A stretch of DNA of 64,000 bases from an uncultured Gammaproteobacteria bacterium. Lineage in GTDB: Bacteria; Patescibacteriota; Patescibacteriia; Patescibacteriales; BS150m-G62. The stretch is taken from contig CAZMSR010000002.1 in the NCBI GenBank assembly GCA_964569045.1, positions 43,272 through 107,271 of the forward strand. Reading direction: 5' to 3'. The notes below the pieces were generated by a model. That model ran no database searches. It worked only from the letters and a program-made list of their open reading frames with translations, and was not told where the DNA came from. The position numbers and the translations under genes are program-made. This document shows positions 1 to 64,000 of this stretch, piece after piece (positions within the stretch are counted from its first letter, which is position 1; every line of letters begins with the position of its first letter).

Positions 1-1
1 C

Positions 2-1114
2 ATTACTAAAAAAATATATAAATTAAGTAAAGAGCCATTCAATATTAATTCACCAAAACAACTCAAGGTTATTCTCTTTGAACGATTAGGATTATCCACA
101 CACCAAATTGGAAAAACTAAAACAGGTCTTTCTACTGCTGCTTCTGAACTTGAAAAACTCAGAGACTCTCATCCAATAATACCGCTAATCGAAGAGCACA
201 GAGAATTATCCAAACTACTTAGCACATACACTAAAGCACTACCAACTTTAATAAGTCCAAAAACTAACAGAATCCACACTAATCTAAATCAGACAATCAC
301 GGCTACCGGAAGACTCTCGAGTCAAAACCCTAACCTACAAAACATACCGACTAGAACCGAATTAGGGCAATTAATTAGAAAAGCCTTTATAGCTAAATCG
401 GGCTTTGAGTTGCTTAGTCTTGATTACTCTCAAATAGAACTGAGACTAGCTGCTCATCTTTCAGAAGACGAAAAAATGATAAAAGCATTTAAAGATGGAG
501 CTGATATTCATACCATGACAGCGGCTCAGATTAATAACATTAATATATCCAAAGTCACTAAAAATATGCGACGCGAAGCTAAAGCTATAAACTTTGGTAT
601 TCTTTATGGTCAAGGTCCTAGAGGCTTAAGTCAAACTACAGGCATGACACATATAAAAGCTCAAGAGTTTATTGATAATTATTTTAAAGTCTTTAAAAAT
701 ATAAAAGAATATATTGATGAATCCATTGAAAAAGCTCGAGAAAAAGGGTATGCTGAGACAATTTTTGGACGTATTAGGCATTTAAATGACATTAATTCTA
801 GTATAGGACAAATTCGAAAAAGCGCTGAAAGAATGGCAATAAATACTCCAATGCAAGGATCTGCAGCTGACTTAATAAAAATAGCAATGTTAGAAATTGA
901 TAAATTCTTAAATAATACAAATGAATGTGCTATGCTCTTGCAAATTCATGATGAATTAATATTTGAAGTTAAAAAAGAAAAAACCAAAGAATATGCTAAA
1001 AAAATCATTAATATCATGGAAAATGCAACAAATGACGTAAAACTTAAAGTACCGATTAAAGTTGATGCTGAAGTTGGAAATAACTGGGGAGAGACTAAAT
1101 TAATAGAAATCTAA
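2..1114 (+). CDS. polA: DNA polymerase I, C-terminal polymerase domain (5' end outside window)
   Basis: The frame of ORF 410..1114 stays open back to base 2 (my translation: ITKKIYKLSKEPFNINSPKQL...NPNLQNIPTRTELG...). Family-A polymerase motifs LDYSQIELR, RREAKAINFGILYG and QIHDELIFE are present. Confidence 0.95.
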   Translation: MTKKIYKLSKEPFNINSPKQLKVILFERLGLSTHQIGKTKTGLSTAASELEKLRDSHPIIPLIEEHRELSKLLSTYTKALPTLISPKTNRIHTNLNQTITATGRLSSQNPNLQNIPTRTELGQLIRKAFIAKSGFELLSLDYSQIELRLAAHLSEDEKMIKAFKDGADIHTMTAAQINNINISKVTKNMRREAKAINFGILYGQGPRGLSQTTGMTHIKAQEFIDNYFKVFKNIKEYIDESIEKAREKGYAETIFGRIRHLNDINSSIGQIRKSAERMAINTPMQGSAADLIKIAMLEIDKFLNNTNECAMLLQIHDELIFEVKKEKTKEYAKKIINIMENATNDVKLKVPIKVDAEVGNNWGETKLIEI

Positions 1115-1127
1115 GAATCATTCAAAT

Positions 1128-2099
1128 ATGATTATTTTTATTCATGGAGAAGATACATACCGCTCACGAGCGTATTTACACAAATTAAAAAATAAATACT
1201 TAAAAGAAATTGACAATACCGGATCAAACTTATCTCAAATAAACGGAGAAAAAACAAATATTGCCGAAATCAATAATGCAGTGTCCACAGCTTCATTATT
1301 AGTTAAAAAAAGAATGGTTATTATAGAAAATCTTTTTTGCATTAAAAATGACAAAAGCCTGGATGATATTTATTCTCTATTTAAACAAGATAAAATTCAA
1401 AATAGTGATAGCAATATTTTAATAATATGGGAAAGCATTGGGGAAAAAGAAAGATTAACTAAGCAAAAAAAAGAACTTAAAAAATTTTTAATAAGCACTA
1501 AATATTCTCCAAAACCTTTTAATCGATTAACACCACGCGAATTAGTAAACTGGATAATAAATTACACTATTTCAAAAAATAGCACCATAACAAATGAAGC
1601 TGCGAATTTACTTTGCTCATACACTCAAAATGATCTTTGGCTAATTAGCAATGAACTAGATAAATTGATTTATTATAAATTACCAAATGGCATTGATGCT
1701 AATGATGTAAAAAATATGGTTACTGCTTTAGTTAATGACAATATTTTTGCGCTTATAGATTCTATAGGTAATAGAAATAAAGGGGCAGCTTTAAATTTAT
1801 TAAAAAATCAACTAGAGTTTGGAGCTAATGAATTTCAAATTCTAAGCTTAATCTTACGACAATTTAAAATCCTAGCTAGAGTCAAATCTCAAAGCGAAAG
1901 CGGATTAACAAAAACTCAAATTGCCAACATTACAAAAATTCATCCATTTGTAGTTAAAAAAAGCTTAATTCAAGCTAAAAATTATACTTTTAAAACAATA
2001 ACAACTTTAATTAATAAACTAACAGAATATGATTTTATGGCAAAAACCGGTAAAATAAAAGCTAGTGAAATGCTAGAAATGTTTATTTTAACATTTTAA
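1128..2099 (+). CDS. holA: DNA polymerase III delta subunit (HolA-like)
   Basis: 323 aa. The N-terminus MIIFIHGEDTYRSRAYL and overall layout are typical of short HolA proteins. Position directly after polA fits. Confidence 0.7.
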   Translation: MIIFIHGEDTYRSRAYLHKLKNKYLKEIDNTGSNLSQINGEKTNIAEINNAVSTASLLVKKRMVIIENLFCIKNDKSLDDIYSLFKQDKIQNSDSNILIIWESIGEKERLTKQKKELKKFLISTKYSPKPFNRLTPRELVNWIINYTISKNSTITNEAANLLCSYTQNDLWLISNELDKLIYYKLPNGIDANDVKNMVTALVNDNIFALIDSIGNRNKGAALNLLKNQLEFGANEFQILSLILRQFKILARVKSQSESGLTKTQIANITKIHPFVVKKSLIQAKNYTFKTITTLINKLTEYDFMAKTGKIKASEMLEMFILTF

Positions 2100-2126
2100 A
2101 AAAGCGCTTCTAGCGCTTCTTTATTT
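2098..2126. terminator. Candidate bidirectional terminator hairpin between convergent holA and rpsT
   Basis: Perfect 7-bp stem aagcgct / agcgctt (2102-2108 / 2112-2118) with a 3-nt loop. T-rich on the + side (ctttattt); only a short T run on the - side. Confidence 0.45.
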
Positions 2127-2384
2127 ACTTATTTTATTTAGCTTTAGTTGAAGAGATTTCTTTTTTCGATTTTGAGCATTTTTTTTAATAATACCTTTTT
2201 GAGCGGCCTTATCAATGTCTTTTAATGTTTTTTTAACAACATCTTTTACTTTTTCATCTTTTGAAATTATAGCCTTTTGACTTACTTTAATTGATTTTTT
2301 TAAAGCTGCTTTAAGCTTTGAGTTAATAGCTGACTTTTTTTTACTCTTTCTGAGCTCTTTTTTAGCTGATTTAATATTTGGCAT
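2121..2384 (-). CDS. rpsT: 30S ribosomal protein S20
   Basis: 87 aa, very basic. MPNIKSAKKELRKSKKK... is a typical S20 N-terminus. Confidence 0.9.
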   Translation of the reverse strand: MPNIKSAKKELRKSKKKSAINSKLKAALKKSIKVSQKAIISKDEKVKDVVKKTLKDIDKAAQKGIIKKNAQNRKKKSLQLKLNKISK

Positions 2385-2494
2385 TTTTATTTCTGATAAT
2401 TAAGTTGTAAGCAAAATACTTGCACCAAGCAAATTATAAGCTTACATTATTTATTAATACTAAAACTTTAGCATAAGTTGCAAATTTTTTCAAG

Positions 2495-2656
2495 TATACT
2501 CAATTGCTAAACTAATTCAGAAAATAATTTTTTTTTAATTTCGAGCGAGACAAAGAGAAAAAATTTTGTTTATGCTATAGTATAGGCCAAATTTTTTCTC
2601 AAAGCCACAGCCGAAATTTAAGAAAATTATCGGAATTAGTTTAGCAATTGAGTATA
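2495..2656. repeat. 162-bp long imperfect palindrome (intergenic hairpin element, class E1)
   Basis: Perfect 24-bp terminal inverted repeat tatactcaattgctaaactaattc (2495-2518) / gaattagtttagcaattgagtata (2633-2656). The inner arms are also largely complementary (ttaatttcg.../...cgaaattta; agaaaaaatttt). Confidence 0.85.
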
Positions 2657-2778
2657 GCTGTATCAATCCACCTTATTTTGGACAAGAAATACATAATGAA
2701 TACTTATATATATTATATTGATAAATAACCAATACTAATATAAAATAAAATTACTAGTATATTAAAAATATACAAAAT

Positions 2779-4500
2779 ATGGGCATTATTACTCAAATTA
2801 AAAAATCTCTAGTTTCTGATTCAAATAATTGTTTGCATAAAAATATTATAAAGGTAAAAAATATAGTTTACCCACCAAATATTAATATGGGAGACCTAAG
2901 CTTACCATGTTTTGAATTAGCAAATATCCTACACATAAGACCGCACGAAGCAGCTTTGGAATTAAAAAAATTACTATCTAAGAAAAAAAATAAATATCTA
3001 AGTTCAATTCAAGTTACCGGCCCATATATAAATTTTATTATTAACAAAAAAATTCTTGCGAAAAACTTATTAAAGGAAATAAAAGAAAAACAAAATAAAT
3101 ACGGAAAACTTAAAGTAAGTGAAAAAAAGAAGATAATGATTGAATACTCAAATGCAAATACTCATAAGGAGTACCACATTGGTCATTTGCGCAATATTTG
3201 CATCGGGGATTCAATTAACAAAATATTAGAAACTAATGGGCATAATATTTTTCCTGTTTCATATATTAATGATTTTGGCATACATGTAGCTAAAACGCTA
3301 TGGTGCTTAAAAGAATACTATAAAGACAAAATTCCTCAAAAAAATAAAGGGGAATTCTTGGGTAAAATTTATGCTGATTCAACTAATAAAACAAAAGAAA
3401 ATCCTTTAGCTCAAGATTTAATTAGTTTTTTAATGAAAAGAATAGAATCGCGAGAAGGAGAAGATTACAAGCTTTGGCAAAAAACCAGAAACTGGAGCAT
3501 AAAACAATTTAACGAAATATATAAAGAACTAAATATTGAATTTAAAAACATATACTACGAAAGCGAACTTATCCAAAAAGGATTAAAAATAATAAAAGAA
3601 CTAAAAGAGAAAAAAATCTTAATAGAAAGCAACGGAGCTATTATTGCTGATTTAAATAAATATAACTTGGGTATACTAGTAATAATGCGCTCAGACGGAA
3701 CAGCTTTATACCCGGTTGCTGATATTTCACTTGCTATTCAAAAAATTACTAAGCACAAACTTGATAAATCAATTTATGTTGTTGATGTCCGTCAGAGTTT
3801 GTATTTTAAACAATTATTTAAACTTCTGGAATTAATGGGCTATAAACAAGATTTAGTGCATTTGAGTTATGAATTTGTAAAACTACCCGATGGAATGATG
3901 TCATCAAGAACAGGCAATATAATAACCTATAGTGACTTAAGGGAGAAATTAAAAACCAAGGCCAAAGAAGAAATACTTAAGCGACATAATAATTGGAGCT
4001 TAAGAAAAATAGAAAAAACCGCTACCACTCTGGCATTAGCTATTATGAAATTTGAAATGTTAAAAGTTGATACTAACCAGATTATAAATTTTAACTTTGA
4101 AAATGCTTTAAAATTTGAAGGATACACAGCAGGCTATCTGGAATATACTTATGTAAGAATTAATAGTATTTTAAAAATATTTTATAAAGAAAACATAGAC
4201 ACCATATTTAGTGAAATTAATCTTTCCATTTTAAATAATAAAAAAGAACACGAATTAATAATTAAAATGGCAAAATATCCGGAAATCATAAAAAAAGCCG
4301 GTAATAATTACAACCCAAGCGAAGTAGCTAAATATCTATTTGAATTGGCTCAAATTACTAACGATTATTATCATGCTACCCCAATACTAAAATCAGATGA
4401 GGAGTTGCGAAGCGCACGTATACTATTAATTGAATCTGTTAATCAGATTATTAAAAATGGCCTTGGATTGCTTGGAATTGAAGTTTTGAATGAAATGTAA
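2779..4500 (+). CDS. argS: Arginyl-tRNA synthetase
   Basis: 573 aa. Class I HIGH motif (HIGHLRN), MSSRTG in place of KMSKS, ArgRS-like N- and C-terminal domains. Confidence 0.93.
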   Translation: MGIITQIKKSLVSDSNNCLHKNIIKVKNIVYPPNINMGDLSLPCFELANILHIRPHEAALELKKLLSKKKNKYLSSIQVTGPYINFIINKKILAKNLLKEIKEKQNKYGKLKVSEKKKIMIEYSNANTHKEYHIGHLRNICIGDSINKILETNGHNIFPVSYINDFGIHVAKTLWCLKEYYKDKIPQKNKGEFLGKIYADSTNKTKENPLAQDLISFLMKRIESREGEDYKLWQKTRNWSIKQFNEIYKELNIEFKNIYYESELIQKGLKIIKELKEKKILIESNGAIIADLNKYNLGILVIMRSDGTALYPVADISLAIQKITKHKLDKSIYVVDVRQSLYFKQLFKLLELMGYKQDLVHLSYEFVKLPDGMMSSRTGNIITYSDLREKLKTKAKEEILKRHNNWSLRKIEKTATTLALAIMKFEMLKVDTNQIINFNFENALKFEGYTAGYLEYTYVRINSILKIFYKENIDTIFSEINLSILNNKKEHELIIKMAKYPEIIKKAGNNYNPSEVAKYLFELAQITNDYYHATPILKSDEELRSARILLIESVNQIIKNGLGLLGIEVLNEM

Positions 4501-4563
4501 TATCTCCCCACTATTTCATTACGCTAAACTATTTCAATAATTTTTAATAGTTTATTATTTAAT

Positions 4564-5865
4564 TTAGTATTTTTCATTAATGTAGCTTATAGCTTTATTT
4601 TTAATGTCCACTCCTTGTTTTTTGTAGTTTATTGCAGCTTGTGCTAATTGCCCGATCTTATTTCTACAATCTTTTGTTATAACGGGGATTTTTAAAGTTT
4701 CAATATCTTTAATTTTTAAGTGACGAATATTGGATCCGGCAATAAAAGAACTTATATTTTCTTGCCCTAAAAAAGAATTTATATAATTTGCAATATAATA
4801 TGGATTATAATCTTTGTTTTGAATAATTAAACGCACTATTCCTCCGGAAATTATACTATCTTCGTCATAATCGTATACCAAGGCAATCCCGGGGGTTCCA
4901 TCTTTTGTTAATAAGATATCACCTTTATTTGGTTTGTATCTAGATTTAAATTTATTATACACCTCTTTCCCAATATACTTCTGAGCTTTATTTATTAATC
5001 CATATTTAGTAATATTTCCTACTCTTAAAAACTTGATTCCTGATTTTTGATATGACTTTACCCCAACTTCAGCGCCACTTTTAATATGTGCTATTTTATT
5101 TAAATTTATACAATTAATTAATTCATTTTTAGGCAAATAACTAAAAACATCTAAATTGTTATTCTTTTTTACCTGACTTATTTTTATGCTAAATCCTTGT
5201 TTTGAATAATTTTTATTCTTTCTATACTCTATACTGCTTTGTAACAAACTATCTGCTTTTTTGTTAAACTCATAAAAATTACTTATATACTTTTCTGCAT
5301 TTTTATAGGTTTTAGTTATTTCTTCGTAGTTTTTTAATTTTTTAATCTTAACATCACTCAAATCTGACTTTGAAATACTCATTATTGACATACCGCTTTC
5401 TAACCTTTTAATTTGATCTTGGGCTAGAAGCGAGGCTAAATACGCAGCTAAGTAATATGGACTAATTACTTCTGGCTCTTTTACTCTTATGCGTATTATT
5501 TCAGAGCTAATAAAAATCTTTTTTTTACTTGAATCAACTAGCCAAACTTGTCCTACCTGACCTTTGCGCGTTATTATAATATCTTTATCTTGGACTTCTA
5601 CTCCAAGTAAATCATCAGGTACTCGCATAACATTACTAAAATCTATTCTATACTCTTTAAAATCTCCTGTTCTTAAATAGTACGCTCTACAATCTTTATT
5701 ATTAAAATTAATTAAACTTGTTCCCAGCTTAAGATTGGCAACATCTCCCAGGCTAAATGCGCCATTTAAACTCTCTTCTAGCTTAAGAAATTTTGGATTA
5801 TAAAATTCCGGATCCAAGCGTTTTAATTTATTTAGTTCTAATAATTGAACTCTGGAAATAATCAT
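4564..5865 (-). CDS. hsdS: Type I restriction-modification specificity subunit (HsdS-like, two target-recognition halves)
   Basis: 433 aa with two internally similar halves (...DPEFYNPKF... / ...GDILLTKDGTPG...), typical of HsdS. The start overlaps the stop of the upstream methylase gene (ATGA at 5862-5865). Confidence 0.8.
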   Translation of the reverse strand: MIISRVQLLELNKLKRLDPEFYNPKFLKLEESLNGAFSLGDVANLKLGTSLINFNNKDCRAYYLRTGDFKEYRIDFSNVMRVPDDLLGVEVQDKDIIITRKGQVGQVWLVDSSKKKIFISSEIIRIRVKEPEVISPYYLAAYLASLLAQDQIKRLESGMSIMSISKSDLSDVKIKKLKNYEEITKTYKNAEKYISNFYEFNKKADSLLQSSIEYRKNKNYSKQGFSIKISQVKKNNNLDVFSYLPKNELINCINLNKIAHIKSGAEVGVKSYQKSGIKFLRVGNITKYGLINKAQKYIGKEVYNKFKSRYKPNKGDILLTKDGTPGIALVYDYDEDSIISGGIVRLIIQNKDYNPYYIANYINSFLGQENISSFIAGSNIRHLKIKDIETLKIPVITKDCRNKIGQLAQAAINYKKQGVDIKNKAISYINEKY

Positions 5866-7076
5866 TTTTTTAAAAACTTTAAATATTCACTAGTAATGTC
5901 ATCTAAGTCATGATCAAGAATTAATTTTTCATTTTTATTTATTTTATAACTAGGTCTACCTAAATGATCTTTGCCAGACTTTTCAGATACTGCCATGAAT
6001 ATTGGGTAATCATATAATCTATTGTCACGTGCAAACCAACGCCTTAAAAAAACTATACTTGTTTTAGTATCAGTATATGGCCTAAAAATATTTCGATCTA
6101 AGCTAATTATAGCTAAAATTTGAGCGTTAGCTAGCAAATACTTACGCACATTTGCCATGTTTTTATTATTAAGGACTCCTTGCGGCAATATAATTGCAGC
6201 GCGTCCACCCGGCTTTAAGAGGTCAAATACTCTTTCTAAAAAAAGAATATGCCTATCCATTCTTGGTCGCAACCTATTGTTTTCATCCATTGATAACTCA
6301 TATTCTTTTAAAATTTCTTTATTAGTAATATCACCTGAAAAGGGAGGGTTTGTTAGAATGCAGTCAAAGGTATGTTTTTTTAAACCTAGCTTATTCCATA
6401 TGGGTATATTTATTGTATCTAACTTATTTAAATTGTATGCATATTTATCTCCGGCAATAATTTTAATAGCCTGCGCTATTTTTATTGACTTATCATCAGC
6501 ATCAATACCATAAATATTTTTAAGATTTATTTTGGAATCTACTTTATTTTTGTAAATATAATTTAAAGAATTAATTAAATAACCGCCTGAACCACAAGCC
6601 GGGTCTAGAATTAATTCAGTATTTCTCGGTTTTAAAACATCTACCATTAATTTTATTACATGCTCAGGAGTAAAATATTGACCACGCTTTTTTTTAGCTA
6701 CTTCTGGCAATATATATTCAAAAGCATCAGTAGCCTCACTAATACTACAATCAAGTATGCTTATTGGTGCTAATATATTTATACAAGCCTCTAAACATAA
6801 AGCGTTTAAATTAAATTTTTCTTGAGAGGCAAACACATTTGACCATTTAGACCTAGCTTTTTGAAATAATTTTTGAATATTTTTACTTCTTTCTTTTGAA
6901 TTAATAAACTTTGGCTTGTATTTATTATTTTTCACATCTAACTCATCCACTAACTTTACATAAATAAGCTTTAATACCTCAGAAAAAACATCAGCCCCGG
7001 ATTTAATTATAATAGCCTCTTCTAATTGACAGATTATATCTTTCAAATTTTTTTGCGAATCTAATTTATTATTCAT
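5862..7076 (-). CDS. hsdM: N6-adenine DNA methyltransferase (type I HsdM-like)
   Basis: SAM motif I DPACGSGGYL and catalytic motif IV TNPPF. Translationally coupled to hsdS. Confidence 0.85.
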   Translation of the reverse strand: MNNKLDSQKNLKDIICQLEEAIIIKSGADVFSEVLKLIYVKLVDELDVKNNKYKPKFINSKERSKNIQKLFQKARSKWSNVFASQEKFNLNALCLEACINILAPISILDCSISEATDAFEYILPEVAKKKRGQYFTPEHVIKLMVDVLKPRNTELILDPACGSGGYLINSLNYIYKNKVDSKINLKNIYGIDADDKSIKIAQAIKIIAGDKYAYNLNKLDTINIPIWNKLGLKKHTFDCILTNPPFSGDITNKEILKEYELSMDENNRLRPRMDRHILFLERVFDLLKPGGRAAIILPQGVLNNKNMANVRKYLLANAQILAIISLDRNIFRPYTDTKTSIVFLRRWFARDNRLYDYPIFMAVSEKSGKDHLGRPSYKINKNEKLILDHDLDDITSEYLKFLKK

Positions 7077-7187
7077 AATTTAATTGTACTATAAAAGAAA
7101 AACTAATGCATTATCCGTACTATTTAACATAATTGTAATATTATTTTTTGTTTAAATTTAAAAAAAAGTTTATAATAAACTCATAAG

Positions 7188-7757
7188 TTGAAAAATATAA
7201 GTATGAATCATCAAATTGGGGGAAACCTTTTATTGAATCAAAAATTAATTATTGAAAAAGCTTGTATTGGGGAAAATTCAAAAGTTGCTGACTTAGGATG
7301 TGGCATGCATGGATATTTTATATACCCGATTGCTAAAAAAATTGGCAAACATGGCTTTATTTATGCAGTTGATATATTAAAGGCAGCGTTAGAAAATGTT
7401 AAAAGATCTATGAGTCAAGAAAATATTACCAATGCAAAAACTATTTGGAGTAATTTAGAAATATTTAATGGGACCAATATTGCTTCAAACAGCCTTGACA
7501 CCGGTTTACTTATAAACATTCTTCATCAATCTAAAAAAAGAGTTAATATTATTCGTGAAACCACTAGACTACTAAAAAAAGATGGAATGCTTTTAATAGT
7601 TGACTGGAAAAATATTGCTTCGCCACTTGGCCCATCAAAAGAAAATAAAGTAAACCAAGAAAACTTAAAGCAAGCCCTACCCAAAATGGGACTTAAATTA
7701 GAAGAAGAATTTGAAGCTGGTAAATTTCATTATGGGTTGGTTTTCAGAAAGATGTAA
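7188..7757 (+). CDS. Class I SAM-dependent methyltransferase, substrate unknown
   Basis: Glycine-rich SAM loop VADLGCGMHGY and Rossmann-like alternation. The track start is TTG; an ATG at 7203 (MNHQIGG) is an alternative start. Confidence 0.55.
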   Translation: MKNISMNHQIGGNLLLNQKLIIEKACIGENSKVADLGCGMHGYFIYPIAKKIGKHGFIYAVDILKAALENVKRSMSQENITNAKTIWSNLEIFNGTNIASNSLDTGLLINILHQSKKRVNIIRETTRLLKKDGMLLIVDWKNIASPLGPSKENKVNQENLKQALPKMGLKLEEEFEAGKFHYGLVFRKM

Positions 7758-7827
7758 ACGATTAATGAACATAATTTGATAAATAAACAAAAGATGACTA
7801 TGATAAACAAATAAGTCATTTTTTAAT

Positions 7828-9927
7828 ATGGATAAAAAACAACAAATCTTGGAATTATTAAAATTGCACTATGGTTATAATAGCTTAAGGCAAGGTCAGG
7901 AACAGGCAATTAATAATATTATTAATAAAAAATCCACTCTAGTTATAATGCCGACCGGTGGAGGGAAGTCTTTATGCTATCAATTACCGGCTTTAGTTTT
8001 AGATGGAGTAACTTTAGTAGTATCGCCGCTTATTTCACTAATGAAAGACCAAGTTGACTCTTTAAATAAAATTGGCATACCGGCAACTTTTATAAATTCC
8101 TCTTTAAGTCAAGACCGGGTTGAGCTTGAATTAAACAAAGTTAGAGAAGGATATTATAAGCTAATATATGTTGCGCCTGAAAGGTTTTATTCCAGGGACT
8201 TTATTAACACCTTAAACTCAATCAAAGTAGAGCTCTTTGCAATTGATGAAGCGCATTGCATAAGCCAATGGGGTCACGACTTTAGGCCAAGCTACACTAA
8301 GCTAGCTAGCGCGATTGAACAAATTGGGAATCCTACTATAATCGCTTTAACAGCAACTGCCACGCCAGAAGTTAAAGAAGACATTATAAAACAACTTAAC
8401 CTTAAAAACCCGGAGTATATAATAACTGGATTTGCTAGACCAAACCTTCAATTCGGGGTAGTACAGGCTAATGATATCCAAAGATCTCAGTTAATTTTAG
8501 ATTTAATTTGGAAAACAAATGAAGGGTCTGGAATTATCTACGCCGGGACTCGTAAAAAGGTTGAAGATACATTATTATCTTTGCAAAGAGCCGGTATAGA
8601 AGCTATCGGCTACCATGGAGGCATGGAAGCAGAAGAAAGAAAGCGTGTTCAAGAAAATTTCATGAACAATAGAGCTAGGTTTGTAGTGGCGACCAATGCA
8701 TTTGGTATGGGCATTGATAAATCAGACATACGGTTTGTTATTCACTACAGCCTTCCCGGAACGCTTGAAGCTTACTATCAAGAGGTAGGTAGAGCCGGTA
8801 GAGATGGTAAGCATAGTTTTTGTGTTCTATTTTACCATCCAAAAGACAGGCGTTTGCATGAATTTTTTATTAAAGGCGATAACCCACCGGCAAGCACCAT
8901 TCGCGAACTGTACACTAGTTTAACAAATGAATCTAGCAATACTATTTTAGCTACTTATTCTAAGCTAAAAGAAGAGTTAAGTGATGATGTACCTGAAATG
9001 GCAATTGGAACGTCTTTAAAAATTTTAGAACGCGAAGGTTACATTCAAAGAGCTAATGAAAAAACCGGAAATGCGCACTTCCAGCTTTTAACAAATTTTG
9101 AAGACGCTGTAGCTAAACTAGGCTCGCGAGCCAAAAAAAGCCAAGATATTTTATTAAAACTTTACGAAAATTACGCCAGTGAGCTTAACCGAGGTCTTGA
9201 AGTAAATTTTGAAATAATTTCTAGTATGATTGGCGCGAATAAAGACTCAATCGTAAGAGTATTAAAAAAATTAGCAAACCTTGGAATCGCAGAATATTCA
9301 CCACCATTTCGCGGAACTGAGATAAACATATTAAAAAGAATTGATCCGGATGAACTGCAAATTGATTTTAGTTCACTTAAAAACAAGCTAACGCAAGCAT
9401 ATTCAAAATTAAATAAAATGGAAGATTTTATTTATCACTTGGACTGCAGGCAAAAATACATTTTAAATTATTTTGGTGATGATAATCCTTATACATGTGG
9501 TAAGTGTGATAACTGCTTAGCTGATTTAGGCTATAAACGAAAACATAAGGCGCCTGATAAAGAATATTTAACTAACACTATCAAAACCGCTAAACAAGAA
9601 TTCAAAGAAAAAAAAATGTTCAACACAAAATTGACTCAACTAGTTACTCTAGAACACTGGAAAAACGGATTAGACACAGATGAAATAGCTAAAGAAAGAG
9701 ATCTAAAAGAGCAAACAATCTCCAACCATGTAGTATATTTAATTGAAAAAGACTTAATTAAAAAAAATGAAATAGACAAAATTGTTACTACTAATAAACA
9801 AAAAAAGATTATTAAAGCTATTGAAAAAATAGGAGGTGATAAATTAAAACCAATAAAAGAAGATTTAGGAAAAGAATATAGTTATAATGATATAAAATTT
9901 ACCCGGGCAGTTTATAAGAAACACTAA
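7828..9927 (+). CDS. recQ: ATP-dependent DNA helicase RecQ
   Basis: Walker A PTGGGKS, DEAH box (AIDEAHCISQWGHDFRP), helicase C motifs, Zn-binding CGKCDNC, C-terminal HTH-like extension. Confidence 0.92.
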   Translation: MDKKQQILELLKLHYGYNSLRQGQEQAINNIINKKSTLVIMPTGGGKSLCYQLPALVLDGVTLVVSPLISLMKDQVDSLNKIGIPATFINSSLSQDRVELELNKVREGYYKLIYVAPERFYSRDFINTLNSIKVELFAIDEAHCISQWGHDFRPSYTKLASAIEQIGNPTIIALTATATPEVKEDIIKQLNLKNPEYIITGFARPNLQFGVVQANDIQRSQLILDLIWKTNEGSGIIYAGTRKKVEDTLLSLQRAGIEAIGYHGGMEAEERKRVQENFMNNRARFVVATNAFGMGIDKSDIRFVIHYSLPGTLEAYYQEVGRAGRDGKHSFCVLFYHPKDRRLHEFFIKGDNPPASTIRELYTSLTNESSNTILATYSKLKEELSDDVPEMAIGTSLKILEREGYIQRANEKTGNAHFQLLTNFEDAVAKLGSRAKKSQDILLKLYENYASELNRGLEVNFEIISSMIGANKDSIVRVLKKLANLGIAEYSPPFRGTEINILKRIDPDELQIDFSSLKNKLTQAYSKLNKMEDFIYHLDCRQKYILNYFGDDNPYTCGKCDNCLADLGYKRKHKAPDKEYLTNTIKTAKQEFKEKKMFNTKLTQLVTLEHWKNGLDTDEIAKERDLKEQTISNHVVYLIEKDLIKKNEIDKIVTTNKQKKIIKAIEKIGGDKLKPIKEDLGKEYSYNDIKFTRAVYKKH

Positions 9928-9945
9928 TATGCTATAATTTACAAT

Positions 9946-10497
9946 ATGGTTAATGAACATATTGTATTAGTAAATGAACAAAATAATGTAATAGGGACTG
10001 CTCTTAAAAATAAAGTACATGGAGCAAATACTCCTTTACATAGAGCTTTTTCTGTTTTTATTTTTAGAAAAAGTGATAAAATGTTTTTGTTACAGCAACG
10101 AAGCTTAAGCAAAATTACTTGGCCCGGTGTTTGGTCAAATAGTTGTTGCGGACATCCGATGTTAAATGAATCCACGATTAATGCAGCTAGACGAAGAGTT
10201 AAGCAAGAGCTAGGAATTAACTTAAACCTACTTGAAGAAGCAGCGCCTTATCGGTATACTTTTATTAAAGATGGAATAATGGAGAATGAAATATGCCCAA
10301 TTTTGATAGGTTTAACCAAAACTGAACCAATTATTAACAAAGATGAAGTGGAGTCAATAAAATGGATTAACTGGGATGAATTTTTAAATAATACAAAAAA
10401 TAATCCTGAAAATTGGTCACCATGGTGTTGTGAAGAAAGTTTAATCTTAAGTAAAAATAAACGATTCAATCAAATAATAAACATTAATAAAATATAA
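9946..10497 (+). CDS. idi: Isopentenyl-diphosphate delta-isomerase, type 1 (Nudix fold)
   Basis: LHRAFSVFIF...WPGVWSNSCCGHP...ENE pattern characteristic of IDI-1. Confidence 0.85.
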   Translation: MVNEHIVLVNEQNNVIGTALKNKVHGANTPLHRAFSVFIFRKSDKMFLLQQRSLSKITWPGVWSNSCCGHPMLNESTINAARRRVKQELGINLNLLEEAAPYRYTFIKDGIMENEICPILIGLTKTEPIINKDEVESIKWINWDEFLNNTKNNPENWSPWCCEESLILSKNKRFNQIININKI

Positions 10498-10499
10498 AA

Positions 10500-13079
10500 G
10501 TGTTTAAAAAAAAGAGAAAATATAATAGAAAAAAAAATAAAGACATTTTAGAAGATAACTTGGATGAAAGCATAGGCCTTGACTCTGACATTAAGAGAGG
10601 AATTATTATCGTATTTATTATCACCTTTGGAGCGATAAGTTTTTTGTCTTTGTTTAATATTGCCGGTGCCTTGGGTGGATTTTTATCAAAAGGATTAACT
10701 GCTTCTTTAGGTTGGGGGCGCTGGCTGTTTCCTTTTTTAATGTTTTTTTTAGGTTATTTTTTATACAACGAAGGAAAATATTTTGTTAAAAAAATGACTT
10801 ATTTTGGAATATTCTTATTATTTATTTCTATTCAAGCAATACTCCATTTATTTACTCCGGTAGAAGAATGGAAAGAAGCAATTAGCTATGGAGCCGGAGG
10901 AGGATATTTTGGATATTTTATTGCTCTTTGTTTTTATAAAATTATGGGCATTATTGCTACTTGGCTTGCTCTTGTTGCTATATTTATAACATCTTTAATG
11001 TTAACATTTAATGCATCACTAAAAAAAATTATTGGCGGTGAAAGTCCGCTTAATTTTCTCTTTTCTCCTTTTAAACTCGCTTATACTAAACTATTCAATA
11101 ATAAAATAGATGATGAATATTATGATGAAAATGAAGAGGAAAATAATGAAGAATCATTAAATACACTCAAACATAACGAAGAAGAATTAAGCAAATATGA
11201 CAATGATTCGCTTGATGAAAAATTTTCTAAAAAAACTATTGGTGAATCAAATACTAATAAAAATAATGAAGCACAAGAAAAGACAAAAACAGAAAAAACG
11301 CCTGATATTTCTTTAAATTCAGCAAAAGTAAAAATAGATTTACCTATTAACCTATTAAAAGCAGCAGCTGGCAAACCAACATCGGGAGATATTAAATCTA
11401 ATATTGATATCATTACTAAAACGCTAGAAAATTTTGGCATAAACATTGAAATGGGCGATGTAACTGTTGGACCAACAGTTACTCAATATGCCTTCAAACC
11501 TGCTGACGGTGTTAAGCTGTCAAGAATCACAGCTTTAAGAAGCGACTTATCACTAGCACTTGCCGCTCATCCACTTAGAATCGAAGCTCCGATTCCCGGG
11601 AAAGCGCTTGTTGGCCTTGAAATGCCCAATCAAAAGAAAGCGCTTGTTAGTTTAAAAGAAATATTAACCGATGTATCATTTAAAAAAAACGACAATGCTC
11701 TAGCTCTTGGCCTTGGAAAAGATGTAGCCGGCAAAGTATGGGTAGATAATTTAGCAAAAATGCCTCATGTAATTGTAGCCGGTGCAACAAATTCCGGTAA
11801 GTCAGTATGCTTAAACACAATAATTGTAAGCTTACTCTACAGAAACAATCCTGACGAACTTAGGTTTATTATGGTTGATCCAAAAAGAGTTGAATTGACA
11901 GTGTATAATGACATCCCTCACTTACTCACTCCTGTTATTACAGATGTTAATAAAACAGTAAATGCGCTAAAATGGTGCTTAAATGAAATGGATAGACGAT
12001 TTGATGTTCTTAGCAAAAAAGGCAAAAGAAATATACAATCATATAACGAAACCTTAAAACCTAGTGACGAAAAAATGCCTTATATTATTTTCGTTATTGA
12101 TGAACTAGCGGATTTAATGGTATCTGCCAAGAGAGATGTAGAAGCAGCTATTATAAGGCTAGCTCAAATGGCTAGAGCGGTAGGCATTCACTTAATTCTT
12201 GCGACTCAAAGACCTTCAACTGATGTAATTACAGGGCTAATCAAGGCAAATACACCTGCTAGAATCGCTTTTGCCGTAGCTTCCGGCATTGATTCTCGCA
12301 CTATTTTAGACTCAACCGGGGCAGAAGATCTTTTGGGTCAGGGAGATTTGCTAATGTCTACACCGGCGATTGCTCAACCTAAACGCTTGCAAGGAGCGTA
12401 TTTATCTGATATTGAAATAAAAAGAATTGTAAGATACATAAAAGAGCAAGTAGACGGTGAGACATTTTACATAAATGATATTGTTGAAAATCAACAAGTA
12501 AAGGGCGTAGCTTCTATGGGCATAGATCCGGGAGGAACAGCAGACAGTGAAGGAGGAGATCAACTTTTTAATGAAGCTAAAGAATTAGTTATTAATAGCG
12601 GAAAAGCATCAGCATCTTTACTTCAACGTCGTCTTAGTGTAGGATATGCTAGAGCTGCTAGAATTATGGATTTACTTGAAGAAGCTGGAATTATAGGCGG
12701 AGCTAACGGATCAAAACCTCGTGAAATCCTAATATCAAAGGAGCAATTAGAAGAATCGCTTAATACTCCAACAAGTTTTACACCGATTCACAATCCTGAC
12801 GAATTTGAACCCAAAGATAATTACCTGACTGAAGCCCCGGACCATCTTAATGAAGAAGTACCTGAAAATCCTGTAATTCTAAAAAAAGAAAATAGCTACA
12901 CAACCCCGGAGAATAGCAATAAAGACAATTTTTCAGAATATGAGGAAGAGGATGTTGAAAAAAAATCTCAAAACAAAAAAGAATTAAGCACAGACGATGT
13001 TTACGAAGGAGATAGTGAGGATAATAAAAAAGAAAAAAATAACGATCTTGAAGATGAAGGGAAATTTTTTTCAAAATAA
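10500..13079 (+). CDS. ftsK: DNA translocase FtsK/SpoIIIE
   Basis: N-terminal multi-TM region, acidic low-complexity linker, motor domain with Walker A GATNSGKS and VIDELADL, C-terminal gamma winged-helix (LLQRRLSVGYARAARIMDLLE). GTG start. Confidence 0.92.
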   Translation: MFKKKRKYNRKKNKDILEDNLDESIGLDSDIKRGIIIVFIITFGAISFLSLFNIAGALGGFLSKGLTASLGWGRWLFPFLMFFLGYFLYNEGKYFVKKMTYFGIFLLFISIQAILHLFTPVEEWKEAISYGAGGGYFGYFIALCFYKIMGIIATWLALVAIFITSLMLTFNASLKKIIGGESPLNFLFSPFKLAYTKLFNNKIDDEYYDENEEENNEESLNTLKHNEEELSKYDNDSLDEKFSKKTIGESNTNKNNEAQEKTKTEKTPDISLNSAKVKIDLPINLLKAAAGKPTSGDIKSNIDIITKTLENFGINIEMGDVTVGPTVTQYAFKPADGVKLSRITALRSDLSLALAAHPLRIEAPIPGKALVGLEMPNQKKALVSLKEILTDVSFKKNDNALALGLGKDVAGKVWVDNLAKMPHVIVAGATNSGKSVCLNTIIVSLLYRNNPDELRFIMVDPKRVELTVYNDIPHLLTPVITDVNKTVNALKWCLNEMDRRFDVLSKKGKRNIQSYNETLKPSDEKMPYIIFVIDELADLMVSAKRDVEAAIIRLAQMARAVGIHLILATQRPSTDVITGLIKANTPARIAFAVASGIDSRTILDSTGAEDLLGQGDLLMSTPAIAQPKRLQGAYLSDIEIKRIVRYIKEQVDGETFYINDIVENQQVKGVASMGIDPGGTADSEGGDQLFNEAKELVINSGKASASLLQRRLSVGYARAARIMDLLEEAGIIGGANGSKPREILISKEQLEESLNTPTSFTPIHNPDEFEPKDNYLTEAPDHLNEEVPENPVILKKENSYTTPENSNKDNFSEYEEEDVEKKSQNKKELSTDDVYEGDSEDNKKEKNNDLEDEGKFFSK

Positions 13080-13104
13080 AATTTTTTAAACAATTATTAA
13101 ATTT

Positions 13105-13731
13105 ATGATTATTACATACAACGGCTTGTCATGTTTTAAATTACTGTCTAAACCTACAGAAGGAACATCTGTAATTATTAATCCATTCCACGAAGACACC
13201 GGCTTAAAACCAAATAAAAATCAATCTAATCTAGTTATAATCGGATCTTTAAGTAAATACATAAATAAAAAATCGCAAAATAAAGAAAGTTTTTTAATAA
13301 ACACGGCCGGAGAATTTGATGTTAAAAATATCGGCGTTAAGGGTATTGAAATAAAAGGAAATAAAATTAATACAATAATTTTTAGAATCACTATTAATAA
13401 TATTAGTTTTATTCATTTAAGTGATTTAGATCGAACTTTAAGCACAGAAGAACTTGAAGAAATCAACGGTACAGACATACTTGCAATACCGGTTGGAGGT
13501 AATAGCGTACTCAACAGCTCAAAAGCAAAAGAAGTTGTTAATCAAATTGAACCAAGAATAGTAATTCCTATGTTATATAAACTACCAAACCTAATTATAG
13601 ACCTAGATGATCTAGAAAAATTCAAAAAAGAAATTGGAATTGAAGCCACATTTGAAGACAAGCTTCGTATAACAAAAAAAGACCTCCCGCAAGAGGACAT
13701 GGAATTTGTAATTTTGAATGCAAGACAATAG
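13105..13731 (+). CDS. Putative MBL-fold metal-dependent hydrolase (UPF0173-like)
   Basis: 208 aa. The MIITYNGLSCFKL start and length resemble short beta-lactamase-fold hydrolases. The classic HxHxDH motif is not obvious. Confidence 0.45.
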   Translation: MIITYNGLSCFKLLSKPTEGTSVIINPFHEDTGLKPNKNQSNLVIIGSLSKYINKKSQNKESFLINTAGEFDVKNIGVKGIEIKGNKINTIIFRITINNISFIHLSDLDRTLSTEELEEINGTDILAIPVGGNSVLNSSKAKEVVNQIEPRIVIPMLYKLPNLIIDLDDLEKFKKEIGIEATFEDKLRITKKDLPQEDMEFVILNARQ

Positions 13732-13798
13732 TATGCTAAATTTATAATCTGATTTTGATTTATATTCATAAACTTAGCGTATTTTATAATATAAACAA

Positions 13799-14836
13799 TT
13801 ATTCAACCTCTCTAGCACTAATTTCTTCTAATATTTTTTTACGTACTTCATTCATTAATTTATTATCTGCTTTTAAAAATCTTTTAGCGTTTTCTCTTCC
13901 AACGCCAAATTTAATATCCCCAAAACTATAAGAATTGCCATTTTTTCGAACAACTTCTAAAGCAACACCGGAATCAAGCAAGTCGCCGGCTACTGAAATT
14001 CCTTCATTATACATAATATCAAATTCACATGTTCTAAAAGGTGCTGCTACTTTATTTTTTACAATCTTACACTTAACTCTATTGCCAACTATTTTGTCAG
14101 CCTGTTTGATTTGAGCACTTCTTCTAATCTCAATTCTTACTGACGAATAAAATTTTAATGCATTGCCGCCGGTAGTAGTTTCCGGATTACCAAACATTAC
14201 TCCGATTTTCATTCTAATCTGATTAATAAATATAATAATTGTATTTGTTTTAGCTACAATTCCGGTTAATTTACGAAGTGCCTGACTCATTAATCTAGCC
14301 TGTAAGCCCATATTTGAATCTCCCATATCCCCTTCTATTTCTTTTTTTGGTACTAGTGCTGCAACACTATCAACAACTATAACATCAACTGCATTAGATC
14401 TAACCAAAGTCTCTAAAATCTCGAGTGATTGCTCACCGGTATCGGGCTGAGATATTAACATATCTTTTACATTAACACCAATCTTAGTAGCATAATCAGG
14501 ATCAAGCGCATGTTCAGCATCAATAAACGCAGCAATTCCACCGGTTTTTTGCACTTCCGAGACTATATGCTGAGCAAGCGTAGTTTTACCTGATGACTCC
14601 GGTCCAAAAACCTCTATTATTCTTCCTCTTGGAACACCGCCAATTCCAAGTGCAACATCAAGCGACAAACAACCGGTAGAAACAGCATCAACATTAACAT
14701 GCTTAAACTCACCAAACTTCATTATTGACCCCTCTCCAAACCTATCTTTTATTTGCTCCATTGCAGCAATAGCTGCTGCCATTTTCTCATTACTCCGGTC
14801 ATTTTTATTTTTTTTACTAGCTTTATCAGTAGTCAT
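13799..14836 (-). CDS. recA: Recombinase RecA
   Basis: Walker [20 protein letters not shown]1/L2 loop regions. The track ORF runs to 14860, but the ATG at 14836 (MTTDKASKK...) is the more plausible start. Confidence 0.96.
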
Positions 14837-14940
14837 ATTACAAAGAATGCAAAAAATCAAAATAAAATTAAAAAATATTCTGATTAATTATTTAAAAATA
14901 ACTTTTCTTAATTTTTAATATTAACTTACTTAAATATTTT

Positions 14941-15621
14941 TTACAAATCTTTTTTTAATAAAATTTTACGCTGAAGAAAAGCTTCGTTGCCAAACTTTCG
15001 CCTAGCTGAAATATTAATTATATTAATTCCTTCTCTTAAATAAACACCCTTTTTAAACACTCCGCCGGTATTAGCAATTAACTCACCATTTATTACAACC
15101 TGAGCTTGCTCGTCAGCACTTCCATTAATTTGAATATGAGTTTTACTTGTTACTAAATTATCTTCCGGATTAAAAATCTTAAGTGCCGGAGGCGAAAATA
15201 TTCCAAAAATAGCATTACTTAAATAATAAAAACAAATAACTATGCTAAACGCAATTAATATATTTTTAAATATATTTGGAATATAGATGATAAGGGTCTG
15301 TAGATTTTTTAATTTTGAAAAATAATCATTTTCTTTAACCTCCAAACCTAAAACGTTTCGTTCTTTTTCAAAATCGACTAATAGTTGCTTGTAATTTAAC
15401 TCTAAAAAAGAAGCATACTCTCGCAAATAATTTTTGCCATACAACCCCTTTGGCAAAATCTCATAATTAGCACTTTCTAAAGAACGAAGATATTTAATAT
15501 TAATATCTAAAAAACGAGCAATTTGACTTAATTTTAAACCTTTTTTAATTCTAGCCAAATAAAGCTGCTCTGAAACAGAAGCAGCTTCTAAATTAATTTT
15601 ATTAATTTCAAATTCTGACAT
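14941..15621 (-). CDS. HTH (XRE-type) membrane protein, RodZ-like
   Basis: N-terminal HTH (LARIKKGLKLSQIARFLDINIKYLRSLE), one central TM helix (ILIAFSIVICFYYL), C-terminal beta-rich domain. Confidence 0.55.
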   Translation of the reverse strand: MSEFEINKINLEAASVSEQLYLARIKKGLKLSQIARFLDINIKYLRSLESANYEILPKGLYGKNYLREYASFLELNYKQLLVDFEKERNVLGLEVKENDYFSKLKNLQTLIIYIPNIFKNILIAFSIVICFYYLSNAIFGIFSPPALKIFNPEDNLVTSKTHIQINGSADEQAQVVINGELIANTGGVFKKGVYLREGINIINISARRKFGNEAFLQRKILLKKDL

Positions 15622-15705
15622 ATACTTTCACATAATTAGACTGCTACCAAATTATTCCAACACAACTAATTTGCTATCATTTAATTTAAAGTAGTTTAAG
15701 TTACC

Positions 15706-16293
15706 CTATGGTGGCGGTCCTAACACCTCCTCTGTTACCGGGACTCTTCTAAGTGGCTCTGCCACTTGTTCATAATTATTACTACTAGTTGTTTTTTTTA
15801 AAACTTCCAACCCTTTAACAGGAGGCTCTCCTTTTAAAGCAGTAATAGTGAACTGAATAATAAGATATGAACAAAAAATAATAGCTAATCCAATTACTGA
15901 ATTTAAAAGTATACCCTTGCCTTGAGTTACTCTTTCAGAACTACCGGCAGAAGTCAAGAGAACAACTCCACCGTATATAAAAAACAACAAAGTTACTGAT
16001 CCGGAAATTCCTAAAATAAAATTTGCTACTTTAATTATAAGCCTTTCAAAATCAACTAATGTACAACCACCATCACTTCCTGTGCAATTAACTAATCCTT
16101 TTTCATTATTCGCAGATACCTTAGAAACATTAATCCTCACTCCTCGGCAATCATCAATCTCTCCACCAGCCTCAAGACACTCTTCATTCATGTAAAAAAG
16201 AAACTCATTCCCAACAGTAAAACTCAACGGAATAAAGAATAATACTATTCCAATAATAAATTTAAATGGCGTTAAAAACAACTTTTTATGCAT
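15706..16293 (-). CDS. VirB2/TrbC-like small membrane pilin-family protein (divergent eighth member), Cys-containing ectodomain
   Basis: C-terminal module ...ILGISGSVTLLFFIYGGVVLLTSAGSSERVTQGKGILLNSVIGLAIIFCSYLI has the same two-helix layout as the 36-40 kb array. The ATG at 16293 (MHKKLF...) avoids the 32-nt overlap implied by the track start at 16329. Confidence 0.55.
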   Translation of the reverse strand: MHKKLFLTPFKFIIGIVLFFIPLSFTVGNEFLFYMNEECLEAGGEIDDCRGVRINVSKVSANNEKGLVNCTGSDGGCTLVDFERLIIKVANFILGISGSVTLLFFIYGGVVLLTSAGSSERVTQGKGILLNSVIGLAIIFCSYLIIQFTITALKGEPPVKGLEVLKKTTSSNNYEQVAEPLRRVPVTEEVLGPPP

Positions 16294-16297
16294 TTTT

Positions 16298-17665
16298 TTA
16301 ATATATTGTCTGCTGAACCTTTTGCGCACCTAAGTTAATTACGTTTTGCAATTTAGATCCATCAGCTCCGGCATTATTTATCATTTCATGAATTATGTTT
16401 TCCGCAGCATCATAATTTTTACCTCTATACCAACTTTTGGAAGTTAGTACTTGCCCGGCAAAAACACCAATATTTTCATCATTTATTTGCTGAGTTGCCA
16501 CAACTCTTAAAGCTGATGGTTTTTTTGTTTTTCTTAAGTAAGATTTAACATTTTCAGCTTTTGCGGCAAATTGAATAAAATCCCAAGCCTCATTTGAGTG
16601 TCTACTCTTTTTTGAAACTGTCTCAACCCAATAATTAGCAAAATTCATACTTCTACTTGCTCCTTCTATTTGCGGCACCGGAGCTATGCCAAAATTCAAC
16701 TGTGGTGCGCGAGCCTTTATAGTTGACTGATGATATGAATATCCAAGCATCATAGCCAAACTCCCTCTAATAAACATTTCAAGAGAATTATTAAGATTAT
16801 TATTCCAAGTATATACCTCTTTGGTTGAGTTAGAAAAATCTGTATAAAACCTTAGCGCCTCAAGGCCGGGGTTATACTTTTGTGCTTTGTAAGCAGCAGG
16901 GATTGCATGAAAAGCCACTGTACCACCGCTTGTCATTTGAGCTCCATTTTGCATCATTAGTAATGATAATATATCAAATGAACGCTCTACATTTCTTGCC
17001 CCGCCCAAAGCTATTCCAGATTGAATTATTTTACCTCGAACATCAATTTTTGTAAGCCTTTTAACGTATTGTTGAAGCTCTTTATTCCAATATGCCGGTG
17101 GCTCTGCTATACCGGAATTGTTAAATAAATCACGATTATAGTACAAAGCCATAGTATCTACCGACAAAGGAAGGCCATACACCTTACCGCCAATAATGAC
17201 ATCATTAAAAACAGTATCAGCAAAATTATTTTTAATTTGAGTTAGAGTTATGCTTTTTACTGTTCTGAGTTCAGGAATTACTTCTTTTTTTAAACTACCC
17301 TTTACTATCGGATAAGCCATTGTTATACTAGCCGGCATTACTCTTATTTTATTCTTGTATTTATTAATCCACGTATTATGAATACTAAACATATCCGGAC
17401 CTCTATCCTCGGCTAAAGCGTCCACTATAGCGTCTTCATATTCTTGGTAACGCAATTTTCTATAATTAATATTAACAAACGGATGAATTGCTTTGTAAGC
17501 CGCTATAATATCTGAAAAAGAATCCTCACCATCAAAAACCCTCCAATACTTAAGCGTTACCGGCTTCATAGCACTTTCTGTTTCTTTTGTTGCTATCTTA
17601 CATCCAAAGCCGGAAGTTAATATAAAAACAAATATTAAAAATAATGTTGTTAGCTTAGAAGTCAT
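16298..17665 (-). CDS. ABC-type extracellular solute-binding lipoprotein (sugar-type SBP family 1)
   Basis: Lipobox LTSGFGC after a signal peptide. 455 aa with SBP_bac_1-like features. No permease or ATPase gene adjacent. Confidence 0.75.
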   Translation of the reverse strand: MTSKLTTLFLIFVFILTSGFGCKIATKETESAMKPVTLKYWRVFDGEDSFSDIIAAYKAIHPFVNINYRKLRYQEYEDAIVDALAEDRGPDMFSIHNTWINKYKNKIRVMPASITMAYPIVKGSLKKEVIPELRTVKSITLTQIKNNFADTVFNDVIIGGKVYGLPLSVDTMALYYNRDLFNNSGIAEPPAYWNKELQQYVKRLTKIDVRGKIIQSGIALGGARNVERSFDILSLLMMQNGAQMTSGGTVAFHAIPAAYKAQKYNPGLEALRFYTDFSNSTKEVYTWNNNLNNSLEMFIRGSLAMMLGYSYHQSTIKARAPQLNFGIAPVPQIEGASRSMNFANYWVETVSKKSRHSNEAWDFIQFAAKAENVKSYLRKTKKPSALRVVATQQINDENIGVFAGQVLTSKSWYRGKNYDAAENIIHEMINNAGADGSKLQNVINLGAQKVQQTIY

Positions 17666-18027
17666 AATTAATAAATTTTTTTATATTCAATTTAATTTTT
17701 TAGTTTACCATTCTATTTGTAGCATAACACTTTTTCATCTCTACATACATAATATCAAAAAAATTAAGGTAAAAAAAGAGCCCTGCAAGAGTATGGATTT
17801 ATCCACACCCAAGGCAATTGCAAGAACCTACTTTAAATGAAATTTAATGATTTAAATGTTCAAATGCAGGTCATTCTTTTTAAAAAGTTTTACAGGGATT
17901 AATTTTTTGTCTTGTCCATATCCGGAAGGACGACAATCGATTCTAACATTTTTCAATCACAAATTAGGCGACAGCCATCCGTAAACGACTGTTCACTAGC
18001 CTAATCTACTTATATTATACATTAAAG

Positions 18028-18066
18028 TAAAAAAAAGAGGGGTTATCCATACCTGTGGATAACCCC
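18028..18066 (-). terminator. Rho-independent terminator of the high-GC gene
   Basis: Perfect 11-bp stem ggggttatcca / tggataacccc (18039-18049 / 18056-18066), 6-nt loop, followed on the minus strand by tcttttttttac. A second GC hairpin ccgccc-tgcg-gggcgg lies at 18078-18093. Confidence 0.75.
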
Positions 18067-18148
18067 GGTTGTAGCGACCGCCCTGCGGGGCGGAAGTCAA
18101 GACTCAAGAGCCAATATTCAAAAGGCTCAAGGGTTCAATGTTCAATGG

Positions 18149-18985
18149 TCAATTACTGCGGACCAAGAACACCGAGGCCGACCCATAGCGCGAGTAGAAG
18201 TAGTCGACCCGGTTAGCGCCAAAGCCCAGGCGACCGTCGTCGAAGTCGAAGAGAGGCGCGAACGAGAAATCGCCACCGACGTCAGGTGCGTACTTATCCC
18301 CTGGGCAGTCGATGAACAAGTTCTCATGGGCCACGAGACGCTCGGGATGAGTTGCGAGCATGGAAACGATAACAAATGCTCCTAGACCGTATTCTTCGAC
18401 GGGAAACTCATCGCACACCTTGCGCACGCTCTTTCCGCGATGGAGGAAGCCGAATTGCGCCCAGATAACCCAGTAATCACCCGTCTGGGTTTTCCCGAGT
18501 TCATCGTAGAGCTCACGGGTCCTCTGACTCTCCCGCAAATACTTTGGTCCGAGGTTGTCTCCCCGATAGTTGTGGAAGTTGCGCTGGCCCGCGATAATGG
18601 CGAATATGGCCTTGAGAGCCGTGCCGTACTCGTCGGCCATGCGTTTCCACTTCGGGATGATGAAAAGAGCCTCTGCTCCCTTGGGGCGTTCTTTCGCTAA
18701 CTCCTCGGCCAATTCAAGCACGCCGTCGGTGGAGAGCCTGGGAAGCGTCTCACTCCAAAAGGCGAGCTGGTCGGCAGGGGATTTGGGCTCGTAACCCTTG
18801 GGGTAGCCGTAGTTGGACTCGGTTACCTCGTTGGCGTAACGACCGCGTGGTTTCTGCTCCTCCTCTTTTTCGTGTTTCAAAAAACTGGTCAAACGCTCCC
18901 TTGTGATGTGCCCCTCCTTGACTTGGCGCCAAAACTCTTGCATTTGACCAGGGGTTACATCACTTCCGTGCAGTGTGTCAATCAT
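18149..18985 (-). CDS. Hypothetical protein encoded on a ~58% G+C island (no family recognised)
   Basis: 278-aa ORF with a strong SD (taggaggatgttaccATG), its own promoter and its own terminator. The other ORFs overlapping it are stop-poor artefacts of high GC. Confidence 0.7.
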   Translation of the reverse strand: MIDTLHGSDVTPGQMQEFWRQVKEGHITRERLTSFLKHEKEEEQKPRGRYANEVTESNYGYPKGYEPKSPADQLAFWSETLPRLSTDGVLELAEELAKERPKGAEALFIIPKWKRMADEYGTALKAIFAIIAGQRNFHNYRGDNLGPKYLRESQRTRELYDELGKTQTGDYWVIWAQFGFLHRGKSVRKVCDEFPVEEYGLGAFVIVSMLATHPERLVAHENLFIDCPGDKYAPDVGGDFSFAPLFDFDDGRLGFGANRVDYFYSRYGSASVFLVRSN

Positions 18986-19057
18986 GGTAACATCCTCCTA
19001 TAGATGTTGGATAACCCGCGTTATGCGAGTCTTGGTTGGACATAAAAACCTATCAAC

Positions 19058-19086
19058 AGTATAGCATAAATACAAACTAAAGTCAA
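19058..19086 (-). promoter_or_regulatory. Near-consensus sigma70-type promoter for the high-GC gene
   Basis: Minus strand reads TTGACT - 17 nt - TATACT (-35 at 19086-19081, -10 at 19063-19058), about 70 nt upstream of the ATG at 18985. Confidence 0.5.
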
Positions 19087-19239
19087 GCAGAGAGCCTTAT
19101 GGAATGTAAAGTTATCCACATATACACAAGGCAAGACTCAATGGTTCAAGTGCTCAAGCATCATCACTCAAACAAATCACCCCTTAATTACTTAAAAGGT
19201 AACTACTTCAAAAAATCCAAATACCGTCTAATTAGTAAC

Positions 19240-20766
19240 TCATTCCATTTTTGGCCTATACTGTAGGGCTTCGGCTATGTGAGTTATTTTGATTTTTAGT
19301 TCATTATCTAGATCTGCTATTGTTCTTGCTAGCTTGAGTATTCTAAAGTATGATCGAGCTGAAAGATGTAATTGATTAACAGCATTTTTCATAATAGCTT
19401 GGCAAGATGTATTAAGCTCACAACAATCTTTTACTGCCTGCGAATTCATTTCTGAATTAGTTATGAATGGCATACTTGCAAATCTTTTTAATTGAACTTG
19501 TCTAGACTTAGTAACTCTATTTTTAATAGATTCTGATTTTTCACTAGTTGAATTACTTTTAGAAAGTTCTTCAAAATCAACCCTTGGCACTTCTACATGA
19601 ATGTCTATTCTATCTATAATTGGACCGGATATTCTCTTTGCATAATTAATTGCCTGAACAGGAGTGCATATGCATTCTTTTTTTGTATCATTTTTAAAAC
19701 CACAAGGACATGGGTTCATTGCAGCAACCAAAATAAACTTAGCCGGAAAGCTTAAATTCCCTGCTGCTCGACTGACGCTTATTACTCCGTCTTCAAGGGG
19801 TTGTCTTAAATTTTCTAGCACAGGTTTTGGAAATTCGGCAAATTCATCTAAAAACAATACCCCTCTATGAGCTAGCGAAATCTCACCCGGTCTTGGCCAA
19901 ACACCGCCGCCAATTAATGCTGCTCCGCTAGCAGTGTGATGAGGAGAGCGAAAAGGACGCGCTGTAATTAACGCCTGATCACGCTGCATTTTACCGGCAA
20001 CTGAATAAATTTTAGTAACTTCTAAGGCTTCTTCTAATATTAAATCCGGTAAGATAGATGGCATTGTACGCGCAAGTATTGTTTTACCAGAACCCGGGGG
20101 GCCACTTAGGGCAATATTGTGCGCTCCGGCTGCGGCTATTTCGAGTGCCCTTTTAACATGCTCTTGCCCGCGAACATGAGACATATCTTCTAATAACCGA
20201 GTATTTGTAAAACTAAAATTAGATTTATCTATTGGTAATAATTTAGTTGTATTTTCTAAATAATCAACAACTTCTTTAAGTGATTTAACTGGAATAACTT
20301 CTAAATTTTCTACTAATTTTGCTTCGCGTGCATTAGCGCTTGGTACAAAAATCTTTTCTAAACCCTTTCTTTGAGCTTCTAACGCAATCGGCAATATACC
20401 ATTAACTTCCCTTAACTTACCGGATAAAGCTAACTCACCTACAAACAATAGTTTATTAAAATCAATATTAGTACACTCTGCAGTACCTGAAGCTACTAAT
20501 ACGCTTATAGCTATTGGCAAATCATAACTAGGGCCTTGCTTACGAATATCTGCCGGAGCTAAATTTACCCCAACCTTTAATTTAGGGAACTGCAATCCTG
20601 AATTTTTAATAGCATACCTAACCCGTTCACGTGATTCAGATACAGCAGTGTCTGGCAAACCAACAATAGAAAATGACCCCATTTCACCACCACCCGTATC
20701 GGCTTCTACCTCTATTAACTCAGCATCAAGTCCAATAACAGCTGCTGAAAATATTTTAGAAGACAT
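19240..20766 (-). CDS. comM: Mg-chelatase-like AAA+ protein YifB/ComM
   Basis: 508 aa. N-terminal Lon-protease-like domain, Walker A GPPGSGKT, FLDEFAEF, C-terminal Mg-chelatase subunit ChlI-like region. Confidence 0.9.
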   Translation of the reverse strand: MSSKIFSAAVIGLDAELIEVEADTGGGEMGSFSIVGLPDTAVSESRERVRYAIKNSGLQFPKLKVGVNLAPADIRKQGPSYDLPIAISVLVASGTAECTNIDFNKLLFVGELALSGKLREVNGILPIALEAQRKGLEKIFVPSANAREAKLVENLEVIPVKSLKEVVDYLENTTKLLPIDKSNFSFTNTRLLEDMSHVRGQEHVKRALEIAAAGAHNIALSGPPGSGKTILARTMPSILPDLILEEALEVTKIYSVAGKMQRDQALITARPFRSPHHTASGAALIGGGVWPRPGEISLAHRGVLFLDEFAEFPKPVLENLRQPLEDGVISVSRAAGNLSFPAKFILVAAMNPCPCGFKNDTKKECICTPVQAINYAKRISGPIIDRIDIHVEVPRVDFEELSKSNSTSEKSESIKNRVTKSRQVQLKRFASMPFITNSEMNSQAVKDCCELNTSCQAIMKNAVNQLHLSARSYFRILKLARTIADLDNELKIKITHIAEALQYRPKME

Positions 20767-20850
20767 AAAATAAATTTAAATTACTTGCTTATTGTATCAA
20801 AAAACACCTTTCTATAAAAGATGCTTTAAATAATTTACAATCAATAAATA

Positions 20851-21240
20851 TTAAGTCTTTATTATCTCTTTTTCTAATACTGCAATTCTAGAATTATGGC
20901 TTACCAGTTCTGTATCAATTCTTTCATGAGAACCTACATGCGCAATTTGTTCATCACGTCTAACACTTAATTCAGTGCTTAGTGGTTCCAAAATATCCAT
21001 AACCTCTCTTTTGTATCCTTCAATTCTCTCTTCCATTCTATCAAACCGATCTTCATGATCTAGAAGTTTAATTATTATTTTTTCTTGAGTTTGCTTTATT
21101 GGTTCTAATTTTTGTTCTAATTTTTGTTCTAACTTTTGTTCTAATTTTTGTTCTAACTTTTGTTCTAATTTTTGTTCTAATTTTTGTTCTAATTTTTTAT
21201 CAAGCAATTCAGAAATTTGTTGTAAATCTTCTTTTTTCAT
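20851..21240 (-). CDS. Coiled-coil protein with (LEQK)n tandem repeat
   Basis: 129 aa. The N-terminal third is KLEQKLEQKLEQ..., encoded by a 12-bp tandem repeat. Confidence 0.5.
   Translation of the reverse strand: MKKEDLQQISELLDKKLEQKLEQKLEQKLEQKLEQKLEQKLEQKLEPIKQTQEKIIIKLLDHEDRFDRMEERIEGYKREVMDILEPLSTELSVRRDEQIAHVGSHERIDTELVSHNSRIAVLEKEIIKT
21103..21198. repeat. 12-bp tandem repeat, 8 units (ttctaatttttg / ttctaacttttg)
   Basis: Read directly. The units sit in frame inside CDS 20851..21240 (4 aa per unit). Confidence 0.95.
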
Positions 21241-21253
21241 TTTTTATATTTAT

Positions 21254-21413
21254 GGGACTGTCGCCAAACTCGCTTCACCCATAAATTGTTAATTTTGGCT
21301 AAATTTTTTTTAAATTTTTTTGGCTTACCTTAGGGTAGGCCTCAAAAATTATTCAAAAAATTTATCTTAAAATTTCCAAATTTATGAATTAAAACGAGTT
21401 TGGCGACAGTCCC
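21254..21413. repeat. 160-bp long-palindrome element, class E2, copy a
   Basis: 19-bp perfect terminal inverted repeat gggactgtcgccaaactcg / cgagtttggcgacagtccc. The arms are complementary over most of their length, with centre ggcttaccttagggtaggcc. Nearly identical copy at 46260-46419. Confidence 0.9.
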
Positions 21414-21548
21414 TTTATTATTAATTAATTTTATCATAATCATAACAAAATAAGCAAACGCAACAAAAGTAAATATTCACCAATCAAAAAAACAAAAAAT
21501 ACCCTGCTTGTTTGGGCATTTTTTGTATATTGCTTTTTATTTTACTGT

Positions 21549-21833
21549 TTACTCATCTCCTTTTAAGGCATCTCGCAAAGTTTTGCCGGTTTTAAATTTA
21601 GCCACCCTTACCTCTGGGATGGTAATTCTTTCACTTGGATTTTGTGGATTAACGCCACCTCTAGCATGCCTTACGCGAGACAAAAAAGTACCAAAACCAC
21701 TTATTTTAACTTCATTACCTTGCTTTAATTCATCAATAGTTATCTCTATCATTGACTCTATGACATCAATTACTTGTTTTTTACTTAATCCCGTATCTAA
21801 AGAAATTTTTTCGATTAATGTATTTTTGTTCAT
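21549..21833 (-). CDS. hup: DNA-binding protein HU
   Basis: 94 aa. ...GFGTF..R..ARGGVNPQNPSERITIPEVRVAKFKTGK... is the canonical HU arm. Confidence 0.92.
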   Translation of the reverse strand: MNKNTLIEKISLDTGLSKKQVIDVIESMIEITIDELKQGNEVKISGFGTFLSRVRHARGGVNPQNPSERITIPEVRVAKFKTGKTLRDALKGDE

Positions 21834-21904
21834 ATTATACTAAGATAAAATTTAAAAAAATTATTTTCAAAATTAATTTAGGAGTTGAGTATATTTTAAA
21901 TTAT

Positions 21905-23419
21905 TTACCTGGCAAATTCAATAATTCTCATTTCTCTTATTACATTAACTTTAATTTCTCCAGGATATTGCAATTCTTCTTCTATTCTTTGCGCTATTTT
22001 TTTAGCTAATTCACGAGCTTTAAAGTCATCGATTTCTTCCGGGGTTACAAATACCCTTACTTCTCTTCCGGCTTGAATAGCATATGTTTTTTCTACTCCC
22101 TCAAAAGTCCCGGCAACCTTTTCTAAATCACCTAGTCTATTTAAATATTTTTCAAAACTATCGTTTCTGGCACCAGGCCTACCTCCCGATATTGCATCAG
22201 CTACTTTTACTATAACTGAAAATATGTCTTTTGGCTTGTCATCGTGATGAGTTTCTATTGGAGCTATTACTTCTTCTGGGAGATTATATTTACGTGCTAT
22301 TTTCCCGCCAATCTCCGGATGAGTACCGGTTATTTCTTGATCTACTGTTTTACCTATGTCATGAAGCAATCCACCCTTTTTTGCAAGTGTTGTATCAACA
22401 CCTAACTCATCAGCTAAAAATCCGGAAATTCTACCAACCTGAATTGAGTGCAAGAGACCATTTTGACCATAACTTGTTCTGTATTTAAGCCTACCGATTA
22501 TTTGAACTAACTTTGGGTCTAAGCCGGTTATTCCTAATTCATACAAAGCTGTTTCACCGGCTTTTTTCATATCTAAAGCCAATTCTTTCTTAGCAGTATC
22601 TATTGCCTCTTCTATTTTTGCTGGCTGAATTCGACCATCTAGTATTAAATTCTCTAAAGCTTTTTTAGCAATATGCCGACGAATCAAAGAAAAACCAGAT
22701 ATGGTTATAACATTTGGAGTATCATCTACTAATATTTCTACTCCTGTTAATTTTTCAATAGTACGTATATTTCTACCTTCCTTACCAATTATTCTGCCTT
22801 TCATTTCATCATTTGGCAAATCCACTGACGTGCTAGTAAACTCAGAAGTCACAGACTGAGTCACCCTCTGGCAAGTATTCATTATTAAATGTCTTGCTTT
22901 GTCTTCTAATATTTCTTGTGACTCTTGTTCAAATTTAGTCAAGCGACTCATTAAAGCCTCTGAATTCTCTTCTTTAACTTTTTCTAGTATTATTTCGCTG
23001 GCTTTATCTTTTGACAATTTGCTGATTTCTTCTAGTCTTACTAGCTGATCTTGCTTGATTTGATTTATTTTGTCTTTTGCTTTTTCTACTTTTTCTATTT
23101 TTTCGTATATTATTTGTTGTTTTTCTTGCAATTCTAATAATTTTTGAGAAAAAAGACTTTCTCGTTTTTCTAACCTAGTTTGTAAAGCATTTATTTCGTT
23201 TCTACGTTTTTCTTCATCTTTTTTTGCTCCATCAATAATTTTTAACGATCCTTCTTTGGCTTTAAGTAAAATTTCTGCTTTTTCTTTCTTAGCCTCGCTT
23301 AATACTTTTTCTGCTTTTTCTTTAAGCCTAATTGTTCCGGTTTTAGCCTGGTTCTTCTGCCACCATATTCCAGCACTACCGCCAACAGCCAAACTAATAA
23401 TTCCCACTAAATATTCCAT
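21905..23419 (-). CDS. rny: Ribonuclease Y
   Basis: N-terminal TM helix, long coiled coil, KH domain (GRIIGKEGRNIR), HD domain (LLHDIGK). The ATG at 23419 (MEYLVGII) is more likely than the track start at 23440. Confidence 0.92.
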   Translation of the reverse strand: MEYLVGIISLAVGGSAGIWWQKNQAKTGTIRLKEKAEKVLSEAKKEKAEILLKAKEGSLKIIDGAKKDEEKRRNEINALQTRLEKRESLFSQKLLELQEKQQIIYEKIEKVEKAKDKINQIKQDQLVRLEEISKLSKDKASEIILEKVKEENSEALMSRLTKFEQESQEILEDKARHLIMNTCQRVTQSVTSEFTSTSVDLPNDEMKGRIIGKEGRNIRTIEKLTGVEILVDDTPNVITISGFSLIRRHIAKKALENLILDGRIQPAKIEEAIDTAKKELALDMKKAGETALYELGITGLDPKLVQIIGRLKYRTSYGQNGLLHSIQVGRISGFLADELGVDTTLAKKGGLLHDIGKTVDQEITGTHPEIGGKIARKYNLPEEVIAPIETHHDDKPKDIFSVIVKVADAISGGRPGARNDSFEKYLNRLGDLEKVAGTFEGVEKTYAIQAGREVRVFVTPEEIDDFKARELAKKIAQRIEEELQYPGEIKVNVIREMRIIEFAR

Positions 23420-23575
23420 AAATATAGCATCGCAAAACAAAAAGCTATACTTCTTTAAATCTGTATTTAATTGTAATATATTTTCAATTAATCACTAATC
23501 TTAACATTTAAAAAAAATTAAATTTTTTAATTCCAAGTCTTCTTTTTTTGCTCTAATTTTATACAAATCTTTATT

Positions 23576-23733
23576 ATACCATTCCCAATTAACACTTCGG
23601 AATAAAAACATTTCTTAATTTTAAGCGAAAAACAAGCCGGAGCGTGAAGCATAATGAATTATGTTGAACGCGAAGCGAATTTTTGTAGCCGAAATTGAAG
23701 AATATTTTCCAAATGTTTAATTGGGAATGGTAT
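23576..23733. repeat. 158-bp long imperfect palindrome (class E3)
   Basis: 17-bp perfect terminal inverted repeat ataccattcccaattaa (23576-23592) / ttaattgggaatggtat (23717-23733). The inner arms are partly complementary. Confidence 0.8.
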
Positions 23734-23889
23734 TACTATACTTTTTTGCTTACGAATGGATTAATAATTGTTTTTCAGATCTATAATATCATAATTATAG
23801 CTTATTTACAATAGTTTGACGAGTACCCAAAAAAGAACGATAATAACTAATAATAACTTTAAAAACATCTAGACAAAAATAGTATAAAA

Positions 23890-24852
23890 ATGCAAACAAT
23901 TTTTAAAAATATTTTACAAAAAATAATTAATACTAATAACATCTTACTAGTTGCTCATGAAAAACCCGATATTGATACATCTTCTTCAGTATGTGCATTA
24001 AAAGAACTTTTAAACTCTTTGCACAAAAATACTACGATTTACTGCTTAGATAAAATCCCGCATCAATTCAATTTCTTGCCTCATATAAATTTAGTAATTA
24101 ATAAAATTTTAAATATTAATGACTTTGACCTAATAATAACTTGTGATTGCGGGAATTTTCAAAAAACCGGTTTAAAACAATTAATTACAAATTTGCCAAC
24201 ACAGCCATATATTATTAATTTTGACCATCATCCTAAAACAGACAATTATGCTGATATTGAAATAAAGGACACTGAAGCAGTTGCAACTACTGAGATTATT
24301 TATAACTTTTTTAAAGCTAATAATATTTTCATAAATAAAAACATGGCAGAATGCATATTAGCGGGAATTATCACTGACACAAAAAACTTTTTATATACAG
24401 GCCCAAATACAAATGCCTTAAAAATTGCCGCTAAGATGCTTAGAGCCGGTGCCGACTGGTCTAAAATTATGCAAAATATATATTTTAATAAAAACTCATA
24501 TGCATTGAAATTATGGGGGGAGACAATGAAAAAAATTGAATTAAACAAAAAATATCAAATTACCTCAACCAACATTAATTTTAATAAATTAAACAAAATA
24601 GACGAAGAGCATTATGAGGGATTACCCGGGTTACTTAGCACGATTCGTAATATTAAAGGCGCTATTTTTTTAAGAGAACAAACTAATGGACGCATAAGAG
24701 GATCACTAAGGTCCTTTGACAAAAGCATAAATATGTCACTACTGGCCAGTTCCTTAGGGGGGGGTGGGCATGTAAAAGCTGCAGGTTTTAATACAAAAGG
24801 TCAACTTATTAAACTAGAAAAAAAGTGGGCTATAATTGACAATAATGTCTAA
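23890..24852 (+). CDS. DHH/DHHA1 phosphoesterase (NrnA-like oligoribonuclease / pAp phosphatase)
   Basis: DHH motif (NFDHHPKTDN), DIDT, and the DHHA1 GGGGH motif near the C-terminus. Confidence 0.78.
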   Translation: MQTIFKNILQKIINTNNILLVAHEKPDIDTSSSVCALKELLNSLHKNTTIYCLDKIPHQFNFLPHINLVINKILNINDFDLIITCDCGNFQKTGLKQLITNLPTQPYIINFDHHPKTDNYADIEIKDTEAVATTEIIYNFFKANNIFINKNMAECILAGIITDTKNFLYTGPNTNALKIAAKMLRAGADWSKIMQNIYFNKNSYALKLWGETMKKIELNKKYQITSTNINFNKLNKIDEEHYEGLPGLLSTIRNIKGAIFLREQTNGRIRGSLRSFDKSINMSLLASSLGGGGHVKAAGFNTKGQLIKLEKKWAIIDNNV

Positions 24853-24940
24853 AAAAGATAGATTAAATAGGTAACATAATAATTTTTATTTATAAACTAG
24901 CTTTTTGCTACGTCAAAGATAGCCTAAAGCCATAAGTCAT

Positions 24941-25519
24941 ATGTCATTAATTCCTACAGTAATTGAAAAATCTTCTTATGGAGAGCGAGCTTATGATATT
25001 TATTCTAGATTATTAAAAGATCGAATAATTTTTCTAGGTGAAGCAATTGATTCTCATGTTGCCAATATTGTTATTGCTCAATTATTATTTTTAGACGCAG
25101 AGAACAAAGACAAAGATATTAAATTTTACATTAACTCTCCGGGCGGATCTGTAACTGCCGGGCTAGCTATATACGACACCATGCAATACATTAAAAGCGA
25201 TGTTTCAACAATTTGTATTGGCATGGCAGCCAGTATGGGCGCAACATTACTATCATCAGGAGCTAAAGGAAAACGATTTGCCCTACCAAACAGTGAAGTT
25301 ATGATTCATCAAGTAATGGGCGGAGCCGAGGGTCAAGCAAGTGATATAAAAATACAGGCTGAACATATTTTAAAAATAAAAGAAAGACTAAACCACATAT
25401 TAGCGAGTCATACAGGTCAAAAAATTACCGAAGTTGAAAAAGACTCTGATAGAGATTATTTTATGTCGGCGGAAGAAGCTAAAAACTACGGAATTGTTGA
25501 TAAAATAATTAAAAAATAA
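24941..25519 (+). CDS. clpP: ATP-dependent Clp protease proteolytic subunit
   Basis: [19 protein letters not shown]..., catalytic GMAASMG, MIHQ. Confidence 0.97.
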
Positions 25520-25562
25520 TATAACAGCATAGACAAGTTGATTTTTTAAAAAAATACAACAA

Positions 25563-26045
25563 ATGATTATTATTGGGATTGATCCCGGTATTGCTGATAC
25601 CGGATATGGTGTAATAAATAAAAAAAATAACAATTCTTTAGCCTGTTTAGATTACGGATCTATTAAAACAAAATCCACTTTAGATCTTGGCGCTAGATTA
25701 AATATTCTACATTCTGAACTTGATAAAATTATTAAAAAATATAAACCAAGGAAAATAGCCGTTGAACAGCTTTTTTTTTGTAATAATGCAAAAACAGCAT
25801 TAATTGTTGGGCATGCCAGAGGAGTAATATTGCTAACAATAAAACAAAATAAAATTCCATTAACCGAATTAACGCCATTGCAAATTAAGCAATCTGTATC
25901 AACCTATGGAAAAGCAACAAAAACTCAAGTTCAAAAAATGATAAAACTAATTTTAAATTTAAAAGAAATACCAAAACCGGATGATGCTGCTGATGCGCTT
26001 GCAGCAGCAATTTGTGCTACAAACATAAGCTTAAACTATGAATAA
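25563..26045 (+). CDS. ruvC: Holliday junction resolvase RuvC
   Basis: IIGIDPG...GYGVI start, internal E, and C-terminal DAADALAAAIC acidic motif. Confidence 0.9.
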   Translation: MIIIGIDPGIADTGYGVINKKNNNSLACLDYGSIKTKSTLDLGARLNILHSELDKIIKKYKPRKIAVEQLFFCNNAKTALIVGHARGVILLTIKQNKIPLTELTPLQIKQSVSTYGKATKTQVQKMIKLILNLKEIPKPDDAADALAAAICATNISLNYE

Positions 26046-27498
26046 ACCTTTAAATATAATTTCAATATCTTCGGAAGTTGCACCTTTTTCAAAAAGCGGC
26101 GGACTAGCCGATGTCTCTAGAAGCTTACCAAAGGCAATAAAAAGACTTGAACACAACATAATTGTTATAACACCTTTTTATGGAGGAATAATAAAAAAAG
26201 AAAAATACAATCTAAAACTAATTGCAGAAAATATTAAAATCACAATTGACAAAGAAAATAATATAAAAGTCAATTTCTGGAAAGGCTACTTAATGAACGA
26301 TTTACCGGTTTATTTTATAGAAAACAAAAAATATTTTTCTAAACGCAAAGTACTATACGGCTCTAAACAAGAAAATACTCGCTTTTTAATATTTGACAGG
26401 GCTTCTATTAAACTAATAGAACACTTAAAATTAAACCCGGACATTATTCATTGCCACGATTGGCAAACAGGTTTAATACCTTATTTTATAAAAAAAGAAA
26501 AAGAAAAAAAATTAAAATTTTTAAGCAATACTAAAATAATTTTTACTATTCATAATCTAGTATTTCAATTTGGACAAAATTGGTGGGAAATTCCTGCTAT
26601 TAAAAAAGATTATGGTAAACGCCCTATTCCACTAATGACTGATCCTGACATTGAATTTATTAATTTTGCTAAAAGAGCAATTATGTCGGCAGATATTGTT
26701 AATACAGTTTCAGAGCAATACAGAGAAGAGATCATGACTAAACACTTTGGTCAAGATTTACACACAATCTTACGCAATAGAGAAGATAGGCTATTTGGAA
26801 TTGTAAATGGAATTGACTATAGAGCATACAACCCAACAAGAGATCCGGGCTTAGTGGCAAAATATTCATATAATAAAATTCACAGAAAAAAATTAAACAA
26901 AATATCCTTGCAAAAAAAATTAGGACTTACTCAAGATGACAAAATTCCAATAATAACAATGACCTCGCGAGTAACTTATCAAAAAGGCTTTGAACTTCTT
27001 TGTAATACTTTTGACCATTTAATAAGACAAAATGCACAATTTATTATTATGGGTGATGGAGATAAGCATTATATTAAAAAACTTAAAAAATACCATAAAA
27101 AACATCCGGAAAAAATAATCTGGCTTCCTTTTAAACAAAAAGATGAAACCAAAATGTATGCCGGTTCTGATTTTTTTCTTCTTCCTTCACATCACGAGCC
27201 TTGCGGCATTAATCAATTAATAGCCATGCGCTATGGATGCATACCCATAGTTAGAAAAGTCGGAGGATTAAACGATACGGTTGAAAACTATAATCCCAGC
27301 ACGAATATAGGCACAGGATTTACTTTTACCGGGTTTAATGAATTCTCATTATTTGGAGCAGTTATTAGAGCGCTAGAAACGTTTAAATATAAATATATAT
27401 GGAGAAACATCATGGTAAACGCCATGAAACAGTCTTCAAGTTGGACAATTCCGGCAAAAAAGTATATAAACTTATATCATAAAGCATTAAAAAACTAA
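26038..27498 (+). CDS. glgA: Glycogen/starch synthase (GT5), paralog 1
   Basis: SSEVAPFSKSGGLADV N-terminal motif, HCHDWQTGL, C-terminal PSHHEPCGINQLIAMRYG. Confidence 0.85.
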   Translation: MNKPLNIISISSEVAPFSKSGGLADVSRSLPKAIKRLEHNIIVITPFYGGIIKKEKYNLKLIAENIKITIDKENNIKVNFWKGYLMNDLPVYFIENKKYFSKRKVLYGSKQENTRFLIFDRASIKLIEHLKLNPDIIHCHDWQTGLIPYFIKKEKEKKLKFLSNTKIIFTIHNLVFQFGQNWWEIPAIKKDYGKRPIPLMTDPDIEFINFAKRAIMSADIVNTVSEQYREEIMTKHFGQDLHTILRNREDRLFGIVNGIDYRAYNPTRDPGLVAKYSYNKIHRKKLNKISLQKKLGLTQDDKIPIITMTSRVTYQKGFELLCNTFDHLIRQNAQFIIMGDGDKHYIKKLKKYHKKHPEKIIWLPFKQKDETKMYAGSDFFLLPSHHEPCGINQLIAMRYGCIPIVRKVGGLNDTVENYNPSTNIGTGFTFTGFNEFSLFGAVIRALETFKYKYIWRNIMVNAMKQSSSWTIPAKKYINLYHKALKN

Positions 27499-27502
27499 AA
27501 AA

Positions 27503-28663
27503 ATGCTCTGGATAAATTTTTTACATTTTTACCAACCGGCTAATGTTGATAAGAAAAAAGTCATTGAAGCAACTACTCTGAGCTATGAACGCATAATACG
27601 CGGATTAGAGGAAAATTCTCATATTAAATTTACTTTAAATATTACAGGATGTCTTTTGCTTAGATGGGACGAAGAATTAAAACGCATAGATTTAATACGA
27701 AGAATTAAGCGTTTAGTGCTTAAAAAGCAAATAGAACTAGTTAGTTCAGCAGCTTACCACCCGCTACTACCACTTATTGATGAAAAACAAGTAATTGAAC
27801 AAATAAAAGAAAATGAAATTATTCTAAGAAAATACTTTGGTGAAAAAATACCTTTAAAAGGATTTTTTTTACCGGAAATGGCCTATTCTTTAAAAACAGC
27901 AAAAATTATTAAAAGCCTTGGGTATGAATGGATAATACTTGATGAAATTTCTAGCGGTAAAAAATTAGGCACTTTAGATTGTTCACGTATATATACCGAT
28001 AATAATTCCAAACTTGATGTTATTTTTAGAGAACATGCCTTGTCTCAGACATATATCCCGGAAACCATAATTAATGGTAAAATAAATAAAAGCACAATTA
28101 TAACGGGAACTGATGCTGAACTTTATGGATTACGTCATATAGACGAACCGGCTAACTTTGAAAAAGTACTTAGCAAGGCCGATGCAATAAATATAAAAAC
28201 AGAACTGATTTCTAATTATATTAACTTATCTAAAGAAAAAATAGCAATAAATATAGTTGACTCGTCCTGGGAATCCACACCTTTAGAATTAAAAAAAAAC
28301 AAACCTTTTGAACTATGGGTTAGCTTTGAAAACAAAGTACAACTAAGGCTTTGGGACTTAGCGATTTTTGCTCAAAATCTATATTATAAATATCAAAATG
28401 ATTCTAATATTTGGTGGTCACGGTGGCACTTAGTTAGAGGTTTAGCTAGCTGTACTTTTTGGTGGGCATCCGGCAGGGATTTACGAAAAGTTTTTGGGCC
28501 AATTGCCTGGAACCCGGATCAAATAGAACTGGGTGCTCAAGAGTTAGTACGATCTATCCGAGACTTGGAAAAATCTACAACCTTAAAAGAAAAGATAGAA
28601 GCAGAAGATAGGTTTATAGAAATATTAAACATGATATGGAAAAAACATTGGAAAAATTATTAA
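27503..28663 (+). CDS. GH57-family alpha-glucan-active enzyme (amylase / branching / glucanotransferase type)
   Basis: GH57-like conserved regions in order: HFYQP, IELVSSAAYHPLLPL, FFLPEMAY (candidate nucleophile Glu), GTDAELYG (candidate acid/base Asp). Confidence 0.6.
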   Translation: MLWINFLHFYQPANVDKKKVIEATTLSYERIIRGLEENSHIKFTLNITGCLLLRWDEELKRIDLIRRIKRLVLKKQIELVSSAAYHPLLPLIDEKQVIEQIKENEIILRKYFGEKIPLKGFFLPEMAYSLKTAKIIKSLGYEWIILDEISSGKKLGTLDCSRIYTDNNSKLDVIFREHALSQTYIPETIINGKINKSTIITGTDAELYGLRHIDEPANFEKVLSKADAINIKTELISNYINLSKEKIAINIVDSSWESTPLELKKNKPFELWVSFENKVQLRLWDLAIFAQNLYYKYQNDSNIWWSRWHLVRGLASCTFWWASGRDLRKVFGPIAWNPDQIELGAQELVRSIRDLEKSTTLKEKIEAEDRFIEILNMIWKKHWKNY

Positions 28664-28686
28664 GAACTATTTATTAACAAACTTAA

Positions 28687-29715
28687 ATGAATTTAATTAA
28701 TCAACTTTTAGATAAAAATTATATTTTAGCTTTTTTAACTAAAAAATTATCACCACATTACCCTAATTTTAAAATAACTTCCATTAAAATACTTCCTCAC
28801 AAAAAATACATTTGGTCTGATACATATCATGTTGTGTTTGAATTTAATACAAAGCTTCAAAATAAAAATAAAACAATAAATATTCCCATTTTTGTTACTG
28901 CTCATTCATCAGAATCTAGAAGACATGTATGCAAGTCTCTTAACTTTTTATGGGATAGTAATTTTAGCGATCCAACGCTCACTATTCCAAAACCGCTTTT
29001 TTATTCACAAAAATTTAATGGATGTTTTTATGTTGGGGTTGAAGGTATTAATTTATACCAACTAATACGCAAAAAAGACATAAAAACAGTAAAAAAAATA
29101 ATCCCAAAAGTAGCACTTTGGTTTAGTAAGCTTCATTCTACTCCGCTTCCTAAAAATAATTTTAAATTAAAAAAGTCAACTATTGCGCGAGTTCTTCCGG
29201 GCAGAAAACATATTCTTAACACCATTAAAACAAACTATCCAAAACATTTAGATGATTATGAAAAAATCTACAAAATTTTAATAAAAAATGAAAATAATCA
29301 TTTAAAACTTTTAAAAAAATTATATGTTGTTCACGGGGATGCTCACCCGGAAAACATAATACACATTAGTGAGTCTAAGCTTGGAGTTATTGATTTTACA
29401 GATTTGTGCTTAAGTGATTATGCTAGAGATTTAGGAACTTTTATACAACAACTTGAATACATGAGCAATCGCAAACTAGAGGACCCAAAACTAAGCCAAG
29501 AACTTACAGACAATTTTTTGAAGCACTATATTAAATATGCTAAAATAAAAAAAGATAGTTTTTTAGAAGAACGTATTAATAATTACTATAATTGGACCTC
29601 TATTCGTACTGCGACTTACTTTTTGACTCAAGCTAAACTAATGACTCAAAAAGAATTCAGAAACAAAGCTTCTGTACTTATAAGCGTAACAAAACAAAGA
29701 ATGGGGATTAATTAA
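28687..29715 (+). CDS. Protein-kinase-like-fold phosphotransferase (APH / sugar-kinase type)
   Basis: Catalytic loop HGDAHPENII and metal-binding IDFTD. Its position inside the glucan cluster suggests a sugar kinase (inference). Confidence 0.55.
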   Translation: MNLINQLLDKNYILAFLTKKLSPHYPNFKITSIKILPHKKYIWSDTYHVVFEFNTKLQNKNKTINIPIFVTAHSSESRRHVCKSLNFLWDSNFSDPTLTIPKPLFYSQKFNGCFYVGVEGINLYQLIRKKDIKTVKKIIPKVALWFSKLHSTPLPKNNFKLKKSTIARVLPGRKHILNTIKTNYPKHLDDYEKIYKILIKNENNHLKLLKKLYVVHGDAHPENIIHISESKLGVIDFTDLCLSDYARDLGTFIQQLEYMSNRKLEDPKLSQELTDNFLKHYIKYAKIKKDSFLEERINNYYNWTSIRTATYFLTQAKLMTQKEFRNKASVLISVTKQRMGIN

Positions 29716-29717
29716 TC

Positions 29718-30611
29718 ATGAAAATTGATTTACAACTTCATTCAAATTATTCAGATGGATATATGACACCAACTGAATTAGTTGAATTTGTTAAAGAAAA
29801 AGGTGTTAAAGTAGCAGCACTCACCGACCACAACACAGTGCGTGGACAACAAGAATTTAAGCATGCTTGCCGTAAACATAAAATAAAATACATAACCGGC
29901 ATTGAGCTTTATGTTAAGCTTGGAACAAAAAAACTAAATATACTTTGGTTTAATTTTGATGCTTCTGACCCTGAGTTACATAAAATGTTGCGTGCAACGC
30001 AATTCAGAAGAAGAGCCAAAGTCAGAAAACACTTAGAACTTTTAGTAAAAAAACTCAAGTTTAAAATAGACATTAATAAAATTCTTGATAAGTATAATCA
30101 CTATGTCTCTATAAATCATATAGTAGATGATATATGGGTTATTCCAAAAAATAGACCTATTATTAAACGAATTTTAGAAAATACTGATCCGCGCGAAGGT
30201 GAGATTATTAAAAAAATATTTTATAACAAAGACTTTGGGCATATTATGCATCAAAGCTATATAAACATAAATAGAATAATTGCATTACGTAAAAAAATAG
30301 GCGGACAAATTATTCTAAACCATCCCGGGAAGCATCATCAACTTAAAAAAGACTTACTTGAAAAACTTAAAAAAATCGGGATTGACGGAATAGAAGTTCT
30401 TTCACCGCACCACTCAATCGGAGCAACCATGTACGCGCAATATATTGCTAAAAAACTTGGCTTTATTATGAGCGGCGGGTCTGATTTCCACAGACTAGAA
30501 GGTGATAAATTTTTAATTCAAAGCGCTATGGATTATTTTTCTATAGACTGTTGTCAATTAAGGGGGATTAATAAGATTATTGGGGTGACCGGAAAGGAGT
30601 GTGATCGATAA
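29718..30611 (+). CDS. PHP-domain phosphoesterase
   Basis: IDLQLHSNYSDG...ALTDHNTVRG N-terminal PHP motifs and a later GGSDFH. Confidence 0.75.
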   Translation: MKIDLQLHSNYSDGYMTPTELVEFVKEKGVKVAALTDHNTVRGQQEFKHACRKHKIKYITGIELYVKLGTKKLNILWFNFDASDPELHKMLRATQFRRRAKVRKHLELLVKKLKFKIDINKILDKYNHYVSINHIVDDIWVIPKNRPIIKRILENTDPREGEIIKKIFYNKDFGHIMHQSYININRIIALRKKIGGQIILNHPGKHHQLKKDLLEKLKKIGIDGIEVLSPHHSIGATMYAQYIAKKLGFIMSGGSDFHRLEGDKFLIQSAMDYFSIDCCQLRGINKIIGVTGKECDR

Positions 30612-30614
30612 AAA

Positions 30615-31181
30615 ATGCACAAATTAATATTTGAAGGTGCTGAGCTAGCCGGTAAAAGCTGGTTAATGAGCCAAATATATAATTATTTAGAGCCAAAATA
30701 TAATAAAAGTGGCTTTGTTTTAGATGGTTGTCATTGGTTTAATACTGATGTGGGAATATTTGGCACAGCTAATGGCAAATCTATTATTAATAATTTTATT
30801 AATATCTTTCAAGATTTAGATAATAGCAACATACTTGTTGAAAAATTCTATTTATCAGATCAAATATATAATAAGCTTCATAGAAAAAAGATAATAATTT
30901 ACCCTCAAATAGAGAAAAAACTTTTAGAGCTTAATTTTAAAATTATTTTAGTTACTTTTCCTGAAGATAAAAAAATAATAAGAAATAGAATCAAAGATAG
31001 ACTAAACCTTTATCCACATTACAAAAATATTCTTAACAACGAAGAGTGGTATATACAACAACAAAAAGAATATATTAAAGCTATAAAAAATTCAAAATTA
31101 CCTTTTTTAATTATTAAAACAGATAAACTACCGGATAATTTGCTTACTAAAAAAATATTAAAATGGATTAAGGAGGGGTAA
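30615..31181 (+). CDS. Putative P-loop kinase-like protein
   Basis: The Walker A-like GAELAGKS near the N-terminus and the 188-aa size resemble dNMP/dN kinases. No other motif recognised. Confidence 0.35.
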   Translation: MHKLIFEGAELAGKSWLMSQIYNYLEPKYNKSGFVLDGCHWFNTDVGIFGTANGKSIINNFINIFQDLDNSNILVEKFYLSDQIYNKLHRKKIIIYPQIEKKLLELNFKIILVTFPEDKKIIRNRIKDRLNLYPHYKNILNNEEWYIQQQKEYIKAIKNSKLPFLIIKTDKLPDNLLTKKILKWIKEG

Positions 31182-31231
31182 GTGAATAGCTGCGAATACA
31201 ATATATGGCACGTAATTGTAAAATATAGTAT

Positions 31232-31262
31232 AATAAAAAAAGAAGCATGATTCTCATGCTTA
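31232..31262 (-). terminator. Rho-independent terminator for CDS 31294..31608
   Basis: 8-bp stem aagcatga / tcatgctt (31243-31250 / 31254-31261), followed on the minus strand by cttttttt. Confidence 0.55.
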
Positions 31263-31293
31263 TGTTATAATTTTGATATTTTTATAGCTTTGC

Positions 31294-31608
31294 TCATTTT
31301 ACTCTCCTAACTAACAAGGTGTTTTGAGGTTCTTTGAAACTTTTTAAATGAACAGGAGTTCCGTAAAAAAACGGTGAATTTCTTTTGTTATCAATATTAA
31401 CTAAAATCATTTCTATTAAACCAATGGCACCGAATTCTTTGAGCTGCATTTTAATAACACTTGCTGTAGTTTGACAATAAAAATTTCTTGGTCTAAAAAA
31501 CACAAATTGAACATTAGGATAAACAACTTTCACAGGTTCTAAACCAATTATACGCCTTTGGTGATTAACTTTTTCTAAACAATAAACTGACAAAACAATT
31601 TCGGTCAT
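31294..31608 (-). CDS. Hypothetical protein (104 aa)
   Basis: Strong SD taggaggttgacATG and its own terminator. It is the only minus-strand gene inside the plus-strand glucan cluster. No family recognised. Confidence 0.5.
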   Translation of the reverse strand: MTEIVLSVYCLEKVNHQRRIIGLEPVKVVYPNVQFVFFRPRNFYCQTTASVIKMQLKEFGAIGLIEMILVNIDNKRNSPFFYGTPVHLKSFKEPQNTLLVRRVK

Positions 31609-31673
31609 GTCAACCTCCTAAAAAGATCAATTATACATATTTGTAATTTACATTATAAACTAAATAAATAAAA

Positions 31674-33185
31674 ATGTCAATAAAAACAAACAAAAAAATT
31701 CTTTTTCTTTCAGCCGAAGTTGCCCCTATTGCTAAAGTAGGCGGACTAGCCGATGTTGCCGGAGCCTTGCCAAAAGAGCTAATTAAGCTTGGTGTAGATA
31801 TTCGAGTATGCTTGCCTTTTTATGGATTTATAGACAAAAAACTTTTTAAACCTAAAAAAATAATAAGCAATATTAAAGTACCTTTTGGTAAAACAAAAGA
31901 AACAATTTCTGTTTGGCAAACTAAACTACCGGGCTCCACAGTTAAGGTTTATTTAATTCAGCATAAATATTTTAATGCTAAAAAAGTTTATGTCGGCTCT
32001 CGAATTATGCGCGGCAAAAAATACTCAAGAGGGCAAATCGATACTGAACGTTTTAGCTTTTTTACTCGATCTAGCTTGCGTGCAGCTAGAGCTCTTGACT
32101 TTAAGCCAAATATTATTCACGCCCAAGATTGGCACACAGCTTTAATAGGAGACTATTTAAAAACGCTCACTAATCCAAAAGGAAAAATAACTCGTGAAGA
32201 ATCTGAAATTGCTCTATTCTTTAAAAAAGCAAAAACTCTTTATACAATCCACAACCTAGCTAATCAAGGTATATCTGATCCAAAAATTATTGGCATGTCT
32301 AAAATTAATCCAAACTTAGAGATTATTAAAGCAGATGCTAAAAACGGGGATATTAATTTTATGGTTCAAGGTATATTAGGGTCTGACTTAATCAACACTG
32401 TTAGCCAAAAATATTCGCGCGAAATATTGCACCACTACCTAGGCGCCGGACTTGATAATATTTTGCAAAAACGTAAAAAAGACTTATATGGAATTTTAAA
32501 CGGAATTGACACTGAATTTTTTAACCCAGAAAAAGACAAATATATTTTTAAAAAGTATAATGGCAAAAGCATTAACAACAAAATAGTAAACAAAACCAAA
32601 CTTCAAAAAGAACTCAAACTAGAGGCAAACAAAGATACGCCATTACTTGGGTTGGTATCGCGACTTGTTTGGCAAAAGGGCATTGAGCTATTTGAAGATA
32701 AATTTGCTAAACTAGACTGTCAATTTGTATTTTTAGGAACCGGTCAACCAAAATACGAAGATCATTTAAAAAGGCTAGCTAAAAAATATCCAAATAAAAT
32801 TAAGGCTCTTATTAAATTTGACGTTAAATTAGCGCAACAGATTTATGCTGCCTCTGACTTTTTTTTAATGCCCTCCAGATTTGAGCCTTGCGGATTAGGG
32901 CAAATGATTGCTATGCGATATGGGAGCGTGCCTATTACTCGCTCTACCGGTGGGTTAGCTGACACTGTTTTTTCACCCAGATTATTTAGACTAAAAAAGG
33001 CTAATGGTTTTACTTTTAAAAAGTATTCAAGCGAAAGTTTTTACAGGGCACTTACAAGAGCGTTAAATACATATCACAAACAACCTAAAAAATATCAAAA
33101 ACTTCAACTAAATGGTATGCAAGGGGATTATTCATGGGGAAAATCAGCCAAAGAATATTTAAAACTCTATAATAAGCTAAGCTAA
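31674..33185 (+). CDS. glgA: Glycogen/starch synthase (GT5), paralog 2
   Basis: SAEVAPIAKVGGLADV, HAQDWHTAL, PSRFEPCGLGQMIAMRYG. Confidence 0.87.
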   Translation: MSIKTNKKILFLSAEVAPIAKVGGLADVAGALPKELIKLGVDIRVCLPFYGFIDKKLFKPKKIISNIKVPFGKTKETISVWQTKLPGSTVKVYLIQHKYFNAKKVYVGSRIMRGKKYSRGQIDTERFSFFTRSSLRAARALDFKPNIIHAQDWHTALIGDYLKTLTNPKGKITREESEIALFFKKAKTLYTIHNLANQGISDPKIIGMSKINPNLEIIKADAKNGDINFMVQGILGSDLINTVSQKYSREILHHYLGAGLDNILQKRKKDLYGILNGIDTEFFNPEKDKYIFKKYNGKSINNKIVNKTKLQKELKLEANKDTPLLGLVSRLVWQKGIELFEDKFAKLDCQFVFLGTGQPKYEDHLKRLAKKYPNKIKALIKFDVKLAQQIYAASDFFLMPSRFEPCGLGQMIAMRYGSVPITRSTGGLADTVFSPRLFRLKKANGFTFKKYSSESFYRALTRALNTYHKQPKKYQKLQLNGMQGDYSWGKSAKEYLKLYNKLS

Positions 33186-33218
33186 AAACAAAAAAACGTC
33201 CTTAGTAATTAGGCGATT

Positions 33219-34154
33219 TTAACTATCTTTTATAGATTTTGCATAGTCTTTAACCGCTTTTTTTGAAGAATACCAATTCCTTCCTTTTTTAACAGCTTCT
33301 AATTTATTATTTATTGCTAATTTTTTTAAATAAGCAGGTGTATAGTCACAATACTCAGATAACTTAGCTAATGTTAATAATTGCTCTTCTTTTTTTCTTG
33401 AGGGTTTTAGTATATCTAGATAAATATTCAAGCTTTTGATTACACATTGTGCTAAAAATTCGCATAAATTTTTATAATCGCCTTTATCTGCTTCAGATAA
33501 AACTCTATAATATCTTTTTCTGTCATTTTTTAGAATTATTGCCATTGGGTATCCCGCGTTCATAATTAAAACATTCATTATTACTCTAGAAGCTCTGCCA
33601 TTACCATCCCAAAATGGGTGTATTGCGGCTAATTTATGATGAAGTATGGCTGATAATTCAACTAAATGGTGATTATTTTTTTCTTTTTTTATCCATTTTA
33701 TTAATTTACTCATTTCTGCCTGCACTTCGAATCCTAAAGGAGGCTTATGATCACTTCCGGAAATAAATACATCTCCATTTCTATACACTCCTGCAATTTC
33801 ACTATCAGCTTCTTTTACAATCAAAGAATGAATTTGCTTTATTAAGTGTTCTGAAATAGTGCATTTTTTATTTGCATCAATTAATTCATATAAAAAATCC
33901 AATGCTTCTTTATGATTTTTTGCCTCTAAGTGCTCTTTTAATGGTTTTCCTTTTATAGTCAAACCTTCGCTTACAACCCAAAAAGTTTCTTTTTTGGTTA
34001 ACGTGTTTCCTTCAATCGCATTGGAATTATAAGTCATTTCAATTTGAAAATTTTCTCTTATTTTCATTAAAAGAGTTTTATTGATTGGCCTTAATTTATT
34101 TAATTTATCTAACTTTTCTTTTAATAAATTTTTAGTTTTTTGTGATAAATACAT
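33219..34154 (-). CDS. Fic-family protein (class II type) with C-terminal DNA-binding-like tail
   Basis: Fic motif HPFWDGNGRASR. N-terminal inhibitory-helix motif SNAIEG ([ST]xxxE[GN]). The C-terminal LTLAKLSEYCDYTPAYLKKLAINNKLEAVKKGRNWY looks like a small HTH. Confidence 0.85.
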   Translation of the reverse strand: MYLSQKTKNLLKEKLDKLNKLRPINKTLLMKIRENFQIEMTYNSNAIEGNTLTKKETFWVVSEGLTIKGKPLKEHLEAKNHKEALDFLYELIDANKKCTISEHLIKQIHSLIVKEADSEIAGVYRNGDVFISGSDHKPPLGFEVQAEMSKLIKWIKKEKNNHHLVELSAILHHKLAAIHPFWDGNGRASRVIMNVLIMNAGYPMAIILKNDRKRYYRVLSEADKGDYKNLCEFLAQCVIKSLNIYLDILKPSRKKEEQLLTLAKLSEYCDYTPAYLKKLAINNKLEAVKKGRNWYSSKKAVKDYAKSIKDS

Positions 34155-34166
34155 AAATTTAATTTA

Positions 34167-34215
34167 GGTACGATAATTATATTATTACTATATCGTACCC
34201 TACAATTTTTATCAA
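34167..34215 (-). promoter_or_regulatory. Candidate promoter plus palindromic operator of Fic gene 33219..34154
   Basis: Minus strand reads TTGATA - 17 nt - TATAGT (-35 at 34215-34210, -10 at 34192-34187). Inverted repeat GGTACGATA-N15-TATCGTACC (34167-34175 / 34191-34199) overlaps the -10. Confidence 0.45.
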
Positions 34216-34554
34216 GACCTTCGCATTATGGGACTGTCGTTACCAATTAATGGCACGGCTCTTTTTTTTAGATTTTCAAGCATATACATATATATAATTG
34301 ACTATGCCTTTTGTATTGGTTAAAATTAAATAATCATACTATTCAGGTGTTAATGTGATAAATAAAATTTTATATTGTCAAGCCCTCTGCCTTATTTTTT
34401 TGATGTTTTGGATTATAAAACTTTAAAAAATAAAGAATTAAAAGAAGAGATAAATAAAGAAGGAAAAGTATTTTATAAGAAATAATAGTTTAATACATTA
34501 AAAATTATTTAGGATTTGATCTTTTAATTCAAGACTTTATAAAATTTTGCATAA

Positions 34555-34583
34555 TTGACAAACTTTATAAAGTTTTATATAAT
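34555..34583 (+). promoter_or_regulatory. Consensus-like promoter with embedded palindrome for HTH-Fic gene (probably leaderless mRNA)
   Basis: TTGACA (34555-34560) - 17 nt - TATAAT (34578-34583). The spacer starts with the perfect 14-bp palindrome AACTTTATAAAGTT (34561-34574). The ATG at 34592 is only 8 nt after the -10. Confidence 0.55.
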
Positions 34584-34591
34584 AATGGTAT

Positions 34592-35512
34592 ATGACCATA
34601 TCAGTAAAATTAAAATTAATAAAACAAATAGCAGGTTTAACTCAAGAAAGTTTAGCTAGTAAAATCGGAGTTTCTTTTGTTACTTTAAATAGCTGGATAA
34701 ATAATAAATCAACACCGCATAAAGACAAGCAAACAATTATTGATAATTTATATAAAAAATATACTGGTCAAAAAATTATTCCTTTACAAGAGTTGCAAGG
34801 GAAAAAGGAATTTATTTTAAGCAAAAGTAAAAAATATAAAAATATAATAAACACTATAGCCAAAAGAAAAGATCTTTATGATCAATTTATTTTATCTTTA
34901 ACCTATAATTCAAACAATATTGAAGGAAGTACTCTTACCGAACATGAAACAGCAGATGTTATTTTTCGAAATTTAAATATAAAAAATAAGAGTTTAATAG
35001 AAAATTTAGAGGCAAAGAATCATCAAGCTGCATTAGAATATTTATTTAAAACAGTTAATAGAAATTTTGTAATTTCTAAAGATTTTATTTTAAAATTGCA
35101 CAGTAAACTTATGAACGGCATTAGAGATGATGCCGGCCTATACAGAAGGCATGGGGTTAGAATTGTAGGTGCAAATGTTCCTACAGCTAATTATTTGAAA
35201 ATATCAAAATCAATGGATAAAGTAATTGATGAAATAAACAGTAAAAACAAAGATATTATAGGACATACATCTTTGATTCATTCTAAGTTTGAAAAAATTC
35301 ATCCATTCTCAGATGGAAATGGTAGAATTGGTCGTTTAATTATAGTTGCTATGCTTATTCAAAAAAACTTACCACCGGCAATAATTAAACAAGAGGATAA
35401 AAATTTGTATTATAAGTATTTACAAATCTCTCAAACATCTAACGATTCTAGCTTGCTTGAAAGTTTTATTTGCGATTGTATTTTTTCTGGGTTTAAAATC
35501 ATTGAACAGTAA
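34592..35512 (+). CDS. XRE-HTH / Fic fusion protein (class II type Fic)
   Basis: N-terminal HTH (IAGLTQESLASKIGVSFVTLNSWIN), inhibitory motif SNNIEG, Fic motif HPFSDGNGRIGR. Confidence 0.87.
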   Translation: MTISVKLKLIKQIAGLTQESLASKIGVSFVTLNSWINNKSTPHKDKQTIIDNLYKKYTGQKIIPLQELQGKKEFILSKSKKYKNIINTIAKRKDLYDQFILSLTYNSNNIEGSTLTEHETADVIFRNLNIKNKSLIENLEAKNHQAALEYLFKTVNRNFVISKDFILKLHSKLMNGIRDDAGLYRRHGVRIVGANVPTANYLKISKSMDKVIDEINSKNKDIIGHTSLIHSKFEKIHPFSDGNGRIGRLIIVAMLIQKNLPPAIIKQEDKNLYYKYLQISQTSNDSSLLESFICDCIFSGFKIIEQ

Positions 35513-35619
35513 GAAAAAAATACAAGCTTTATAATTCATTAAGCTAGTTGTTCTGATATTTTCTATTAAATTATTTAAAATAAAAAGCCAACTTAACTTT
35601 GTTGGCATTGTTTGTAGTA

Positions 35620-36012
35620 TTACTTGCAAATATTTTTTGGGATAATTATTGTCAATATTGTAGCGTGAGGTGTGTCCTCTACAGAGACTTGAGGGATAAT
35701 ATTTGTAGAATTTTCATTATGAGTGTTTGGAGGTTTGGTATGATTAGAATATTTATCTATAAACTTATCATGCTCTAAGCGTGTAAGATCGATTGGATTG
35801 ACTTTTAATACCATTGATATTTCTATAGCAAACCTACATGTTTCAACTCTCCCTGTTTCCAGATTATTTAATACTTGTCTATTAAAAGTTGTCTTACCTT
35901 TATTTAAAACTTCATTTATTTGATCAATAAGCTTCTGCTGTGTAAAGCCAAGCTTAGTTCTTAAAAACCTAACATTTAACCCCAAAGTCGAAACTTTACG
36001 AGTAGCTTTCAT
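35620..36012 (-). CDS. XRE-family HTH transcriptional regulator
   Basis: HTH_3-like N-terminus (FLRTKLGFTQQKLIDQINE...LNNLETGR). 130 aa. Confidence 0.7.
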   Translation of the reverse strand: MKATRKVSTLGLNVRFLRTKLGFTQQKLIDQINEVLNKGKTTFNRQVLNNLETGRVETCRFAIEISMVLKVNPIDLTRLEHDKFIDKYSNHTKPPNTHNENSTNIIPQVSVEDTPHATILTIIIPKNICK

Positions 36013-36155
36013 TCAAAATCCCCTGGCCCAAAAAATAAATACACTAGGTACGCGAAACTCAATTTCCTAATAATGCTAGCATACTTATAGGAAAATGTCA
36101 ACTTATTCACTTTTAAAAAAGTCCATTAGCGCTATGGTAATATAAATCCTACTTT

Positions 36156-36542
36156 TTAAGAAGCTACGCTAGTTACTATGCTGTTGGTTATAAAGGTTGT
36201 TATTGCCCAAGAGCTTAATACTATTAGTAATCCGATAATGGCTCGGCGTATGGTTGCTAGGGCTGTTTTTATTTTTTCTTCGTCACCTTGGGCTGTTAGG
36301 TAATTGTAACCGGCATATATCATTAAAATTACAAAAATAATTCCTAAAAACCCTAAAAATATTTTTATTACACCGGCGATTATTAAGCGTGGGTCTTGCT
36401 CGTTAAAGCCTGCATTGCCTCCTACGCTTTTTAATCTTTCTAATGCTTTTGAGTCGGCAAATACAAAATAAGGTACTATTAAAAATCCAACTAAAGTAAA
36501 TGTGCTAAAAAATAATTTTATTTTTTTTTTGAAATTTTTCAT
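36156..36542 (-). CDS. VirB2/TrbC-like mini-pilin paralog 7 of 7
   Basis: Signal-like N-terminus, then conserved module IKIFLGFLGIIFVILMIYAGYNYLTAQGDEEKIKTALATIRRAIIGLLIVLSSWAI. ATGA overlap with the upstream paralog. Confidence 0.7.
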   Translation of the reverse strand: MKNFKKKIKLFFSTFTLVGFLIVPYFVFADSKALERLKSVGGNAGFNEQDPRLIIAGVIKIFLGFLGIIFVILMIYAGYNYLTAQGDEEKIKTALATIRRAIIGLLIVLSSWAITTFITNSIVTSVAS

Positions 36543-36922
36543 ACAAATTGCTCTATAATAAACACACTAATAGCATACGCACTCATTACGATTAATAGTC
36601 CGATTATTGCTTTTTGAATTGTGCCGACAGCATTTTTTATTTCTTCTTCATTACCCCGTGCCATCATATACTTATAACCGCCATATATTATTAAAATTAC
36701 AAAAATAATTCCAAAAAAACCGAGCACTACCTTAATAACCTGCGAAATTATACTTTCCGGCTCGGTAACACCGGTATCATACCCGGCACCGCCTGTTCCG
36801 GCAACAGTTTCTAAAGTGTTACCAAAAGCATCTTTAAGACCGGCGGCAAATATTGGAACAGCAGCAAAAGACAAGCTAAAAACAACAGCAAAACCAATAT
36901 ATATTAAAAATCTTTTTAGCAT
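36539..36922 (-). CDS. VirB2/TrbC-like mini-pilin paralog 6 of 7
   Basis: Signal peptide ...SFAAVPIFAAG. Module IKVVLGFFGIIFVILIIYGGYKYMMARGNEEEIKNAVGTIQKAIIGLLIVMSAYAI. Confidence 0.7.
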   Translation of the reverse strand: MLKRFLIYIGFAVVFSLSFAAVPIFAAGLKDAFGNTLETVAGTGGAGYDTGVTEPESIISQVIKVVLGFFGIIFVILIIYGGYKYMMARGNEEEIKNAVGTIQKAIIGLLIVMSAYAISVFIIEQFV

Positions 36923-36976
36923 TTTATTTGTATAATTTATTGCGAAATAAGGTCCATATTTATATCAAGCTCCTCC

Positions 36977-37429
36977 TCAGTCAACGCCCCCCCCCGAAGG
37001 GTCAATGCCGGTTGGAGTATCAGCAAAACCGCCAATATTACTTATAACAAAAAGACTAATAGCATAAGCTAAAACTACAACAATAAGCCCAATAATTGCA
37101 TTGCGGATTATTGTTATTGCTTTTTCTACTTCTTGTTCATTACCCCGCGCCATCATATATATATACCCACCGTAGATCATTAAACCAAAAAACACAATCC
37201 CTAAAAAACCCAAAACTATTTGTATAATTATTGTTATGATTGTAAAAGGTGAGCCTGCCTTCAAAGTCGGTACAGCTCCGTATGCGGCCTCTCCGGCATC
37301 AACAAGCCCGCTTTCTTCTTCAAAACTTGCTCTAGAAACATCAGCAACAATAAAAAACCCAATAAAAAATATAAAAATCAAAAAAAACTTTAAATAACAC
37401 TTATACATATTTCTACAACCTAAAAACAA
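36977..37429 (-). CDS. VirB2/TrbC-like mini-pilin paralog 5 of 7 (with extra C-terminal tail)
   Basis: Module IQIVLGFLGIVFFGLMIYGGYIYMMARGNEQEVEKAITIIRNAIIGLIVVVLAYAI plus the tail GGFADTPTGIDPSGGGVD. Alternative start at 37408 (MYKCYL). Confidence 0.7.
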   Translation of the reverse strand: MFLGCRNMYKCYLKFFLIFIFFIGFFIVADVSRASFEEESGLVDAGEAAYGAVPTLKAGSPFTIITIIIQIVLGFLGIVFFGLMIYGGYIYMMARGNEQEVEKAITIIRNAIIGLIVVVLAYAISLFVISNIGGFADTPTGIDPSGGGVD

Positions 37430-37433
37430 TGCA

Positions 37434-37832
37434 TTATATTTCTCCTGTTAATGCTCCACCAACAAACGCTGTTATAGCGTAAGCACTCATAACTATTACA
37501 ATCCCAATAATTGCTGCAATTATTAAATCTTTAGCCTTAGTTATTTGCTGTTCATTCCCTCGAGCAGTCATCCAAAGCAAACCTCCATAAATCATTAAAA
37601 TCAAAAACAACACTCCAACAAAACTTAAAACAACCCCAATAACACTACCCAAAATAGTTAACACAGGAGTCTCCGGCAATTTAACAATATCTTGAGTATT
37701 ACTTAATCCACTCCTTACAGCTTCGGCACCGGAAGGCGAATCTACGGCCAAAGCTAATTGTGGGGTAAATACAAAAAAAAGCGCCATTGCAAAAATCGGC
37801 AAACTACTTAACTTATTAATTACACAAAACAT
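37434..37832 (-). CDS. VirB2/TrbC-like mini-pilin paralog 4 of 7
   Basis: Signal ...TPQLALAV. Module IGVVLSFVGVLFLILMIYGGLLWMTARGNEQQITKAKDLIIAAIIGIVIVMSAYAI. Confidence 0.7.
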   Translation of the reverse strand: MFCVINKLSSLPIFAMALFFVFTPQLALAVDSPSGAEAVRSGLSNTQDIVKLPETPVLTILGSVIGVVLSFVGVLFLILMIYGGLLWMTARGNEQQITKAKDLIIAAIIGIVIVMSAYAITAFVGGALTGEI

Positions 37833-37868
37833 TTAAACATTTACAAATTCTAGTCTTATACGCATCTA

Positions 37869-38102
37869 TTTAAAACTTTTTACAAAAAAGTTCTTAATAT
37901 TTCAAAAACATAAGGTATTTTTTAAAATTTTATAGCGAGCAAAGCTCTTCGGCCATAAAATTTGTAAAAAATGATCTGCTTTTGGTTTAAAACTTTTTAC
38001 AAAAAAGTTCTTAATATTTCAAAAACATAAGGTATTTTTTAAAATTTTATAGCGAGCAAAGCTCTTCGGCCATAAAATTTGTAAAAAATATTTTTCTTTT
38101 GC
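37869..38102. repeat. Tandem 117-bp repeat, 2 copies (37869-37985, 37986-~38102)
   Basis: The copies are identical for roughly the first 100 bp. Each holds the palindrome AACTTTTT-ACA-AAAAAGTT and the hairpin attttat-agcgagcaaagctcttcgg-ccataaaat. The block is flanked by the inverted repeat tctagtcttatacgcat (37848-37864) / atacgcataagactaga (38116-38132). Confidence 0.9.
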
Positions 38103-38160
38103 TTTAAAATCATAAATACGCATAAGACTAGAGCAATCTAGGGATTAATCACGAGTAACC

Positions 38161-38203
38161 TTTAAAACTTTTTACAAAAAAGTTCTTAATATTTCAAAAA
38201 CAT
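38161..38203. repeat. Partial (43-bp) third copy of the 117-bp repeat
   Basis: tttaaaactttttacaaaaaagttcttaatatttcaaaaacat is identical to the first 43 bp of the unit. Confidence 0.9.
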
Positions 38204-38246
38204 ACTACTCACTCACTCGCAATCAATTTAAGATTGCCCGTAATCT

Positions 38247-38765
38247 TTATGTTGTTGCTGCTAGTGTTGAAATAACATACTGCGCAATTCCAAAAGCAGA
38301 CATTATGATCACTAAGCCGATAACTCCGGCTATAATTAGGTTCCTAGCTTCTTCTACTTTATCCTCGTTGCCCTGCGCCGTCATCCACTTAAACCCGCCA
38401 AGCAATATGATAATAACCGCGATTATGCCAAGAAAACCAAGAATCACGTTAATAACGCCGGTGATGATAGTCATAGGTCCTTCTGTACCGAGATTTAATT
38501 GTCCCGCACCTCCACCACCACCACCTGAAACACCACCCCAGAAGCCGCCTGTGGGGGTTACACCGTTAGAATCTCCATTAGATTGATCAACTTCGCAGGT
38601 GCCTGCATCAGCATCATCATCAGTTGCTGCAGTAACTACGCAAATCTCATCAGTATTACAGTCATTATTTACCACACTACACACCGCCTTCACCTCCAAA
38701 GGAACTAAGACTAGTGCGAAAATAAAGGAAAAGCAGAAAAATATATTTAGTATTTTTTTTGTCAT
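38247..38765 (-). CDS. VirB2/TrbC-like mini-pilin paralog 3 of 7 (Cys-, Asp- and Gly-rich ectodomain)
   Basis: SD aggaggtg. Signal ...LVPLEVKAV. Variable region with 5 Cys and GGGGGG. The C-terminal 54 aa are identical to paralog 2. Confidence 0.75.
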   Translation of the reverse strand: MTKKILNIFFCFSFIFALVLVPLEVKAVCSVVNNDCNTDEICVVTAATDDDADAGTCEVDQSNGDSNGVTPTGGFWGGVSGGGGGGAGQLNLGTEGPMTIITGVINVILGFLGIIAVIIILLGGFKWMTAQGNEDKVEEARNLIIAGVIGLVIIMSAFGIAQYVISTLAATT

Positions 38766-38933
38766 AATTCACCTCCTTTCATAATTTTAAGTAATTATGG
38801 GTATTTATTTTTAAATTTGGTTAAAAATAAAGCCCAAAATATTTATTTTTTTATAATTAATAATATTTTAACCTAAATTAGTTACCAGTCTTAATAATAA
38901 AGCAATTCTAAACGCAATGGTAAACTATTATCC

Positions 38934-39356
38934 TTATAATCCTGTTGTTGTTTTCATTTGACCAATCACAAACTGCGCGATTCCAAAGGCGGACATTATG
39001 ATCACTAAACCGATAACTCCGGCTATAATTAGGTTCCTGGCTTCTTCTACTTTATCCTCGTTACCCTGCGCCGTCATCCACTTAAACCCGCCAAGCAATA
39101 TGATAATAACCGCGATTATGCCAAGAAAACCAAGCACAACGTTTATAACGCCAACAATAACCTCTATTGGTGTTTTTGTGCCAAGGCCGACAGCAACTGC
39201 AACGTTCGCTGAAGTTCCTTCCCCTCCCGTCTTCCAAAAAGCAGCATCAGCATCAGTATCAGTATTAGCATTTACCGGCGCAGCAAAAAGAACAAAGACA
39301 AAGACGGCTGCGAGGGCTGTTATTTGTTTTAGGTATTTAGTTATTTTTTGTTTCAT
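38934..39356 (-). CDS. VirB2/TrbC-like mini-pilin paralog 2 of 7
   Basis: SD aagggggtg. Signal ...LFAAPVNAN. Module LGFLGIIAVIIILLGGFKWMTAQGNEDKVEEARNLIIAGVIGLVIIMSAFGIAQ. Confidence 0.75.
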   Translation of the reverse strand: MKQKITKYLKQITALAAVFVFVLFAAPVNANTDTDADAAFWKTGGEGTSANVAVAVGLGTKTPIEVIVGVINVVLGFLGIIAVIIILLGGFKWMTAQGNEDKVEEARNLIIAGVIGLVIIMSAFGIAQFVIGQMKTTTGL

Positions 39357-39407
39357 ATAACACCCCCTTTCGTTTGTTTTTTAATCATTAGCTTGTGTTT
39401 AAAACTT

Positions 39408-39548
39408 TTTATAAAAAAGTTCTTAATATTTCAAAAACATAAGGTATTTTTTAAAATTTTATAGCGAGCAAAGCTCTACGGCCATAAAATTTGTAAAAAA
39501 TGATCTGCTTTTGGTTTAAAACTTTTTATAAAAAAGTTAACTAACTAG
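39408..39548. repeat. 117-bp repeat, 1.2 copies (fourth locus)
   Basis: Differs from the 37869 copy at 2 positions that I can see (tacaaaa->tataaaa, cttcgg->ctacgg). A 24-bp restart at 39525 runs into the stop of paralog 1. Confidence 0.9.
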
Positions 39549-39942
39549 TAATTCCAATCAATTCGCTAGTAACAAAAGTCGCTATTGCAAAGGCGGAAAG
39601 TATTATGGCTAAACCTATTACAGCTTGAGTTAAAAGTGTTTTAGCTTCGGTTACTTGATCCTCGTTACCCTGCGCTGTCATCCATTTAAAACCGGCAAGG
39701 AGAATTAAAATAACAGCAATTATACCAAGAAACCCAAGGATTATCTTAATTACGTTAGCAATAATAACTCTGGGGTCTTTTTTCTCGTCTAAGCCGGTAG
39801 CGCCTGCTAAATTAGCTCTAGTAGCACCACTAACATTATCACCCCAAACATCAACACCGGCACTTACCGGGGTTGCTATAAAAATAAAGGCAAAGGCAAA
39901 TGAGAATAAGCTTAGGAATGTTTTAATTAATTTTTGCTTCAT
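39541..39942 (-). CDS. VirB2/TrbC-like mini-pilin paralog 1 of 7
   Basis: Signal ...IATPVSAGV. Module IKIILGFLGIIAVILILLAGFKWMTAQGNEDQVTEAKTLLTQAVIGLAIILSAFAI. Confidence 0.72.
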   Translation of the reverse strand: MKQKLIKTFLSLFSFAFAFIFIATPVSAGVDVWGDNVSGATRANLAGATGLDEKKDPRVIIANVIKIILGFLGIIAVILILLAGFKWMTAQGNEDQVTEAKTLLTQAVIGLAIILSAFAIATFVTSELIGITS

Positions 39943-40055
39943 AGTTTGGTATATTTAAGTTAAAAATAAATAATAGTTATTAACATATAGTTAATATAAT
40001 AATAGCATAATTATATAATGTGGGAAATATAAAAAAAGCAAAAACTCAGCTATAT

Positions 40056-40111
40056 GGGACTGTCGCCAAACTCGCTTTAATTCATAAATTTGGAAATTTT
40101 AAGATAAATTT
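40056..40111. repeat. Half copy of the E2 palindromic element (one arm, inverted relative to 21254 copy's right arm)
   Basis: gggactgtcgccaaactcgctttaattcataaatttggaaattttaagataaattt matches the reverse complement of 21358-21413 with one mismatch, then diverges. Confidence 0.85.
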
Positions 40112-40182
40112 CTTTGACAAAATTTAATAATAGGCTAAGATAGAATTATAGGGAATAATGTAATAAATTTTAAAAATACTAT

Positions 40183-40398
40183 ATGGAATCAATTACTTTT
40201 GAAATACTAGAGTTAGTAAAAAAGAAAATGCGCGAGCAAGGGGCATATGATAGAAATGCCTTTAAAGAATATGTAGAGGAAACAATTGAATACTTTAAAG
40301 AAAAGGGCAAGTTAACTGATGATGATAATGATAAATTTATTGAAGACAAAATTATGGAAAGCTGGAGTGAAGTCGAAAATGAACTGGCAAATGAATAA
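40183..40398 (+). CDS. Small acidic hypothetical protein (71 aa)
   Basis: ORF only. A possible promoter TTGACA-16-TAAGAT lies at 40114-40141. No SD and no family recognised. Confidence 0.35.
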   Translation: MESITFEILELVKKKMREQGAYDRNAFKEYVEETIEYFKEKGKLTDDDNDKFIEDKIMESWSEVENELANE

Positions 40399-40414
40399 CA
40401 ATATCTCGCAAATA

Positions 40415-40446
40415 CAAAAAAACTCTTACAAAAAGAGTTTTTTTAA
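40415..40446. terminator. Candidate bidirectional terminator between 40183..40398 (+) and rnj (-)
   Basis: Stem aactctt / aagagtt (40421-40427 / 40433-40439), flanked by an A run upstream and a T run downstream. Confidence 0.5.
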
Positions 40447-40466
40447 TGCTTACTAAAAGTAATTTC

Positions 40467-42371
40467 TTAAACCTTAATAACAACCGGCAAGACCATTGGT
40501 CTACGTTTTGTGCGTGAGAATAAAAACTGACCAACATCGTTTCTGATTTTATTTTTTATATGATCATCATCCGCGGGAGTGCGGGCGTCGTTGTCTTCAA
40601 CAATTTTTTTAACACGCATTCTAGTATTTTCTATTAGATCTTTGTTTTCTTTCATATAAACAAAACCACGAGAAATAATATCCGGATTGCCGATTATATT
40701 GCCGGTTCTGTTGTCGATTGTAGCAATAACCACTATCATACCGTCTTCAGACATCATGCGCCTATCACGAAGAACAATATTAGAAATATCCCCTACACCC
40801 AAACCATCAACCATAACATATTCAGAAGGAATGCGGCTTTGCGTTATTTCTCCCACAGCTTTGGTAATACCGGCTACCTTTTTAGGTTCAAATTCAATAA
40901 TCTGACCATTATCTCCTACAAAAATATTTTGCGAATTTATACCGACAGCTTCAGCAAGATCAGCATGCGCCCTTAACATAAAATGATTACCTTCTATTGG
41001 CATAAGATATTCAGGTTTAATCAAACGCATCATTAGTTTTAAATCTTCTTGTTTAGCATGTCCGCCGGCATGAACATCCATCATTCGATAATTAATAGCG
41101 CGAGATCCTTGACGGACTATCATGTCCATTAAAGTCTGAATACTTCTTTCGTTTCCCGGAATAACAGAAGAAGAAAATATAACAGTATCACCTTTTTTTA
41201 AGTAAATACTTCTGTGTTCACCGTTTACCACTCTTCTTAAAAAAGCATTGCTTTCACCTTGTGCGCCTGTTCCAACAACAATAGTCTTTTCGTCCGGAAC
41301 TTGGCGAAGCATGTTGTCTTCTACCAAAATCTTAGGATTAAACTTAAGATAACCTATTTGGTGAGCTATTTCTACGTTATTGTTCATTGAACGACCTTGA
41401 AGACTAACTCTTCTGCCATGTTTTGCCGCTAAATCTAAAATCTTTTGAACACGAGAAATCTGCGAAGCAAAAGTTCCAATAATAATTCTACCGGTTGCTT
41501 TTTCAAACATCTTATCCATTTCATCTCCAATAGCACTTTCCGAAACCTGGTAACCCGGGTGAGTAGCGTCTGTTGAATCAGACATAAGCATTAACACACC
41601 TTTACCGCCAATTTGCGCTATTCTATTTAAATCTGCCGGCTTATCATTAACCGGTGAATAATCAATTTTAAAATCTCCCGTATGGATAACAGTGCCAAGC
41701 GGAGTATTAATTATTACAGCAAAGGAATCCGGAATAGAATGATTAACGCGAAGAAATTCAACATTAAAATTTTTACCAATTTGCTCTTTGCTTGTATCGT
41801 CTATTAGCTTAATTGCTAATTCCGGGCACTTTCTGTGTTCTTCTACTCTTTTGCGCACTAGTCCGGCAGTTAATTTACCGGTGTACATCGGAGGATTTCC
41901 TATCTCACCCATAATATGCGGAATACCGCCAATATGATCCATGTGCCCATGAGTTATAATAACACCTTTTATCCAATCTTCTTTACCTCTTAAGTAGCTA
42001 ATATTTGGAATAATATAGTCAATTCCAAGCATGTCTTCTTCCGGAAATTGTAAGCCCATGTCAATAATAATAATTTCTTTGTTGTATTCTATTATTGTCA
42101 TGTTTCGACCTACTTCTTCTAAGCCACCAACAACCATAACTCTTAATTTTCCGGGAAGTGCAGGATCTAAAGTTTCTTTTATAGTTCCTTTTAAATGAGG
42201 AGTTCTGTTTCTAGCACCATGAGCCTGTCTTGAAGCAACTCTTGGTTTTTTTGTATAAGTTTTTGTTTGAGTTTGCGCAACTCTTTTAGTTGCGTCTTTG
42301 ATATTTTTAGATGAATCATTAACTGTTTCGCTAATATTCATCTTTTTCTTTGATTTATATTTTGTAATCAT
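40467..42371 (-). CDS. rnj: Ribonuclease J (beta-CASP metallo-beta-lactamase RNase)
   Basis: HGHMDHIGG motif, beta-CASP region, C-terminal domain. Basic N-terminal extension. Confidence 0.9.
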   Translation of the reverse strand: MITKYKSKKKMNISETVNDSSKNIKDATKRVAQTQTKTYTKKPRVASRQAHGARNRTPHLKGTIKETLDPALPGKLRVMVVGGLEEVGRNMTIIEYNKEIIIIDMGLQFPEEDMLGIDYIIPNISYLRGKEDWIKGVIITHGHMDHIGGIPHIMGEIGNPPMYTGKLTAGLVRKRVEEHRKCPELAIKLIDDTSKEQIGKNFNVEFLRVNHSIPDSFAVIINTPLGTVIHTGDFKIDYSPVNDKPADLNRIAQIGGKGVLMLMSDSTDATHPGYQVSESAIGDEMDKMFEKATGRIIIGTFASQISRVQKILDLAAKHGRRVSLQGRSMNNNVEIAHQIGYLKFNPKILVEDNMLRQVPDEKTIVVGTGAQGESNAFLRRVVNGEHRSIYLKKGDTVIFSSSVIPGNERSIQTLMDMIVRQGSRAINYRMMDVHAGGHAKQEDLKLMMRLIKPEYLMPIEGNHFMLRAHADLAEAVGINSQNIFVGDNGQIIEFEPKKVAGITKAVGEITQSRIPSEYVMVDGLGVGDISNIVLRDRRMMSEDGMIVVIATIDNRTGNIIGNPDIISRGFVYMKENKDLIENTRMRVKKIVEDNDARTPADDDHIKNKIRNDVGQFLFSRTKRRPMVLPVVIKV

Positions 42372-42404
42372 TTTTTTAATAATTTAAACAGTACTTGCGT
42401 ACTT

Positions 42405-44348
42405 TTAAAAAGTAAATTTGCGTTTGGTTAAAATATACCAATCGCTTAAATTAGAGAATCTATTAGAAGGTTTTAATATTTGCTTAACATCAAAACCTTT
42501 TATTTTTTTATTTTGAACATAAGTATAAGTAGGTGAGTACAGATAGGCTGCCGGTAGGTCTTCAACTATTAGAGTTTGCACTTTTTTATATTTATTAATT
42601 CGTGCTTTTTTGTCTAAAGCTCCACGAGCTTCTTCTAATAACTTATCTACTTCTTCGTTTTTATAGCCTGCAATATTTAAGCCATTTTTCCCAATCTGAG
42701 AAGAATGCCAATAAGCATAAATATCCGGATCAGCTAGTAATTCCTGACCGTAAAAAAGAGCTTCAAAATTGCGTGCTTTAATTAACTCAGATAATACTAA
42801 ATTAGTTGGCAGAGTTTTTATTACTGTTTTTACTCCTATTTTTTCCCAATCTTCTTTTATTAATGTGGCTACTAAAACATTTTCAGGTGTATCAACTGTT
42901 GTTAATGTTATTATTAAGAATTCTTCTTTGTCATCTATTTTTTTACTAAGCCAAGCTCCTTCACCCAAAATAGCTTTTATATTAGATTCCTCTTCTTGCT
43001 CAATATCTTCATTATTAGCTAAATCAACTTTACCGATTTCTGCTTGATTTGAATCTGTGCTTTTAGCTTTATTTAAAACTTCTTCTTTGTTGCTTTCCGG
43101 TTCGGTGTTTTCTTCTTCAAGTGAAAGCAAGTGCTCTTCTTCGCCTATTTCAACGAGCTGCCAACCACTTATTTCAAATAGATCGGCTGCTTTTTTTGCA
43201 TCAAACTGGTATTTTCTTATTTCGTTATTATAGGCAAAATTACTTGATAGTATTGGGCCGTCTGCCTTTTTATATCCTCCTCCTAAAACACTGATTATTT
43301 TTTCTTTGTTTATTGCATGAGCTAGAGCAACTCTGGTGTTTTTTTCTTTAAGGAATGCGTTTTTTTCTTGATTAAAAAATACCGCTGTTAAAAGAGAAAG
43401 ATCTAGGTCATAAAAATGCCATGGCTCTCTGACTAATATATCTTCTTTAGCGCTTGTAGGGAGATAGCTTACTCCATCAATAGAATTAGAGCCAAGCGCG
43501 GCAATAGCTTCTTCGAAATTTGGAAATAGTTTAAAACTAATATCTTTTAGGTATGGCTTTTCTCCATAATAATCTTCATTTTGGGTAAGATTATATAACT
43601 TTATTATGCCTTGCTTGTCTTTTGCTAAAGATTTAAATTTAAACGGACCTGATCCGATTGGTTTTATATTTAACTCAGCCAATCTAAAAGAATTAGCCGG
43701 CACTTGGTACCACAAATCTTGAGGCAGTACTCCAAAATCAAGTAAATCTAAAAAAGCAGAATATTGATAACTTAAACTAAATTTAATAGTGCCATTGTCA
43801 ACTCTTTCAATATCAACTCCGGAAAACGTCGGTCTAAGCGGGGATTCATAGCTAGCATCCTTAATTAAATTAAAGGTAAATATTATATCATCAACTGTTA
43901 ACTTTTCGCCATTATGCCATTTAATATTATTTTTAATTGTTATGGTATAGACTAAACCGTCTTCGCTAACACCATAATCTTCTACTAAATCTTTTATTAA
44001 TTCACCATTTGCATTGCGTTTAAAAAGAGAAGAGAATACAAGTGAACTAATATCACTATCAACATCACTTAAAGATGAGTAAATTGGATTAATTAGATTT
44101 GGTGAACCAACTAATCCCTCTGTATACTCACCTCCAAAATCAGGTTTTTTTTCAATATTATTGGCTAAAAATACAAAAGATAAAAAAAAGAACGATCCTA
44201 TTAAACTTACAATACTTATTCGTAAAGCTATTAATTCTTTTGGTGTAATTACTTTTTTTATGTATTTTAATTGTTTGAAGCTTGGTATTCTTGATTTTGA
44301 AAGTGAATATACAACTTTTTTGTCTAAATCATCTTTATTTTGACTCAT
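42405..44348 (-). CDS. ABC-type solute-binding protein, family 5 (peptide/nickel type), membrane-anchored
   Basis: N-terminal TM anchor, SBP_bac_5-like core, acidic insertion (EEEHLLSLEEENTEPESNKEE). No transporter partner adjacent. Confidence 0.72.
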   Translation of the reverse strand: MSQNKDDLDKKVVYSLSKSRIPSFKQLKYIKKVITPKELIALRISIVSLIGSFFFLSFVFLANNIEKKPDFGGEYTEGLVGSPNLINPIYSSLSDVDSDISSLVFSSLFKRNANGELIKDLVEDYGVSEDGLVYTITIKNNIKWHNGEKLTVDDIIFTFNLIKDASYESPLRPTFSGVDIERVDNGTIKFSLSYQYSAFLDLLDFGVLPQDLWYQVPANSFRLAELNIKPIGSGPFKFKSLAKDKQGIIKLYNLTQNEDYYGEKPYLKDISFKLFPNFEEAIAALGSNSIDGVSYLPTSAKEDILVREPWHFYDLDLSLLTAVFFNQEKNAFLKEKNTRVALAHAINKEKIISVLGGGYKKADGPILSSNFAYNNEIRKYQFDAKKAADLFEISGWQLVEIGEEEHLLSLEEENTEPESNKEEVLNKAKSTDSNQAEIGKVDLANNEDIEQEEESNIKAILGEGAWLSKKIDDKEEFLIITLTTVDTPENVLVATLIKEDWEKIGVKTVIKTLPTNLVLSELIKARNFEALFYGQELLADPDIYAYWHSSQIGKNGLNIAGYKNEEVDKLLEEARGALDKKARINKYKKVQTLIVEDLPAAYLYSPTYTYVQNKKIKGFDVKQILKPSNRFSNLSDWYILTKRKFTF

Positions 44349-44444
44349 TATAAAGACTAAAAAATATTAAATATTACTAAAAAACAATGTTTTTTTATAG
44401 TTTCTAATATGTAAACTAAATTATATTTTGAAGAATATTGCTAA

Positions 44445-44660
44445 TTACTGAACAAATAAACTAACGATCGCAATGCCAAAAAATAAAACAGATAGCACAA
44501 TAGTTGCTTTAAAAAGCATTTTTTCTGCACCTCTTTTTACACTAAAGACATCACCTCCGCCACCAAAAACCCCTCCAAGACCGGCGCCTCTATTTTGAAG
44601 CAAAATTGTTACTACTAATAATATGGCAATAACAACTTGAATAACTTGTAATATTTTCAT
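44445..44660 (-). CDS. secG: Preprotein translocase subunit SecG
   Basis: 71 aa, two TM helices, LLQ..G.GLGG.FGGG motif. Confidence 0.82.
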   Translation of the reverse strand: MKILQVIQVVIAILLVVTILLQNRGAGLGGVFGGGGDVFSVKRGAEKMLFKATIVLSVLFFGIAIVSLFVQ

Positions 44661-45007
44661 TACTCTTTTATTTTCTTTATTAAAGAAGAGAAAATTTCTT
44701 TATTATTTTCTGCTAAATCAGCTAAAACTTTTCTATCTAGTTCTATATTTGCTTTTTTTAATTTTGATATTAGCTTTGAGTAGGTTAAATCATTTTCACG
44801 TGCTCCGGCATTAATTTTGATATTGGCTAATGCACGCATTGTTCGTTTCTTTTTTCTTCTATCAACATAAGCATGTGCTCCGGCTTTAATACTGGCTGTT
44901 TTGGCCAACCTGATTAAATTTTTTCTACCCCATTTAAAGCCCTTAACACGAGCTAATAATTTTCGTCTTTTTTTAGTATGTTGTGTTCCTCTTTTAACTC
45001 TTGGCAT
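44660..45007 (-). CDS. rplT: 50S ribosomal protein L20
   Basis: MPRVKRGTQHTKKRRKLL... canonical sequence. Confidence 0.96.
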   Translation of the reverse strand: MPRVKRGTQHTKKRRKLLARVKGFKWGRKNLIRLAKTASIKAGAHAYVDRRKKKRTMRALANIKINAGARENDLTYSKLISKLKKANIELDRKVLADLAENNKEIFSSLIKKIKE

Positions 45008-45053
45008 ATTAATGAATAAAAAGTTTTTTATTACTCTATCTTTGTACTCTTAT

Positions 45054-45251
45054 CTAATTATAAGGCATTAATGACTTTAATGTTTTGGTTAACTTTTTCC
45101 CTACCTGAATATCGCGCCTCTTGTTTCTTTTTGTTTTTCCGTTTTCTCTTGCATTAAAATGATCTTGCCCTGCTTTTCTTTGCTTTAACTTACCTTTTTT
45201 TGTTACCATTATTCTTTTTGATGTTGCTTTATTGGTTTTTATTTTCGACAT
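45054..45251 (-). CDS. rpmI: 50S ribosomal protein L35
   Basis: MSKIKTNKATSKRI...H sequence, 65 aa, in the infC-rpmI-rplT gene order. Confidence 0.92.
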   Translation of the reverse strand: MSKIKTNKATSKRIMVTKKGKLKQRKAGQDHFNARENGKTKRNKRRDIQVGKKLTKTLKSLMPYN

Positions 45252-45266
45252 AAGTTTAAACTTTAG

Positions 45267-45821
45267 CTACTTTTTATTAGCAAGTACTATTGTAAATCTT
45301 CCACCTTGCCTTGTCAAATCTTGCTCTCTAATTAGACTTAAATTTTCACTATCTTCAAGTTTTTTTAAAAAACCGTTTATTGTTTCAAGAGCTTTTTGAG
45401 GGTGTTGTCTTTCTCTACCTTTTAATGTTAACTCGATTTTCAATTTGCTTCCTTTTTCCAAAAATTTTCTAGCTTGATTTAATCTAAACTCAAAGTCATG
45501 AGTGCTAATTCTTACTGATAATCTAATTGCTTTTGTTTCTACTTTTTTATGCTGCTGCTTTTGTTTGTGCTTTAACTTATCTCTTTCATACTTAAACTGC
45601 CCATAGTCTAAAATTTTAGCAATTGGCGGATTAGCTTTTGGATTTACTTCAACTAAATCAAGCTCAACTGCTTTAGCCGCTTTTAAAGCTTCAAAAGTGC
45701 TTGTGGCACCAACCTGTGTTCCGTTTTCATCAATCAAAAAGACTTCATGAGCTTTTATTTGCTCGTTTAATTTAAAAGTTTTATCTTCTTTTTTTTGCGC
45801 TCTTCGCCAAACTCTTCTCAT
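45267..45821 (-). CDS. infC: Translation initiation factor IF-3
   Basis: INEQIKAHEVFLIDENG..., DLVEV...NPPIAKILDYGQFKYE, C-terminal domain. Confidence 0.92.
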   Translation of the reverse strand: MRRVWRRAQKKEDKTFKLNEQIKAHEVFLIDENGTQVGATSTFEALKAAKAVELDLVEVNPKANPPIAKILDYGQFKYERDKLKHKQKQQHKKVETKAIRLSVRISTHDFEFRLNQARKFLEKGSKLKIELTLKGRERQHPQKALETINGFLKKLEDSENLSLIREQDLTRQGGRFTIVLANKK

Positions 45822-46259
45822 ATGTTATCAGACTACAGCAAAATATAGCATGCGTCAATTAAATTTATTGCATCTACTTTTTGTATTGTACAATTAATAA
45901 CGAAGCTGTCGCCAAATTTGCTTTAATTCTAAATTAAAAAATTTTAGCTAATTCTTGCCACACAGCACACAATCAAAAACATTTTTCAAAAATAGAGTAA
46001 AATAAATTAGCTTTTTACAAGAGATTGAAGTGTAGTATAATACTAGCAAATAATTTTTATTTTGTCAATAAAAATGCTATGTAATGACTACAATTTTGAT
46101 GAAATCATTTAGCTTACCTCTAAATTTTGATTTTGCTCAGCATTAGTATTTCTTTAAAATAAGTCTTCGGTAACAATAGCTTCAAGTAGTGTTGTACCAT
46201 ATCCTACTGACTTCCATCTAGCAGCATGATGCACATCTCATGACATATTCCACCATATT

Positions 46260-46419
46260 GGGACTGTCGCCAAACTCGCCTCACCCATAAATTGTTAATT
46301 TTGGCTAAATTTTTTTCAAATTTTTTTGGCTTACCTTAGGGTAGGCCTCAAAAATTATTCAAAAAATTTATCTTAAAATTTCCAAATTTATGAATTAAAG
46401 TGAGTTTGGCGACAGTCCC
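46260..46419. repeat. 160-bp long-palindrome element, class E2, copy b
   Basis: Same length and termini as 21254-21413. I see only a handful of substitutions (e.g. cgcttc->cgcctc, aaaacgag->aaagtgag). Confidence 0.9.
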
Positions 46420-46446
46420 ATTACCAATAGAAACTTAATGTTTAGC

Positions 46447-46488
46447 GCAAAAAAATGCTGCAGTCCTTAGTGTTAAAAACTGCAGCGC
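46447..46488 (-). terminator. Rho-independent terminator downstream of the RCC1-repeat gene
   Basis: Stem gctgcagt / actgcagc (46457-46464 / 46479-46486), followed on the minus strand by a T7 run. Confidence 0.65.
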
Positions 46489-46506
46489 GTATTTAAATTT
46501 ACATTA

Positions 46507-47457
46507 TTACTCGTTTGAAATTTCTGTAACTTTTCTAGGTGATCTTACTAATCCACTTTTTCCATTTCCGAGTTGACCATAAGTATTTAACCCCCATGTA
46601 TAAACATTATTTTCTTGAGTTAAAGCTACGCTGTGGCTGTAGCTACCATCAACTTCGATGACATTTTCAATTCCCTTAACTTGAGTGACAATATTGATAT
46701 TATTAAAGTGCTCTAATCCAAGTTCTCCGCTATGATTTCTCCCCCATGCCCAAAGGCCATAATTTTGATCAATAGCGAAAGAATGGTAATCTCCACTTGA
46801 AATAAAAATTATATCACTTAATGCGACGCTATTAACAGGAGTGATAACCCAATCAGTAAATCCGCCTGTCCCCACTTGACCAAAAATATTATTACCCCAA
46901 ATGTGTGCAAGACCATCTTTATTAAGGGACATGCTGTGACTATGACCAGCATTAACAATAGTAATATTTTCCAACATTCCAGCTCTTACAGGTATTATAG
47001 AATCTTTCATAAAACCATCACTACCATTTCCTAATTCCCCCAAGTGATTGCGACCACAGCCATAAACTTCACCTTCTGCATTAACATATAAAGCGTGATG
47101 ATTTCCAATGGAAACTGTTGAGATATTTTTTAATCTCTCAATTTTTACAGGTGATGATGAATATTCAAATTCATTATTGCAAAACAAGCCTTCGTGGTTA
47201 TCTCCCCATCCAAAAATCTCTCCTTGATCAGTTAACGCAATTACTGATTGATTACCGGCAGAAATGAAAACAACGTTATATAAGTCAGCAATTTGAATTG
47301 GTTCAGCGGATTGGGTGCTTGTAAAATTAGCACCAAGTTGACCATATTCATTATTGCCCCAAGCCCAAACCGTCCCATCATTTTTTAATGCATATGTAGT
47401 ATAAGAACCGGTTGTGATCTGAACCACATCACTAATACTAGCAGCAACTGGATTCAT
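46507..47457 (-). CDS. RCC1-repeat (beta-propeller) protein, probably 5'-truncated
   Basis: Repeated blades ...DGTVWAWGNNEYGQLG..., ...GEIFGWGDNHEGL..., ...VYGCGRNHLGELG.... The frame stays open upstream to 47565 and encodes another blade, but there is no start codon there and a TAG at 47566-47568. Confidence 0.7.
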   Translation of the reverse strand: MNPVAASISDVVQITTGSYTTYALKNDGTVWAWGNNEYGQLGANFTSTQSAEPIQIADLYNVVFISAGNQSVIALTDQGEIFGWGDNHEGLFCNNEFEYSSSPVKIERLKNISTVSIGNHHALYVNAEGEVYGCGRNHLGELGNGSDGFMKDSIIPVRAGMLENITIVNAGHSHSMSLNKDGLAHIWGNNIFGQVGTGGFTDWVITPVNSVALSDIIFISSGDYHSFAIDQNYGLWAWGRNHSGELGLEHFNNINIVTQVKGIENVIEVDGSYSHSVALTQENNVYTWGLNTYGQLGNGKSGLVRSPRKVTEISNE

Positions 47458-47766
47458 ACTTATTATCTTATTAGCGATTCCAAGTTGACCATATTCATTA
47501 TTGCCCCAAGCCCAAACCGTCCCATCATTTTTAAGTACAGCAGTAATGAGGTGGACTGATACACTCTATTGCTCTTTTTTTGTTAATATGATAAGTTGTT
47601 TTTAACAATTAAAACCTTTCCCATACTCTCCCTTTGCGGGAGTCTATCTGTTGGTTAAATCGCGGCAGAAAAGGTATTCTTCTTATTAGAATCTCAACAT
47701 AAATCGAAGAATGCTTGGGATTTTTTGTTGTATTACTTGAAAAAAATAATTTATTTTTAATAAAAT

Positions 47767-48405
47767 ATGTCCAAAACAAAACAAGGCAATATAGGTAAAT
47801 TTGAATTACTTTATATTGTATCTAATAAATTTTCTGAAGATGAAGTTAATGAAATTAAGCCTAAAATTGATGAAATAATTACAAAAAACACAGGAAAAAT
47901 TATTAAAACTCAAGATTGGGGCAAAAGAAGACTTGCTTACCCAATTAAAAAATTTAGCTTTGGGTATTATATACTTGTTATTTTTGAAGTTGACAGAAAA
48001 AAAATTGCAAGCATTAACACTTTAATGAATCAGATGCGAGAAATTTTAAGATTTAGCATTGTTAAATACATAAAACCATACGAAATAAAAGTAGGCTTAC
48101 CGGAACCGCCTAATACAAATGCAAAAAAAGAATTCAGAAGACCGGACAATTCACAAGAAGTGGAGATAAAAAGAAAATCTGAAAACGCAGCAGAAATTAA
48201 AATCGCAACTGAAAGTAAAACAAAAACAGAAGAAGACTCTCAAAAAAACAAAAAAGCGGAACCTAAAAAAATTAAATCTACAGAAAATAAAGAAAAAGAA
48301 TTAAAAGAAGAAAAAACTAAAAAAGACAAAGAAACTACAAAAAAAGAAGACGACAACCTTGATGAAAAATTAGATAATATTTTAGAGGCAAAAGATTTAT
48401 TTTAA
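47767..48405 (+). CDS. rpsF: 30S ribosomal protein S6 with ~100-aa K/E-rich C-terminal extension
   Basis: YELLYIV...WGKRRLAYPI core. Gene order rpsF-ssb-rpsR. Confidence 0.85.
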   Translation: MSKTKQGNIGKFELLYIVSNKFSEDEVNEIKPKIDEIITKNTGKIIKTQDWGKRRLAYPIKKFSFGYYILVIFEVDRKKIASINTLMNQMREILRFSIVKYIKPYEIKVGLPEPPNTNAKKEFRRPDNSQEVEIKRKSENAAEIKIATESKTKTEEDSQKNKKAEPKKIKSTENKEKELKEEKTKKDKETTKKEDDNLDEKLDNILEAKDLF

Positions 48406-48435
48406 AAAACTAATTAACTATTTATTTTAAATAAT

Positions 48436-48981
48436 ATGGACTTAAACAAAACCATGCTTATTGGCAGAATAACTCAAGACCCGGAATTAAAAACAACACC
48501 TACCGGTCAATCTGTAGCATCATTTAGCTTAGCCACAAATTGGACTGATCAAACCGGACAAAAACAAGAAAGAGTTGAATTCCACAACATAGTTGCCTGG
48601 AGAAGGTTAGGGGAAATTTGTGGTCAATACTTACGTAAAGGATCAAAAGTGTATATAGAAGGTCATCTTGAAACAAGAAATTGGACAGCGCAAGATGGTA
48701 CAAAAAGATACAGAACAGAAATTATTGCAAATAACATGATTATGCTTGATAGCAAAGGTGGAGGCGCTGCACCAATGCCCGGAAACACCCCGGGATTTAC
48801 TTCTAGCGCGCAAGGGCAGGCTCCGACACAAAACTTTTCGCCAACAGCTCCAAGGCAAGCTGCTCCGCAAATCAACAATGAACCACCAACTATTAGCCAA
48901 GAAGATCCGGTTAAAGAACCAATGAGTGGCGAAGCGAATCCACAAGAAGATGATATTAAAGTTGAAGATATACCATTCTAA
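48436..48981 (+). CDS. ssb: Single-stranded DNA-binding protein
   Basis: OB fold (NKTMLIGRITQDPELKTTPTGQSVASFSLA...), Gly/Pro/Gln-rich linker, acidic tail ending DDIKVEDIPF. Confidence 0.95.
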   Translation: MDLNKTMLIGRITQDPELKTTPTGQSVASFSLATNWTDQTGQKQERVEFHNIVAWRRLGEICGQYLRKGSKVYIEGHLETRNWTAQDGTKRYRTEIIANNMIMLDSKGGGAAPMPGNTPGFTSSAQGQAPTQNFSPTAPRQAAPQINNEPPTISQEDPVKEPMSGEANPQEDDIKVEDIPF

Positions 48982-49020
48982 TCTAGAAAATTATTAAATT
49001 ATTCAATATAACCTAAAAAA

Positions 49021-49245
49021 ATGGCAAACAATAAAACAACAATTAGTGATGCTTGTTTTTACTGCATAAATAATGTTGATGAAATTGACTACAAAAATGT
49101 AAGATCATTATACCCTTTTATTAGCGGGTATAAAAAAATACTACCTCGTAAAAAAACAGAATTATGTGCTAAACACCAACGCAAATTTATGAAATCTGTA
49201 AAACTAGCCAGAGTAATGGCACTACTTCCATTTACTAATAGATAA
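49021..49245 (+). CDS. rpsR: 30S ribosomal protein S18
   Basis: C.YC....IDYKN...L..FIS...KILPR..T..C.KHQR conserved pattern. Confidence 0.9.
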   Translation: MANNKTTISDACFYCINNVDEIDYKNVRSLYPFISGYKKILPRKKTELCAKHQRKFMKSVKLARVMALLPFTNR

Positions 49246-49281
49246 ATAAGTAAAATCATATTACTTTTTAAAATTTAACTA

Positions 49282-49839
49282 ATGCTTGCAATAAATCAAA
49301 TTAAAGTTGGCAAAATTATTAAAATTAGTAATGAGCCATACATTGTAACAAAAACAGATCACCATAAAATGGGAAGAGGCGGAGCCGTTTTAAAAACAAA
49401 ATTAAAAAACTTAATAAACGGATCTGTGCTTGAGAGAACTTTCCAAGGCAACGACAAGGCGGAACCGGCTGAAACTGAAAAAAAATCAGCTAATTTTCTT
49501 TACAAAGATGGAGATAATGCTCATTTTATGGATAACACTAATTATGAACAATTTTCATTACCAATTAGCACAATCGGAGAAAATCATAAATTTTTAAAAG
49601 AAGGTATGAAAGTTTTAGTGTTACATTATGATAATAATCCTGTAGCGGTTGAATTACCGATTAAAATTGAACTAAAGGTAACAAGCGCTCCTCCGGGAGT
49701 AAAAGGAAATACTGCCGGAAACACAAATAAAACAATAGAACTTGAAACAGGCGCAGAAATCGGAGCACCTTTATTTATAAATAAAGGTGACACTATTCGC
49801 ATAAACACTGAAACCGGAGAGTATGTTGAAAGGGTTTAA
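49282..49839 (+). CDS. efp: Elongation factor P
   Basis: 185 aa. ...HHKMGRGGAVLKTKLKNL..G... KOW/OB architecture. Confidence 0.94.
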   Translation: MLAINQIKVGKIIKISNEPYIVTKTDHHKMGRGGAVLKTKLKNLINGSVLERTFQGNDKAEPAETEKKSANFLYKDGDNAHFMDNTNYEQFSLPISTIGENHKFLKEGMKVLVLHYDNNPVAVELPIKIELKVTSAPPGVKGNTAGNTNKTIELETGAEIGAPLFINKGDTIRINTETGEYVERV

Positions 49840-50909
49840 CTTAAATTCTCTTTAAACCAATCCACCCAAGGGTTAGGGATTGGATTTTCTTCATTTAACA
49901 TGGCTAAGTAATATGTTGTGTATGAGGCAAATTGGAGCATTTCCATGGATTGCTCTATTTTTGTTTTACCTTGAAGTTTGTGGCTTAGCACTTTTATTCC
50001 ATTTTTTTCAATAACTTTTTTAGTTAAATCTGCTCTTTCTTGAATACGCGAAGTATACAAATCTGAATCAAAAAATAAAAAAACTAAATTATTTTTATTA
50101 TTATCCGGATGCGATAATCCTTCCATTGCAAAATGATTTAAATCCGGCAATACTAAATAGCCGGCAAAATTTTTAGCTGTTTCGCAAAATTGATTGCGCA
50201 TTATAAATGCATTGCCTTCTAAAAATTCAGCGCTCGCTATAACTATGTTTTTACCCTTTAATTTTACAGCCGACTTTTTTGCTAAATTAACTTCACTCCC
50301 TGCCTCTGGGCGTAGCTTTCTATCTTGCACTTCCATTATATTAATAACTCTTTCAATGGCTGCGACATCTAAATTAAGTGCACCGGATTTAGCTAAAATA
50401 ACAGCTAAACCAAATACTGCATAACCGACCGCTAATCTTGGAGAATTGGCCGGGTTAAACTTTGGATCAAAAACATAACCGGGAATATTATTTTCTATCA
50501 TTATCTTTTCTAAAGCTTTACCGCTTTTTGAAGTAATAGCAAGAAGCTTAGCACCTCTTTTTTTAGCTTCAGGATAAACACTTAAAACTTCCTCTGTTGT
50601 GCCTGAATAACTAGAAAGGACAAAAAGAGTTGTTTTATCAACATAACCGGGAACCTCATATCCGGCTAAAATATCAAGCGGAACTTTTAAATCTTGGGAA
50701 AACAACACCTTAGCAATGCGCGCACCTAAGTTTGACCCGCCCATTCCGGCCACTACAATATTTTTTATCTCACTATATTCTTTAGGAATTTTTATTAAAA
50801 GAGAATCATTTATTACTTGCCTTATTTGATCCGGCAAAAGTTCAAGCGATTTATAGCCGGCGCTTTTGTCTATTTTATTTATATAATTTATATTGTCTAA
50901 AATATTCAT
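49836..50909 (-). CDS. pgi: SIS-domain bifunctional phosphoglucose/phosphomannose isomerase
   Basis: Two SIS-like halves (VVAGMGGSNLGA..., SYSGTTEE). The ATG at 50909 (MNILDNINY) is preferred, because the track start at 50963 would overlap the upstream gene. Confidence 0.62.
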   Translation of the reverse strand: MNILDNINYINKIDKSAGYKSLELLPDQIRQVINDSLLIKIPKEYSEIKNIVVAGMGGSNLGARIAKVLFSQDLKVPLDILAGYEVPGYVDKTTLFVLSSYSGTTEEVLSVYPEAKKRGAKLLAITSKSGKALEKIMIENNIPGYVFDPKFNPANSPRLAVGYAVFGLAVILAKSGALNLDVAAIERVINIMEVQDRKLRPEAGSEVNLAKKSAVKLKGKNIVIASAEFLEGNAFIMRNQFCETAKNFAGYLVLPDLNHFAMEGLSHPDNNKNNLVFLFFDSDLYTSRIQERADLTKKVIEKNGIKVLSHKLQGKTKIEQSMEMLQFASYTTYYLAMLNEENPIPNPWVDWFKENLS

Positions 50910-50937
50910 AATTACGTAAAATAATTTTAAAATATAA

Positions 50938-51294
50938 TCACAAAGGAGGCTTATCTGACCCAAGAAACTTAAATCTTTCTACAAAAGCATTATATTCTGA
51001 TAAATCATCCTGAAACGTTTTTTGTGGAGATGGGATATCTCTTCCCATAATTCCTTCTGAAATATCGTGTATTAAAAGAGCTGACAACACCAAGGCCTGA
51101 TCTATTCCGGCAGAATAATCATGAGCAAGATCAAAATACATCATACCAAGCAAAGAAATCCCAAGAGTATGCTCTGCATTATTCTGAATCCTAACACCAC
51201 TGTAATGAAAAAGCTTCCACCTTTTAACTTGCGACATCTCTACTTGAGATTGCCTCCAAATAGTCATAACTTCCAACCATTCATTCAGATTCAT
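50938..51294 (-). CDS. Small HD-domain protein (possible truncated YfbR-like phosphohydrolase)
   Basis: NAEHTL ... LLIHDISEG gives an H...HD pattern. At 118 aa it is short for the family. Confidence 0.45.
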   Translation of the reverse strand: MNLNEWLEVMTIWRQSQVEMSQVKRWKLFHYSGVRIQNNAEHTLGISLLGMMYFDLAHDYSAGIDQALVLSALLIHDISEGIMGRDIPSPQKTFQDDLSEYNAFVERFKFLGSDKPPL

Positions 51295-51479
51295 AGCAAG
51301 CCTCCTCTACATTTGGAAATCAAGCTTCCAGTAAAAACTTCCTAATAGTAACCTATACTCAGAAACCAGGTTAAAATGAACAAATTCCAAAACTATTAAT
51401 GCGCTCTATATATCATAAAAAATAAATAAAACAAACGACTACTTAATAGCCACCTAGATAAAGTATAAATTATAATATT

Positions 51480-52328
51480 CTATTTAGTCAATCTATTCCA
51501 ATCAGATGCAAATTTTTCAAGACCTTTTTTTGTTAAATCATGCTCTATGTTAAAATTTTGCCAATTTTTATTTAAATCTAAATCTTTATACAAAATACAA
51601 GCCCTGCCTTGATGACTATGACTATATTTTTCTTTTGACATTGACTTATCTGTTTGTGCCCAATCCTTTAATACTGTAATTGGAATTGTTACTATGTCCG
51701 GCTTTAATTTAAATGCATCTATTAAATGTTCTGAATTTCTAATGCTTGCTACCAAAACTTTAACATGCCCATCGCCAACCTTATACATTTTCATAATATT
51801 TTCAACTAAGTCAAGCCCTTCTAAGCCAATATCATCTAAACGACCATCAAAAGGGGAGATAAATACTTGCCCCGGCTTTGCTCCTTTGGTAGCACCGTAT
51901 ACTGCTGCCGCCTGCTCTTGCGAAAAACAAAGAGTCATATTTAAACGCATGCCGTTTTGTGATAAAACTTGCGCTGCTTCCAGACCATTTTTTGTAATCG
52001 GAATTTTTATATAAGCATTATCGCACCAATTGTACATAGCATTTGCTTCTTTTATTATTTGATCTTTGGTTGTATTTGCATCAACGTAAACTTCTATTGA
52101 AATTGCTCCTCCGGGAATAAGCGCAGCAATTTCAGTTATTACTTTTTTATAAAAAATATTTAACTCATCTTTACTAAATTTTTCGCCTTCTAGAATACGC
52201 TTTTTTGCGCTTGGGTTCTTTGCTATTAAACTTGGATTAGTTGTTTGCCCGGCTAAACCTCCAAATAAAGTTAAAGCTTCACGAGTATCTTCCGGACTAC
52301 CGGAGTCTAAAAATATTTTGGTTTGCAT
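51480..52328 (-). CDS. tal: Transaldolase-family protein
   Basis: FLDSG...GQTTNPSL, active-site region AYIKIPIT, SPFDGRLDD. Confidence 0.85.
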   Translation of the reverse strand: MQTKIFLDSGSPEDTREALTLFGGLAGQTTNPSLIAKNPSAKKRILEGEKFSKDELNIFYKKVITEIAALIPGGAISIEVYVDANTTKDQIIKEANAMYNWCDNAYIKIPITKNGLEAAQVLSQNGMRLNMTLCFSQEQAAAVYGATKGAKPGQVFISPFDGRLDDIGLEGLDLVENIMKMYKVGDGHVKVLVASIRNSEHLIDAFKLKPDIVTIPITVLKDWAQTDKSMSKEKYSHSHQGRACILYKDLDLNKNWQNFNIEHDLTKKGLEKFASDWNRLTK

Positions 52329-52329
52329 A

Positions 52330-53055
52330 TTATTTATTTTTTATTATTTTCTTAATTAACATAACTGCTTGGTCTGCAGTATCAACTAAATAGTAAAGCT
52401 TTAAATCTTTTTTTGAAATTGCTTTGTTTTCTTTGTAAAGCGTATTTTCTATCCAATCAAGAAGGGGAGACCAGTATTCTTTTCCGACTAAGATTATTGG
52501 AATTTGTTTTAACTTTTTAGTCTGAATTAAAGTAATTAACTCAAAAAATTCATCAAGCGTTCCAAAACCGCCGGGAAAATACACATAAACTTGCGAAACA
52601 AAAGAAAGCATAACTTTGCGTACAAAAAAGTAATCAAAGGTCATTGCTTCAGCAACATACCGATTACGGACTTCTGTTGGCCCCCCATTACCAAGCTTAA
52701 TATTTAAACCGGCAGATTTCCCGCCAGCATCTGCCGCTCCTTTGTTGGCAGCTTCCATGATTCCCGGTCCTCCGCCGGTTACAACTGCAAAACCCATATT
52801 AGCAAGCTTAGCACCTAAACTTTCAGCTTCTCTATATGGCTCATCTTTAAGTGTGCACCTAGCTGAACCAAATATGCTCACTGCTGCTGAATATTTATTT
52901 ATAAACTCAAATCCGGAAACAAATTCTGCCATTATTTTAAATATTCTCCAAGATTCAATTTCACCATCATGCAGCTTAATAACTTCGAGTGGCTTGTCTC
53001 GAGTTAAACGAAATGTTTTATGAATTGGCTCAATTTTTACTGATGTTTTTTTCAT
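52330..53055 (-). CDS. LOG-family (TIGR00730) nucleotide phosphoribohydrolase-like protein
   Basis: GGGPGIMEAANKGA and PGGFGTLDEFFE signature motifs. Confidence 0.82.
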   Translation of the reverse strand: MKKTSVKIEPIHKTFRLTRDKPLEVIKLHDGEIESWRIFKIMAEFVSGFEFINKYSAAVSIFGSARCTLKDEPYREAESLGAKLANMGFAVVTGGGPGIMEAANKGAADAGGKSAGLNIKLGNGGPTEVRNRYVAEAMTFDYFFVRKVMLSFVSQVYVYFPGGFGTLDEFFELITLIQTKKLKQIPIILVGKEYWSPLLDWIENTLYKENKAISKKDLKLYYLVDTADQAVMLIKKIIKNK

Positions 53056-53061
53056 TTTAAA

Positions 53062-55101
53062 TTATTTTTTATAATATTTATTTATTTTTGCTAAAATATT
53101 TTTTTCGCTAAAACCAAATTTTTCCATATTAATTGCGCCGGGTGCTGAAGCACCATATTTTTCTATACTAATAATTAACCCAAACTCCCCTACGTACTTT
53201 TCCCACCCCTGGGCTACGCCAGCTTCTATTGAAACACGTTTTTTAATTTTAAGTGGCAGCACGTTTTCTTTGTATTTTTGACTTTGAAGTTCAAATAGCT
53301 CAAAAGAAGGCATACTTACCACCCTTGCTTTAATGCTTTTTTGATTTAATTTTAATGCTACTTTTAAGGCCAGGCTTACTTCTGAGCCTGTAGCTATTAA
53401 AATCAAATCAGGGTTATTAACTTCAGGATTTAATACATAAGCGCCACGCTTTAAATTATTCGCATTTGCAAAAGACTCTTGATTGATTAATGGCAATCTT
53501 TGCCTGGTTAATATTAATGCTGTGGGGCCCTTTTTATTATTAACCGCAGCCTCCCATGCCACCACCACTTCATTAGCATCTGCCGGTCTAATTAGAGTTA
53601 AATTTGGCATAGCACGTAAGCTTGCTAAATGCTCTATTGGTTCGTGAGTTGGCCCATCTTCTCCAAGTGCTATAGAGTCATGAGTTAAAACGTATATAAC
53701 TCGATGTTTTGAGAGTGCAGCAAGGCGCATAGCCGGTCGCATATAGTCTGAAAAAACTAAAAAAGTTCCGCCAAACGGTTTAATGCCGGGAGTTAAAGCT
53801 AAGCCGTTTAAGCAAGCAGCCATGGCATGCTCTCTTATGCCAAAATGAATATTACGAGCAGACTTATCACTAAAAAGACAAGCAGTTTCACCTTTTTCAT
53901 TAATCCAAGTTTTAGTAGAAGGTGCTAAGTCGGCTGAACCTCCTAAAAAAAGCGGATAATTTTGTGCAATTGCATTTATTACTGCTCCAGAGACTTCCCT
54001 AGTAGAATAATCCTTGCATTTAACTTGCATTGCACAATTATAGTTATTCTTAAAGCTTTTTGAAGTTATTGTTTTATTCCAATTACTTGGCAATTTTCCT
54101 TTTATTGCACTTTCTAACTCTAGAGCTAATTGCGGACATTTCTTTTTATAATCGCTAAATTTTTTATTCCAGGCATTTTCTAATTCCTTGCCCTGACTCA
54201 CTTTAAATCTAAATTTATTTAAAGCTTTACTTGGAATATAGAATTCTTTATGAGGCCAATTTAAATTATTGCGTAATAATTTTACTTCGTCTTGCCCAAG
54301 AGGCTCACCATGAGCCTTGGCTGTCCCCTGTTTATTTGGTGCCCCATAGCCAATTTTATTTTTTACAATAATTAAACTTGGCTTTTTATACTTTTTAGCA
54401 TGAGCTATTGCGTTTTTAATGTCTTGTAAATTATTGCCATTATTTATTAATAAAACATGCCAACCCAAGGCTTTATATTTTTTTTCTACATCTTCGCAAT
54501 AGGTTAAACTAGTATTACCTTCAATTGAAATATTATTTGAATCGTATAAATAAACAATATTATCTAGCTTAAGACTACCGGCTAATGAAGCGGCTTCGTT
54601 AGTTAAGCCTTCCATCAAATCTCCATCACTAACAATACCGTATATATTATAATCTATTATGCTTTGACCGCGCTTATTAAAATAGCCTTTTAAAATTTTC
54701 TCGCCAATAGCAAACCCAACACCGGTAGCAAAACCCTGACCAAGTGGTCCGGTTGTGCATTCTACTCCCGGAGTTAAACCATGTTCCGGATGACCGGGAG
54801 TTATACTCCCCCACTGTCTAAAACTTTTAATATCATTCAAGCTTACCTTATAGCCCGTTAAATGAAGCAAACTATATAGCAAAGCCGAACCATGCCCGGC
54901 TGACAAAATAAACCTATCGCGATTAATCCAAGATGGATTAGAGGGATTAAAACGCAAAAATTGACTCCATAAAACATACGCCATTGGTGCAGCTCCTAAA
55001 GGTAACCCGGGGTGTCCTGATTTAGCCTTTTCAATCATATCTACACTTAACATCCTTAGTGTATTTACGCACAAATTGTCTAAATTATTATTTTTATTCA
55101 T
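53062..55101 (-). CDS. tkt: Transketolase
   Basis: SGHPG..LGAAPMAY, GDGDLMEG-like SDGDLMEG, THDSIALGEDGPTHEPIE. Confidence 0.96.
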   Translation of the reverse strand: MNKNNNLDNLCVNTLRMLSVDMIEKAKSGHPGLPLGAAPMAYVLWSQFLRFNPSNPSWINRDRFILSAGHGSALLYSLLHLTGYKVSLNDIKSFRQWGSITPGHPEHGLTPGVECTTGPLGQGFATGVGFAIGEKILKGYFNKRGQSIIDYNIYGIVSDGDLMEGLTNEAASLAGSLKLDNIVYLYDSNNISIEGNTSLTYCEDVEKKYKALGWHVLLINNGNNLQDIKNAIAHAKKYKKPSLIIVKNKIGYGAPNKQGTAKAHGEPLGQDEVKLLRNNLNWPHKEFYIPSKALNKFRFKVSQGKELENAWNKKFSDYKKKCPQLALELESAIKGKLPSNWNKTITSKSFKNNYNCAMQVKCKDYSTREVSGAVINAIAQNYPLFLGGSADLAPSTKTWINEKGETACLFSDKSARNIHFGIREHAMAACLNGLALTPGIKPFGGTFLVFSDYMRPAMRLAALSKHRVIYVLTHDSIALGEDGPTHEPIEHLASLRAMPNLTLIRPADANEVVVAWEAAVNNKKGPTALILTRQRLPLINQESFANANNLKRGAYVLNPEVNNPDLILIATGSEVSLALKVALKLNQKSIKARVVSMPSFELFELQSQKYKENVLPLKIKKRVSIEAGVAQGWEKYVGEFGLIISIEKYGASAPGAINMEKFGFSEKNILAKINKYYKK

Positions 55102-55177
55102 TTTTTCTTTTTATCAAAACCATATACAAATAATAACATAAAATTGACTCGCACGCACATCAAGCTATAATACAAAG

Positions 55178-56242
55178 ATGAAAGATACGAATAGTAAAAA
55201 TAATAGTCAACATACTTGCGAAAAAATTATTGTAGATGGGCAAAAAATTAAAAAAGATGAATTAAAAGATATTTTTTCTAAAAAAAGAAAAAAATTTGAA
55301 GAACTTGGAGTTAGTGTAAAGGAATACTTAATTCGCCATTTAGATAATAAAGATATTAGCTTTTCTGATATTAATTTTAGGGTTAAAGACTTTAATTCTT
55401 TTTGGGGAAAAATTGTTAGAAAGCAGTACTATAAAGAGCCGTTTCAAAAAATCGATGACATATGCGGATTGCGGATAATTTACTATTATCCATCTGATTG
55501 CGCACAAATTATTAAATTAGTTAAAGATGAATTACATATTGTTGAGACAATAAATAAAAATCAAGAATTAGAATTTAATCAATTTGGTTATCGATCTAAT
55601 CATTTTGTAATAATGCCTCCAAGCAGAGTTAACTTAGACCCGCTTTTGCGAGGACTTGAGCAATTTAGAGCTGAAATTCAAATTAGAACGGTTTTAATGC
55701 ATGCCTGGGCAGAAATTGAACATAAATTAGCCTATAAAAGCAAAGACCAAATTCCGGATCGACTAAGAAGAAAATTTTCTCAACTATCGGCTTTATTTGA
55801 AATAGCCGACGAACGGTTTGAAGAAATAAGAGCAGAGAGAATTGAATTTATTGATAAACTAAAAGAACATACTTTATCTACCGGATGTTTTAATAAGAAT
55901 CTTGACTTGAATTTAGATACTTTTCAAGCTTTTTTAGATTATTATTTACCTAATCAAGAAAAAAACATTAAAAAATCAAGAGCCTTTTTAAATGAAATAT
56001 TACCTATGGGTCTAACTATAAAAAAACTAGTTGAAAGCTATGAAAACGCAGGATATTTAGTTAATGATCTAAAAAAAGAACTTAATATTAAAGAAAAATG
56101 GTCTCAAGTAGAAACCATTAGAGCTGTACTAGATTTAACTGATGATGTTTATTGGAACTCTAGAAAATTTAATATTTTAACCCTAGGTTATGTGCCATTT
56201 TGTGAAAAATACAGAAAAATCATAAAGTCAAAAATTTACTAA
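55178..56242 (+). CDS. RelA/SpoT-domain nucleotide pyrophosphokinase (stand-alone small alarmone synthetase type) with ~140-aa C-terminal extension
   Basis: Synthetase motifs RVKDFNSFWGKI, DICGLRII, FGYRSNHFVI, EIQIRTVLMHAWAEIEHKLAYK. No HD hydrolase domain and no TGS/ACT domains. Confidence 0.82.
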   Translation: MKDTNSKNNSQHTCEKIIVDGQKIKKDELKDIFSKKRKKFEELGVSVKEYLIRHLDNKDISFSDINFRVKDFNSFWGKIVRKQYYKEPFQKIDDICGLRIIYYYPSDCAQIIKLVKDELHIVETINKNQELEFNQFGYRSNHFVIMPPSRVNLDPLLRGLEQFRAEIQIRTVLMHAWAEIEHKLAYKSKDQIPDRLRRKFSQLSALFEIADERFEEIRAERIEFIDKLKEHTLSTGCFNKNLDLNLDTFQAFLDYYLPNQEKNIKKSRAFLNEILPMGLTIKKLVESYENAGYLVNDLKKELNIKEKWSQVETIRAVLDLTDDVYWNSRKFNILTLGYVPFCEKYRKIIKSKIY

Positions 56243-56355
56243 ACTAAATGTCAACCGACTCTTTATACATTTTCACTGAATACAATTTTTTTAAATATTT
56301 GACATATACTATTAATCATGATAACATAAATAAAATTTAAAAAAGGAGAGTACAA

Positions 56356-56631
56356 ATGAATGCTGAGTTTATCAAAAGTCAGGAAGCAAAACTATTAACT
56401 CGCCAAAAAAAGTATAAAAAATTGATAAATTCAAATAAACCTCCGATGCATGCTCATTTAAAAATAACTACATCTTTAAAATATATAAAAATCGCTTTAA
56501 ACCACATAAGGAAAGGAATTTATGGAACATGCATAGATTGTGAAGGTCAAATTCTACAAAAAAGACTCGAATCTGTTCCCGGGGCAATAAGATGTATAAC
56601 TTGCCAAACTCAAGAAGAACAGAAAGGCTAA
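56356..56631 (+). CDS. DksA/TraR-family C4 zinc-finger protein
   Basis: CIDCEGQI...(17 aa)...CITCQ four-Cys finger at the C-terminus. SD aaggag. Candidate promoter TTGACA-17-TAACAT at 56299-56327. Confidence 0.75.
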   Translation: MNAEFIKSQEAKLLTRQKKYKKLINSNKPPMHAHLKITTSLKYIKIALNHIRKGIYGTCIDCEGQILQKRLESVPGAIRCITCQTQEEQKG

Positions 56632-56634
56632 AAA

Positions 56635-56931
56635 ATGCCGAATCGCGCAAATCTTGTAAAAATTTTTACTAATGCACTTGAAAAAGCAAGTATAGCCGCA
56701 TCTCTAGCAAATACAAAAAATACAGAAAAAATACTATTTCAATATTGGAAAAATGCTATTCACTGCATGCTTATTAAAAATAGAGTCTGCCCTTGTCAAA
56801 AAAATAACCCGGATGAGTGCTTTTTAACTTTTTCACAAAATGAACAAATTGGACTACTAAATGGCAAAGATATTAGTTTTCAAAATTTTGTAAATTATTT
56901 TACTCAAGCAAAAAAAATATTTATAAATTAA
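56635..56931 (+). CDS. Hypothetical protein (98 aa)
   Basis: ORF starting 4 nt after the DksA-like stop. Contains CPCQ...DEC. No family recognised. Confidence 0.35.
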   Translation: MPNRANLVKIFTNALEKASIAASLANTKNTEKILFQYWKNAIHCMLIKNRVCPCQKNNPDECFLTFSQNEQIGLLNGKDISFQNFVNYFTQAKKIFIN

Positions 56932-56940
56932 AAAAATAAT

Positions 56941-56966
56941 GTGCGTAAAAAATGCACTTTTTTTTA
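56941..56966 (+). terminator. Candidate Rho-independent terminator
   Basis: gtgcg-taaaaaa-tgcac short stem (one G-U pair) followed by a T8 run. Confidence 0.4.
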
Positions 56967-57016
56967 TTTTATAAAGTTGTGCTCAAATTAGCTTCACCTG
57001 CAAGTACCACTATTTT

Positions 57017-57697
57017 CTATTCATTAAAAACAAAACCGCGAAATACATGCATTGATTTTTTACTTGTACCGTTACTTGTATCATGCACCCTATCATGCTC
57101 TTTATCGGTTAATGCTTCTTCCGGAAAAAATTTAACAGGCAATTGCATAACAACAAAACGAATATCTTCCGGATGCACTTCTCCGCTAGCACTTCTTATA
57201 GTATCGCGACGTATATTCCCCACCTCTTTAAACTTAGGATTTAAATCATTCACCTTTAAATCTTGCCCTTTACGAAAACCAACACAAACAGCTATACCAT
57301 CATTACTTCTTTCAAATCCTTCTAAAAAAGCTGTTCTAATTGCCCGATCATAAGCATAAGGATCCCACTGTGTACAATTTGGGTATTCTTGTTTTGTATT
57401 GTTATGAAATTTAATTTCTAGATCTTGTTGTTCAAGTATCGCATTACTTAATCTTTCTAAATTTTCTCTTCTAATTATTAGATCATCATTTCTGAATTTT
57501 TCATAAATACCGTTAACATCCTCATAATGTTCACCACCTGCTTTTTCAAAAGCCTTTTTAATACCAAGATAAGCGCTATAAACTGCCTGCTCCTTTTCCT
57601 TGTCAGACAAATTATGCGGCAAACTATCCAAGGCTAAAGCTATATTGCTTTTTTTCTCCTTAATCATTTCTTTTTTAAAAAAATTTGCTTCATTCAT
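57017..57697 (-). CDS. Hypothetical protein (226 aa)
   Basis: Longest ORF at this locus, with normal amino-acid composition, unlike the overlapping + strand ORF 56952..57353. No family recognised. Confidence 0.45.
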   Translation of the reverse strand: MNEANFFKKEMIKEKKSNIALALDSLPHNLSDKEKEQAVYSAYLGIKKAFEKAGGEHYEDVNGIYEKFRNDDLIIRRENLERLSNAILEQQDLEIKFHNNTKQEYPNCTQWDPYAYDRAIRTAFLEGFERSNDGIAVCVGFRKGQDLKVNDLNPKFKEVGNIRRDTIRSASGEVHPEDIRFVVMQLPVKFFPEEALTDKEHDRVHDTSNGTSKKSMHVFRGFVFNE

Positions 57698-57705
57698 ATA
57701 AATTT

Positions 57706-58599
57706 TTAATTTTTTACTTCATGTTTGCCAAACCGGTTTCTAAGAGCTGAAAGCACCCGACCGGTATAACTAGGATTATCCTGAGACTGCTCTCTGAATT
57801 TTAATGCGCTTTTAATTACAGGAACAGGAATATTTAATTCCCTTGCTGCATTAACAGTCCAAAGACCTTCGCCGGAATGCGAGACTTTACCTGATATACC
57901 AACTAAATCTTCTCCGTATTTGGCGTATGCCTTATTGAGCCAAGAAATCAAGCGAGATTCTATTACACTTTTATGCTCATAAACCTTAGCAACCTCACTC
58001 AAATCAAGATTAAATTTTGACTTTTTCATTAACGCAAAACCTTCAGCTATTGCCTGCATCATGCCATATTCTATACCATTGTGTATCATTTTAACAAAAT
58101 GACCGGCACCGGAATCTCCCATATAGGCATAACCATTTTTTATACTTAAATCACAGAACAATTGTTTATATTTAGCAAACACTTCTTTTTTGCCGCCAAT
58201 CATTATTGAAGCTCCGTTTCGAGCTCCGCTAGGACCACCGCTTACTCCTACATCTAAAAAATTAATGCCTTTTTGCGCTAATTCTTGTGCACGCCTTATT
58301 GACTCTTTATAGGGCGAATTGCCTCCATCAATTACAATATCCCCGGATTCAAGTTCAGGTAAAATTCTTGCAATTACACCATCAACAACCTTCCAAGGAA
58401 CCATAACCCAAATTAATCGAGGAGAATCTAATTTTTTTATAACATCGGCATTATCTTGAGCAATAATTGCGCCTAAATTTTCTACTTTTTTTAAAATGCT
58501 TTTATTACGAGTAGAAGCAACCACGACATAGCCTTTTTCAAGCAAACGCTCGACCATGTTTTGCCCCATCTTACCTAAGCCGATATAGCCAATTTTCAT
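57706..58599 (-). CDS. gnd: 6-phosphogluconate dehydrogenase, short (YqeC/Gnd-like) form
   Basis: MKIGYIGLGKMGQNM Rossmann start, GGNS, GAGHFVKMIHNGIEYG. Confidence 0.85.
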   Translation of the reverse strand: MKIGYIGLGKMGQNMVERLLEKGYVVVASTRNKSILKKVENLGAIIAQDNADVIKKLDSPRLIWVMVPWKVVDGVIARILPELESGDIVIDGGNSPYKESIRRAQELAQKGINFLDVGVSGGPSGARNGASIMIGGKKEVFAKYKQLFCDLSIKNGYAYMGDSGAGHFVKMIHNGIEYGMMQAIAEGFALMKKSKFNLDLSEVAKVYEHKSVIESRLISWLNKAYAKYGEDLVGISGKVSHSGEGLWTVNAARELNIPVPVIKSALKFREQSQDNPSYTGRVLSALRNRFGKHEVKN

Positions 58600-58627
58600 A
58601 CTAACATTTTTAAATAATAATTTTCTA

Positions 58628-60043
58628 CTAAATTTTTAAAGCACCCTTTTTATATTCGATCAATTTAACATCCTTCCAAGCCTTTACAACCGAATCAATA
58701 AACTTCCAAGCATTCATAACCTCTCCGGATGCTACGAATAAAGTCTGATCGCCGATTATACAATCATATAATACTTTTTCATAAGCATCTAATTCTTTTT
58801 TAATGTTTTCTTTGTAATTAAAAGATAAATCACGAGGAGCAATTTTAAAATCCATCCCCGGCTCTTTAGCCCAAAAACGAACAGTTATTAATTCTTCTGG
58901 TTGAATATTAAATATTACTTGATTTTTGTGATTATGCGTGAGCCCTGCTTTTTTTGAATTTGGTTCACAAAAACATGGCATAGCAGCTTTAAATTCAACA
59001 CTTATATCAACTTTGTTTTTACTTAAAGCTTTGCCGCTTTCTAGAATAATTGGCACACCTTTCCATCTTTGATTATTAACAAATGTTTTTAAACTAAAGT
59101 ATGTCTCGGTTTGTGTTTTAACAGAAACTCCTTTTTCTTTTTTATAGCCTTTGTACTGAGCTCTGATAAAAACATTTTTTATTTCTTTTTTAAGTGGTAA
59201 AATTAGACACGAAAATATTTTTTCGCGATTAGCTCTTATTGTTTTTGCGCTAATTTCGCCGGGATTTTCCATTGTTATTAGGGCGAGCATTTGAAGCAAA
59301 TGATTTTGCCCAACATCTCGCAGAGCCCCTATTCCGTCGTAAAAATTAGCACGCGCTTTTAAATCACTTTTTTCAAGTAATCTAATTTTTATACTTTCAA
59401 TATATTTATTATTCCAAATCGGCTCAAATATGCTATTAGAAAATCTAAAACTTAAAATATTCTGCAAAGTCTCCTTGGCTAGGTAATGATCTATTCTAAA
59501 AATCTGCTCTTCACGAAAAAGCTTTGTTAAAAGCTTGTCTAATTTTTGAGCTGTTGTATTATTTTTACCAAAAGGCTTTTCTACAAGAACACGAGTCCAG
59601 CCCAAAGAACTAGAACAAGGCTTTGTTAAGCCTGATTTTGACAAATTTTTTAAAATAACTTCGTAATAATTTGGAGGAACTGCTAAATAAAAAAGTTTAT
59701 TAGAACACTGCCCGATTTGCAAATCTATTCCTTTTAAAATTGCAGACAATTCTTTGTAGTATTTTTGATCTGTAAAGTCACCTTGCTTATAAAGAATATT
59801 TTCTAAAAATCCATCTATCACCCTTTGGTCATGTTTATGCTTTTTTTGTTTTATTGAACTTCTGGCAAATTTTTTATATTCAATATCATTCCATTTACGT
59901 CTAGAAAATCCAACAACTCGTAATATGTCCGGAAGTAAGTTTTTAGCGCTTAAATCCATTAAGGCGGGAATCAGTTTAGTCTGAGACAAATCACCGGTTG
60001 CACCAAAAACCACCACAATTGTTGGAGTTTTAATTTTATTCAT
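58628..60043 (-). CDS. zwf: Glucose-6-phosphate 1-dehydrogenase
   Basis: FGATGDL, RIDHYLAKE, EKP motifs. Confidence 0.92.
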   Translation of the reverse strand: MNKIKTPTIVVVFGATGDLSQTKLIPALMDLSAKNLLPDILRVVGFSRRKWNDIEYKKFARSSIKQKKHKHDQRVIDGFLENILYKQGDFTDQKYYKELSAILKGIDLQIGQCSNKLFYLAVPPNYYEVILKNLSKSGLTKPCSSSLGWTRVLVEKPFGKNNTTAQKLDKLLTKLFREEQIFRIDHYLAKETLQNILSFRFSNSIFEPIWNNKYIESIKIRLLEKSDLKARANFYDGIGALRDVGQNHLLQMLALITMENPGEISAKTIRANREKIFSCLILPLKKEIKNVFIRAQYKGYKKEKGVSVKTQTETYFSLKTFVNNQRWKGVPIILESGKALSKNKVDISVEFKAAMPCFCEPNSKKAGLTHNHKNQVIFNIQPEELITVRFWAKEPGMDFKIAPRDLSFNYKENIKKELDAYEKVLYDCIIGDQTLFVASGEVMNAWKFIDSVVKAWKDVKLIEYKKGALKI

Positions 60044-60051
60044 TATATTAA

Positions 60052-60687
60052 TTATAATTTTAGTCTTTCGAGTAAACGATTATAATTTTCTTCTACATTA
60101 TCTGCATCAAACAAAGTACTGCCAATAACAAAAATATTAACACCGGCTTTATTAGCATCTTGAATTGAATCATGATTAACACCACCATCAATAGCTATTT
60201 TGACTTCACTGTTAAGTGTTTTAATCTCCTTTACTTTATTTAAAACATTAATTAAAAACTTTTGTCCGGAAAACCCAGGTTCAACTGATAACAACAAAAC
60301 TAAATCAATTTTATTAATAAAAGATTGAATTAAACTAACCGGAGTTTTTGGATTAATCGCAATACCAAATTCAAAATCATACTGACTTGCCTTATGCAAA
60401 ACATATTCAATATCATCTACAGCTTCTATGTGAACTATAACTCTTTTGGCACCAATGTTTTTGCAATCATTAAATAAATCGGTTGGATTTTTTGTCATTA
60501 AATGAATTTCCAAATTTATTTCCTTATTTAATCCTTTTAGCTCTTTAACTTCTATGGTAAGACTTGGCACAAACTTATTATCACAAACATCTATTTGCAC
60601 CCAATCTGTTAACTCTTTTACTAAATTTATTTTCTTTTTTACTTCATTTAAATTTTTACTTAGAATTGCCGGTATTATTTTTTTCAT
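60052..60687 (-). CDS. rpe: Ribulose-phosphate 3-epimerase
   Basis: IIPAILS..., H.M, VEPGFSGQKF, IDGG. Confidence 0.9.
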   Translation of the reverse strand: MKKIIPAILSKNLNEVKKKINLVKELTDWVQIDVCDNKFVPSLTIEVKELKGLNKEINLEIHLMTKNPTDLFNDCKNIGAKRVIVHIEAVDDIEYVLHKASQYDFEFGIAINPKTPVSLIQSFINKIDLVLLLSVEPGFSGQKFLINVLNKVKEIKTLNSEVKIAIDGGVNHDSIQDANKAGVNIFVIGSTLFDADNVEENYNRLLERLKL

Positions 60688-61132
60688 ATTTACTTATTTT
60701 AATAACCCTCCGTTTATGCTTTTTTAAATTACTAAATGATGTATTTAACCAGACTCTAATCATTCTTTTAGCTAATGCTGAATTAATATTTTTTGCTCCA
60801 AGGCAAAGAATATTAGTATTGTTATGCGCCTTAGCTAAACGAGACAAAGTTATACTCGCTGCGTTAAATGCTCTTGCTCCTTTTACCTTATTAGCCGCTA
60901 TACACATTCCAATTCCGGAACCACATATTAAAATTCCAATGGAATTTGCTTTTGCTACCTTGCTTGCTGCAAGTATAGCATAATCCGCATAATCATCGAT
61001 CGGGTCATGTTTAGTATTTCCAACATCAACACAATTGTATTTAAGCTTTGTTAAAAAAATAATTAATTCATTTTTAAGCTTAAACCCACAATGATCACTA
61101 GCTAAATAAATAGTCTTTTTACTTTTTAACAT
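60656..61132 (-). CDS. rpiB: Ribose-5-phosphate isomerase B
   Basis: IYLASDHCGFKLK..., GILICGSGIGMCIAANK, RLAKAHNNTNILCLGA. Confidence 0.9.
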   Translation of the reverse strand: MLKSKKTIYLASDHCGFKLKNELIIFLTKLKYNCVDVGNTKHDPIDDYADYAILAASKVAKANSIGILICGSGIGMCIAANKVKGARAFNAASITLSRLAKAHNNTNILCLGAKNINSALAKRMIRVWLNTSFSNLKKHKRRVIKISKYEKNNTGNSK

Positions 61133-61229
61133 GCTTTGATTATAGCATTTTTTTATTAATAAAAAAAGATTACTACAACATTATATATTTTATGCTATTA
61201 TTATAATAATTAATTCTTTACTCTTACTC

Positions 61230-61439
61230 ATGCGTAAAAAAATAATTAACACTCAAGCAAAAAAACTAAAATCTTGCACTCCAAAAAAGGCTCTAGAAAA
61301 GCTAAAAACTATTAAACAAGACTTTATAAAAAAAGCATCGGCAATTGAGACAGAACGAGATCGCAAACTAGCCCGCCTAGCAACAAAAATAGACAAACGC
61401 AAAATAAAGCAAATAGAAGCCAGCTTAAAACAAAAATAA
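61230..61439 (+). CDS. Small basic hypothetical protein (69 aa)
   Basis: ORF only. Lys-rich and helical-looking. Could be non-coding. Confidence 0.3.
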   Translation: MRKKIINTQAKKLKSCTPKKALEKLKTIKQDFIKKASAIETERDRKLARLATKIDKRKIKQIEASLKQK

Positions 61440-61471
61440 TTATAATACTTTAATATTTTTAATACAAAAAT

Positions 61472-64000
61472 ATGGTAAGAAGAAATCCATTTGATAAAAG
61501 ACAACCAAAAAGAAAAAAAATAAAAAGAATAACAAAATCTATTCCTCGCACCAAAAGAAGTAAATATCGGCCAATTACAAGCCTAAGACGAATAAAAAAA
61601 ATCAAAACAATAAATGATGCGCCTCAAATAGAAACCACTTCTGAAGTAACGGTAAGTGAATCAATTCCAGAAAAAGAAGTGCTATATAATGATGTCTACA
61701 AAGAGTCCGTATTTTTACTTGAATCATTTGCCGACATTCAAAAACAAGTAGAAAGAAAAAATGAATCGGCAATAGAACGAATTAATAATATAGGTGCTAG
61801 CGGAAGCGAAAATAAAAAAGTTACAAAAATATGCGACTTAACAAATAAAGAAATAATTGAATTAATTCGAGAAAAAGAAAAAAAAGTAAATGAATTATTG
61901 TCTTTAGTAGAGATACAGGAAGCCAGCAAAACAAACAACAATGGCTCAGAAGTCATCATGCATACCTCTTCTGAAGATACGCAACCACAAACTCCGCTAC
62001 AAATCACAGATCAAAGAGAAGAACGTCTTTTAATTGAAGACAAAAGCACAAAAGAGCATCCTGCAACGCCTCCTAAAATAATTCATGCACCAAATATACC
62101 TGAAGTAATCCATCAAGATCAAAAAAAAGCAACCGATCAAATAACATACTACCAAAATTTAGAAAAAAAGTCAGGAAATAAAGAAAAAGAAGAAAATAAT
62201 AAACTTGTCAAAGAAAGAGATGCTCAGATAGAAAAAGCTGTAGCAGACAAGAATATGGATGTTAATGTTATAGAGAAAGGAACTCATTATCCGGCGACGA
62301 AAGAAGTAGAAATACAAGAATCATCCACAGAAGAGCAAGAAGAGGGAGCGGAAAATAATAAAGCAGAAAACATGGAGACACAAGAACCATTCATAGAAGA
62401 GAAAGAAGAGGAAAAGAATAAAGAATCGTACAAGAATAAAATTACTAGACTTAAAAAAGAACTAGAAGAAGCTAAAAAAAATAATGAAACTGATAGAGCT
62501 AATAGAATAGTTGGAATAATAAGAATAGCTAAAGAGGAAAAAAAACAAAAAAAACTTAAAGAAAAAGAAAATGCTAAAATAGCGCCTGAAAAGCCACTTC
62601 TTAGTCGAGAATATGCAAAAGGAGATATTGTTGATTTTCCAAGTAATGAGAATACTATTAGAGAAGGAGGAGAAATAATAAGAATAGACACTAATAGTAA
62701 TACCGGAGAACAAATGGCAACAATTATTTGGGTAAAAGATAGCAAAGCTAAACACAGTGATGTTAGTTTAAAAAAATTAGATGCTGTTCAGAAAAAAAGT
62801 ATTAAAGAAAATCTACTTAGGCAGTACAAAGACGAATTAAAACTAACAAAACAACATAAAGACACTAAAAAAGTACACGAAATTGCAAAAAAAATACATG
62901 ACCTAAAAGAAGATAAAGTATTGCCATTAGATACAGCAAGAGATAACTTTTTTAAAGAATATAAAAAATACATGGGGGGCAGGATTGAAAAAGAAATGAT
63001 TAGGGAAATTATGCAAATTCATAAATCAGAAGAAAAGTGGCCACCTCACCTTAAAAAAGCAAAAGAAGAATACACAAAAGCACGACACGGACAATTTAAT
63101 ACTCTAAAAGAAGGTAAAAGCATTCCACAAGATCAGCTTTTTGAGGAACTATACGAAGAAGAAGATAAAAACATGAAAAGAATGCGACAGGAATTTTTAA
63201 GTGAAAATCAGAATAATTTGGTAAGCAAATCTTTAAATTTAATAAAAAATAACAAAACCGGAATAAAAACTGCCGGTTGGGTTGTTGCTGGTTTAGCCGG
63301 TCCTGCAGGACTTTTAAGAAAAGCTTTAATAACAGGAATTGGTGCTTTTACAACTCTTGAATTAACTAAATCAAAAGAAAAATACATAAAAAAACTAAAA
63401 GAAAAAAAACTAATTGAACATGAAGAATTTAACGAATTAACATTACCTGAAATAGAAAAAAGATACAAAGAGCGCGAAAAACAAATCAAAAACACAAGAA
63501 AACTTTTTTTAGCAGCTCAAGGTGCTGCAGCATTAGTTACTTTTTATGGAATATCAAGCTTAGATATGCTTGATAAATTTGACTCATCACTTAAAGATGA
63601 TGTTCAAATTACCACTAAACCAAAATTAAATTCATCAACCAACTTAAAAACACCCGAAGTCTCCACAGAAGCACCGGCAGAGCAACCGACATCTCACCAA
63701 AAAATATCATCACAGTCTAGCGGAGAAGTGACTATAACCGATACTAATAAAAACAGCCTTGTTTTAAAATCTTTAGAACAACATTCAAACGATCTTAAAG
63801 GTTACTATATCGGACCAAATGGCGAAAGATTATTTCAAGAGCTAGAGAATGGAAATTTTATAGAAATTGATACAAGTACAATCCAAAATAATACACTAAA
63901 AACCTCTATTGAAACAGGAATTAAAGCTCGCTTTCCATCATCAGAAGACTCAACAATACTTAAGGATCAAGCATCAATACCAGTACCTACTCCAAAGCCA
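61472..64000 (+). CDS. Large K/E-rich hypothetical protein with two central hydrophobic segments (3' end outside window)
   Basis: Not in the supplied ORF track. I checked every sequence line from the ATG at 61472 and the frame stays open for 843 codons to the window edge. Begins MVRRNPFDKRQPKRKKIKR.... Hydrophobic stretches TAGWVVAGLAGPAGLL...ITGIGAFTTL (~63270-63360) and LFLAAQGAAALVTFYGISSL (~63505-63560). Confidence 0.7.
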   Translation, partial: MVRRNPFDKRQPKRKKIKRITKSIPRTKRSKYRPITSLRRIKKIKTINDAPQIETTSEVTVSESIPEKEVLYNDVYKESVFLLESFADIQKQVERKNESAIERINNIGASGSENKKVTKICDLTNKEIIELIREKEKKVNELLSLVEIQEASKTNNNGSEVIMHTSSEDTQPQTPLQITDQREERLLIEDKSTKEHPATPPKIIHAPNIPEVIHQDQKKATDQITYYQNLEKKSGNKEKEENNKLVKERDAQIEKAVADKNMDVNVIEKGTHYPATKEVEIQESSTEEQEEGAENNKAENMETQEPFIEEKEEEKNKESYKNKITRLKKELEEAKKNNETDRANRIVGIIRIAKEEKKQKKLKEKENAKIAPEKPLLSREYAKGDIVDFPSNENTIREGGEIIRIDTNSNTGEQMATIIWVKDSKAKHSDVSLKKLDAVQKKSIKENLLRQYKDELKLTKQHKDTKKVHEIAKKIHDLKEDKVLPLDTARDNFFKEYKKYMGGRIEKEMIREIMQIHKSEEKWPPHLKKAKEEYTKARHGQFNTLKEGKSIPQDQLFEELYEEEDKNMKRMRQEFLSENQNNLVSKSLNLIKNNKTGIKTAGWVVAGLAGPAGLLRKALITGIGAFTTLELTKSKEKYIKKLKEKKLIEHEEFNELTLPEIEKRYKEREKQIKNTRKLFLAAQGAAALVTFYGISSLDMLDKFDSSLKDDVQITTKPKLNSSTNLKTPEVSTEAPAEQPTSHQKISSQSSGEVTITDTNKNSLVLKSLEQHSNDLKGYYIGPNGERLFQELENGNFIEIDTSTIQNNTLKTSIETGIKARFPSSEDSTILKDQASIPVPTPKP

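What the first reader, a model, noticed from the sequence alone, without database searches (positions are those of the whole stretch)
17798..19120. Cluster of perfect DnaA-box 9-mers bracketing the high-GC gene and its promoter
The consensus DnaA box TTATCCACA occurs perfectly three times in 1.3 kb: 17798-17806 (+), 18054-18062 (as TGTGGATAA) and 19112-19120 (+). Close variants are TTATCCATA at 18043-18051 and TTATCCAAC (as gttggataa) at 19006-19014. With roughly 35% A, 35% T, 15% G and 15% C, my rough estimate is that this 9-mer is expected about 0.02 times in 1.3 kb on both strands, so three hits are not chance. Boxes 19112 and 19006 flank the candidate promoter (19058-19086). Boxes 18043 and 18054 form the two arms of the terminator stem. 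Three readings are possible: DnaA-titrating or DnaA-regulated expression of the island gene, a relic or auxiliary replication origin, or a sequence signature of the element that delivered the gene. No dnaA or dnaN gene is in the window, and gene orientation does not switch here, which argues against the chromosomal oriC.
Basis: partly seen in the sequence, partly recalled or inferred. Interest (0 to 1): 0.55.

Follow-up and report, generated by a model that had tools for sequence, protein, structure and literature searches.

The report
Decayed DGR cassette, not DnaA cluster
The three "DnaA boxes" are real, but the central one is the stem of a terminator hairpin that follows hundreds of related hypermutation-target (DGR) genes in ultra-small bacteria, so the site is a decayed mutagenesis cassette and not a replication or DnaA control element.

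Summary
TTATCCACA occurs exactly at 17799 (+), 18054 (-) and 19112 (+), against about 0.01 expected in 1.3 kb.

The DnaA and origin readings do not hold. The high-GC gene (18149-18985, -) belongs to a large Patescibacterial family of DGR variable proteins. In 67 related loci the gene's last ~130 nt pairs with a template repeat that differs almost only at adenines, next to RT and Avd genes.

These genes carry a conserved 3' module: an array of YTTGA units with an 8-nt period, then a hairpin GGGG-YTATCCAC...GTGGATARCCCC and a T-run. Box 18054 is that hairpin's 5' arm. Its stem covaries and uses sense-strand-only G-U pairs, so it is an RNA terminator. TTATCCACA is just one common stem variant (33/201 genes).

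Box 19112 sits beside the window's only other TTGA array and is probably a truncated module. Box 17799 lies in a second hairpin of unproven origin.

The 1.5-kb island is an insertion between comM and a solute-binding-protein gene. It keeps the DGR RNA promoter and leader but has no TR, Avd or RT. The one SNP seen across samples in this region is an adenine change inside the variable repeat.

The system is known. The 3' module and leader appear undescribed.

The parts
19138..19161 (-). Module A: array of three or four TTGA units (cTTGAgcacTTGAaccaTTGAgtcTTGCc), 80 nt after the comM stop. Probably a truncated copy of the DGR-target 3' module.
   Evidence: TTGA x3 arrays with 7-9 nt spacing occur at only two places in 64 kb, here and in module B, both on the minus strand; 0.25 are expected. 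A module profile built from 66 other loci hits 19161-19133 with E=0.014.
19112..19120 (-). Box A: TGTGGATAA in gene orientation (TTATCCACA on +), 18 nt after array A. It reads like the 3' arm of a module hairpin (GTGGATAAC) whose 5' arm is missing.
   Evidence: Sequence. Position relative to array A. Family 3'-arm consensus GTGGATARCCCC. Homology is inferred, not proven.
19058..19086 (-). Sigma-70-type promoter of the island gene (TTGACT, 17 nt, TATACT with TG).
18149..18985 (-). Gene for a 278-aa protein, 55.9% G+C, with no Pfam domain. It is a member of a DGR variable (target) protein family.
   Evidence: 67 homologous loci have TR-VR pairs with adenine-specific mismatches, and RT and Avd lie next to many of them.
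18152..18282 (-). Region homologous to the variable repeat (VR): the last ~131 nt before the stop codon. Position 18204 (sense-strand A) is C in another sample (D261A).
   Evidence: VR extent by homology to L005 and others. SNP.
18096..18148 (-). Module B, part 1: array of six YTTGA units with 7-9 nt period, immediately after the stop codon.
   Evidence: (E=1.9e-18 for the whole module).
18078..18093 (-). Module B, part 2: small G+C hairpin CCGCCC-cgca-GGGCGG. It is present in a minority of family members, 19 of 67 genes with at least 3 kb of flank on both sides.
   Evidence: It resembles the G+C-rich inverted repeat downstream of VR described for phage DGRs (PMC3240598).
18029..18066 (-). Module B, part 3: terminator hairpin GGGGTTATCCA-caggta-TGGATAACCCC plus T-run. 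It contains box 18054-18062 (5' arm) and the variant at 18043-18051 (3' arm).
   Evidence: Family alignment: 98% of cells paired, and 8 of 12 pairs show compensatory changes. This hairpin type is found 115 times near target stops and 2 times elsewhere in 1.27 Mb.
17963..18019 (-). Relic of the DGR RNA start: TATAAT (18019-18014) followed by the conserved structured leader ATTAGGCTAGTGAACAGTCGTTTACGGATGGCTGTCGCCTAAT (18005-17963). Homology to complete DGRs ends here.
   Evidence: 91 loci carry this motif just upstream of the TR, with covarying stems.
17771..17810 (-). Element C: hairpin GGGTGTGGA-uaaa-UCCAUACUC (17810-17789), which contains box 17799-17807, then a T-run (17779-17771), just upstream of the SBP gene promoter. 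Its origin is unresolved.
   Evidence: Fold. No significant similarity to the module profile, to element A or to relatives' spacers.
17666..19239 (.). The whole 1.57-kb comM-SBP spacer. About 1.5 kb of it is an insertion relative to syntenic relatives, which have 49-219 nt here.

Best explanation
The box cluster is a by-product of a decayed diversity-generating retroelement (DGR) cassette inserted between comM and the solute-binding-protein gene.

Shown:
- The high-GC gene is a homolog of DGR variable proteins of the Patescibacterial DGR clade.
- Genes of this family are followed by a conserved 3' module. It consists of an 8-nt-period array of YTTGA units, sometimes a small G+C hairpin, and then a hairpin whose stem is GGGG-YTATCCAC / GTGGATARCCCC with a T-run.
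- Box 18054 is the 5' arm of that hairpin.
- The stem is maintained by base pairing, including U-G pairs that work only in the sense RNA.

Inferred:
- The hairpin acts as the intrinsic terminator of the variable-protein mRNA.
- By analogy with the hairpin needed downstream of VR in the Bordetella phage DGR, it may also take part in target recognition.
- The match to the DnaA-box consensus is a coincidence of one frequent stem variant.
- Box 19112 lies beside the only other TTGA array in the window and is most likely a truncated second copy of the module, left by a lost neighbouring target gene or by the recombination that brought in the island.
- Box 17799 is in a separate small hairpin and T-run that ends the island, of uncertain ancestry.

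State of the cassette: it retains the promoter and 5' leader of the DGR template RNA but has lost TR, avd and RT.
For: - In L005 the TR and VR differ at 15 positions, and 14 of these are TR adenines.
- 67 loci show at least 80% adenine-specific mismatches, 1281 of 1470 mismatches overall.
- RT and Avd lie adjacent in many loci.
- The exact box occurs in the same orientation in 33 of 201 genes, mostly at +64 to +96 nt after the stop.
- The module is visible by eye across loci.
- A profile built without the window hits 18149-18029 at E=1.9e-18, and in 1.27 Mb it hits almost only right after target stop codons.
- Hairpin covariation: 98% paired, 8 of 12 pairs with double changes, and 0 of 500 shuffles reach the observed score.
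- The hairpin type is specific to target 3' ends, 115 against 2.
- A TTGA array is found only at A and B in the window.
- The leader motif is conserved in 91 loci and truncated in the window.
- The island is absent from syntenic relatives.
- No RT, Avd or TR is present in about 79 kb.
- High G+C is a family trait: the gene exceeds its flanks in 124 of 126 loci.
Against: - The homology of elements A and C to the module is weak. A has E=0.014 for the array only. C has no significant match.
- Three perfect 9-mers remain somewhat surprising if A and C are old, decayed copies.
- The module is more conserved than the protein (about 70% nucleotide identity to L005 against 48% amino-acid identity). 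That suggests a function beyond termination, which I cannot define.
- DnaA binding to the duplex form of the perfect boxes was not, and cannot be, tested here.
- The predicted protein structure gave no significant C-type-lectin match.
Confidence: 0.72

Rival explanations
1. The boxes are functional DnaA-binding sites that titrate DnaA or put the island gene (and DGR target genes in general) under DnaA control.
For: There are three perfect consensus 9-mers. The 5' arm of the family hairpin is quite conserved in sequence, with T18, T20 and C22 near-invariant, although that alignment was selected by a sequence pattern. TTATCCACA is mildly over-represented outside the modules in the related loci: about 24 sites against about 10 expected from a uniform 4^9 frequency (allowing for base composition I estimate about 14). 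Several of these lie upstream of promoter-like TATACT boxes.
Against: Only 33 of 201 family genes have the exact box. CTATCCAC, TTATTCAC, TTGTTCAC and unrelated stems replace it, each with compensatory changes in the partner arm. The 3' arm is often GTGGGTAG, which pairs only as RNA, so a duplex DnaA site is not what is conserved. One-mismatch boxes are not enriched in the window.
Confidence: 0.07
2. The cluster is a relic or auxiliary replication origin (oriC-, DARS- or datA-like).
For: Perfect boxes lie in an intergenic region with AT-rich flanks.
Against: Cumulative GC skew falls steadily through 13-24 kb with no turning point. No DnaA-type motifs are found in the six-frame translation. The neighbours are comM and an ABC-transporter SBP gene. 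The whole region is an insertion that is missing in syntenic relatives. The central box belongs to a gene-linked module found in many different genomic contexts.
Confidence: 0.02
3. Boxes A (19112) and C (17799) are host-backbone sequence and not module relics. On this view they are parts of the original comM terminator and SBP-promoter region that were split or duplicated when the island inserted, perhaps by recombination at a TGTGGATAA shared with the module hairpin.
For: In relatives L174 and L175 the comM-SBP spacer holds a terminator whose loop reads TGTGGATCAACCATG. Window 17807-17752 aligns colinearly with that loop, the 3' arm, the T-run and the promoter, and window 19216-19164 aligns with the spacer's 5' part. 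A and C share TTGCCTTG..TGTGGATAA..TCCATA.
Against: None of these alignments beats shuffled controls: A against C reaches p of about 0.07, and L174 against the window scores 26 with a shuffle mean of 25. The closest relative (L171/L172, SBP 74% identical) has a 74-nt spacer with no such hairpin. Element A carries a TTGA array typical of the module.
Confidence: 0.2

Closest known systems
Diversity-generating retroelements (DGRs), Patescibacteria/CPR clade ('clade 2' of Roux et al. 2021, PMC8144416; CPR set of Wu et al. 2018, PMC5758913)
   Same: The protein is homologous to variable proteins whose C-terminal ~131 nt pair with a TR carrying adenine-specific differences, next to RT and Avd genes. 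As the literature reports for CPR targets, the target has no recognisable domain (PMC8144416).
   Different: The window copy has no TR, Avd or RT within about 79 kb and retains only the DGR RNA promoter and leader. In the papers I could read I found no description of the family's YTTGA array, its sequence-conserved hairpin or the leader motif.
Hairpin/cruciform downstream of VR in the Bordetella phage BPP-1 DGR (Guo et al. 2011, PMC3240598)
   Same: It is an inverted repeat just 3' of the VR in which stem structure matters more than stem sequence. The covariation seen here matches that logic.
   Different: The BPP-1-type elements have 7-10-bp G+C-rich stems and 4-nt GRNA loops, lie 4-34 bp from the VR, and need no T-run. 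Here the main hairpin has a 10-14-bp mixed stem and a variable loop of 3-30 nt, lies 50-90 nt from the stop codon, is followed by a T-run, and is preceded by a repeat array. Its U-G pairs argue for an RNA role and not a symmetric DNA cruciform. Function in homing is untested.
Intrinsic (Rho-independent) transcription terminator
   Same: It has a stable stem followed by a T-run at the end of the gene, and its pairing is conserved on the sense strand.
   Different: Ordinary terminators are not conserved in sequence between genes whose proteins are only 40-50% identical. They are also not preceded by a conserved 8-nt-period repeat array.
DnaA box clusters (oriC, datA, DARS, DnaA-regulated promoters)
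   Same: The sequences match the 9-mer consensus TTATCCACA perfectly.
   Different: There is no dnaA or dnaN context, no skew change and no conservation in syntenic relatives. Across the gene family the 9-mer drifts with compensatory changes.

Membership tests
Chromosomal origin / DnaA-box cluster | Adjacent to dnaA or dnaN, or otherwise at the replication origin, with a GC-skew turning point | tested here: not met
   Cumulative skew is monotonic across 13-24 kb. There are no DnaA signature motifs in the six-frame translation. The neighbours are comM and an SBP gene.
Chromosomal origin / DnaA-box cluster | Boxes conserved at the same locus in related genomes | tested here: not met
   In syntenic relatives L171-L175 the comM-SBP spacer is 49-219 nt, and no exact box occurs anywhere in the four loci scanned (L171, L173, L174, L175).
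Chromosomal origin / DnaA-box cluster | The 9-mer is conserved as a sequence (a protein-binding site) and not as part of a paired stem | tested here: not met
   33 of 201 genes have the exact 9-mer. 8 of 12 stem pairs show compensatory change, and many pairs are sense-only U-G.
Chromosomal origin / DnaA-box cluster | DnaA protein binds the sites | not testable with these tools
   This needs EMSA, footprinting or ChIP.
DGR variable (target) protein gene | Protein homologous to proteins whose 3' VR has a cognate TR with adenine-specific mismatches | tested here: met
   (homology, 35-49% identity). (67 loci; 1281 of 1470 mismatches at TR adenines).
DGR variable (target) protein gene | A cognate TR for this particular gene exists | tested here: not met
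   There is no TR-like match in the window or in 9 kb and 6 kb of extra flank. The rest of the genome could not be searched.
DGR variable (target) protein gene | RT and accessory (Avd) genes in the same cassette | tested here: not met
   tblastn with the RT and Avd of L005 finds nothing significant in the window or its extensions. Orphans like this are common in the family: 31 of 67 genes with at least 3 kb of flank on both sides.
DGR variable (target) protein gene | Inverted repeat or hairpin downstream of the VR | tested here: met
   (window). (family).
DGR variable (target) protein gene | VR lies in a C-type-lectin-like fold | tested here: inconclusive
   The AF2 model has pLDDT 82.7. The best PDB matches have E of about 0.65-2, and C-lectin-like and FGE chains appear only at that non-significant level.
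DGR variable (target) protein gene | Adenine-specific diversification of the VR in populations | tested here: inconclusive
   Only one SNP was seen. It is the only difference in 6.8 kb, and it is a sense-strand A to C in the VR. Four other samples are identical.
Intrinsic terminator | Stable G+C-containing stem followed by a U-run at a gene's 3' end, with pairing conserved on the transcribed strand | tested here: met

The most novel reading that the evidence does not exclude
The YTTGA array plus YTATCCAC hairpin may be the target-recognition signal of the Patescibacterial DGR clade. For example, it could be a repeat platform in the mRNA or single-stranded DNA that binds the pentameric Avd-RT complex next to the VR. 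If so, 'orphan' targets such as this gene could still be diversified in trans by a DGR elsewhere in the genome. The lone population SNP, an adenine change inside the VR, would be a trace of that activity. The match to the DnaA box would still be incidental.
Probability: 0.2. Interest if true: 0.7.

Novelty: new variant of a known kind. Interest (0 to 1): 0.4.

Why it matters
How DGR cDNA finds and replaces its target is still unresolved. The only defined cis signals come from one phage system: the IMH and a short G+C hairpin.

A large, uncultivated DGR clade that carries a different, strongly conserved 3' signature and a conserved leader RNA gives concrete sequence elements to test. The signature is the 8-nt-period YTTGA array plus a sequence-biased hairpin.

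It also gives a simple marker for finding remote or orphan DGR targets in Patescibacterial genomes. These targets are missed by RT-centred searches.

For genome annotation, the case is a warning. Perfect DnaA-box matches clustered around a foreign-looking gene can be hairpin arms of a mobile cassette and not DnaA sites.

Tried and rejected
- Rfam at gathering threshold on the window, and at E<=1 on 17600-19300 and on a complete DGR locus, found nothing relevant. No tRNA or tmRNA gene is present.
- Pfam on the 278-aa protein gave no hit.
- Fold search of the AF2 model against the PDB gave no significant match.
- I looked for a TR, RT and Avd in the window and in flanks reached by walking along other contigs. 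None was found. One look-up failed because the ORF start I chose was not on record.
- I tested whether elements A and C are direct repeats of each other or copies of relatives' comM-SBP spacer. The alignments look suggestive but do not exceed shuffled controls.
- I asked whether C resembles what follows the RT gene in complete DGRs. It does not, but another conserved structured region turned up there.
- I asked whether the hairpin is a general Patescibacterial terminator or REP-like motif. It is not: 115 copies lie near target stops and 2 elsewhere.
- I asked whether the TGA triplets of the array act as in-frame back-up stop codons. They occur in all three frames.
- I considered an integron attC-like cassette. 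No integrase is nearby and the hairpin lacks the attC core sites. This was not pursued.
- Two more relatives (L176-L179) were fetched to find an empty site, but their synteny differs.
- Paul et al. 2017 (PMC5436926) is not held in the library.
Full report
**1. The observation**

TTATCCACA occurs exactly at 17799-17807 (+), 18054-18062 (-) and 19112-19120 (+). Two further copies, at 92 and 31010, lie inside coding sequences.

- Five copies in 64 kb compare with 0.55 expected, and none of 100 shuffles reached five. Three copies in 1.3 kb, against about 0.011 expected, is not chance.
- With one mismatch allowed the motif is not enriched: 21 found, 18 expected.
- The promoter at 19086-19058 (-) and the terminator at 18066-18039 (-) are both recovered by the consensus scan. 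The terminator's arms are the box at 18054 and its variant at 18043.
- The gene at 18149-18985 (-) is 55.9% G+C in a 31.7% window.

**2. What the gene is**

The 278-aa product has no Pfam domain, and the word-indexed search found only 22 relatives. One of them, P0009 at 48% identity, lies next to an RVT_1 reverse transcriptase and a bAvd gene.

- In that locus (L005) the last 131 nt of the gene match an inverted copy beside avd at 89% identity. 14 of the 15 differences are adenines on the template side. That is the diagnostic signature of a diversity-generating retroelement (DGR).
- Pattern-based scans of genome and metagenome collections then gave 160 more loci, almost all labelled Patescibacteria or CPR.
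- 77 genes have a TR-like partner. In 67 of these, at least 80% of mismatches fall at TR adenines, and overall 1281 of 1470 do.
- RT and Avd homologues flank the gene in two recurring layouts: target-TR-avd(antisense)-RT, or RT-avd-TR divergent from the target.

The gene therefore belongs to a large family of DGR variable proteins. This corresponds to the cellular, Patescibacteria-restricted DGR clade whose targets lack recognisable domains (PMC8144416, PMC5758913).

High G+C is a family trait and not a mark of a recent exotic donor. The gene is richer in G+C than its flanks in 124 of 126 loci, with means of 57.8% and 42.4%. An AlphaFold model is confident (pLDDT 82.7) but has no significant PDB neighbour. 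C-type-lectin-like and FGE chains appear only at E of about 1.

**3. What the central box is**

In the distant homologue loci an exact TTATCCACA lies in the same orientation about 77-87 nt after the stop codon. Across 201 genes, 33 have the exact 9-mer, mostly at +64 to +96 nt.

Reading the downstream sequences shows a shared 3' module. In order, it contains:

- directly after the stop, four to eight YTTGA units spaced 7, 8 or 9 nt apart;
- in a minority, a small G+C hairpin such as CCGCC-gcag-GGCGG;
- an A-rich linker;
- a hairpin whose arms read GGGG-YTATCCAC and GTGGATARCCCC, followed by a T-run.

A profile built from 66 loci, with the window's own copies excluded, hits window 18149-18029 at E=1.9e-18. 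In 1.27 Mb of related loci it hits almost exclusively right after target stop codons. A relaxed pattern for the hairpin occurs 115 times near target stops and twice elsewhere. The motif is therefore specific to these genes and is not a general terminator of the phylum.

In an alignment of 57 distinct hairpins:

- 98% of cells pair;
- 8 of 12 pairs show changes on both sides;
- no shuffle or slid control comes close to the observed values;
- many pairs are U-G with the U in the 5' arm, which would be A-C mismatches on the other strand.

What is conserved is an RNA stem on the sense strand followed by U's, which is an intrinsic terminator. TTATCCAC is one frequent spelling of that stem. The others include CTATCCAC, TTATTCAC, TTGTTCAC and unrelated stems such as GAGAGGGTTTGC.

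The alignment was chosen with a sequence pattern, so its column conservation overstates sequence constancy. The unselected figure is 66 of 146 hairpins of this type.

**4. The rest of the island**

Syntenic relatives have comM immediately followed by the solute-binding-protein gene, 49-219 nt apart. The window's spacer is 1574 nt, so about 1.5 kb is an insertion.

Downstream of the terminator, similarity to other loci continues for about 60 nt. This stretch covers a TATAAT box and the motif ATTAGGCTAGTGAACAGTCGTTTACGGATGGCTGTCGCCTAAT (18005-17963).

The same motif occurs in 91 loci, always just upstream of the TR and in its orientation. Its consensus is TAGGCTAATG-ACAGCNG-TTYACGGATT-GCTGT-CGCCGAACT. 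It shows obvious compensatory changes in both stems, for example ACAGCAG/TTGCTGT, ATAGTAG/TTACTAT and GGC/GCC against GGT/ACC. It is therefore the 5' leader of the DGR template RNA.

In the window, homology stops at the leader's end. No TR, avd or RT is found in the window or in 9 kb and 6 kb of additional flank. The cassette is truncated. Such orphans are common: 31 of 67 genes with at least 3 kb of flank on both sides lack an RT within 3 kb, and 65% of those keep the module.

**5. The two outer boxes**

Box 19112 reads TGTGGATAA in gene orientation and sits 18 nt after cTTGAgcacTTGAaccaTTGAgtcTTGCc.

- Arrays of three TTGA at 7-9 nt spacing occur at only two places in the 64-kb window, here and in the module, both on the minus strand. 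0.25 are expected.
- The module profile aligns to this array at E=0.014.
- I therefore read element A as a truncated module: the array plus the 3' arm GTGGATAAC, with the 5' arm deleted. It would be left by a lost upstream paralogue, since tandem targets exist in other loci, or by the recombination that delivered the island. This is inference.

Box 17799 lies in a separate 9-bp hairpin (GGGUGUGGA-uaaa-UCCAUACUC) followed by a T-run, just before the SBP promoter.

- It matches neither the module profile nor the sequences that follow RT genes.
- It aligns colinearly with the comM terminator of relatives L174 and L175, whose loop reads TGTGGATCAACCATG. Neither that alignment nor the A-to-C alignment beats shuffled controls.
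- Its ancestry is open.

**6. Mechanism**

Shown: the central box is a paired arm of a conserved sense-strand hairpin and T-run at the end of a DGR target gene.

Inferred: the hairpin terminates the target mRNA.

In the Bordetella phage system an inverted repeat just 3' of the VR is needed for efficient retrohoming, and there stem structure matters more than stem sequence (PMC3240598). The module here could be the counterpart, but it differs from that element in several ways:

- it has a longer, mixed stem;
- its loops are variable;
- it lies 50-90 nt from the VR;
- it is followed by a T-run;
- it is preceded by the YTTGA array.

The module is better conserved than the protein: about 70% nucleotide identity over 142 nt to L005, against 48% amino-acid identity. 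That points to a function beyond termination.

A periodic 8-nt repeat is more typical of sites for an oligomeric single-strand-binding protein than of duplex sites. Pentameric Avd is a candidate, and I rate that at about 0.2.

**7. A possible sign of activity**

Contigs from four other samples are 100% identical to the window over 2.5-14 kb. A fifth (L180) differs at one position in 6.8 kb: 18204, a sense-strand A changed to C (D261A) inside the VR. In a relative's TR the corresponding codon carries an adenine at that position.

Elsewhere in the window, two of four sample comparisons show one SNP per 12-15 kb. One SNP proves nothing. The chance of a random SNP landing on a VR adenine is well under 2%, so trans-diversification by a DGR elsewhere in the genome is worth testing.

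**8. Verdict**

- The DnaA and origin readings are not supported: there is no skew change, no DnaA motifs, no conservation in syntenic relatives, and the 9-mer drifts with compensation.
- The system (a DGR) is known. The 3' module and the leader RNA are absent from Rfam and from the DGR papers I could read, so I class this as a new variant of a known kind, of moderate interest.

Noticed in passing
window 17963-18019 (-); 91 related loci, e.g. L112:1037-1095, L005:5799-5740: A highly conserved promoter-plus-leader motif lies immediately upstream of the TR in Patescibacterial DGRs: TATAAT, about 7 nt, then GAG-TAGGCTAATG-ACAGCNG-TTYACGGATT-GCTGT-CGCCGAACT. Both stems show compensatory changes. 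It is not in Rfam. The window keeps it although the TR and RT are gone, so a small orphan RNA may still be made.
   Followed up: partly
related loci, after the RT stop codon, e.g. L007, L095, L139, L025 (minus-strand RT), L020, L079, L051: A second conserved, apparently structured non-coding region follows the RT gene: AATCCTCGCAAAACCATC, a hairpin, then ATCCTTTGCGAGGAT..CTTGGATGGTTTTGCGACCATGCCC..GGGTTTAGGTCTT. It may be part of the DGR RNA.
   Followed up: no
related loci L011-L170: In this DGR clade avd is encoded antisense to the TR and RT and lies between them, or divergently beside the RT. The TR-to-RT transcript would therefore contain antisense avd.
   Followed up: no
window 18204: The only nucleotide difference between the window and contig L180 over 6.8 kb is a sense-strand A to C (D261A) inside the VR-homologous region. 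Four other samples are identical.
   Followed up: partly
window 21253-21417, 46259-46423, 40054-40125 (inverted, partial); also L183:4791-4972: A dispersed intergenic repeat of about 165 nt (97% identical copies) is bounded by 19-nt perfect inverted ends (GGGACTGTCGCCAAACTCG ... CGAGTTTGGCGACAGTCCC), so it is MITE-like or a long hairpin RNA. Its end, CTGTCGCCAAACT, resembles the DGR leader's GCTGTCGCCGAACT. A second 161-nt repeat family has a copy at 23573-23733.
   Followed up: partly
window 36186-39756: A cluster of six or more diverged tandem paralogues (185-189-nt repeat units, 62-94% identical) falls within a run of small minus-strand ORFs of 127-172 aa. Their function was not examined.
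   Followed up: no
related loci, e.g. L034:1096, L045:1084 and 7340, L061:7959, L017:1656: Outside the DGR modules, TTATCCACA(GG) recurs about 35-45 nt upstream of TATACT/TATAAT-like boxes in several Patescibacterial intergenic regions. About 24 such boxes are found against about 10-14 expected in 1.27 Mb. These could be genuine DnaA-regulated promoters.
   Followed up: no
L009:7127-7318, L026:7191-7292, L048:1205-1414: Several homologous loci keep only the C-terminal 35-70 codons of the RT gene right after the target gene. Decay of the cassette by internal deletion therefore seems to be recurrent.
   Followed up: no
126 related loci: DGR target genes of this family are about 15 percentage points richer in G+C than their host flanks in nearly every genome (124 of 126). 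This is a compositional peculiarity of the gene family itself.
   Followed up: partly

Follow-up and report, generated by a model that had tools for sequence, protein, structure and literature searches.

What kind of element is E2, the 160-bp sequence at positions 21254-21413 (+ strand), between an HU gene (21549-21833, -) and an ORF of 129 aa (20851-21240, -), and what put it there? The window, meaning the whole 64,000-nt stretch of DNA that was analysed, has about 30% G+C, and its proteins are closest to those of Patescibacteria, several of the named matches being to Falkowbacteria. It was suggested in the original prediction that E2 resembles MITE or REP/ERIC-type elements, and that the near identity of two copies reflects either recent mobility or strong constraint, for example on a structured RNA or a protein-binding site. 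We find that E2 is very probably a MITE, a 160-bp non-coding derivative in which both ends are of the right-end TIR type of a 1.26-kb IS5-like insertion sequence (IS) of Patescibacteria. It combines the features by which prokaryotic MITEs are recognized: it is small and non-coding, bears TIRs, is flanked by a 5-bp duplication, shares its termini with a transposase-encoding element and is present in dispersed copies.

The two full copies were correctly located. The second occupies 46260-46419 (+), is likewise 160 nt long, and is 97.5% identical to copy 1, the four differences all being transitions. The survey was extended past both ends of the window by means of contigs that encode proteins identical to those of the window, which brought the surveyed length to about 85 kb. 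These contigs come from several JGI/ENA samples, are 99.99-100% identical to the window and all contain copy 1, which is itself identical in six independent metagenome contigs of the same organism. A third full copy (L104:4925-5084) was found 1.1 kb past the window end at position 64000, and it is 98.75% identical to copy 2. Thus, E2 is represented in about 85 kb of the source genome by three full copies, whose identity is 97.5-98.75%, as well as by a single arm and a decayed arm. The full copies have mutually unrelated flanks, and segmental duplication is therefore not the origin of the copies. Two assemblies, L068 and L105, end inside E2, and the repeats explain the assembly breaks at these points.

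The partial copies required more correction. The half copy, thought to be about 56 bp long, measures 70 nt (40056-40125, -) and consists of a right arm only, inverted with respect to the full copies; it matches E2 at 63 of 70 positions without gaps and at 94% in a gapped BLAST alignment. Its spacer separates a T4SS-pilin gene from the small conserved gene that follows RNase J. The decayed arm (GAAGCTGTCGCCAAATTTGCTTTAATTC...) is present as described, although it extends over 45902-45946 (-) and not just over about 45906-45935. It is of the right-arm type, inverted, 83% identical over 42 nt, and separates the infC promoter from the start codon of that gene. The sequence described as a 13-bp terminal remnant (34227-34239, +) does exist, but its match to the E2 terminus is limited to 10 bases (34230-34239, GGGACTGTCG). 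TAT stands before them, which is also the case at copy 1 and the half copy; a possible remnant of this size is too short to be established and is inseparable from chance. All copies are intergenic, and no complete ORF of at least 20 aa lies inside E2, in line with the earlier description of the copies as non-coding. An origin of the infC start from E2 was also considered, as the 5' end of infC (ATGAGAAGAGTTTGGCGAAGAGC, encoding MRRVWRR) and the E2 terminus have 11 nt in common. This likeness is coincidental, since MRR[VIT]WR is conserved in the IF3 of nearly every Patescibacteria relative inspected; in 64 kb, moreover, chance alone is expected to produce an 11-mer shared with some stretch of E2.

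The left TIR of copy 1, GGGACTGTCGCCAAACTCG (21254-21272, +), begins with 15 nt that are identical to the TIR of a 1258-bp IS, and its right TIR (21395-21413, -) belongs to a terminal stretch of 22 nt (AAACGAGTTTGGCGACAGTCCC) that equals the right end of the same IS. With up to three mismatches allowed, the window contains five occurrences of the 19-mer GGGACTGTCGCCAAACTCG, whereas shuffles predict none. Perfect inverted termini of 19 bp had been attributed to both full copies, which is true of copy 1; in copy 2 one mismatch at the right end leaves 18 nt. The arms of about 80 nt are some 78% complementary across the full length and, as anticipated, either strand is predicted to fold into one long hairpin (RNA, -68.9 kcal/mol and z -11.8 for the + strand, -74.7 kcal/mol and z -13.8 for the - strand; DNA, -43.1 for the + strand). 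This hairpin would be a by-product of the symmetric build of E2, with no function for the host.

The partner of E2 was recognized from these ends. A scan of metagenomes with GGGACTGTCGCCAAACYC gave 40 loci, which were then searched for a second, inverted terminus. Elements of MITE size were delimited at L037 (92 nt), L054 (98 nt), L050 (99 nt), L051 (160 nt), L046 (162 nt) and L033 (499 nt), and elements of about 1.25 kb at L047 and L059, each of the latter with a single ORF of 331-333 aa. The 333-aa ORF of L047 matches Pfam DUF772 (E 5e-20) and DDE_Tnp_1 (E 7e-14), both above their cut-offs. Among NCBIfam models it matches IS5_4 best over the full length, at 139.5 bits for a cut-off of 140, and the IS1182 model gives 151 against a cut-off of 270. 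The exact L047 protein is encoded within the 1258-bp IS, which occurs in Patescibacteria metagenome contigs and has the E2 terminus GGGACTGTCGCCAAA(C) as its TIR. The left end of this IS is GGGACTGTCGCCAAATACCC, and its right end is identical to that of E2 copy 1 at 22 of 22 bases. Further copies of the 1258-bp IS (L091-L100) have identical 15-nt TIRs and the same 22-nt agreement at the right end, and it is this right-end type that is found at both ends of E2. A sister IS of 1259 bp (L070-L079) has the TIR GGCACTGTCGCCAAA, and a third IS, of 1248 bp (L081), has the terminus GGGCCTGTCGCC / GGGCCTGTCGCCGAAAG.

The transposase belongs to a large group, with more than 2,300 homologues at E<=1e-20, many of them on contigs of 1.2-1.4 kb as is typical for repeats. 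In their sources, homologues are named IS5-family transposases of Magasanikbacteria, Parcubacteria or "Patescibacteria group" bacteria. Among the named IS of a plasmid collection, the nearest is of the IS5-like ISAba23 family (28% identity to the partner transposase), and an unnamed transposase on a Candidatus Bandiella plasmid is 43% identical. As had been noted, the window itself encodes no transposase of this kind: tblastn with the partner transposase was negative there, and none was found in the approximately 85 kb surveyed of the source genome, the partner IS being known from other Patescibacteria contigs. The gene that supplies the transposase would lie in another part of the genome or have been lost. 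On contig L050 (1233-2377), the 99-nt MITE, with its ATTAA duplication, lies beside a truncated partner IS that retains transposase residues 6-191 and a TIR ending at 2377; at least one genome thus contains both MITE and IS.

A scan of one genome per species gave five terminus matches, one of which is a true relative, a 98-nt element on a Kaiserbacteria contig (L004) with the same 16-nt termini as E2 and flanked by ACGAA. The other four are single, unpaired matches in GC-rich DNA and were set aside as chance, as were 17 matches to the 16-mer in viral contigs, also single, unpaired and on GC-rich contigs. We also considered E2 as the product of an internal deletion of the IS. Past the first 22 nt or so, the resemblance of the MITE arms to subterminal sequence of the IS does not exceed the level of shuffles, and E2 therefore did not arise by simple deletion from the IS copies examined. 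Two other origins were rejected on the nature of the partner. The end of IS26, GGCACTGTTGCAAA, resembles the E2 TIR, but an IS6/IS26 origin is ruled out by the DUF772 and DDE_Tnp_1 (IS5-like) proteins encoded by elements with E2 termini. A Tn3/TIME origin, brought up by the 5-bp duplication, is ruled out by the IS5-like 333-aa protein.

No clear target-site duplication had been seen at either full copy. This holds for copy 2, where the flanks read ATATT and ATTAC, but copy 1 is bordered on both sides by TTTAT (21249-21253 and 21414-21418). Copy 3 is flanked by a perfect 5-bp duplication as well (TGTTA), so that two of the three full copies in the source genome carry one. Outside the source genome and its window, perfect 5-bp duplications were found at 12 of the 15 insertions checked. 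They flank six IS insertions, with TTAAT (L070), CTTAA (L071), ATGAA (L076) and TTCAA (L081), and, for the L047 type, GGCCT (L091) and TTTAT (L098). They were scored where one contig supplied both flanks of a single insertion; the remaining IS contigs combine flanks of different insertions, as would be expected for a repeat assembled from a population. Five of six related MITE-sized elements of 92-162 nt have the duplication (L004 ACGAA, L046 TATTT, L050 ATTAA, L051 CTGAG, L054 ATCTT), the missing case being the 92-nt element L037, and in the flanks of L033 four of the five positions agree. The probability that two 5-mers at a fixed position match perfectly is about 0.001-0.002, and these frequencies are thus not due to chance. 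The absent duplication of copy 2 could reflect recombination between copies or small deletions in the AT-rich flank. The 8-nt sequence TTACCAAT follows both the 34230 remnant (34240-34247) and the right end of copy 2 (46421-46428), and no similarity extends past these 8 nt. It may be shared by chance, or it may be the trace of a recombination that could explain why copy 2 has no duplication.

Taken together, the termini and duplications suggest that this IS5-like transposase family moves E2. The DDE transposase (333 aa, DUF772 plus DDE_Tnp_1) would be supplied in trans and would bind the 16-22 bp termini, recognizing the GGGACTGTCGCCAAAC ends. It would then cut E2 out or copy it, and insertion at a 5-bp staggered cut followed by repair would leave the 5-bp direct repeat. 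The divergence of 1.25-2.5% among the copies points to recent activity. Of the two explanations put forward for the near identity of the copies, mobility is therefore the one retained. Constraint finds no such backing: there is no Rfam match and there are no orthologous copies, and only the termini are clearly conserved.

All genes that flank E2 copies are on the - strand, and the orders are HU, E2 and the 129-aa ORF at copy 1; an RCC1-repeat gene, E2 and infC at copy 2; and RNase J, the one-arm copy and the T4SS pilin gene at the half copy. Copy 3 is flanked by rpsP and a DUF5663 gene. In the spacer that holds copy 2, the intrinsic terminator of the RCC1 gene (46486-46457, -) is on one side of the element and the infC promoter (46068-46040, -; TTGACA-17-TAGTAT, common to a close relative) on the other. 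The spacer thus need not be transcribed, and a neutral insertion there would be tolerated.

A comparison of orthologous intergenic regions, which had been proposed as a check, found E2 missing from the HU, infC and RNase J-pilin sites of relatives. In relatives whose RNase Y is 80-85% identical, the order is RNase Y-HU-ComM, with about 100 nt from HU to ComM and neither E2 nor the 129-aa ORF between them. Relatives whose IF3 is 78-80% identical have the order infC-rpmI-rplT-secG-SBP-RNase J and then the small gene, which is followed by pilin genes only in the closer relative. Upstream of infC and in the RNase J spacer they lack any E2-like sequence, and their infC leader is shorter and without the decayed arm. 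Judged against relatives at 78-85% protein identity, the element is therefore lineage-specific at three loci. No precise empty site was recovered in these relatives, the spacers being too diverged to reveal one and the HU site also being without the 129-aa ORF.

Several other features of this neighborhood deserve mention. The 129-aa ORF (20851-21240, -) contains about ten tandem 12-nt repeats (21075-21218) that encode (KLEQ)n; it has no significant family match and is missing entirely from relatives, where ComM directly follows HU. At 18050-19000 lies an island of 55-59% G+C within the 30% G+C genome, with an orphan ORF of 278 aa (18149-18985, -) for which no Pfam, NCBIfam or PHROG match was found, the region having no Rfam match either. 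Relatives have ComM next to the SBP gene, and the approximately 1.5 kb found here are therefore a lineage-specific insertion, GC-rich and probably horizontally acquired. On its edge there is a degenerate E2-like terminus (GGCTGTCGCCTAATTTG, 17962-17978, -) that resembles the decayed arm at 45902 and for which no partner end was found. A third family of repeats, about 160 nt long and with 17-nt inverted termini (ATACCATTCCCAATTAA...TTAATTGGGAATGGTAT), is represented at 23573-23733, in the divergent spacer between RNase Y and a DHH gene. Its second copy, 90% identical and inverted, is at L104:5537-5697, 1.6 kb past the window end and beside E2 copy 3. Finally, a run of eight small - strand ORFs of 127-172 aa spans 36156-39942. 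One of the eight was scanned and is a T4SS pilin (39541-39942, PF18895). The ORFs have diverged segments of 185-189 nt in common, and perfect 44-nt repeats lie in their spacers, which suggests an array of paralogues that is possibly variable.

Could the hairpin, and not transposition, account for E2? In one explanation, E2 is a structured RNA gene or a cis-regulatory RNA hairpin kept by selection, its inverted termini being the base of a functional stem. The very stable predicted fold of both strands agrees with this, as does one of the four differences between the copies, which turns a G-C pair into a G-U pair on the + strand. The three full copies also have the same orientation relative to flanking genes, a coincidence that is not significant at n=3. 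Yet Rfam holds no family match for E2. With Rfam 15, the whole window gave no match at gathering score, and it contains no tRNA. A permissive scan of E2 gave only matches to plant miRNA hairpin models that fall far short of the threshold, the best having 41.6 bits against a gathering score of 195; such matches arise because E2 is a long hairpin, and indicate nothing more. An RNA gene would not be expected to be flanked by 5-bp duplications or to share its ends with transposase-bearing elements. The truncated one-arm copies, the absence of E2 from the orthologous spacers of relatives and the position of copy 2, with a terminator on one side and a promoter on the other, also count against it. 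In family members of 98-99 nt only the termini pair, and the termini are all that is clearly conserved between family members, which argues against a conserved RNA gene. We regard this explanation as very improbable. A REP/REPIN- or ERIC-type element spread by a tyrosine (RAYT or IS200-IS605-like) enzyme would, like E2, be intergenic, palindromic and multi-copy, and a chance local duplication might leave repeats as well. However, the E2 termini match those of a DDE (IS5-like) and not of a Y1 transposase element, 160 bp far exceed a REP unit, and E2 has 5-bp duplications, while to our knowledge REP and IS200/IS605-type elements make none; the unrelated flanks of the three copies speak against local duplication. 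Both ideas are scarcely credible, and in the pair of element types originally named it is the MITE that survives, by its IS termini and 5-bp duplications, whereas the DDE partner and those same duplications leave the REP/ERIC type without support.

A MITE that the host has since co-opted is a milder alternative, in which the 80-bp hairpin, transcribed within flanking operons, serves as an RNA stabilizer, a processing site or a barrier to transcription. E2 does lie just upstream of genes, 13 nt from the start codon of the 129-aa ORF at copy 1 and 75 nt from rpsP at copy 3. Its placement relative to genes nevertheless varies among copies, no terminator-like site was found inside copies 1 and 2, and the sole promoter-like match, a weak 9/12 in copy 2 (46319-46291, -), has no counterpart in copy 1. 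Co-option would also be consistent with what is seen in four elements of 160-162 nt, namely E2, L046 (162 nt), L051 (160 nt) and a sequence at 2495-2656 of the window. Each keeps an arm complementarity of 79-81% despite mutual identities of 55-72%, and in one case the termini differ too. In an RNAalifold alignment, 27 of 64 aligned pairs were changed on both sides, a count that comes from five AT-rich sequences with an uncertain alignment and that the inverted symmetry of each element also yields. All in all, co-option is unlikely. The same elements raise the broader proposal that the long-hairpin form of 160-162 nt is itself under selection across Patescibacteria contexts, which we consider rather unlikely. 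If true, it could mean that the hairpin is needed for mobilization, for example as a folded single-strand intermediate, or alternatively that the host uses it as an RNA element in reduced genomes.

The sequence at 2495-2656 is a second MITE-like element in its own right. It is 162 nt long, has perfect 24-nt termini (TATACTCAATTGCTAAACTAATTC) and a predicted DNA fold of -42.9 kcal/mol (z -9.5), and is accompanied by a partial copy at 21847-21906. In the interior it shares about 70% identity with L051, a metagenome element with E2-type termini, and its own terminus aligns with that of E2 except for a 2-nt indel. These likenesses in sequence suggest a sister family moved by a related transposase.

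Understood as a MITE, E2 has well-known counterparts. Prokaryotic MITEs that derive from DDE insertion sequences include RUP of Streptococcus pneumoniae, linked to IS630-Spn1, and the Correia/NEMIS elements of Neisseria. Like E2, these are intergenic, non-coding, multi-copy elements of about 100-160 bp, with TIRs, a target-site duplication, a transposase supplied in trans and, often, a hairpin fold. E2 differs in its termini, in its IS5-like partner of 333 aa, in a duplication of 5 bp instead of TA and in having two ends of the IS right-end type, and there is no sequence relationship. The partner IS resembles the IS5 family in its single ORF with DUF772 and DDE_Tnp_1, its length of about 1.26 kb and its short TIRs starting with GG, whereas E2 carries no transposase. 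The partner departs from that family in its low identity (28%) to ISAba23-type transposases, in a score of 139.5 bits where 140 is required, and in its 5-bp duplication, that of the classical IS5 group being 4 bp.

Elements of other classes share some of these traits. REP/REPIN and ERIC (IRU) sequences are also dispersed, intergenic, imperfect palindromes whose transcripts could form hairpins. REP units, of 20-40 nt, are linked to RAYT tyrosine transposases and are not known to be flanked by duplications; ERIC is a sequence-defined enterobacterial family of 127 bp. E2, by contrast, has 160 bp, DDE-type TIRs and 5-bp duplications. Tn3-family elements make 5-bp duplications, and the TIMEs derived from them are, like E2, non-autonomous, with a 5-bp duplication and termini starting with GGG. 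Unlike them, E2 has TIRs of about 16-22 bp, not of about 38 bp, and a partner that is IS5-like and 333 aa long, not a Tn3 transposase of about 1000 aa.

In the searchable literature we found nothing on MITEs, IS5 elements or this IS in Patescibacteria/CPR. E2 is mobile DNA of an ordinary type, from a group that has been little studied, and represents no new kind of biology. Its insertion polymorphism could provide markers for strain typing, and knowledge of the repeat is also useful for annotation and assembly. Importantly, E2 and its partner IS constitute a concrete mobile-element family for bacteria of the candidate phyla radiation, and the low divergence among the copies suggests that transposition has taken place recently in a small, reduced genome.

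Follow-up and report, generated by a model that had tools for sequence, protein, structure and literature searches.

How can two neighbouring pilin genes share a segment of almost identical DNA when the sequence on either side of it has diverged to saturation? The question is raised by P2 and P3, which stand second and third in a tandem array of seven VirB2-like pilin genes located on the chromosome of an ultra-small, Falkowbacteria-like bacterium of the Patescibacteria. The array lies in the window considered here, i.e., the whole 64,000-nucleotide stretch of DNA that was analysed. In the original prediction, the shared segment was described as a 3' cassette joined to unrelated 5' halves, and gene conversion or cassette recombination onto a constant anchor was put forward as its source. 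We consider it probable (about 0.6) that P2 and P3 are old paralogs whose shared core goes back to a later, non-reciprocal gene conversion that has become fixed in the sampled population.

The seven-gene pilin array

The array is encoded on the minus strand and is made up of the following genes, P1 being the ortholog of the first gene (Q1) of a syntenic array described below.

39541..39942, minus strand: P1, first pilin of the array, ortholog of Q1, with a core 70% nucleotide-identical to the P2/P3 block
38934..39356, minus strand: P2, open reading frame for a VirB2-like pilin of 140 aa, its ectodomain short and rich in Ala and Thr (PF18895, E = 2e-10)
38247..38765, minus strand: P3, open reading frame for a 172-aa VirB2-like pilin (PF18895, E = 1.1e-9, 38.7 bits vs 26.6-bit cut-off)
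37434-37832, 36977-37429, 36539-36922 and 36156-36542, minus strand: P4-P7, four "IYGG-type" pilins that complete the array (36156..37832)

All seven genes match the T4SS_pilin family PF18895 with scores of 31.2-41.1 bits against a cut-off of 26.6 bits, and their matches to TrbC/VirB2 (PF04956) are sub-threshold only (17-24 bits vs a cut-off of 27.9). The layout predicted from the sequences and from the AlphaFold model of P3 fits the family, with a signal peptide at the N-terminus, then two hydrophobic helices and a short polar loop between them. In the P3 model, a helix spans residues 2-28, two further helices (97-129 and 134-171) are predicted with a pLDDT of ~90, and the ectodomain stays below 60. 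When searched with Foldseek against the PDB, this architecture retrieved generic helical hairpins only (at best ATP synthase subunit c, E = 0.37), a two-helix hairpin being too simple to discriminate between folds, and a profile search of the PDB sequences returned nothing relevant. All seven genes are complete, each running from its own start codon through a signal peptide to a stop codon, and no silent, truncated cassette is present among them. A "142-aa variant" of the third gene in JGI contigs, considered as a possible allele, proved to differ only in the start codon that was called, the DNA being the same.

The array stands in a housekeeping region next to the gene for RNase J, and its neighbours include SBP_bac_5, Fic and glycosyltransferase genes. 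On the low-coordinate side, the surroundings of the array contain, besides the pilins, two Fic-domain genes (according to a precomputed annotation) and a 130-aa open reading frame without a Pfam match. A Pfam scan of 27 window ORFs revealed neither virB4 or another T4SS component nor a recombinase or integrase beside the array; RecA is encoded in the window. Association with virB4 is not strictly defining for such pilins, since PMC12102498 locates the pilin close to virB4 in 1135 of 1948 assemblies.

A bounded block of near identity

The two segments originally singled out, 38280-38459 and 38973-39152 (180 nt each), align without gaps and differ at 10 positions, six of them in the first 150 nt, exactly as had been counted. 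The longest perfect run measures 71 nt (38371-38441), in line with the roughly 70 bp announced, and the encoded 54-aa stretch (LGFLGII...GIAQ) is identical in both proteins, all six nucleotide differences within it being synonymous, again as claimed. The near-identical block in its full extent is slightly longer, with 189 nt aligned without gaps, 12 mismatches and 93.7% identity. Both copies were delimited by alignment and by a maximum-chi-square scan, and variants specific to P3 lie at 38442-38451, opposite 39135-39144 in P2.

38964..39152, minus strand: block copy in P2, codons 69-131
38271..38459, minus strand: block copy in P3, codons 103-165, pilin core

Among its 63 codons, nine carry a synonymous difference and two an amino-acid change (V/I and F/Y), which corresponds to a dS of 0.19-0.25, a dN of 0.012-0.018 and a dN/dS of ~0.07. 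In the aligned flanks of the two genes, ~50% of the nucleotides differ, i.e., these sequences are saturated. An equal dS in block and flanks, one part of the outcome named at the outset as speaking against the prediction, is not what we observed. In the P2/P3 codon alignment, the two-breakpoint maximum-chi-square scan returned as its top window precisely the 189-nt block (12 differences in 189 nt inside vs 103 in 207 aligned nt outside, chi2 = 90), and none of 300 permutations exceeded 17.8. The boundaries are hence abrupt in the alignment as well as in the scan, and the anticipated absence of a gradual decay is borne out. The same contrast appears among the paralogs: when P2 and P3 encode the same amino acid, 84% of the codons are identical, vs 17-57% in the other 20 pairs, and 115 of 127 polymorphic core sites match, vs 36-72 in other pairs.

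Two elements of the initial description have to be revised. The block is not a 3' cassette: it is internal to both genes and coincides with the PF18895 domain and the two confidently modelled helices, i.e., the two-helix pilin core (TM1, loop and TM2), and the last 8-11 codons, the stop codon and the downstream DNA diverge, the tail of P2 (QFVIGQMKTTTGL) and its downstream spacer being unlike those of P3. Nor are the 5' halves unrelated. The N-terminal parts are divergent: in P3, the signal peptide and the two-helix core are separated by a Cys/Asp/Gly-rich ectodomain of 76 aa that contains four Cys, and two Cys-rich insertions are present. Yet both genes encode a signal peptide, the FWG and LGT-x-P motifs seen throughout the family and an acidic TD(x)DADA motif, for which 18 of 21 nt agree, and they are preceded by the same Shine-Dalgarno sequence, which is unusual and strong. 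Within the array, no other sequence comes close to the 5' half of P2 at the nucleotide level.

Inside the core, a GENECONV-type run test over the 21 paralog pairs gave no significant result for P2/P3 (P = 0.06), since in this pair the tract takes up the entire core. The 71-nt run is also no longer than expected with nine synonymous differences (P = 0.12), and a nested or later conversion, which this run might have indicated, was for this reason dropped. In the same test, the P6/P7 pair gave a marginal signal (P = 0.0024, uncorrected over 21 pairs). Assembly chimerism was rejected as the source of the block, as its two copies differ at 12 positions and are phased identically in independent JGI, ENA and Logan assemblies.

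Comparison with a syntenic relative

A search anchored on RNase J in 80 genomes revealed pilins beside this gene only in L017 and in L008, the latter cut by the contig end. The most informative relative, the locus L179/L180, was located instead through a protein match (P0003). Its gene order is IF3-L35-L20-SecG-SBP-RNase J-71aa-Q1..Q7-GT, and it carries a single gene, Q2, where P2 and P3 stand here (Q1-Q2 vs P1-P2-P3). P3 is the positional ortholog of Q2, with matching signal peptide, Shine-Dalgarno motif and downstream spacer, and P2 is, compared with this relative, a lineage-specific extra gene.

Core and N-terminal parts group differently. In the core, P2 and P3 share 57 of 58 residues, and Q2 shares 48-49 of 58 with either of them. 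In the N-terminal part, for which the sequences are short and only one relative is at hand, P3 groups with Q2 (z = 13.1), and P2 scores best with Q1 and P1 (z = 14.6 and 10.6, respectively), P3 being the lowest of its four comparisons (z = 7.0; same restrictions). Both copies of the block are equally distant from Q2 (~72% nucleotide identity), and the copy in P3 is marginally closer to other genomes.

The excess of synonymous identity, together with the single gene present in the syntenic relative, implies that recombination is required. The statement that a simple old duplication would be insufficient is therefore upheld by the identity of same-amino-acid codons, the abrupt boundaries and the incongruence between core and N-terminal parts. 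Judged from these sequences, the pattern is most likely a gene-conversion patch limited by homology.

Population data and the repeats around P2 and P3

In about 15 contigs of the same population, recovered from many metagenomes (JGI, ENA and Logan), P2 and P3 are identical throughout, and the 90%-identity clusters of both proteins in a collection of 15 billion proteins contain no variant or chimera of either. The few population SNPs (L092 and L094) showed no consistent match to micro-conversions from paralogs. An exact 35-mer of the block had no match in metagenome_contigs, a collection evidently lacking the source samples and hence uninformative on the population. With a dS of ~0.2, identical population contigs and no chimeric variants, the exchange between P2 and P3 is neither recent nor ongoing.

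A structured 117-bp element lies around the two genes, in the following places.

39391..39538, plus strand: 1.25 units of the element in the P1-P2 spacer, antisense to the pilin genes
37862..38126, plus strand: two tandem units in the P3-P4 spacer
38161..38204, plus strand: partial element of 44 nt, inserted in a hairpin just downstream of P3
37849..38132, no strand assigned: 21-nt inverted repeat (arms 37849-37869 and 38112-38132) bracketing the two tandem units, fold z = -9.7

The arms of the inverted repeat have their ortholog in L179, as a hairpin in the spacer between Q2 and Q3, from which it follows that the units were inserted into the loop of that hairpin. A search of Rfam with the element gave no match at the gathering score and, up to E = 1, nothing but a meaningless fragment of Ysr35. 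On its plus strand, the element carries a promoter-like site (TTCAAA-N16-TAAAAT, at 37901-37928, 38018-38045 and 39430-39457), from which antisense RNA might be transcribed into P3 and P1. P2 and P3 thus form a unit flanked by direct repeats, the spacing from 37862 to 39391 being 1529 nt. This unit is missing in contig L089 (P1-R-P4) and present twice in L003, and L006 has fewer repeat units. L003 has a length of exactly 2 x 1529 + 55 nt and a perfect periodicity, and it begins and ends with the same 55-mer. Moreover, all differences between the window and L089 or L003 are confined to the repeat, where the junctions lie, and these contigs carry no linked SNPs. The zero and two copies of P2+P3 may accordingly be an assembly artefact, this being the signature expected of a repeat collapsed in a de Bruijn graph.

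Origin of the shared core

A wider survey of 83 loci, with 470 pilin genes and 1108 within-array pairs, places the P2/P3 pair in context. Core identity within arrays has a median of 47% and a 99th percentile of 91%, vs 98% for P2 and P3. Only two clear core patches were found in the 83 arrays, P2/P3 and one in the independent array L124, where a long Cys-rich pilin and a short one share a two-sided, core-only patch (225 nt at 93%, with a 157-nt perfect run and a dS of 0.23). In array L017, genes 12940 and 13600 are obvious chimeras, with 362 nt in common from the start and different 3' ends.

Such chimeras lend some credit to the main competing scenario, in which P2 was born in one step when a copy of the P3 core was joined to another 5' half by partial duplication or unequal exchange, so that the identity would date from the origin of P2 itself. 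P2 being an extra gene relative to L179/L180, with an N-terminal part resembling P1/Q1 and a Shine-Dalgarno motif and core resembling Q2/P3, would fit this scenario; however, the block is bounded on both sides, with a tail and downstream spacer in P2 unlike those of P3, and the 5' half of P2 lacks a close nucleotide relative in the array. Furthermore, if P1 and P3 had undergone one unequal crossover, the gene left in the middle would have the 5' part of P3 and the 3' part of P1, the opposite of what is observed. We therefore regard this birth as a rather improbable, albeit serious, alternative. Base composition brings another source into consideration. At third codon positions, the GC content (GC3) of the block reaches 0.44 in P3 and 0.49 in P2, vs 0.32 and 0.29 in their respective N-terminal parts, 0.22-0.27 in the cores of the other paralogs and 0.17-0.27 genome-wide, and compared with Q2 the block has an excess of AT-to-GC changes (15:4 and 18:6). 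Such a raised GC3 is not predicted by simple intragenomic conversion and may point to a foreign source or to conversion with a GC bias. Its restriction to the block and the synonymous AT-to-GC excess, seen against Q1 as well as Q2, would agree with an import by homologous recombination from a GC-richer Patescibacteria lineage, into both genes or into one and then spread to the other. Against such an import, a donor search among the pilin genes of 178 loci gave a best nucleotide match to the block of 75%, a search of 5.8 billion protein clusters found no core above ~74% identity besides P2 and P3, and GC3 is unremarkable in the tails as well as in the N-terminal parts, which makes it quite unlikely.

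The mosaic pattern itself, the 1529-bp P2+P3 unit held between direct 117-bp copies and the assembly variants L089, L003 and L006 would be accounted for if ectodomains were being reshuffled today by programmed variation, either through cassettes of the pilE/pilS kind or through repeat-mediated excision and amplification of P2+P3. It is here that the original prediction was only half right: recombination stands, but an active cassette system is at odds with seven complete, individually translatable genes free of silent cassettes, a block dS of ~0.2, monomorphic contigs and 90% clusters devoid of allelic or chimeric P2/P3 proteins. As the variants L003 and L089 bear the repeat-collapse signature and the 27 Pfam-scanned ORFs include no recombinase gene next to the array, we consider ongoing programmed variation very unlikely. 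Also unlikely, to a lesser degree, is a bolder proposal, that P2+P3 is a recombinationally active cassette between dispersed 117-bp elements, looping out in L089 and amplifying in L003 (P3-R-P2-P3), with repeated GC-biased conversion keeping the polymerisation cores identical; if true, it would provide an on/off or dosage switch for two surface pilins of an epibiotic Patescibacteria bacterium, and the repeated conversion would explain the GC3 island. Finally, one may try to dispense with recombination altogether by invoking extreme purifying selection and codon constraint on the core and fast evolution of the ends. Across Patescibacteria, conservation within the family is indeed highest in the core, and the dN/dS of ~0.07 points in the same direction; however, selection on the protein leaves synonymous sites unprotected, as illustrated by 84% identical codons in P2/P3 vs 17-57% in pairs with 50-70% identical cores, and the saturated flanks contrast with the low dS of the block. 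This explanation is hardly credible.

Gene conversion between old paralogs is thus the reading that we favour. P2 and P3 would descend from one Q2-like ancestor, and their surface-exposed N-terminal parts would have diverged by substitutions and insertions, P3 gaining its 4-Cys, Gly-rich ectodomain. Later, a conversion, probably a single event acting in one direction, would have copied the ~190-nt core (TM helix 1, loop and TM helix 2) of one gene onto the other. The tract would have been limited to the core because only there was the DNA presumably similar enough to start and resolve recombination. Since this event, ~10 synonymous and two conservative changes would have accumulated under strong purifying selection, and the converted state would have become fixed in the sampled population. 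By analogy with VirB2/TraA pilins, identical cores would allow P2 and P3 to be packed into one filament, the surface of which would be decorated by their different N-terminal extensions. With only two clear cases in 83 arrays, a selected function of keeping the cores identical is not established.

Significance and comparison with known systems

VirB2-like arrays are widespread in Patescibacteria and their diversification has barely been studied. This locus and L124 illustrate a modular evolution, in which the exposed N-terminal extensions are free to diverge and to acquire Cys-rich domains, and the core can be re-homogenised by conversion. Trees based on the core are consequently misleading, a point that matters when the genes of these arrays are aligned, clustered or dated. 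Shared cores also suggest which paralogs may co-assemble. The P2/P3 patch is ordinary tandem-family evolution and not an active switching system, and it reveals no new mechanism.

In Neisseria, the pilE/pilS system combines one expressed gene with promoterless, truncated silent cassettes, and high-frequency exchange generates variants in every population. The likeness with P2/P3 lies in gene conversion among pilin paralogs, resulting in mosaics of constant and variable parts. However, the Neisseria pilin builds a type IV pilus and belongs to another family than the T4SS pilins, and silent cassettes and frequent exchange are absent here.

Other parallels are found among VirB2-type pilins. In Anaplasma phagocytophilum, arrays of virB2 paralogs comprise multiple divergent tandem copies that are thought to vary the exposed surface, as mentioned in PMC12102498; tandem, divergent VirB2 paralogs are common to both systems, although Anaplasma is an intracellular animal pathogen. 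The same source describes tandem arrays of 2-11 small VirB2-like genes (PF18895/PF04956) in Patescibacteria, including Ca. Southlakia epibionticum, where they are essential according to an earlier study cited there, and TM7x, with a within-array amino-acid identity of 25% on average and 54% at most. The present array resembles them in family, tandem layout (seven genes here), kind of organism and high divergence of its members, and the role proposed for them is adaptation to the host cell. It differs by two members with a 98%-identical core, and the passages searched in that source contain no mention of near-identical DNA blocks or conversion.

Another comparison is offered by the Trw T4SS of Bartonella, in which the tandemly amplified trwL (VirB2 homolog) and trwJ paralogs are described as undergoing concerted evolution together with diversifying selection (Nystedt et al. 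2008, Mol Biol Evol 25:287, ref. 23 of PMC2883598). Bartonella is a diderm alphaproteobacterium adhering to erythrocytes, and its locus is part of a complete T4SS operon, whereas here the array stands on a Patescibacteria chromosome, with no secretion genes nearby among the 27 ORFs scanned and a single old patch documented. Copy number is variable between lineages, and a link with host specificity has been proposed. Both systems have in common tandem VirB2-type paralogs, variable surface parts and recombination among the copies.

The pilin array and its surroundings

Seven small genes, P1 to P7, stand in tandem on the minus strand at 36156-39942, and all seven score over the gathering threshold of Pfam PF18895 (T4SS_pilin).

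Pilin genes of the array (window positions; each with a PF18895 match)
P1: 39541-39942, minus strand
P2: 38934-39356, minus strand
P3: 38247-38765, minus strand
P4: 37434-37832, minus strand
P5: 36977-37429, minus strand
P6: 36539-36922, minus strand
P7: 36156-36542, minus strand

In each, the signal peptide is followed by a variable stretch (35-75 residues) and then by the conserved core of two helices. In the AlphaFold model of P3, the helices (97-129 and 134-171) are confident and the ectodomain is of low confidence; PDB fold and sequence searches returned generic helical hairpins only. The organism is a Falkowbacteria-like member of the Patescibacteria of low GC content (about 31-32%). The array is set among housekeeping genes, with IF3, L35, L20, SecG, a solute-binding protein and RNase J on one side and, on the other, a 130-aa ORF without Pfam match, two Fic genes and a glycosyltransferase, while RecA, FtsK and RNase Y are encoded farther away. 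No T4SS machinery was found among the window ORFs scanned. Of note, an eighth PF18895 pilin gene (15706-16329, minus strand; 207 aa, with 5 Cys in its ectodomain) lies solitary 20 kb off the array, adjoining a solute-binding protein gene and near recA.

A shared core block with two boundaries

P2 and P3 share a 189-nt block (38271-38459 in P3, 38964-39152 in P2) with 12 mismatches. The original prediction had described two 180-nt segments aligning without gaps, with about 6 substitutions in the first ~150 nt and a perfect run of ~70 nt. Indeed, the alignment is gapless with 10 mismatches, exactly 6 were counted in that first part and the run measures 71 nt, a length within chance given nine synonymous differences (P = 0.12). 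The 54 residues then quoted are identical, all 6 differences within them being silent. Over the 63 codons of the full block, 9 differ synonymously and 2 in the encoded amino acid, i.e., 9.5 synonymous and 2.5 nonsynonymous differences by the Nei-Gojobori method (dS 0.19-0.25, dN 0.012-0.018).

The mosaic boundary is as sharp as had been proposed: a two-breakpoint maximum-chi-square scan on the protein-guided P2/P3 codon alignment picks exactly the 189-nt block, with 12 of 189 nt differing inside versus 103 of 207 outside, and 0 of 300 permutations approached the observed value. Two features of the initial description had nevertheless to be revised. The block is not a 3' cassette but internal, identity collapsing 8-11 codons ahead of the stops, and the DNA downstream of P2 and P3 is unrelated. 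Nor are the 5' halves unrelated, since both genes contain an acidic TD(x)DADA motif (18/21 nt identical) and the family-wide FWG and LGT-x-P; the N-terminal half of P3 differs from P2 chiefly by two Cys-rich insertions and a poly-Gly run.

Origin of the shared core

The protein sequence of the pilin core is strongly conserved throughout Patescibacteria, hence identical residues alone mean little and synonymous sites are decisive. Where both paralogs encode the same residue (leaving out Met and Trp), the codon is identical in 84% of cases for P2 and P3 versus 17-57% for the array's other 20 pairs. Likewise, they match at 115 of 127 polymorphic core sites, the other pairs at 36-72. With the P2/P3 flanks saturated (~50% nucleotide difference), this excess of synonymous identity can come neither from an old duplication that diverged uniformly nor from protein selection by itself. 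The latter is thus rejected as the sole cause of the block, and the earlier statement that a simple old duplication would not produce such a mosaic stands. Besides this pair, P6 and P7, which are neighbours and overlap, give a marginal signal of an older exchange in a GENECONV-type run test of their cores (36554-36742 and 36186-36374), where 14 polymorphic sites in a row match (P = 0.0024, uncorrected for the 21 pairs).

The best full-length P3 homolog (P0003) is located in contigs L179/L180, a syntenic relative in which the IF3-to-RNase J gene order and a 71-aa gene are as in the window, followed by pilins Q1-Q7 and the same glycosyltransferase.

Gene correspondence between the window and L179/L180
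P1: Q1
P3: Q2
P4: Q3
P5/P6: Q4/Q5
P7: Q6

P2 has no counterpart among the L179/L180 pilins. The two Fic-domain genes and the 130-aa ORF lying between array and glycosyltransferase (33219-36012) are absent from this relative, the seventh pilin, Q7, occupying their place. P3 and Q2 have their signal peptide and downstream spacer in common, and a strong Shine-Dalgarno motif, GAAAGG[G/A]GGTG, precedes P2, P3 and Q2 (at 39357-39380, 38766-38790 and L179:6640-6670, respectively). Upstream of most other genes inspected in the two genomes, the DNA is AT-rich and lacks such a motif; among the genes examined, the only other strong one is found at a high-GC ORF (18149-18985). The latter (minus strand, 278 aa, 56% GC, GC3 0.68, own GGAGG ribosome-binding site), for which a Pfam search gave no match, is flanked by inverted repeats containing GGGTTATCCA and looks like a recently acquired foreign gene.

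Regarding P2, its N-terminal part scores highest against Q1 (z = 14.6) and P1 (z = 10.6) and lowest against P3 (z = 7.0), whereas in the core it matches P3 at 57/58 residues and Q1/Q2 at only 45-48/58. Such incongruence between core and flanks among P2, P3, Q1 and Q2 is the classical signature of paralog recombination and supports an old, fixed conversion (or chimeric-origin) patch covering the pilin core. A homology-limited gene-conversion patch between paralogs fits best, as the tract is bounded on both sides and matches the one segment where the paralogs keep 60-70% DNA identity; it is also possible that P2 was born chimeric in one step.

The block has a GC3 of 0.49 in P2 and 0.44 in P3; the N-terminal parts of the same genes have 0.29-0.32, the cores of the other paralogs 0.22-0.27 and the remaining low-GC genes of the window 0.17-0.27. 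Compared with Q2, the ratio of AT-to-GC to GC-to-AT synonymous differences in the block stands at 15:4 and 18:6, while they are balanced or reversed in other ortholog pairs. GC-biased gene conversion or a foreign origin might possibly explain this rise; no donor turned up in a protein search or among 178 loci compared.

Stability of the array and the 117-bp element

Of the gene conversion or cassette recombination originally invoked, the old fixed patch is retained and the active cassette mechanism is not supported. Indeed, none of the seven genes is incomplete, dS in the block has reached ~0.2 since the last exchange, P2 and P3 are the same as in the window in ~15 same-population contigs assembled from different samples (JGI, ENA and Logan), and the 90%-identity clusters of both proteins in a 15-billion-protein collection contain their exact sequences only.

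Direct copies of a 117-bp element flank the 1529-bp P2+P3 unit, whose genes lie within 38210-39390.

Copies of the 117-bp element in the array (window positions)
39391-39538, antisense to the pilins, 1.25 units
37862-38126, antisense to the pilins, two tandem units
38161-38204, antisense to the pilins, 44-nt fragment

Three contigs from the window's own population vary here. In L089, P1 is joined to P4 via a chimeric element copy and the unit is absent; in L003, the order P3-R-P2-P3-R-P2-P3 (R being the element) indicates a doubled or cyclic unit; L006 has one element unit fewer at both sites. These variants reflect copy-number variation that is real and mediated by the repeats, or else an artefact of the de Bruijn graph. 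L003 is perfectly periodic, exactly 2 x 1529 + 55 nt long, with the same 55-mer at its start and end within the 71-nt P2/P3 identity; L089 and L003 differ from the window inside the repeat only, and several contigs (L001, L002) terminate within it. As this periodicity, the terminal 55-mers and the repeat-only differences are marks of a collapsed assembly-graph repeat, real copy-number variation is unproven.

The ~96-nt core of the element recurs, at ~84% identity, in 8 copies in four other genomes.

Element copies in other genomes
L030: 6702-6799, 7021-7115, 13199-13294, 16902-16997
L027: 583-698, 950-1051
L018: 1188-1284
L022: 788-884

In all of these, the genes on either side are co-oriented and the element stops 18-22 nt short of the next start codon (e.g., infC-[E]-rpmI-[E]-rplT, E being the element). 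Within it are an A/U hairpin and a site resembling a promoter (TTCAAA-N16-TAAAAT), and 4 of the 15 pairs of its 3' hairpin show compensatory changes. Its nucleotide conservation of ~84% spans genomes in which RNase J has an amino-acid identity of only 70-76%. An Rfam search with it matched no family. A second repeat family of ~165 nt (21253-21417, 46259-46423, 40054-40125; copies 97% identical, partly self-complementary) has a half copy directly upstream of P1, the first gene of the array.

Core mosaics in other arrays

Across 83 loci (470 pilin genes, 1108 within-array pairs), core identity within arrays has a median of 47% and a 99th percentile of 91%. Several arrays (L017, L106, L119, L160) contain whole genes duplicated recently, and a core-only mosaic was found only in the P2/P3 pair and in L124, an unrelated, GC-richer Patescibacteria array. 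In the latter (L124:5263-6329), a 189-aa pilin with a Cys-rich, Gly-linked ectodomain adjoins a 137-aa short pilin; their N-terminal parts differ, and a two-sided 225-nt common block includes a 157-nt perfect run (dS 0.23 overall). This recurring pairing of a long Cys-rich and a short pilin with identical cores hints, on two cases and short of proof, that compatible cores are selected for. Pilins carrying 4 or more Cys after the signal peptide are common, making up 43 of the 470. Obvious chimeras were also seen in the six-gene array adjoining RNase J in another genome (L017:12940-14572), two genes being identical over their first 362 nt with different 3' ends and the C-terminal segment of both occurring also in a third gene.

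Comparison with known systems

Arrays of 2-11 VirB2-like pilins have been catalogued in Patescibacteria, with a within-array identity of 25% on average and 54% at most, and the same source, drawing on the analogy of Bartonella and Anaplasma, proposes that they serve adaptation to host strains (PMC12102498). With Neisseria pilE/pilS, the array shares none of the defining features among those testable. In Bartonella, the tandem trwL/trwJ copies are described as undergoing diversifying selection, concerted evolution and recombination (Nystedt et al., 2008, via PMC2883598). P2/P3 show the same kind of evolution in a different phylum; they are a new example, of modest interest, in which both the evolutionary process and the gene family are already known.
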